Of a DNA stretch of 23,766 nucleotides, positions 1 to 23,766 are shown one piece after another. The notes under the pieces were generated by a model. It worked only from the letters and a program-made list of their open reading frames with translations. It made no database searches and had not been told where the DNA came from. The position numbers and the translations under genes are program-made. The DNA comes from Candidatus Woesearchaeota archaeon CG1_02_57_44. Lineage in GTDB: Archaea > Nanobdellota > Nanobdellia > Woesearchaeales > CG1-02-57-44. The first letter of the stretch is position 1. Every line of letters starts with the position of its first letter. Location of the stretch: positions 62,001-85,766 of the forward strand of contig MNWW01000067.1 in the NCBI GenBank assembly GCA_001871415.1. The letters run 5' to 3'.

Positions 1-431
1 ACAATAATCCAGAGGCTCTTCACGTCCGCGCGATGCGCGGCGGCTTCGCGCCTCCTGCGAGCCAACGGGCACATGAATGGGACGTCTATGGCGGCAGACC
101 CACGCTCATCGGTTTCGGTGGTGGTGGGGACATGGACTGGACAGAGTACCTGCGCGGCGGTGCCACTCTGCTAGCAAGAGGTGATGGCAGCTACAAGCCG
201 GTCATCGTCGAGAACGAGGATGTCTGGAGCAAGCAGACGGGCAACCCGGCGGCAACGTGGCAGGCGAATCACGCAGCGCATCTGAATCTGGCTCCGCTGT
301 GCTATCCGCTGACCGACCAGGGCTATCAGTTCAACCACACGCAAAGGCAAGTGCTGCAGACGCCATCAGTCAGCGAAGGCATGCTGCTCAAGACACATGC
401 ATCGGTTGTCCGGGCGTACGCAGGGAAATAG
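1..431 (+). CDS. Hypothetical protein, 5'-truncated by window edge
   Basis: The frame of ORF 33..431 stays open back to the window start (NNPEALHVRA-MRGG...). It is followed by a hairpin and T-tract. No family recognised. Confidence 0.6.
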   Translation, partial: NNPEALHVRAMRGGFAPPASQRAHEWDVYGGRPTLIGFGGGGDMDWTEYLRGGATLLARGDGSYKPVIVENEDVWSKQTGNPAATWQANHAAHLNLAPLCYPLTDQGYQFNHTQRQVLQTPSVSEGMLLKTHASVVRAYAGK

Positions 432-462
432 GCAAAACAGCAGAGAGGACTCGCCACCATCC

Positions 463-484
463 GGCGCCGTGAGGCGCTTTTTTC
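463..484 (+). terminator. Hairpin plus T-tract terminator candidate
   Basis: GGCGCC-GTGA-GGCGCT stem with a GNRA loop, running directly into a T-tract, about 30 nt after the stop at 431. Confidence 0.5.
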
Positions 485-634
485 TTGTTCTCCATCATAT
501 GCTATCGCTCCTGCATCATGCTGGCCTTCGCGCATCTTCCGATGCAGGTCTTCAGGAGCATGCCCTGGCCGCCAGCATCACCAGCGACGCTGCGGCGGCC
601 GTATGAACGCGATAGCGACGTGTCGCGGCCTTCA

Positions 635-1792
635 TCACTGCGGCAGGTCCCTGTTGGTCCAGGACATCATGGGCCTCATCGCGCGTACAGCATCATATGC
701 CTGTCCAGCAGGCAGGCACAGCTGCCTGAGCGCATCAGGAAGTTCTTCTTGGGGGATCCTCCCAGCGTAGTGGGTCGCTGCGGCATGGTTCTTGCAGAGC
801 CGCTCGCACGCCACGAACTGACGGGCGTATCCCGGATGCTCGGGCAATGACAGATTATGTGTCCAGACCGTCTCTTGCAGGGAATATCGATCCGTTGCTT
901 CCGTCTCCAGACCAAAGCCCGTGTCAGCGCTAATGAGCCGCACCAGCGGGTGCGTGAGCACCAGGGTATGGTCCAGGCGACGATCGCCCAGAGGCTCAAG
1001 ATAGGGTATCAGTCCTGCCGCGCCCGCAAGGCGTCCGGTCGGATTGTTTGTCACTGCCTCGGTCTCCAGGTAATGGATCGCCTGCGCCTGCAGGATGTGG
1101 CGGTCCACGGGGCTTGCGCCTACCCTCCTTGATGAATGTCGGCCAAAGGTCATGGGCACAGCGATCTCTGAGCCATTGACCAGCCGCTGACCGTCGGTGA
1201 GCATTTCCGGCGTCAGGGTGTAGCGCAGGACGGCCTTCACGCCCTCAGGATAGCCGGACTCAAAGCCCGTGCCCATGGGCATCTCGAACTCGACATATGC
1301 GAAATCATCGCCAGCGTAGACATCAATGAGGTCAGCGACCATGCCCATCGTCGCGTCATGAAGGTAGCTTCCAGAATCAGGATGATTGACCAGCGCGGTC
1401 AGGTGTCGTCGCACAGCGCCATGGTCATCCAGGATGGCGCCGGTACCTCCGATGAAGCGGTTGATCGAGCCGAGCCAGGCATCGCCAGCCCAGGTCGGCT
1501 TGAGGCGCATCAATGTCGTGCCCATCACCAATGTCTCTGCATCAGGGACATCGCGCACCTGCTGGCGCGGCATACCCCGTTGGAAATCCGCCCAATTGAA
1601 GTGCGAGTAGCATAGATCAACCAGGCCAAGCCCCTTGCCGAAGCGCTCGAAGCTTGCAGCATACTGCTGCAGGGACGCGCCGCGATGGGCTACGATGACC
1701 CTGCTGCCGGTATCGTTGTCTTCCAGCAGATGGAACCTCTCGGTCTCACCATCGACGACTGTGCTGAGTTCTCGTGCTTCGAATCGTGGCAT
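635..1792 (-). CDS. Divergent aldose 1-epimerase / galactose mutarotase-like protein
   Basis: 385 aa. Mutarotase-like order of motifs: 'IVAHRGASLQQY', 'YLHD' (cf. LHG), 'GYPEGVKAVLRYTL', 'PMTFGRHS' (cf. P..FG.H.Y), 'NPTG', 'LDHTL', 'QFVACE' (catalytic Glu region). Confidence 0.65.
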   Translation of the reverse strand: MPRFEARELSTVVDGETERFHLLEDNDTGSRVIVAHRGASLQQYAASFERFGKGLGLVDLCYSHFNWADFQRGMPRQQVRDVPDAETLVMGTTLMRLKPTWAGDAWLGSINRFIGGTGAILDDHGAVRRHLTALVNHPDSGSYLHDATMGMVADLIDVYAGDDFAYVEFEMPMGTGFESGYPEGVKAVLRYTLTPEMLTDGQRLVNGSEIAVPMTFGRHSSRRVGASPVDRHILQAQAIHYLETEAVTNNPTGRLAGAAGLIPYLEPLGDRRLDHTLVLTHPLVRLISADTGFGLETEATDRYSLQETVWTHNLSLPEHPGYARQFVACERLCKNHAAATHYAGRIPQEELPDALRQLCLPAGQAYDAVRAMRPMMSWTNRDLPQ

Positions 1793-1873
1793 GTATGCAT
1801 CACCCGGACTATGGTTTTTTGCCCTGGATGCGGCAGGGTATTTTATATTTTGTCAGTTCGCGCCAGGAATACT

Positions 1874-1880
1874 AATTTAA
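1874..1880 (+). promoter_or_regulatory. TATA-box candidate for the sigma-like gene
   Basis: AATTTAA lies 24-30 nt upstream of ATG 1904, the spacing expected for a leaderless archaeal transcript. A second AT-rich box lies at 1841-1851. Confidence 0.45.
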
Positions 1881-1903
1881 GAGAGCGGGCATTCCCGATG
1901 CTG

Positions 1904-3358
1904 ATGCCCGAGCCATCAGGTCGTCTCATCAATATCGCTTCTTTGACAAGCATGCTTGAGACCCATCCTTCTCCTGAACGGGCAGCCGACCCTTCGTATC
2001 AGGAAGCATTCGTCGCGCAGGTCATAGTCCCTCTGGCCGGGGGGATTTGCAAGAATGCTGAAATCGCGTCGCATCTTTTCGAAGATGCCATCGACTACGT
2101 GATTATCGAAGGTCTCGTCGCTCTTGGTCGATACGATTGCAGCAGGGACATGCCTGCCAGGACCTATGTCAGCACCCGTATGCATGGCGCGATTATCGAC
2201 TATAAGCGCAGCAATGGCACTATGCCCCGGCAGCAGCATAATGCGATAGACGGATATGCTGATCTTGCGTCTACCCATAATGGTGAGCTCACCCTTGAGG
2301 AGGTCGCATCACGGCTGGGCATGGAACCTGATGCGCTGGAGAGACGTCTGGCCATGTCTGGCACGAGCATGACCTATGATGTCTCCAATGAATATGGAGG
2401 GCGATTGGAGGAGCTGGAAGTTACTGGTGACGACCATGATTTCCAGGACCCCTTGGACACCGCGATTCAGGAGATTGAGGCATCCAGGGTCCGGGCTATG
2501 CTCGCTCAGTTGCCGGAGCGCGAAGGCCTTGTCCTCCAGCGATACTTCTTTGAGGATATGACGCTCAAGGAGATCGCCAGCACGCTTGATGTCTCTGAAT
2601 CCCGCGTTTGCCATCTGAAGAAGCAGGCATTGATACGATTGGGGGATCTCATGGGGGATGCTCTTTCCGATGCTGCTGGACCGGTATCTGCGCATACCAA
2701 TGGCAATGGTCTATGCACCGCAGAGCCCATAAGGTCGCACGCATATCCTGCGTCGAGGATGCCAAGGCTTCCGGTGCGTTGTCTGTCTGTCGATGCACCA
2801 CTGACCTACATCATTGCACACGTCCCTGATGGTTTTCTTCGGGAACACTTCGTCGCGCCTGTCGCCTATGGGCTCGCTGAAGCAGTAGGATATCCAGAGC
2901 TGGCAGAAGACATCACGCAAGTGACAGCAGCGATGATGGATCAGTATTCGCCCTGCCTGCATGGCACCTTGCCTTCGTATGTCCAGTCCAGGGCCCGGCA
3001 GGTCCTCCCGGCAATAGTGCCAGAGGGCGGTTTTCTGCTGGAGCCATTGCAGACAGATGAGAGGGAATTCAGTCCCGCATCCATGGACGCGCTGTTCCGT
3101 ATGTCGCTCGCACGGCTCAGCTGCGCATATGCGATGAATTCGATGGAAGGTCTTAGTCCCTATGCATCAATGGTCAGGGCCCTTATGGAGGCGGCGACGC
3201 CGACACAGCGGCTTGCGCTGATCCTGACTGATTGCATGGGCATGGATACTTCAGAAGCATCCACTATCATGGGTTGTCGTCAGGCAGTGACCGAGAAGAG
3301 CGTGCTACAGGCGTATGGACGGATGAATGAGGTCTTCAGGGTCAAGCGGGTTTCGTGA
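1904..3358 (+). CDS. Tandem sigma-70-like protein: FliA/WhiG-like module followed by a degenerate ECF-like module
   Basis: Region 2 'EGLVALGRYDCSRDMPARTYVSTRMHGAIIDYKR', region 3 'LTLEEVASRLGM', region 4 'LPEREGLVLQRYFFEDMTLKEIASTLDVSESRVCHLKKQALIRL'. Second module: 'LAEDITQ...LPSYVQSRAR' and 'TPTQRLALILTDCMGMDTSEASTIMGC'. Start placed at 1904 (alternative 1898); the ORF-track start 1685 overlaps the divergent gene. Confidence 0.8.
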   Translation: MPEPSGRLINIASLTSMLETHPSPERAADPSYQEAFVAQVIVPLAGGICKNAEIASHLFEDAIDYVIIEGLVALGRYDCSRDMPARTYVSTRMHGAIIDYKRSNGTMPRQQHNAIDGYADLASTHNGELTLEEVASRLGMEPDALERRLAMSGTSMTYDVSNEYGGRLEELEVTGDDHDFQDPLDTAIQEIEASRVRAMLAQLPEREGLVLQRYFFEDMTLKEIASTLDVSESRVCHLKKQALIRLGDLMGDALSDAAGPVSAHTNGNGLCTAEPIRSHAYPASRMPRLPVRCLSVDAPLTYIIAHVPDGFLREHFVAPVAYGLAEAVGYPELAEDITQVTAAMMDQYSPCLHGTLPSYVQSRARQVLPAIVPEGGFLLEPLQTDEREFSPASMDALFRMSLARLSCAYAMNSMEGLSPYASMVRALMEAATPTQRLALILTDCMGMDTSEASTIMGCRQAVTEKSVLQAYGRMNEVFRVKRVS

Positions 3359-3718
3359 CGCGCAGGGTGCGCATGGTATCGCTTGAGTCTTACAGCCTTC
3401 GGTCCAGAGGGCTCGCTCCTGGAGAGCGAATCTTATTAGACTCTGCGCTTTTTCGGTATTGATGTCCCTGGATTCAGAAGCATATCTGCATCTTGGCACA
3501 AGCAATAAACGCAAAGAGACTGCGCAAGACCATGCATCACTTCGTGCCCTGTTTGAATCCTCATGGATGTCCTTGCGGGAGTTTCCCTCTCGTTCCTTGG
3601 ATGAGATCCATGCTTGGCAATGGCGACGCTGCATCTTCTATGACAGTATTCATCTCTGCGTTGGCTGCCTTCTGGTCTCGAGGTGAGCCCATGGCAGGTG
3701 TTTTTTAGACTTAGCAAC

Positions 3719-5803
3719 TCACGCCCATTCATCCAGCACCGCCTGCCGCTCGGGCATGACGTATGCCTGCACGTCCTGCCTGCTGATGCCCACGGGCTGG
3801 AGGAGCACAAAGAGCGCTCTTGCCAGGCGCCTGCGGTAGTAGGCGATGTCCGGCGATCCCTTGTAGTCCTGAGGCAGCACGGGTCCTCGCGCGTCCATGA
3901 CATAGGCGATGGACTGGCCCGGCGCGACCTCCACGCCATGGCGCCGAAGCTGCGCGAGTATCGTGCGCTGCGGTATGTCGCGGCCATATGACCGCTTGCT
4001 TATGGTGACGCGGTGGCAGAGCAGCTGCGCGGGAACCGCTGGCAGATGCTGCACCGCCCTTCGCAGCATGCGCCCCAACGCAGGGAGCATGGCGCGCATC
4101 TCCTCTTCTGAGCGCGCCTTGGCCATGGCCTCGATGCAGCGGCGCTGGAAGAGCGCGACATAGGGCGGGCAGGAGCGCTGGCGCAGCTCGATGCCGCGCG
4201 CCTTGATTGCGCCGTGGCTGAAGACGCCGTAGTAGGCCGCGGGTAATGGCTTTCGCCTGTCATTGACGCTGGGAAGGAACACTATCCAGTCGAAGATGCC
4301 CTCAAAGCTCACTGGGATGCCTGCCTGCGCGTGGATGTCTTCGCACAGGCGGCGCACCTGCTCCCCGGTCATGCCGGGCCGGGTCACGTAGAGCGAATCG
4401 ATGATGCCGTGCAGCACGCGGAAGCCCTGCTGCTCGGCCAGCTTCGCGGCGTCGATGAGGGTCTCTCTCGCGAAGGCGCAGGTAGCCATGTGGGATGTCG
4501 CGAGCCCGAGCTTGAACTCACGAAAGCGCAGATAGCCGTAGCTTGACACGAGCACCCACTTGAGCCCCTGCGCGCGCTCCTTGTTCTCTGCCGTCGGCGT
4601 CGCCTTCAGCCGCATACGCCTGTCAAGGAATGCCTTGATGGCAAGGGGCACAAGGCCTTTTCGGTCCAATGCCATGCTGACAGCGATGCCGGGCGCCTGC
4701 TCCCGCACGACGCTGTCACTGAGCACGGTCTCGGCGCTGATGTTGCGGTTGTACATGAGCCAGGGGTACATGGAGGAGAAGTCTATCTCAGCGACGTCCC
4801 TATGGAATCCTGGCACCGGGTCGAACGTATGGCCTGTCCTGTCCGCCTTGAGCAGCTGGCTGAAGGTGAGCGGCCTGTCGATGGGCTTCTCCTTGTAGGG
4901 GATGAGGATTCCTCGCTGCGCCATCTCCTTGACGAGCGCTGCCTGGAAGGCGGCGCCTGCTGAGCGCGACGCCAGCTGCTGGAACCGCTGGGCGCTGAGA
5001 CAACAGAGCTCAAGGAGCGCATCAGGCGAGCACATGCTGCCCAGCATGGTCGAGGTGTCGACGAGGAACCTGCCGTTGAGACGCACGGCATAGTCCTGGT
5101 AGCGCACAGAGCCATACGACCAGAACGACCTGCCACCGCGGTAGCGCAGCGGGGCTTCGTGCCAACGGTGCAAGGGGCAGGCGATGCGAAGATGCGCGAG
5201 GCGCTCTGCAAGGAAAGGAAGCCTGGCAAAGCCGCGCTCCATGACGATGACATCTGGATCCTTGTTCTGGAACCATGACGCGAAGTCCTTGAGCAATGAG
5301 CGCTCCTCGCCCGTGAAGGTCTTCTGCCCTGCCGTGATGCGCTCCACCGTGTTCCTGCCTGTGACCGAGAGCTCTATGGCGCTCAGGACGGGTGGCGGAG
5401 CATCGGCTATGGTGTTGATGGTGAAGGGGTGGCTCCTGATATCACAGAGCGCGCCAGGATATACGCGGTGCTGGTAGAAGAACCTCTGCTCAGGCGTCAC
5501 ATCAGCGTCGAAGAGCGCGAGGCGATACCGGCTCTTGCGCTCTATCGCCCGGACGATCTGCTCGAAGCGGTCCAGTCTTGTCGTTATCCGCAGGATGTCA
5601 GTTGGGCCATGAAGCGGATGCTCGCGCGTCACCGTGGTGTAGACGATACGCAGGTCCTGCAGGAGCGCTCTTGCCTGTCGGTTGTCTTCTGCGTAGCATA
5701 CTGCCCTGCCGGGAGCGGTCATGCAACGCTCACGCTCAGGAGTCTTGAGCCAGAGCATGAGCTCGTCGCTGTGCCGATAGGCGTCCATGAGCCACGCGCG
5801 CAT
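3719..5803 (-). CDS. polB2: Family B DNA polymerase, PolB2 (Dpo2-like) group
   Basis: 694 aa. Motif A 'EIDFSSMYP', motif B 'KWVLVSSYGY', motif C 'HGIIDSLYV' (first Asp of YGDTDS substituted, typical of PolB2), 'KARGIELRQRSCP'. No recognisable exonuclease motifs. Start overlaps the upstream stop (TGATG). Confidence 0.92.
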   Translation of the reverse strand: MRAWLMDAYRHSDELMLWLKTPERERCMTAPGRAVCYAEDNRQARALLQDLRIVYTTVTREHPLHGPTDILRITTRLDRFEQIVRAIERKSRYRLALFDADVTPEQRFFYQHRVYPGALCDIRSHPFTINTIADAPPPVLSAIELSVTGRNTVERITAGQKTFTGEERSLLKDFASWFQNKDPDVIVMERGFARLPFLAERLAHLRIACPLHRWHEAPLRYRGGRSFWSYGSVRYQDYAVRLNGRFLVDTSTMLGSMCSPDALLELCCLSAQRFQQLASRSAGAAFQAALVKEMAQRGILIPYKEKPIDRPLTFSQLLKADRTGHTFDPVPGFHRDVAEIDFSSMYPWLMYNRNISAETVLSDSVVREQAPGIAVSMALDRKGLVPLAIKAFLDRRMRLKATPTAENKERAQGLKWVLVSSYGYLRFREFKLGLATSHMATCAFARETLIDAAKLAEQQGFRVLHGIIDSLYVTRPGMTGEQVRRLCEDIHAQAGIPVSFEGIFDWIVFLPSVNDRRKPLPAAYYGVFSHGAIKARGIELRQRSCPPYVALFQRRCIEAMAKARSEEEMRAMLPALGRMLRRAVQHLPAVPAQLLCHRVTISKRSYGRDIPQRTILAQLRRHGVEVAPGQSIAYVMDARGPVLPQDYKGSPDIAYYRRRLARALFVLLQPVGISRQDVQAYVMPERQAVLDEWA

Positions 5804-6129
5804 CAGGGTATTTCCTCGTCGAGCTGACGCTCGAGCTGAAGTGGCTGGCTGGCGCTGCTCTTGTCGCCTTCTCGTTGGCTGGCTGTTCTCCTCTGGCCGT
5901 GCTCCAGCGCCATGATGCGCTTCTCCTGCTCGAGCAGACAGGCGACCAGGATGAAGGCCCAGACGTGGATGCTCGCGGTGTAGGTGATGGAGCCATAATG
6001 GCGCAGCGGCTCTGCCATGACGCGGTCGAAGGCCTCGCGGTCCTCCGTGCGCAGCGCCTTCCTGAACGCGGAAAGCTCCGCGAGGTGGCGGTCGATGACC
6101 TGCCGGGCGCTGCTCACGGTGTGGCCCAA
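5803..6129 (-). CDS. Small PolB2-associated helical protein (arCOG07300-like)
   Basis: With a TTG start at 6129 (GGAGG upstream) it reads 'MGHTVSSARQ...FRKALRTEDREAFD...LLEQEKRI', matching the MGRT...FRRALR.ED...FD pattern of the small gene that accompanies polB2. Confidence 0.8.
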   Translation of the reverse strand: MGHTVSSARQVIDRHLAELSAFRKALRTEDREAFDRVMAEPLRHYGSITYTASIHVWAFILVACLLEQEKRIMALEHGQRRTASQREGDKSSASQPLQLERQLDEEIP

Positions 6130-6494
6130 AAGCGCCCCTCCGCCACAGCTATGTCGTGGTGCTTGCTCAGCTCGTCGAGCAGCTCTAGGCAATGCTCCTT
6201 GATGGCCTGATTCTCAGTATCATCACTATAATGGAAGAGGATGTCCGCGCGCGTGATGCCAATGGCCCTGAAGCCATAGGAGCGCGCGATGTCCGGCGCG
6301 GCCTTGAGGATGTCCCGGAAGGTGTAGATGAGGTCCACGCCCAGCACATAGGTCTTGTCGAGCTGCTCGTCGGTTATGCCCGGGAAGAGCGCGTGCGGGT
6401 CTGCGCAATTGGCTGCGTCGATGATGAGTCCTGGCGCGCGCTCCATGGCGTGGCGCATGGCTTCGTGGCTGGTCTTCACCCAGGTGATGGTCAT
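6114..6494 (-). CDS. Truncated, P-loop-less RecA/RadA-fold protein of polB2 operons
   Basis: 126 aa 'LIIDAANCADPHALF...EQLDKTYV...IYTFRDIL' resembles the RadA/Rad51 core downstream of Walker A; no GxxGxGK motif. The position upstream of the small gene and polB2 fits. ATTTAAT lies 23-29 nt upstream of ATG 6494 (alternative start 6668). Confidence 0.7.
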   Translation of the reverse strand: MTITWVKTSHEAMRHAMERAPGLIIDAANCADPHALFPGITDEQLDKTYVLGVDLIYTFRDILKAAPDIARSYGFRAIGITRADILFHYSDDTENQAIKEHCLELLDELSKHHDIAVAEGRFWATP

Positions 6495-6829
6495 GGGTGC
6501 CTGGTTGTATGGGGGGATTAAATGGTCGGCGGCCGGCTGGCTAGTGTCCAGTGGAAAACGCCCGGAGCAATGCTTCTTGCGCCGCAGCCCGCTGAGATAC
6601 GACGCAAGGCGTTTTCGCACATGAACGCTGCTCACGTGCGATTGATAGCGCATGAATCTTCTGCGCATGAGCCCTCTTGCACAGGTTCTCGCCGACGACT
6701 GCTGCTCGGCACAGCGCAGTGCACCGCGCTATGCATCATCGTGCACTTCTCCTGCGCAGCAACTCCTTGGCCTGTCCCTGCCTGACACATCAAAGCAAAG
6801 CCGCTGTCGCACGCAGGGGCCAGCAGCGA

Positions 6830-7546
6830 CTATGGTCGTTCCAGCACGTCCTTGCTGTCGTTCTTCGGGCTGTTGAGCAGCAATGATACAGGGGTCGGCC
6901 GCAGCGCGATGTCCCAATCCACAATCACAGCTCCCGTGTCCATGGCATGCTGCGTCAGCCATGCTGCTTCCTTGCCTCGATGGATGATGGCGGGCATGCG
7001 CTCGTGGTACGGGCGCATAGACGTGTTGGCAGGGCCGGTGATGATGCAGAATCCTGAATGGTCAGCGAGGGCTGCAAACCAGAGGAACCTGTCAGTCGTG
7101 AAGCAGTAAGGTATGCTGTCTTTCCATTCATAGAAGCCGTCAGCAGGGATGAGGCACGGGCGCAGCGCGCGGAAGAATGGCTTGTCCTGCAGGGTCTCAG
7201 ATCTGGCGTTGATGATAGGCCGCTTGGCCCAGTCCGGGCGCAGGCCGAAATTGAGGGAGGTGAACCGATGCGGCGGGCCGGGCTTGCGGACAGCGGTCTG
7301 GACGGCTATGGCAGGAGCGTCGCCTGTCTTGGTCGCGGTCTTGGACGCCGCGCTTGTCACCTTTGCTGCTGGCTGCGCCCTCGCCTTGTCGGTCGCATCT
7401 GCTAAGCTTTCATCACCTGCCAGCACGGTCCAGCTCGGCTGCGTGGGCGCGATGTTGTAGCGCGGCACGAAGGTGTCCGGGAGAATCAGGCCCAATCGCT
7501 CCAGCTCCTCCTCGGGTATGCTGATGAGCGAGAATCTTCCGCACAT
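6830..7546 (-). CDS. SOS response-associated peptidase (SRAP; HMCES/YedK family abasic-site-protecting protein)
   Basis: N-terminal 'MCGRF' (Cys2), 'PRYNIAPTQ', 'INARSET', 'CLIPADGFYEW', 'HERMPAII'. Confidence 0.93.
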   Translation of the reverse strand: MCGRFSLISIPEEELERLGLILPDTFVPRYNIAPTQPSWTVLAGDESLADATDKARAQPAAKVTSAASKTATKTGDAPAIAVQTAVRKPGPPHRFTSLNFGLRPDWAKRPIINARSETLQDKPFFRALRPCLIPADGFYEWKDSIPYCFTTDRFLWFAALADHSGFCIITGPANTSMRPYHERMPAIIHRGKEAAWLTQHAMDTGAVIVDWDIALRPTPVSLLLNSPKNDSKDVLERP

Positions 7547-7601
7547 GGTTTGGTGGGGGGAACTGGACTTGATAATTGTTTTGGGTCATAGAACTGGCCG
7601 G

Positions 7602-8048
7602 TCATCCGCTGTCTGCCAGCAGCTGGGCCTTTTTCCTGCAGGCATCGCGTCCCTCTTCGTTCATGCTGTCCATCAGGGCGTCCATTGTCGCCAGATATGA
7701 CACAGCGGTGTCAATCAACGATGCCGTATCCATGGCTGTCGCTGTGATATCCGCATAGTATTGTCTTGAGATGCGCTGCTCTCTGGCTTCTTCCAATGGT
7801 GCAGGGTCGATGCTGAACACCTGCTGCAGGATTATCGTAGTCTTCCTGTGGCTCTTGCATCGCAGGCCGATGCTCCAGAACAGTGCTGTCGTCTTGTGGT
7901 ACATGGCATAATACGCGAGAGCGATGGCTTCGGCGAAGAGCTCATGCTCCAGCAGCAGTTTTGCGGCAGCGAGTGAACCAGAGGCCTTCTTGCTGTACGC
8001 TTGTCGCATATGAGGATTTGGTCTATTCAGTCGTATGCTTGCGGCCAT
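7602..8048 (-). CDS. HEPN domain protein (toxin of HEPN/MNT pair), RX4Y type
   Basis: 'AYYAMYH...G....SH' HEPN pattern and 'R-ISRQ-Y'. Overlaps the end of the upstream MNT gene. Confidence 0.85.
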   Translation of the reverse strand: MAASIRLNRPNPHMRQAYSKKASGSLAAAKLLLEHELFAEAIALAYYAMYHKTTALFWSIGLRCKSHRKTTIILQQVFSIDPAPLEEAREQRISRQYYADITATAMDTASLIDTAVSYLATMDALMDSMNEEGRDACRKKAQLLADSG

Positions 8049-8581
8049 CCCAACACCTGGTAGTATCGTGTCGGGTTCTGCAGGATGATATGCTCCTTAT
8101 TGATTTCCCGCGAAAAAGCGGAGCCTATCTGAAGCGCTCCGGACTGTATGCTCAGCTTGGCGGAATACCTCTGGAGGTCCTGCCGAATGCTGGTGTTCGC
8201 GGTCTCCACATAGAGGTCGATGTCGCTTGTCTTGGTCTCATCGCCTCTCGCGTAGCTTCCGAACAGGACCACAAGCTCTCCGGCTGTGCATTGCTCTGTG
8301 TGCTTGAGCAGCTGGCGCATCAGAGGTCGCTGGATGAGCTTGAGCAGCTTGTAGTGTTCGGTCATGAGCAATGCCTGATGTGCGTCCGGCGTCGCCTTCA
8401 GGAAATACTTCTTGTTGCGGCCTTCACGCTTGAAATCAAGGATGCTCTGCTGCTCCAGGTGCCGAAGTATCCGCAGGGCTGTCGCGACAGGGATTCCAGT
8501 TGCCAGCGCGGCCTGGCGCACATGCAGCGGGCTGATGCGCAGGGCCTCGATGAGCTCCATATCGTTTCGTATTTGGAACAT
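8027..8581 (-). CDS. Winged-HTH + minimal nucleotidyltransferase (MNT) antitoxin
   Basis: N-terminal HTH 'HVRQAALATGIPVATALRILRHLEQQSILDFKREGRNKKY'; 'LFGSYARGDETKTSDIDLYV' matches GSX10DXD. ATAAATA box at 8605-8611. Confidence 0.9.
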   Translation of the reverse strand: MFQIRNDMELIEALRISPLHVRQAALATGIPVATALRILRHLEQQSILDFKREGRNKKYFLKATPDAHQALLMTEHYKLLKLIQRPLMRQLLKHTEQCTAGELVVLFGSYARGDETKTSDIDLYVETANTSIRQDLQRYSAKLSIQSGALQIGSAFSREINKEHIILQNPTRYYQVLGWPQAYD

Positions 8582-8672
8582 ATGTATCAGAATTGGAATG
8601 GTGATATTTATGGGTTTTGGTCGAGGCGAGCGTTTTTCCGGCTGTGGGCGTCTGGTTTGTATTGACAGACGG

Positions 8673-9044
8673 TCAAAATACTGATGGATCGAATTCTCTT
8701 AATTGGATATCGGCCTCAGCAAAGAACTCTGCCCAATAGTGTGTTCCCAGGGGGCGATACAGTCCCCATTCCCATTCATTGTCAAAGTCCAATGTCAGGC
8801 CTAGGATAGATTCTGGCATCGGAATCACGGGCCTTGGAGAGAAGACTTCGCTGGCTTGGTGCTCGTGAAGATACTGCCTGACGGCTCTGCATTCGCCGAT
8901 GTCCGGCTGGGTGCAGGGGTGGGTGCGCGGGTCGTAGGCCATGACGAGCTGCGCGTCTTTGACATGGAAGAGCGCCAAGGCAGGACCGGGGTCGACGCGA
9001 GAGGAATCGTACTCCATGACGACGAATCTGGATTCGAGATGCAT
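8673..9044 (-). CDS. Hypothetical protein
   Basis: 123-aa ORF that fills the gap between co-oriented genes, with globular-looking composition and TTTAT about 27 nt upstream. No family recognised. Confidence 0.55.
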   Translation of the reverse strand: MHLESRFVVMEYDSSRVDPGPALALFHVKDAQLVMAYDPRTHPCTQPDIGECRAVRQYLHEHQASEVFSPRPVIPMPESILGLTLDFDNEWEWGLYRPLGTHYWAEFFAEADIQLREFDPSVF

Positions 9045-9082
9045 CGCTATGGGGAATGGATCCGGGGGGATAAAGGTTGCTG

Positions 9083-9691
9083 TCAGATGCGTCTGCTGTC
9101 GTCCTCTTCAATGCGCTTCAGCAACGGCAGATAGATGGGCTCAGCCTCGGGGATTTCCAGGACGTCTTGCATCTGTCGCTTCGTCGTTATCGTCTTGGTG
9201 ATGCCGTCCACTCTCACAATGAACTGTCTGTCCCGAAAGCTCTCGTGGAGAACGTCGATGAGAATCTGTTTGCATGGGCTAAGTTCCTCGGCGATGGCGT
9301 CGGCGTAGAGCACTTGCCCCACGATGCCGCTATCTCCTACGCGCTCGCCGAACTGCTCGAGCAGCTCCGCCATGACGACCAATGTCCCTTTCACGCAATC
9401 CAGCAAGTGCTGTTCATCTCTGACTTCAAGCGTGAAGTAGGCACGCACGCCCTTTCGTCGTGTCCGGTGATAGTAGTCTATCTGGAAATGAGGGATGTCT
9501 GCTCTATGCGAAGGGGTCTTTGTCTGGTGACGCTCGATTCCTACCTTGAACTTGACCAGATGCTCCTGTCCTGCGTCCTGCTCTCGCACCTTCAACTGTA
9601 CGGTGAATGCGAAGCCATCCTCTTCAGCTATACGTACGCGTATCGTGTGGCCCGCTGCCTGCAGATGCCGCGTCTTGACATACGCCTGCAC
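9083..9691 (-). CDS. Hypothetical protein, second gene of the RHH-led pair
   Basis: The protein-like part of ORF 9083..10159 begins only after the stop of the upstream gene (9693); GTG at 9691 taken as start (uncertain). Contains 'ERHQTKTPSHRADIPHFQIDYY'. Confidence 0.7.
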   Translation of the reverse strand: MQAYVKTRHLQAAGHTIRVRIAEEDGFAFTVQLKVREQDAGQEHLVKFKVGIERHQTKTPSHRADIPHFQIDYYHRTRRKGVRAYFTLEVRDEQHLLDCVKGTLVVMAELLEQFGERVGDSGIVGQVLYADAIAEELSPCKQILIDVLHESFRDRQFIVRVDGITKTITTKRQMQDVLEIPEAEPIYLPLLKRIEEDDSRRI

Positions 9692-9692
9692 C

Positions 9693-10220
9693 TCAGCGAG
9701 GGGGAGTCTCGAGATGCTCCATGACGTCTTCCTCGAAGGACGTCTCGTGCAGGCCGAGACGGGAGAAATGCTTCTTCCATGCCTGATAGTCCCGGAAGTC
9801 CTCCTTGCCGTACTTCCTGAAGACGAACATGGGGTCGATCTCTTTCCTGATGACCTGCTCAAGGATGAGGAAATAGTCTTTGCTCGGATCGCGCTGCTTG
9901 GCGTAGGCCTGAAGCGGTATCTTCTTTCCGTCTTTTCTGACGCTCTTGAGCGTGATGTCGAACCTGAAGTTCTCCGCGTCAAGGAGTCGATTGTAGTGGA
10001 AGGTGAGTCCGAACGGCGCGTCTGCGACATATCCTTCGGCGCGCTCGAAGGTGGTCGCCTGCAGCGTGGGGGTGCTTTCCTTCTGTCTCGCTGCGATGCG
10101 CAGCAGATGACGGATGAAGTCCTCGTAGCTGAGGCCGCCCTTGGCGTGCTTGAGCTCATTTTTCGTCCTCATGGTGACAGGGATGCTCGTCGCCACGCGA
10201 TCGAGGGCAGAGGTTTCCAT
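9693..10220 (-). CDS. Ribbon-helix-helix (antitoxin-like) N-terminus fused to an unknown domain
   Basis: 'ATSIPVTMRTKNELKHAKGGLSYEDFIRHLL' fits the archaeal RHH pattern TTI.V...TK..L...K...SYD..I..L. A TATA box at 10241-10250 supports start 10220. Confidence 0.7.
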   Translation of the reverse strand: METSALDRVATSIPVTMRTKNELKHAKGGLSYEDFIRHLLRIAARQKESTPTLQATTFERAEGYVADAPFGLTFHYNRLLDAENFRFDITLKSVRKDGKKIPLQAYAKQRDPSKDYFLILEQVIRKEIDPMFVFRKYGKEDFRDYQAWKKHFSRLGLHETSFEEDVMEHLETPPR

Positions 10221-10222
10221 AA

Positions 10223-10250
10223 ATTCTATAGAATCTATCATTATATTTAA
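10223..10250 (-). promoter_or_regulatory. TATA box plus palindromic operator candidate
   Basis: TTAAATATAA (10250-10241), with the perfect 12-bp palindrome ATTCTATAGAAT (10223-10234) between it and ATG 10220. Confidence 0.6.
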
Positions 10251-10528
10251 GGGTTGTTATCCTATCTTTCTGCTGCATGACGGCACTGACGCATACCTGG
10301 TGCCTCTTATCGCTTCTGTGAGAAAAGCCGGAAGGGATGCGGGGTGGGGCGGATTATTTCCAGGAGGGATTATTATAGGTGGGGTGGACTCCCTTGGGGG
10401 CATGGCACGGCGAAAGAGAGCAGCTGGTACTCGCGCGTCTTCTGGTATGAGTTGGAGGAAAGTCCTGTTTGAGATAGATGAATATGCGCCGAACAGGCTC
10501 TGTCCTGAATCTCCGTAAAATAGATTTA

Positions 10529-10735
10529 CCCCTGCGGCCCGTAAGGGCTACAGGGGGGTGGAGGCGAATCTCCACCATGGATGAGACAAACAAGGAGACT
10601 GATAAAGTTAGGCGTTTGGTGAAGCGTTGCGGCTTGCCGAAGTGGCGGCACCGGTTCGGTCCGAAGACATATACGCTCTGGGAGCATGTGCAAAGTCTGT
10701 TGCTCAAAGACCTGCTAAACCTGTCATTCAGGCGG
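10529..10735 (+). mobile_element. IS remnant: 5' end of an IS5-like (DDE) transposase with structured leader
   Basis: From ATG 10577: 'MDETNKETDKVRRLVKRCGLPKWRHRFGPKTYTLWEHVQSLLLKDLLNLSFRR' resembles the N-terminus of archaeal IS5-like transposases (LP.W.H.FGPK.Y...LSYRR). It is truncated where the duplicated nucleotidyltransferase sequence begins. Two hairpins precede the ATG. Confidence 0.6.
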
Positions 10736-10926
10736 ACACGAGCATTGATTGGAGCGCACTCGTCGAGAAGGCGGCGATGCAGGCTGCTGACAATGAGTGG
10801 TTCCTCATTGACCTTGAGGCGACATTGCATGATCTCAAGAAGATGGCGTTCATCCCCAACAAGCACTTCAGGCGCATCTACGAGGCGCAAGAGCGGTTGC
10901 ACGGGGGAGCTTCAAGAAAAAACTAG
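10730..10926 (+). pseudogene. 3' remnant of the nucleotidyltransferase gene
   Basis: 'ADTSIDWSALVEKAAMQAADNEWFLIDLEATLHDLKKMAFIPNKHFRRIYEAQERLHGG' is nearly identical to the C-terminus of 11579..12244; the N-terminal part is absent. Confidence 0.9.
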
Positions 10927-10981
10927 CCCCGCTTGGATTCGAACCGAGTTCCCCCGCTCCAAAGGCAGGGATGATTGGCCG
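10924..10981 (-). pseudogene. Partial tRNA-Gln copy (D-loop to discriminator), att-like
   Basis: CGGCCAATCATCCCTGCCTTTGGAGCGGGGGAACTCGGTTCGAATCCAAGCGGGGCTA has 3 mismatches to the intact gene and lacks the 5' acceptor strand. Confidence 0.9.
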
Positions 10982-11090
10982 GGACTGGCCGCGATGTACT
11001 TGGATCGCACGTCATTGCTGCCAGTTCGCCGCCACAATGGAGCGTCGGCTACCAGCCTTTTGTCTCAACGGATAACAATATCATAGAAAT

Positions 11091-11100
11091 GTTTATATAT
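11091..11100 (+). promoter_or_regulatory. TATA box of the HTH/nucleotidyltransferase operon
   Basis: GTTTATATAT lies 21-30 nt upstream of ATG 11121, preceded by a purine-rich BRE-like AGAAAT. Confidence 0.65.
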
Positions 11101-11120
11101 TACTTCATATAGATAATATC

Positions 11121-11582
11121 ATGCGAGCTGGAAAATACACAGTAGAGACGTTTGCGAAAGAAGCGGGCCTGACCAGAGCGTCAGCGCTCAACAGGCTCTC
11201 GCGGCTGAAGCGCGAAGGATACGTGACCGTCAGCGGCGGCGGAGCGCAAAAGCGCATCTACACCCTGCACAACACGCCACAGCAACCGAGCAACGGATTC
11301 TATACGCTGGTCAATAAGTATAGCCCGGAGAAGCTTGTGCCGCGCTTCAAGCATCATGTCTGCGGTAACTACTCGGTCGAGCATGCCATCATCGATGGGA
11401 TTGGCATAGGCGATGCGCGAACGCTCGCCGCGACACAGCACCTGTTCCGGCACGTGACGGACTGGAAGCGGCTCTTCACCCTAGCCGGGAAGCACGGGCG
11501 CGAACAGGACGTAAGAGCGCTCTACGAGAAGGCGCGCGCCACCACACGAGTGAAGCGCATGCCCGAGAGGTATAGGAAATGA
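11121..11582 (+). CDS. Winged-HTH protein, AbiEi-like antitoxin candidate
   Basis: 'YTVETFAKEAGLTRASALNRLSRLKREGYV...GG..KRIY' is wHTH-like; 'YSVEHAIIDGI' resembles the AbiEi C-terminal (S/T).E.A.ID motif. ATGA overlap with the next gene. Confidence 0.7.
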   Translation: MRAGKYTVETFAKEAGLTRASALNRLSRLKREGYVTVSGGGAQKRIYTLHNTPQQPSNGFYTLVNKYSPEKLVPRFKHHVCGNYSVEHAIIDGIGIGDARTLAATQHLFRHVTDWKRLFTLAGKHGREQDVRALYEKARATTRVKRMPERYRK

Positions 11583-12244
11583 TCAACACGGAAGACCAGG
11601 AACAGCTCTTCAGGCTCATCGCGGAGTATCTTGAGCGCGACCTTGTCTGCGTCGCCATCGGCGGCACTGCCATGATGTTCATGGGCTACAAGAACGCCAC
11701 CAAGGACATCGATCTGGTGTTTGATTCCAAACAAGAACGGGATGTCTTCATCCGTGCGATCAAGGAGCTCGGCTATGCTGATAAGGCATTGTCCGGCATC
11801 TATGACGCGAAGCGAACGGCTCATCCAGGAAAGCCGCTCATGTTCACGCGCGGAGAAGAGCGCTTCGATCTGTTCGTGCACGACATCTTCGGCTACATGC
11901 TCAGCACGAAGGATGCGTTCACTGAGCGAAGAGATTACCTCGGGAAAAGCGAGTTTATCGTCCATCTGCCGACAAAGGAAGACCTTATCCTGCTCAAGGC
12001 GATCACGCGGCGGGAGAAAGACCATGAGGACATAGCGGCCATCATCAAGGCGGACACGAGCATTGACTGGAGCGCACTCGTCGAGAAAGCGGCGATGCAG
12101 GCCGCCCATAATGAGTGGTTCCTCATTGACCTTGAGGCGACTTTGCAGGATCTCAAGAAGATGGCGTTCATCCCCAACAAGCACTTCAGGCGCATCTACG
12201 AGGCGCAAGAGCGGTTGCACGGGGGATCTTCGGGAAAAAACTAG
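11579..12244 (+). CDS. Pol-beta-superfamily nucleotidyltransferase (AbiEii / DUF6036-like toxin candidate)
   Basis: 'VAIGGTAM...ATKDIDLV', 'ERFDLF', 'EDLILLKAITRREKDHEDI'. Confidence 0.85.
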   Translation: MINTEDQEQLFRLIAEYLERDLVCVAIGGTAMMFMGYKNATKDIDLVFDSKQERDVFIRAIKELGYADKALSGIYDAKRTAHPGKPLMFTRGEERFDLFVHDIFGYMLSTKDAFTERRDYLGKSEFIVHLPTKEDLILLKAITRREKDHEDIAAIIKADTSIDWSALVEKAAMQAAHNEWFLIDLEATLQDLKKMAFIPNKHFRRIYEAQERLHGGSSGKN

Positions 12245-12299
12245 CCCCGCTCGGATTCGAACCGAGGTCCCCTGCTCCAAAGGCAGGGATGATTGGCCG
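12048..12299 (+). repeat. 252-bp direct repeat, copy B
   Basis: See copy A at 10730-10981. Confidence 0.95.
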
Positions 12300-12314
12300 C
12301 TACACTACGGGGCT
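12242..12314 (-). tRNA. trnQ: tRNA-Gln(UUG)
   Basis: AGCCCCG-TA-GTGTAGCGGCCAATCAT-C-CCTGC-CTTTGGA-GCAGG-GGAC-CTCGG-TTCGAAT-CCGAG-CGGGGCT-A. Full cloverleaf with the A1-U72 pair typical of archaeal tRNA-Gln; no encoded CCA. Confidence 0.96.
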
Positions 12315-12495
12315 GTGTTGGTATGTGACTGTCGGCGATGGTTTGTCTTGCGGTTTTCGGCCTGATTGCTGCCGTATTGCCCTGCAGGACCAGGCCACTT
12401 TCCATCGCTTATACGCTGCGCGCATGATGCGCATGCTCGCAGACCGTGCGGCCTTGGGCCGCGCTTCTTTGGATCGACCCTTTCGTAAAGGGTCG

Positions 12496-12516
12496 GGCCG
12501 GAACACTACGGGGCTG
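12496..12516 (-). repeat. Copy of the tRNA-Gln 5' end
   Basis: CAGCCCCGTAGTGTTCCGGCC vs CAGCCCCGTAGTGTAGCGGCC (12315-12295): 19/21 identical, offset 201. Confidence 0.85.
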
Positions 12517-12562
12517 CTGCTCGCTTACTTTTTTCTCTCTTGGGCTGGATGTCGGTGTTTGG

Positions 12563-12572
12563 TATATAAAAA
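12563..12572 (-). promoter_or_regulatory. TATA-box candidate upstream of the tRNA-Gln region
   Basis: TTTTTATATA on the minus strand about 50 nt upstream of the 5' tRNA fragment. No comparable box lies directly upstream of the intact tRNA. Confidence 0.5.
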
Positions 12573-12696
12573 TAGCGGCAGTATGGCGCAATGCGGTGGT
12601 AATAGGGACTGATTGAAAGGAATCGAATCCATTGACCGAAGTAGGACTGATTGGTGTATTTATAGATACAATTGCTGCATTGATAAAAATAGGAAT

Positions 12697-12715
12697 AATT
12701 GGGACCGCTGGAATT
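12697..12715 (-). repeat. Copy of the tRNA-Pro 3' end (att-like)
   Basis: aattgggaccgctggaatt vs aattggggccgctggaatt (12838-12856): 18/19 identical, offset 141. Confidence 0.8.
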
Positions 12716-12840
12716 GGCGAAGTAATGGCCTACCGCCCTTACCACCCCGAGCGGGACATATCGGCCCTTCGGGCCTCAGCCCCGCGGTTGAGATAAATTT
12801 GTCGCTAAGATAAGAATTGTTATATTAAGATAAGATAAAT

Positions 12841-12936
12841 TGGGGCCGCTGGAATTCGAATCCAGGTTGCTAGCAAACCTGTGCCCTTGACGGGCATCCC
12901 CAGGCTAGAGTGATAGCCAAGCTACACTACGGCCCC
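12841..12936 (-). tRNA. trnP: tRNA-Pro(GGG) with a 22-nt intron at canonical position 37/38 (intron 12876-12897)
   Basis: GGGGCCG-TA-GTGTAGCTTGGCTATCAC-T-CTAGC-CTGGGG-[ATGCCCGTCAAGGGCACAGGTT]-T-GCTAG-CAAC-CTGGA-TTCGAAT-TCCAG-CGGCCCC-A. The intron forms a TGCCC/GGGCA hairpin and a bulge-helix-bulge-like junction. Confidence 0.93.
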
Positions 12937-13361
12937 GTGCTTATGGTTTCCATGCCGGCGCGCACATATCTGATGCGCACCTCGCCCGAATAATTACCAT
13001 ACGGTGTGCCATCGGGAGGGCACACGGATATCGTCACCCGTTTCTGCTGTCCTTGCTCAAGCAGGATGTCCTGCGTCGTTATCCAGTTGCTCATGTTGCC
13101 CCTGCCCTTCACATTCACCTTGACCGGAAACGGGTAGCTGTGATTGACGTCGACGAAGCGCATACCGCATCCGCCTGGTCGTACCATGCCAAAGCGGAGC
13201 ATGGAACCGTTGACATCAAAGCCTATCTTTTCAGCCACCTGCACCTGCGCTGGGATGATGCGGTCGTCAAGGACCGTGTACCGATAGTGCGCGAGCGCGG
13301 TCATACTGGCTGACAACGCGAACACCGCTGCGAGCAGCAGTGCCAGGGAAGCTGACCTCAT
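12927..13361 (-). CDS. Small exported Ig-fold protein
   Basis: 144 aa from ATG 13361, with a TTTTTAA box 23-29 nt upstream. Hydrophobic N-terminus, 'LRFGMVRPG', 'VTISVCPPDGTPYGNYSGEVRI'. Confidence 0.8.
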   Translation of the reverse strand: MRSASLALLLAAVFALSASMTALAHYRYTVLDDRIIPAQVQVAEKIGFDVNGSMLRFGMVRPGGCGMRFVDVNHSYPFPVKVNVKGRGNMSNWITTQDILLEQGQQKRVTISVCPPDGTPYGNYSGEVRIRYVRAGMETISTGP

Positions 13362-13392
13362 GGGACGAAGAAACCGACGTCGCTTAAAAAGC

Positions 13393-14862
13393 TTATCGCT
13401 TGCGGGCTTTGTGTGCCGGCGCCTTGTTTTTGGCGCTGGTCTTGTGCTTTGCTGGTCTTGCACAGGTTGGACTCTTGGCGATCTTATTCCTGGCTGCTGG
13501 CTTCGCGCGCGCTTTTGCCTTGGCATTTGGTCTTCTGCTGACATCTGTGGACGCAGGCGCTGCACTGCCGGGGGGCAGTGGCATATCGTCCAACGCATTC
13601 GACGGGGTGCCCGGCGGCAGTGGGATATCATTCCAGTCATCTATCCTGGACCCTCTTTGCGCTGGCATGCCCAAAGCAGCTGCGTTCTGTGGCTGCTTTG
13701 GCCTGCGCAGGATGAAGAATAGGTTGGCTACGACCAGCAACAGAATCAGACCAATCATGATAGCGGTCGTGTTGAGCGGCTTTTTCTCTGGTGACGCGGC
13801 TGGCTTGGGCGGCAGGACTCGCAGGTCGATGTTATGGACAGAGATGTTCTCGCCGAAGTACAAGGACAATGTTCCCTGGGCGACATCATTCATATCCACG
13901 TCTGTGAGGTCAAGGTAACCGACCAGGTCAGTCCTGGCGAATGGCGCCACGTCGATAGGCAAGGTGCGGACATTCTTGCCGAGCACGTTAAGCTCTCCGA
14001 ACACGTTGCTGATGGTGCCGGACCAGCGGCTCTCTATCGTGAAGGTGATCTTGTTGATGCTCCCGCTGTGGACTTCACGGCTCCAACCTGCAAGCTCTAC
14101 GCCCATCGCGCCAACCCGAAACGATGTTTCCGCGGCAAGCGCTTGTCCATCCGCGCTCGAAGTCACCTTGACTGCATATGTTCCGGAGGGAAATGACCTA
14201 GAATCCACGAGCTGACGCCACGTCGTCTGGGAGCGCCCCGGCACACCTTTGGATACAAGATCATAAGACGCTACTTCTGCTCCCTGCTCATCAATGATGT
14301 CTAGGTGGATGCTCGCGCTGTCGATCGAGGTCTCTCCGAGATTCGACATGCTGACATCGATGGTGGTCTGGCTGCCTGGCGCTATGTCCTTGGCAGACAC
14401 CTCTAATTTGGGATATTTCCCCGGATAGGGAACCCGTATCGCGATGTAGACTCCTGCGCCGGTCTTGGCGACGATCATTCCTTGCTCATCTGTTGAGCTC
14501 TCAAGGGCGCGGAATCGGAACGTGTGCACGCCAGGGAAGGGAAACTCTTCAGGCATATCAATGATGACTCTGACCTTGCCCGTCATTCCCCCTTCAAGCC
14601 CTTCAAGTCTTGCCGGCTCGACGTGGACGAATTCGCTCGCATTGAGCGGGAACTGCTCTTGCTGGTCAATCACCAGGTCGATGGGATTATCTGTCCTCGC
14701 GATGATAGTGTATGTGAGAACCTGCTGCTCGCCGGGATGCCATTCAAGAATCTTTCCCTGCGGCCCCGCGATACCAATGGCCCGTGCTGACGGTGCCATA
14801 CAAGCGATAAGAATGAATGAAGATAAAAGAAAAAAAGGCAATGACCCTCTGCCGTGGTTCAT
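13393..14862 (-). CDS. Membrane-anchored multi-Ig-domain surface protein with Pro- and Lys/Ala-rich cytoplasmic tail
   Basis: Signal peptide ending ARA-IGI; beta-rich domains ('VPYPGKY', 'SNLGE', 'GTYAVKV'); TM 'AIMIGLILLLVVANLFFIL-RR'. Paralog of 19610..20890. Confidence 0.85.
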   Translation of the reverse strand: MNHGRGSLPFFLLSSFILIACMAPSARAIGIAGPQGKILEWHPGEQQVLTYTIIARTDNPIDLVIDQQEQFPLNASEFVHVEPARLEGLEGGMTGKVRVIIDMPEEFPFPGVHTFRFRALESSTDEQGMIVAKTGAGVYIAIRVPYPGKYPKLEVSAKDIAPGSQTTIDVSMSNLGETSIDSASIHLDIIDEQGAEVASYDLVSKGVPGRSQTTWRQLVDSRSFPSGTYAVKVTSSADGQALAAETSFRVGAMGVELAGWSREVHSGSINKITFTIESRWSGTISNVFGELNVLGKNVRTLPIDVAPFARTDLVGYLDLTDVDMNDVAQGTLSLYFGENISVHNIDLRVLPPKPAASPEKKPLNTTAIMIGLILLLVVANLFFILRRPKQPQNAAALGMPAQRGSRIDDWNDIPLPPGTPSNALDDMPLPPGSAAPASTDVSRRPNAKAKARAKPAARNKIAKSPTCARPAKHKTSAKNKAPAHKARKR

Positions 14863-14863
14863 C

Positions 14864-15529
14864 TCAGCAGTCAGGGCCAGCGCCGCAGTAGTACGCGGTG
14901 AAGGTCACAGTACTCGCCTTTGCCCCTGGAAACGCGTCGTCTGGGATATTGACAAGGATATCATACCAGAACTCGTCCTGCGTTTCTGATGGAGTCAGAT
15001 TCGCAATCATGAGCGTCTCATTGTCAGCGTTTATCTCTGTCCAGACGGGGATGATGAATGTCGCGCCTGTGGTCTCATTGTCACGGGCAGCGTGTTTGAA
15101 TTCTGGTGTGCTGCTCTCCATGGTCTCTGAAAGGAGGCTGGTCGCGTTCTTCGTATGCTGCACGGTCACGTTGATATTGACGTTGCCAGTGTTCTCCAGA
15201 ACCATGCCTGCTCCTGCGTGGGTCCCCGGCAGTGTGGCGCAGGTGTTGTTGCCGCCGGTGATGGTGTTCATAGAGCAATTGCTGTATACGGGATCGACAT
15301 ACCCTGTGCCGAAATCAATAGTCGTTATAGACAGGTTCACCTGAACCAACTGTTCTATCTCCAGTTGTGCGGTACCTTCGGTCACTGCCCTGCCGGTCAG
15401 GCCATCCATGAGCGTGACGATGGACTGACTGGTGCCTATCTTGTTGAGACTTACCAGCGTCCCGGTCAATGAGACAACGATTGCCGCGATGAGCAGTGTT
15501 GCAAGCGTCTTATTGGATACTTCTGACAT
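14864..15529 (-). CDS. Exported single-domain beta protein, candidate major filament subunit
   Basis: 221 aa with GGAGG RBS. Leader 'VSNKTLATLLIAAIVVSLTGT', 'LTGRAV', 'IDFG', 'LENTGNV', terminal strand 'STVTFTA'. Function is inferred. Confidence 0.8.
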   Translation of the reverse strand: MSEVSNKTLATLLIAAIVVSLTGTLVSLNKIGTSQSIVTLMDGLTGRAVTEGTAQLEIEQLVQVNLSITTIDFGTGYVDPVYSNCSMNTITGGNNTCATLPGTHAGAGMVLENTGNVNINVTVQHTKNATSLLSETMESSTPEFKHAARDNETTGATFIIPVWTEINADNETLMIANLTPSETQDEFWYDILVNIPDDAFPGAKASTVTFTAYYCGAGPDC

Positions 15530-15532
15530 GTT

Positions 15533-15775
15533 TTACCCTCCATTCGGCTGTGGCAATATTGTTAATCCGACGTGTCCTTCACCCTGTGATATCATGTTGC
15601 CTGTAGGCGATCGTTGCAGGGTCAATTGAACGTCTCCCTGCGCGGGTCCTGAGACCATGCGCACTTTCGGCGTCGAGGCGTGCGACGCATCCAGCACGGT
15701 CCAGGTGCCTAGTATGGATACCACAATAGTGAGAAGCAAAAGAACCATCACCGTTGATTTAGGAACATCGTGCAC
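15533..15775 (-). CDS. Small membrane/exported protein paralogous to the N-terminus of the 221-aa protein
   Basis: GTG start after GGAGG (15787-15783). 'VPKSTVMVLLLLTIVVSILGT' matches 'VSNKTLATLLIAAIVVSLTGT'; two G-x-V-x-L-T-(L/I) strands follow. Confidence 0.75.
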   Translation of the reverse strand: MHDVPKSTVMVLLLLTIVVSILGTWTVLDASHASTPKVRMVSGPAQGDVQLTLQRSPTGNMISQGEGHVGLTILPQPNGG

Positions 15776-15820
15776 TCTAGAGCCTCCAATTGATACCAAA
15801 CTCCTTTCTGCGATGCTTCA

Positions 15821-15835
15821 TATTTAAAGTTTTCT
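15821..15835 (-). promoter_or_regulatory. Consensus-like archaeal BRE+TATA promoter
   Basis: AGAAAAC-TTTAAATA on the minus strand, upstream of the 80-aa and 221-aa genes. Confidence 0.7.
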
Positions 15836-17587
15836 ATTTTGCAGTGGTCGCCATATGAATGCCAACAGGGCACTCAGACCAAAAAACAATAGCCATGGTC
15901 GGTATTTCGGGAATCGGTATCGAAATATGATTTGATGGACCTGCTCAGGAATAGTGACTGTGGGGAACGCGGTGTCTTGTTGGACGCGTATGGTCTTCTC
16001 ATCCACGATCGCTCGCCAGCCAGGGTCATTTGCCATGCGCAGGACCAGCGTACAGGTGTCGTTTGTCATATCCTTCGTCACCTGGCATCCTGTCATCGGC
16101 GTGGTCGTCCCATTATATCTATAGAGTATCAGATGCTCTGTGCGAGCGATGGGCTGCAGGAACGATGGCACGGCCACATTATTGCCCGTGATGAGCGCTT
16201 CTACCCAATCGGACTCATAGTCCTGTCTGCTCATGTCATTGAATGTATGGGCCTGGATGAACGCGCTTGACTCTGGCGCATTGGTCCCTGCCAGATAGGG
16301 GACTTTCGCCCGCAACACCAGTTCATTCGCTGTCCAGAGATTGTGAGGGACGTCTTTGAGCGCAAAACGGCCAGGAGTGCCCTGCAAGGTAGCTGCTATG
16401 AGCGCGACCTCATGCGCATAATCTGGTTCCAGATGATATCGTCTGTCTATGGCGCTGGCCATGCGCAAGCGCTGACCTGCCGCGGGCAGCAGGAGCAGAA
16501 GTAATACGATGGCGAGGATGATGCGCGAACTGCGGGTCGGTTCTTTCGCTATCTGCGAGGCCAGCGCCGCGATACCCAGCACGGAAAAGACTTGCACCGC
16601 GCCGATGAAGCGGAAAGGGTGCAGGTCGCTGAGCAAGGGCAGCCGTGTCAGCAAGGGGTCTGCGAGAAACAGGACGAACCATGCTGTCGAGAGCGCGAGC
16701 ACTCTTCTGTCCTGTCGCCACGATGCCACGAGTCCGGCCAGCACGGCCAACCAGAGCAGTGGCCACTTCCCGGGGCTGTGGTAGTTGCCCAGGAGAAGAT
16801 TGATTGCGCCGCTTCCTATGCTGGGCGAGTCTATGAACGGCATGCCTGGATAACGCGTCGGAGGATGATGGATGAGCAGCGGCAGGACGTACCAGGCGGA
16901 GATGGCGAACGCTACGAGCGTCGCGAGTCCCATCGTCTTCATCCTAGCCATGGCATCCTTGATGTATGCCTCATGTGGCCACAGGGCAAGAATCAAACAA
17001 CTGATCAACGCGATGAACGCGTACAAGGGATGACAGAGTATGGTCAGGCCGAGCAGCAAGCCGACTATTCTTGCGTTCCTTTCTGATACGAATGAAGCGA
17101 TGGTCAGGAGCATCAATGGGATGCCGAATGCCTGCGTGTAGAGGCCGAGCAGGGCAAGGGACCCGAATTCAGCTCCTGCGTTGGATGCGCTCTGCAACAG
17201 CGTGAACGCGAGCGATGCGACAGCAGACGGCACCGGGTCGAAGCGGAACGCGCGGGCGAAAGCGTAGTAACATAGGGGCGTCAGCGTCCATAACAGGGCG
17301 ACCAGGACCTTGAGAAGCGTCGCCGCCGGCAGTGTCGTCAGGATACGCAAGGTCGCAAGCAGCAATTCTGGCAGCGGTTGATAGTAGAGCAGCATGGGCT
17401 GGCCCATGTTCCACCAGGGGGAATAGGTGAACGGCGTGTGATTGTCACGCATCGACTGGGCTATCATCTCCGCGTACACGGCGTGCCAGGAATTGTCGCC
17501 CAGCAGGTAGGTGCCATGCAGCGCCAGGATCATGGAGGTCATGCTCAGGAGCATGGCCACGGTCAGGAGCAGGGATGCAGTCCTCAT
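15824..17587 (-). CDS. Polytopic membrane protein, GT-C glycosyltransferase-like (PTPS-related / YfhO-like)
   Basis: Many TM segments. 'GDNSWH' after TM1, 'WNMGQPMLLYYQPL', 'HP', 'PFRF', and a YfhO-like C-terminal 'LVLRMANDPGWRAIVD...IIFRY' plus a final TM. Start 17587 (alternative 17647). Confidence 0.75.
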   Translation of the reverse strand: MRTASLLLTVAMLLSMTSMILALHGTYLLGDNSWHAVYAEMIAQSMRDNHTPFTYSPWWNMGQPMLLYYQPLPELLLATLRILTTLPAATLLKVLVALLWTLTPLCYYAFARAFRFDPVPSAVASLAFTLLQSASNAGAEFGSLALLGLYTQAFGIPLMLLTIASFVSERNARIVGLLLGLTILCHPLYAFIALISCLILALWPHEAYIKDAMARMKTMGLATLVAFAISAWYVLPLLIHHPPTRYPGMPFIDSPSIGSGAINLLLGNYHSPGKWPLLWLAVLAGLVASWRQDRRVLALSTAWFVLFLADPLLTRLPLLSDLHPFRFIGAVQVFSVLGIAALASQIAKEPTRSSRIILAIVLLLLLLPAAGQRLRMASAIDRRYHLEPDYAHEVALIAATLQGTPGRFALKDVPHNLWTANELVLRAKVPYLAGTNAPESSAFIQAHTFNDMSRQDYESDWVEALITGNNVAVPSFLQPIARTEHLILYRYNGTTTPMTGCQVTKDMTNDTCTLVLRMANDPGWRAIVDEKTIRVQQDTAFPTVTIPEQVHQIIFRYRFPKYRPWLLFFGLSALLAFIWRPLQNRKL

Positions 17588-17612
17588 CTCCCTTCGGCTG
17601 TTTGCTCTCACG

Positions 17613-18662
17613 CTAGGTCTTCCTCCATTGATGAAGTGACGCCTCATGGCGCTTGAGCGAGATGACGATGATCACAGACAATGCCAGGAGGCATCCCAGC
17701 AGACCTGTCGCAGGCAGCAGTTGCCTGCGGTCAGGAGCGGCGAGCGTCCCGGGTATTCCTGGCGGCCCATCAGCAGTCCCCGCATGCACGCCGACGCGCT
17801 CCTCCGGGGGCTGTCCGGCAAAACGCTGTTCGGGTGCAAAGGAAACCACAATATCTCCAAGGTAGCCGCCCTGACGTGAGTCAATGGTGGCGTAGATGAC
17901 CTTTTGCGCATCGGTCGTTGTGAATGAGACAAGACCCGTATCCAGGGCGATGCGGGAAGCATCTGGTCCCTCGGGCCTGACGCTCAGGCGGAATTCCTGG
18001 TGGCGCGGATTGCTGATGATGATGGGCACAGTCTCTGACGACGCGTCACCGGCGGTGTTCACCGTCACATTGACGGGCTCCACCGTGAACTCCAGGAGTG
18101 TGGCGCTGGAGACGCGGAGGCGCTCAAGCAGCACGGGCCTGTCGCTTTGCGCAGTAATGCGGTATTCGCCAGCAGGCAGGTTGGCGACGCAGGTCTCGAT
18201 GCACCCCGCGCGCAGCGCGTCCAGCTCCCCGTGATAGATGAGATATGACCTCGTGTCCGGGTCCTGACCATCGGCGCCTGCAGTATCCCCTGCGCTGCGT
18301 ATCGCACGAATGCTGACGCTGAGATTGGCCGGGCCCACAGCGTCAAGCGTGATCATGCGCGCGTGGGTGAGGTTCAGCGATAGCTCGGCCGCACCATCAA
18401 CCTGCACGCCTAGGGGTACGATGTCGCTTCGCAGCACGCTCAATACGGCATTGCCGCTCCACTGCGCACCAAGCCATGCGACGCCTGCCAGCAGGATGAG
18501 TGATATGAGCAGGAGGGCAACGCTCCTGCCACCGGAGGGCTGCTTCTGGTGCGCCCGCTGGCGGCCCTGCTCTTCGGCGACCGCCGCGAGCAGATGATCC
18601 ACGCGCGGGTCCTGCGGGCTGGCGTAGAGCAGCTCGCGACGCAGCTGATCAAGGCGGTTCAT
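17613..18662 (-). CDS. Membrane protein with N- and C-terminal TM helices and extracellular beta domains
   Basis: 349 aa. TM 'VALLLISLILLAGVAWLGA' followed by 'SGNAV', 'CIETC', an Ig-like segment and a C-terminal TM. ATGA overlap with the upstream HTH gene. Confidence 0.75.
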   Translation of the reverse strand: MNRLDQLRRELLYASPQDPRVDHLLAAVAEEQGRQRAHQKQPSGGRSVALLLISLILLAGVAWLGAQWSGNAVLSVLRSDIVPLGVQVDGAAELSLNLTHARMITLDAVGPANLSVSIRAIRSAGDTAGADGQDPDTRSYLIYHGELDALRAGCIETCVANLPAGEYRITAQSDRPVLLERLRVSSATLLEFTVEPVNVTVNTAGDASSETVPIIISNPRHQEFRLSVRPEGPDASRIALDTGLVSFTTTDAQKVIYATIDSRQGGYLGDIVVSFAPEQRFAGQPPEERVGVHAGTADGPPGIPGTLAAPDRRQLLPATGLLGCLLALSVIIVISLKRHEASLHQWRKT

Positions 18663-19129
18663 TTGCGCCGCCCCCTCTGGACAGAACTCCAGATGACGCG
18701 CGCGTCACGGCCGAGGATCCTGGCGATGTCGGCATAGCGAAGGCCGGTGTCATGCAGATGGATGGCGAGCGCTTCCAGTGCGCCGCGATCATCGGAGAAT
18801 ATGGCAAGCGGGATGCAGGGAGATTCCCTGGACGTGATGGGCCCTTCATGCTTGCTTTTCGCATTGCGATAGGACAGCCAGACTGACTTCGCAGAGCGCT
18901 TGGTGAGGCGCGCGATGTCAGCGAACCGCATGCCGCGCTGCTCGTGGAGGAACTTGACGACGGCCTCGATGACGCCGAGATCAGATGGGAAGATGTCCTT
19001 GGGGATCAGGTGCTGCGGCTCAGCATCCAGATCCTGTATCGCCCGGAGCAGTTCTTCTTTACTTACCCCTGCCTCGCGGAGCTGACGTAAGAGGTCCAGT
19101 GCCTTCTCTTTCCTTGGTCTGGCAGGCAT
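18659..19129 (-). CDS. Tandem HTH (sigma region-4-like) regulator
   Basis: Two repeats of IP..IF...(L/R)G.(I/L)EA....L...G.R(F/Y)ADIAR...R....(V/I)W. Paralog of 20887..21078. Confidence 0.85.
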   Translation of the reverse strand: MPARPRKEKALDLLRQLREAGVSKEELLRAIQDLDAEPQHLIPKDIFPSDLGVIEAVVKFLHEQRGMRFADIARLTKRSAKSVWLSYRNAKSKHEGPITSRESPCIPLAIFSDDRGALEALAIHLHDTGLRYADIARILGRDARVIWSSVQRGRRK

Positions 19130-19161
19130 ATTACATACTCAATTAGGCGAAAAATTGAAAT

Positions 19162-19263
19162 ATGGGTAAGTAAATATGGTAATCGGCAATTCCACTGGCC
19201 GTCATGTTTCATATTTGGTTACCCATTCTTTTTAAATATTTGTATAATTAGGTAATTAAATAT
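19162..19263. promoter_or_regulatory. AT-rich control region with repeated GGTAAnnAAATAT motif
   Basis: Copies at 19165-19177 (+), 19211-19223 (-) and 19251-19263 (+). The first two extend to a 15/17 inverted repeat (19162-19178 / 19210-19226). Confidence 0.65.
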
Positions 19264-19345
19264 TAATCAGCAATCCGCTGCTCAGCGCTGACCGCGGCCT
19301 TCAGGCCGCAGTATGACGCGCCTCACTGCTGAACGCGGATTCGCG

Positions 19346-19369
19346 AGAAATCGCCTGCAGGCGATTTCT
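19346..19369. repeat. Perfect 24-bp palindrome
   Basis: AGAAATCGCCTGCAGGCGATTTCT is its own reverse complement. Confidence 0.9.
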
Positions 19370-19609
19370 GTGCGCAAACATCCAATGGACGTTTTGCGTC
19401 TGGTCCTTGCGATGGTGCGCCCTCAAGGGCAAGGTATGGATCCATCGCAAGAAATCAGAGTGTGCAGTGCTTGTGCTGCATGTGCGGTTCACAACCGCAG
19501 GGGCGCATCATGATCTGATACGCATCCAGTGAAGCATGTGACGCTTGAGAATGGAATCTCCGGCAGGGCAGCACTTGAAGGACAGGACCAGTGCGACAAT
19601 TCTGCACGC

Positions 19610-20890
19610 TCACTTCTTCTTCCTGAACCAGAAGAGCCACATGACGTTGACCAGCACCAGGATGATGACCGCAGCGAACATCAGCGTGTCCCGGTTGAGC
19701 GGACTTGCCTCTCCGGCCACGGCATTGGCTGTTATATCCTGGCTGATAGGAGTTATACTGTCGATGTTGACCGCCAGCTCCAATGGCTGCTCGGTGGTCT
19801 TGTCCGCGTAATGCAGCACGATGACCGCATCGTAGTTGCCCACAGGGATGCCATTGGTGTCCCAGAAGGCAGTCAAGGTGGCTTGCCCCAACGCAGGCAC
19901 ATTCACGCTCGCGCTCCTGGTGGTGATGACCTCATGACCCTGCTTGTCGCGGATGACCAGGTCTGCGTAGAGGCCTTCTATATCATCAGACCATTCGTTC
20001 TTGACGGTTATGAGCATCTTGGCTATCTCGCCTATGCGGAACTTTCCAACATCGAAGCTCGCCACATTTATCTTGAGCGTGCCGACATTGAAGTCACGCT
20101 CCACGCGGCTCATCTCATTGTCATAACGCACCATCGCGATCGCGTGATACGGGCCGGGATTGACTTTCGCGTCCCAGACAGAGGTCACTTTGCCCTGGCC
20201 TGCCAACGGCAAAGCGATGCTATCGGTGTTCAGGCGGGCCAGCTCCTGGTTGGTGCTGGAGAGCACGCGTATCTCGGCAGCGACGCTCTCCACCGGCTCC
20301 TTGCCATGGTTGCTCAATGACACGGTAAAGACGACCTTGCCATTGGCTTCCTGCACGAACATGACCGGCTCGACGTACTTGCCTGGATACGGCACATTGA
20401 CCACGACCTTGCTGATGACCGCAGCAGTGGCTGAAACCGTAGTCTGGTCGTCCTCTCCATAGTTCCTGGGCAGTTGCAATGCCACAATCTCTCCTTCATG
20501 CTGGCCCGGAGTCGAGAGCTCTGGCAGGCGCACTTTTACCCTCACGGTTTTTTCTGCCTCTCCTGGCGCAAAATCCACCACTGGCTCGAGCACGGTTATC
20601 GCTTTCTCCAGTTCTCCCTGCGCGTAGATGATGATGCGCGTCGGCTCTGCCTCGCGATTGACCAGGCGCACAACCAGGTCCTGCTCTCCACCTTGCGTAT
20701 AATCAATATTGAACTTAGCCGGACTGATGCCGATGGCGAGCGCAGGGGAAAGCAGCAGGAGCGCCATCAGCATCACCAATGGCAGCAGCCGCTTGACCAA
20801 GGCATCCGCCCGCCCCGTCCTGCCCATCGCGACAGCCGCACACTGCTCACGCTGGCGCGATATCCTGCACCGCGTCAGCATCGCTGTCAT
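19610..20890 (-). CDS. Membrane-anchored multi-Ig-domain surface protein
   Basis: Signal peptide ending ALA-IGISP; 'PGQHEGEI', 'VPYPGKY', 'SNHGKE'; C-terminal TM followed by RKKK. The true start may be 20827. Confidence 0.85.
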   Translation of the reverse strand: MTAMLTRCRISRQREQCAAVAMGRTGRADALVKRLLPLVMLMALLLLSPALAIGISPAKFNIDYTQGGEQDLVVRLVNREAEPTRIIIYAQGELEKAITVLEPVVDFAPGEAEKTVRVKVRLPELSTPGQHEGEIVALQLPRNYGEDDQTTVSATAAVISKVVVNVPYPGKYVEPVMFVQEANGKVVFTVSLSNHGKEPVESVAAEIRVLSSTNQELARLNTDSIALPLAGQGKVTSVWDAKVNPGPYHAIAMVRYDNEMSRVERDFNVGTLKINVASFDVGKFRIGEIAKMLITVKNEWSDDIEGLYADLVIRDKQGHEVITTRSASVNVPALGQATLTAFWDTNGIPVGNYDAVIVLHYADKTTEQPLELAVNIDSITPISQDITANAVAGEASPLNRDTLMFAAVIILVLVNVMWLFWFRKKK

Positions 20891-21078
20891 TGCTGCACCC
20901 TCTTCTTCTGCGCCCGATTGTAGCAGGTCCAGATGGTCCTGTCATCGCGGTTGAGCAACGCTGCTATCTCGTGATACGTCATACCCCGCTCGACCTTGAG
21001 GTAGACCACCATCGCCTCGAGCACCGAGAGGTCCCTCTGGCGGAAGATGCCGCTTGGGATCAGGACAGTTCCTTCCAT
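20887..21078 (-). CDS. Small HTH (sigma region-4-like) protein
   Basis: 63 aa 'IPSGIFRQRDLSVLEAMVVYLKVERGMTYHEIAALLNRDDRTIWTCYNRAQKK'. TGATG overlap with the giant gene. Confidence 0.85.
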   Translation of the reverse strand: MEGTVLIPSGIFRQRDLSVLEAMVVYLKVERGMTYHEIAALLNRDDRTIWTCYNRAQKKRVQQ

Positions 21079-23766
21079 CAGGTTTGCCTCGCCGCTATCA
21101 CGATGGTGCTCTGCCGTACTGCCGGGGGCTCCTCCCACGGCACCGTCACCTGCATCTCGATCTGTGCGCGGTTGTTGCCGTCGCTCCAGTTGAGCGCCTT
21201 GATGACCAGCACTTCCTGGTCAGACATATTGGTGAAGAGCATGGCGGATCCTGACACATTGTAGCTCACCACGTCAGAGACATTGCCGGACATAAAACGG
21301 AAGTAGGATGTGTTGAGCGGCTGCGTCGCCCACAGATCAGAGGTCGCTCTGACCTTGACGTCGCTTATGACATTGCCTGTGTTCTGCACCGTGAACGGGG
21401 CCGGACTGTCGGCTGTCGTGTTCTTCTCCTTGCCCACTGCCAAGAGACCAAAGTTCACGCCCGTTATGGTAAGATTTACTTCAAGCAGAGAGGCGACGGA
21501 GAAGTTCCAGAGTGGTGTGACCGTGGTGTTGGTGCCATCGTATGCTTCCACGGTCCAATTGTACCAGGTGTCCACTTCCAGCCGGTCTGCTATGGAGCTG
21601 TTGGTGACATTGACGATGTCCTCCAGGACCACATTCGGATAGGTCTGGTGCGTGATGTTGAGCGTGAAATTGATGCTCTCATTGTCCGGGTCATAGGCGC
21701 TCCAGTTGAAGTTTGGCTGGCGCGAGGTCAGGGTGTTGTTTTCGTTCTGCGGCCAGAGCAATGCGACGACCGGCGGGCTGTTCTGGATGGTCGCGTTGGC
21801 GGACATGTTGGCGGCGATCACACTGCCGTCGCTCAGGGTGAGGTTGCAGGACCAGATCTGTCCTTTGGTCGTGACATTGGCGGGAATCGAGCCATTGCCG
21901 TTGTTGTAGAGCGCTCCAAGCACGATGCCGCTGTAGCTGAAGTCATAGTCGGTCACGCGCGCGCTGTTGTTGAACCACGTGATGTTGACCGCTACTGGAT
22001 CACTGTCCGCGTCGGAGATGTTGAATGAGCAATTGAGCTGGTCTATCCTGGTCGGAGCTGCAGGAAGGATAGCCAGCGACTGCGCCACCGGCGCGCTGTT
22101 GCTCGTGACCGTGATATTGTAGGCGCTCGAGTTGCGCAACTGGCCCAGCTCATCGAAGCAGCCCACACTCCAGTTGTACTGCTGATCCGCCAGCCAGGTG
22201 GTGAACGTCTGGTTCACGTCTTTGGCGATGGTCGCGTTGGTCTGGTTGAGGATGCCGTTGACAAAGAGCGAGCAGTTGGTGACCGTGCTGTTGTCGGATA
22301 CATTATAGACGAACTCCACGGTGCTGTTCGTCCTCTGGGTGTTGTTGGCAGGAGAGACCAGATGGATGATTGGCGCGGTCGCGTCCACAGTGAAATTAGC
22401 AGCGACGGACATGTTCTGGTCGTTCTTGTCCAACAGGATGGTCGTGCTCAGCTGTTGCAATGCCAGGAACACGCGATACAGGCCATCGCCGGGAAGGTCG
22501 CTCGCGTTGTACTGTGGCCAAAGCCATGCGAGACTGAGATTGCTCGAGGTGTTAAGCTGGATGTGTGGCAGGGGACTGACAAGCGTGTCCTGCGGCAGCC
22601 ATAGCGAGCCGGTCCACTGCTCCGTGCGCAACAGCAGGTAGAATGACGTATTCGTCAGGTTCGTCGAGAGGAACGACGCGTTCTGCACCGTGAGATTCGA
22701 GAGATTGATTGCCTGCGTGCCATTATACAGCCCGAGGTCGGTCGCCAGGCCGATGGTGACCTTCGCGCTGAGATTGAATGAGCCCGTCTCTGTGTCATTG
22801 AGATTATTGCTGCTATCATTCGCGTAGATGGTGAACGGATACGTTCCGTTGTACCAGAAGCTGACGTTAGCGAACCATACATCCGACACATTGTACATGC
22901 TGAAATTTGCTTCCGCGTCGTCGGTCTGCATGACGCCGACCCATGCGCGGTCCACTGCTGTATCATCGGTCACGGTCGCCTGGATGGTCACGTTGACATC
23001 ATACCCCTGCAGGACGGGGGATACACTGACTGCCGTGACGCTGGGTGGTCCTGCGTCCTGATAGAAGCTGATGTTGCGCGCTGTGCCATTCTGGAAGTTT
23101 CCGACGATATCATAGCAGCCGACCGTCCAGTTGTGCTGCCCTGCTGCCGGCGCATACGTGAAGGTCTGCGCGACGCCCTCGCTGACGCTGCTATTGGTGC
23201 CCTGGATGCTGCCGTCTATCCAGAGCGAGCAGTTGGTGATGGCGCCCGTATCCGTGACATTATACTGGAAGGTCACCGGCGTGCTGTTCACCTGCGTGTC
23301 GTCGTAGGGAGATTCAAGGCTGACGGTCGGGGCGGTGGTGTCCAGCTCAATGGTCCGCGTCAGGGTATCATTGTTGTTACCAAGCGTGTCATTCGCGCTG
23401 GCATTGATGTAGTAGGTTCCATCCGGCAGGCCAGTCCAGTTGATGAGGAACGGGCTGCTGTCGCTGTTGGACTCATTCACCAGACCGGTCGTATTATAGA
23501 TCCTGATAGTGATGTTCGCGAGGTTGTCATCAGTAGCGCTGACATTGATATCGATATAGCTTCTGCTGTAGTTACCCGTGGATGGCGTGGCGTTATGGAA
23601 GAGGATGGCTGGTTTTGTCGTGTCAGGTTGAACGATTTGCACCGTGCTGGTCCCCGTGGTGTTGGACAGGCCGTTCCTGTCGATGGTGGATGCCGAGAAG
23701 TTGTACGTTCCGTAGGCGAGTCCGGTGATATTGGCCCGGAGGAAGGCCTGATCAGAGCTATTGGCA
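21078..23766 (-). CDS. Giant Ig-repeat surface glycoprotein (5' end outside window) with a C-terminal subunit-like domain
   Basis: The frame stays open to the window end (ANSSDQAFLRANITGLAYGTYNF...). Repeated D(T/A)T.P...L.SP...F.YNV.D....NCSL...NW.VGC.D..G domains. Well over 40 N-x-S/T sequons by manual count. Confidence 0.9.
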   Translation of the reverse strand, partial: ANSSDQAFLRANITGLAYGTYNFSASTIDRNGLSNTTGTSTVQIVQPDTTKPAILFHNATPSTGNYSRSYIDINVSATDDNLANITIRIYNTTGLVNESNSDSSPFLINWTGLPDGTYYINASANDTLGNNNDTLTRTIELDTTAPTVSLESPYDDTQVNSTPVTFQYNVTDTGAITNCSLWIDGSIQGTNSSVSEGVAQTFTYAPAAGQHNWTVGCYDIVGNFQNGTARNISFYQDAGPPSVTAVSVSPVLQGYDVNVTIQATVTDDTAVDRAWVGVMQTDDAEANFSMYNVSDVWFANVSFWYNGTYPFTIYANDSSNNLNDTETGSFNLSAKVTIGLATDLGLYNGTQAINLSNLTVQNASFLSTNLTNTSFYLLLRTEQWTGSLWLPQDTLVSPLPHIQLNTSSNLSLAWLWPQYNASDLPGDGLYRVFLALQQLSTTILLDKNDQNMSVAANFTVDATAPIIHLVSPANNTQRTNSTVEFVYNVSDNSTVTNCSLFVNGILNQTNATIAKDVNQTFTTWLADQQYNWSVGCFDELGQLRNSSAYNITVTSNSAPVAQSLAILPAAPTRIDQLNCSFNISDADSDPVAVNITWFNNSARVTDYDFSYSGIVLGALYNNGNGSIPANVTTKGQIWSCNLTLSDGSVIAANMSANATIQNSPPVVALLWPQNENNTLTSRQPNFNWSAYDPDNESINFTLNITHQTYPNVVLEDIVNVTNSSIADRLEVDTWYNWTVEAYDGTNTTVTPLWNFSVASLLEVNLTITGVNFGLLAVGKEKNTTADSPAPFTVQNTGNVISDVKVRATSDLWATQPLNTSYFRFMSGNVSDVVSYNVSGSAMLFTNMSDQEVLVIKALNWSDGNNRAQIEMQVTVPWEEPPAVRQSTIVIAARQT

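Follow-up and report, generated by a model that had tools for sequence, protein, structure and literature searches.

Two bacterial sigma-70-like modules in a single archaeal protein, a candidate domesticated regulator

The locus and its archaeal setting

The window is the whole stretch of DNA that was analysed, 23,766 nucleotides of one contig of Candidatus Woesearchaeota archaeon CG1_02_57_44. It contains an intact gene whose product resembles bacterial sigma-70 factors twice over, first in a FliA-like module and then in a more divergent one predicted to be ECF-like. The gene, its promoter element and its two neighbours are as follows.

1904..3358, + strand: two-module sigma-like gene, 484 aa (486 aa from the ATG at 1898)
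1876..1881, + strand: TATA-like box TTTAAG, recognized by sequence, 22 nt before the ATG at 1904, the genome-wide spacing peak
635..1792, - strand: divergent neighbour, aldose-1-epimerase-like (PF01263, E 9e-6, just below cut-off)
3719..5803, - strand: convergent neighbour and linkage marker, family B DNA polymerase (Pfam and NCBIfam profiles)

A preliminary description of this DNA had proposed that 1904..3358 encodes one protein, preceded by a TATA-like box and lacking an obvious ribosome-binding site, and each of these points stands. The frame runs unbroken from 1898 or 1904 through the stop codon ending at 3358 (484 codons from 1904). Across 7192 in-frame ATGs the distance from TATA box to ATG peaks at 22 nt genome-wide (106 cases, against 1-19 outside 22-25 nt), and the placement of TTTAAG at exactly this spacing therefore supports both the 1904 start and a leaderless message without a ribosome-binding site. 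Residues are numbered below from the ATG at 1898 (P0001, 486 aa); for the 1904 start, 2 should be subtracted. The GC3 of the gene is 0.60, within the lowest 7% of 613 long ORFs, and the probability that its C-terminal half would be open by chance is about 1e-4. The sole variant protein seen carries two conservative changes. The protein sequence contains neither a hydrophobic N-terminal signal nor a membrane stretch.

Archaeal RNA polymerase starts transcription with TBP and TFB and does not use sigma factors, as the preliminary description noted. To regard a sigma gene in an archaeon as without precedent would nevertheless be outdated: of 196 Woesearchaeota genomes, 39% are reported to carry sigma-70 genes (Castelle et al. 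2021, PMC8204110), in a study that excluded mis-binning, found no anti-sigmas and left function open.

In the genome (1.53 Mb, 82% complete, 0.1% contaminated), TBP, TFB and PCNA are present and the RNA polymerase subunits found are exclusively archaeal, of the split type; neither rpoB nor rpoC of bacterial type scored above cut-off in the 82% that it represents. Among 24 ORFs scanned on the contig are archaeal AlaRS, RecJ, RNase HII and riboflavin synthase, all over cut-off, and the contig also bears a tRNA-Pro with an intron. These observations speak against the gene being an artefact of assembly or binning, in which a bacterial gene has been joined to archaeal DNA, as do the contigs of several sequencing runs. 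Run X1, which may be the source sample, yields one 9587-nt contig over 939-10525; a contig of run X4 over 1717-3605 shows two differences, both outside the gene, with none listed in the coding sequence; and a contig of run X3 (2812-8154) bridges the gene to the polymerase gene. Four runs were compared, which may stem from one sampling campaign. The linkage to the archaeal part, which the preliminary description had singled out for checking, is thus secure, and a chimera is effectively excluded. As an artefact of this kind or, alternatively, a second module that is not sigma-derived, the locus would be explained in a way that we consider very improbable; the evidence on the second module is given below. 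Seven loci related to the polymerase gene comprise four labelled Woesearchaeota or Nanoarchaeia, two Methanosarcinales and one Acidobacteriota; relatives of the neighbouring genes and features of the genome point to the Woesearchaeota.

Several features of the surrounding DNA deserve mention in their own right. Base clusters at 837-844, 1012-1083 and 3456-3457, all outside the gene, differ from the contigs of other runs and may be assembly errors or strain differences. At 3719-7546 the gene for the family B polymerase shares its direction with an SRAP gene and two small ORFs that lack annotation, an arrangement which we take to resemble a damage-inducible PolB2-type cassette, and a HEPN and nucleotidyltransferase pair follows at 7602-8581. 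An HTH and DUF6036 pair occupies 10354-12280; its 3' end is partly repeated at ~10350-10900, where several runs' contigs break. Two small sigma4-like helix-turn-helix ORFs (18659-19129 and 20887-21138) sit inside a predicted surface-protein cluster, and upstream on the same contig there is a 1135-aa ORF (L004:9599-13006) with no NCBIfam or Pfam match.

The FliA-like module and what it retains

The first module spans about residues 30-252 and is followed by a linker.

1985..2230, + strand: sigma2 of module 1 (residues 30-111), regions 2.1/2.2 eroded and 2.3/2.4 partly kept (Pfam PF04542, E 8e-8)
2285..2416, + strand: sigma3-like stretch of module 1 (residues 130-173; Pfam PF04539, E 0.01, below cut-off)
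2501..2653, + strand: sigma4 helix-turn-helix of module 1 (residues 202-252), its best-kept part (PF04545, E 5e-17)
2654..2780, + strand: linker of ~42 residues, no family match, mostly coil in a low-confidence full-length model; a similar linker occurs in the paralogue

Sigma70_r2 at residues 49-107 and Sigma70_r4 at 202-248 are above the Pfam cut-offs and TIGR02937 scores 78 bits against a cut-off of 42.9, so that module 1 qualifies as a member of the sigma-70 superfamily. The more specific proposal of a FliA/WhiG-like module with regions 2, 3 and 4 is upheld for regions 2 and 4, whereas region 3 and the family model score below cut-off. Sigma70_r3 reaches 16.5 bits (cut-off 25.3), with a spacing between sigma2 and sigma4 that fits, and the best NCBIfam model, TIGR02479 FliA/WhiG, gives 108.5 bits (cut-off 189.6), followed by NF005413 at 102.4 bits (cut-off 201). 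E. coli FliA is the best solved relative (PDB search, E 1.5e-20). The best 149 of 6075 representative matches, excluding the protein's own fragment, cover module 1 only and are 26-37% identical to it; a search for a near-identical bacterial gene therefore came back empty, and module 1 is no near copy of any known one. In quick trees, which single out no donor and no grouping of the two paralogues, the branch leading to the gene is very long (3.2, against a median of ~1), as is that of the paralogue.

Conservation was judged column by column against 120 FliA-like representatives of 200-300 aa, drawn from the 149 matches and picked by similarity to this protein. Module 1 keeps 43/81 conserved positions overall: 2/9 in region 2.1, 2/6 in 2.2, 4/6 in 2.3, 7/12 in 2.4, 6/16 in region 3 and its linker, and 22/32 in region 4. 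The erosion is uneven, with 4/15 positions remaining in 2.1-2.2 against 11/18 in 2.3-2.4 and more than either in region 4, whose good conservation had been noted from a motif at residues 222-237 (window 2561-2608). For region 2.2 the mean kept fraction is 0.94 across the 120 representatives and only 1/120 is as low as module 1, although a one-residue insertion offers an alternative alignment. Region 2.2 is the main sigma contact with the beta-prime coiled coil (PMC4598750).

Promoter contacts were mapped through alignments to PDB FliA structures onto those reported for Pseudomonas (PMC12784957) and in an E. coli preprint (10.1101/2020.01.02.893370). Kept are D66, Y76, R80, D87, R90, R97, H100 and S224 (Pseudomonas numbering) and K208 and R220 (E. 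coli); changed are S72, R82, D93, R101, R104, Q228 and probably R40. The losses include the melting and template-strand contacts R82 (now His), D93, R101 and R104, and the -35 base reader Q228, also replaced by His, in a grouping of kept and lost contacts that was drawn after the data were seen. At 10/19 assessable DNA contacts the residue is identical, no larger a proportion than across the conserved columns as a whole. What stands out clearly is therefore the loss in 2.1-2.2, with no special retention of DNA contacts. Module 1 is also strikingly acidic, with a net charge of -18 that is equalled in 2/120 FliA-like proteins.

The surface that FliA proteins present to FlgM, an anti-sigma factor, has changed too. 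Arg stands at residue 215, which corresponds to Pseudomonas L204; 92% of the representatives have Leu there, and in Pseudomonas the L204R substitution lifts the Kd for FlgM from 2.2 to 422 nM, a ~190-fold weakening (PMC12784957). At 82% completeness the genome has no match to FlgM or to a zf-HC2 anti-sigma, and neither bacterial core polymerase nor sigma-28 promoters were found in it: sigma-28-like sites number 33, against ~60-85 in 8 shuffles of the genome, and are thus not enriched.

The latter bears on a candidate role in control of the archaellum by a FliA-like factor, which was rejected. By eye, the DNA upstream of the archaellin matches shows TATA-like boxes, and the top four sigma-28-like sites all lie on contigs other than theirs. 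The genome has eleven archaellin matches (C26:4326-18540, C54, C57), nine of them on C26; the match on C57 has six stop codons.

The preliminary description had also suggested an effector or decoy acting on the RNA polymerase or anti-sigma factor of a bacterial partner. In such a reading the protein would be delivered to the partner, and the anti-sigma factors titrated would be FlgM for module 1 and an ECF anti-sigma for module 2. The findings above disfavour this proposal and we regard it as unlikely. With 2/6 positions kept in region 2.2, His in place of R82, Arg at the FlgM-critical position and no signal or membrane stretch, the protein seems poorly equipped for such a task, and no bacterial host is known for the organism. 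In its favour, the 82% complete genome offers no anti-sigma of its own to bind, other genomes of the order retain near-canonical RpoD-like genes, and the second module, described next, has likenesses to sigma mimics and to anti-sigma-bound structures.

The predicted ECF-like module

The second module comprises two predicted domains.

2825..3016, + strand: sigma2-like helical bundle of module 2 (residues 310-373), weakly supported; two-domain structural matches to CnrH, BldN, SigW and SigK, no HMM match
3146..3355, + strand: ECF-type sigma4-like domain of module 2 (residues 417-486), Z ~10 and rmsd ~2 Å over 60-69 residues; recognition-helix residues replaced

Its only HMM signal is a sub-threshold PhyR_sigma-like match at residues 433-472 (E 1.5e-5; PF22233, 25.2 bits against 27), and region 2 has no match with HMMs. 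The PhyR sigma-mimic models PF22233 and NF006623 are the best family matches of the module and could be taken to point to an effector; they are under cut-off and cover the sigma4 part only. Against the 120 FliA-like proteins a profile of module 2 scores 17.5, within the range of shuffles (4/60 higher), and a profile of its first half is borderline at 20.4 (2/60 higher). Scored against FliA domains, both halves exceed shuffles, whereas the first half of the paralogue does not.

A fold model (pLDDT 51.6, pTM 0.42) was built on nothing but the C-modules of the two paralogues; a single-sequence fold of the whole protein was uninformative (pLDDT 39.5). Of the twelve top Foldseek hits of the module 2 model, ten are named as ECF sigma factors and the other two come from mycobacterial initiation complexes (chain F), all at E-values of 0.04 or worse. 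In a wide fold search over 48161 chains the top 21 rows are sigma-70 family entries. The predicted sigma4 domain superposes on ECF sigma4 structures with Z 9-10.5 and rmsd 1.6-2.7 Å, while two-domain matches of the model have an rmsd of 6-9 Å (CnrH: Z 10.8, rmsd 7.5 Å), and the top matches are compact, anti-sigma-bound ECF structures. The ESM Atlas places module 2 in an ECF-type cluster at 0.96, and the corresponding part of the paralogue at 0.92.

Predicted structure thus makes the sigma4 fold of module 2 well supported and sigma2 the likely identity of its first half. A module that is not sigma-derived, the second form of the artefact reading, would be consistent with the lack of an over-threshold sequence match, the low-confidence model and its Foldseek values, and with Z scores near 10, which are modest for helical folds; the N-terminal half alone also resembles viral coat proteins at Z 6-7. 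The degenerate ECF-like regions 2 and 4 of the preliminary description accordingly divide into a well-supported sigma4 half and a weak sigma2 half, less robust than had been implied, with a sigma fold predicted for the module nonetheless. Its recognition helix reads VTEKSVLQAY where RpoE has TIKSRVSRAR, and the basic residues of SigC and RpoE are missing; to judge from these residues, module 2 has lost those that read DNA.

A 25-nt in-frame repeat (1999-2023 and 2839-2863) prompted the idea that module 2 is an internal duplicate of module 1. This was rejected, since the alignment diagonal does not outscore codon-shuffled controls and module 2 resembles module 1 no more than it resembles bacterial FliA.

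A paralogue and a narrow distribution

The fusion exists twice in this genome.

23341..24657 of contig C8: paralogue with both modules, 438 aa, 20% identical over residues 136-481

Each module of the paralogue scores above 1000/1000 shuffles against its counterpart. Its frame is open, it has the identical TATA box at the same 22-nt spacing, and it adjoins tRNA endonuclease and TBP genes, a setting that again speaks against an artefact. It keeps a different set of residues, more of region 2.2 and less of 2.3 and region 4. Since both modules are present in copies that have diverged so far, the fusion is likely older than an ancient duplication, and two open, TATA-led, two-module genes at ~20% identity argue for long retention.

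Other sigma-like genes in the genome are of different build. C40:45303-45908 (minus strand) encodes a stand-alone ECF-like protein of 201 aa with regions 2 and 4 and no relative in a protein search, and C49:4341-5717 and 6407-7795 are tandem paralogues, immediately after the PCNA gene, that combine a weak N-terminal sigma2-like region with a repetitive Trp/Pro-rich domain without Pfam match.

Matches to TIGR02479 at E 0.001 or better occur in 140/401 genomes of the order, a tally that takes in eight genomes marked unpublished, five of whose loci are among the order loci surveyed. Most of the top loci are RpoD-like with N-terminal extensions. On G039:C3 four RpoD-like frames lie in tandem, the locus end truncating one of them. 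In the largest, as in the gene on G028:C3, regions 2 and 4.2 look near-canonical and the branches are short (0.11-0.58), in contrast to the present gene; these are better candidates for acting on bacterial polymerase. FliA-like genes with N-terminal extensions of ~170-190 residues and a kept region 2.2 occur on G241:C96, G371:C44, G206:C10 and G272:C41; the smaller quick tree unites all four (support 88), the larger one 3/4.

The tandem architecture was rightly called unusual, being confined to one species with two copies. Among the order's other 400 genomes neither module 2 nor the fusion turned up, and relatives of module 2 were found neither in a search of 5.8 billion proteins, nor in scans of metagenome and genome contigs, nor among the best 150 of 6075 representative matches, all of these searches being insensitive below about 25% identity. 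A second sigma module is likewise absent from 21 longer matches and four FliA-like frames of the order, and from the surveyed order loci, for which the models used miss module 2 itself. The search intended to seed an ECF profile retrieved only its query, and the lone match to module 2 in an order genome (E 0.0016, a short unrelated frame) was judged spurious.

These comparisons also weigh on the notion of an accessory factor of archaeal polymerase, in which sigma2 would have been retuned to the clamp coiled coil, the site of TFE and Spt4/5, so as to couple a DNA site to the enzyme. The docking of bacterial sigma2 on the beta-prime coiled coil (PMC4598750) and of TFE on the archaeal clamp coiled coil (PMC7289017) lends the idea some appeal, and the change in region 2.2 could be adaptation instead of loss. 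However, the clamp region (in this genome, Rpo1N at C26:27102-27551, minus strand) is 81-89% identical in 28/29 other order genomes with a match and gives no sign of co-change, a bacterial-type 2.2 is retained (4-6/6 positions) by the FliA-like genes found elsewhere in the order, and region 2.2 of the paralogue differs again. We hold such a factor to be improbable.

A possible regulator inside the archaeon

Our tentative preference is for a domesticated DNA-binding regulator that works inside the archaeon independently of polymerase, a role that would fit the residue pattern. We favour it because a helix-turn-helix, which is a DNA-binding element, is the best-kept part of the protein, and because a host promoter precedes the gene. 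Several features together make action as a sigma factor or a FlgM decoy unlikely: no bacterial core enzyme was found, the helix that would bind it is eroded, the surface for FlgM is spoiled, and an export signal is lacking. In the course of events that we envisage, both parts were acquired from bacteria, fused and then duplicated in the lineage, and the gene would be transcribed by the TBP/TFB machinery of the host. DNA binding by module 1 would rely on the sigma4 helix-turn-helix, with the helix of region 2.4 assisting; the site would differ from the sigma-28 consensus, and module 1 would repress or modulate TATA promoters. By analogy with PhyR, module 2 may be a protein-contact or inhibitory unit.

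The main rival is less probable, though to be taken seriously. It holds that a captured gene is under relaxed selection, still readable and constrained by folding, slowly eroding and with little or no regulatory role. Acidic charge, the lack of sigma-28-site enrichment, differing losses in the two paralogues and their long branches keep slow decay close; every functional surface is partly eroded, module 2 has no relative in the 400 order genomes or the protein searches, and GC3 is low. It is harder to reconcile with two copies at 20% identity that are both still open and carry a TATA box at precisely the leaderless distance, with the improbably open C-terminal half, and with a variant protein whose changes are so few and conservative.

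A more ambitious version of the regulator appears to us a long shot. The protein would belong to a sigma-derived family of archaeal transcription factors with a built-in switch, in which the FliA-like module recognizes a bipartite operator and works on TBP/TFB promoters, possibly in contact with the archaeal polymerase clamp, and is gated by the DNA-blind ECF-like module, which serves as an internal mimic of a sigma factor. If true, this would be the first shown function for DPANN sigma genes.

About a third of the genomes of the order carry bacterial-type sigma genes, which is puzzling since their polymerase initiates with TBP and TFB. The present protein is a useful test case, as it yields distinct predictions: it should bind neither bacterial polymerase nor FlgM, and DNA binding is possible for module 1 but not expected of module 2. 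Should these predictions prove true, one fate of captured sigma genes would be conversion to a stand-alone regulator. Rarity, with one species and two copies, limits the general weight of the case, and the near-canonical RpoD-like genes elsewhere in the order are better subjects for the question of a bacterial partner.

Comparison with known systems

That archaea of this kind can carry single sigma genes was known before; the double-module fusion is a new, rare form. In the literature searched, which mostly did not cover subscription journals, there is no description of a tandem FliA-ECF protein or a fused sigma, and Castelle et al. (2021) is the sole relevant result on sigma function in DPANN; the excerpts of PMC7289017 and 10.64898/2026.10.08.757525 do not cover the tandem case. 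The closest archaeal counterpart is the DPANN sigma-70 family fam00359, with a median length of 280 and mostly annotated as primary sigma (PMC8204110). Both are sigma-70 genes native to Woesearchaeota-like contigs alongside TBP and TFB, with no anti-sigma found, but here a FliA-like module is followed by an ECF-like one, a tandem form that the excerpts of PMC8204110 do not mention for fam00359.

Among bacterial proteins, module 1 shares with FliA/sigma-28 (group 3; PDB 6pmi, 1rp3, 9wsm) the order sigma2-sigma3-sigma4 (with a sub-threshold match for sigma3), the best PDB match and the residues R80, D87, R90, R97 and S224. It departs from them in scoring below the TIGR02479 cut-off, in its eroded 2.2, in changes at R82, D93, R104 and Q228 and Arg for L204, and in belonging to a genome without detected core polymerase, FlgM or sigma-28 promoters. 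Module 2 resembles ECF group 4 (CnrH 4cxf, RpoE 5uxx, SigC 2o8x) in its predicted sigma2 and sigma4 without sigma3, and ECF proteins top both fold searches. Unlike these, it is only 8-25% identical to them, lacks an over-threshold HMM, has its recognition-helix residues replaced and stands behind another sigma module. The parallel with PhyR (PF22233, NF006623) is that of a protein of two domains, one of them sigma-like, which apparently does not act as a sigma factor. In PhyR's case, however, a receiver domain and an anti-sigma partner belong to the system, whereas here there is no receiver domain match, PF22233 stays under cut-off and no anti-sigma partner was identified in searches for FlgM and zf-HC2 anti-sigmas.
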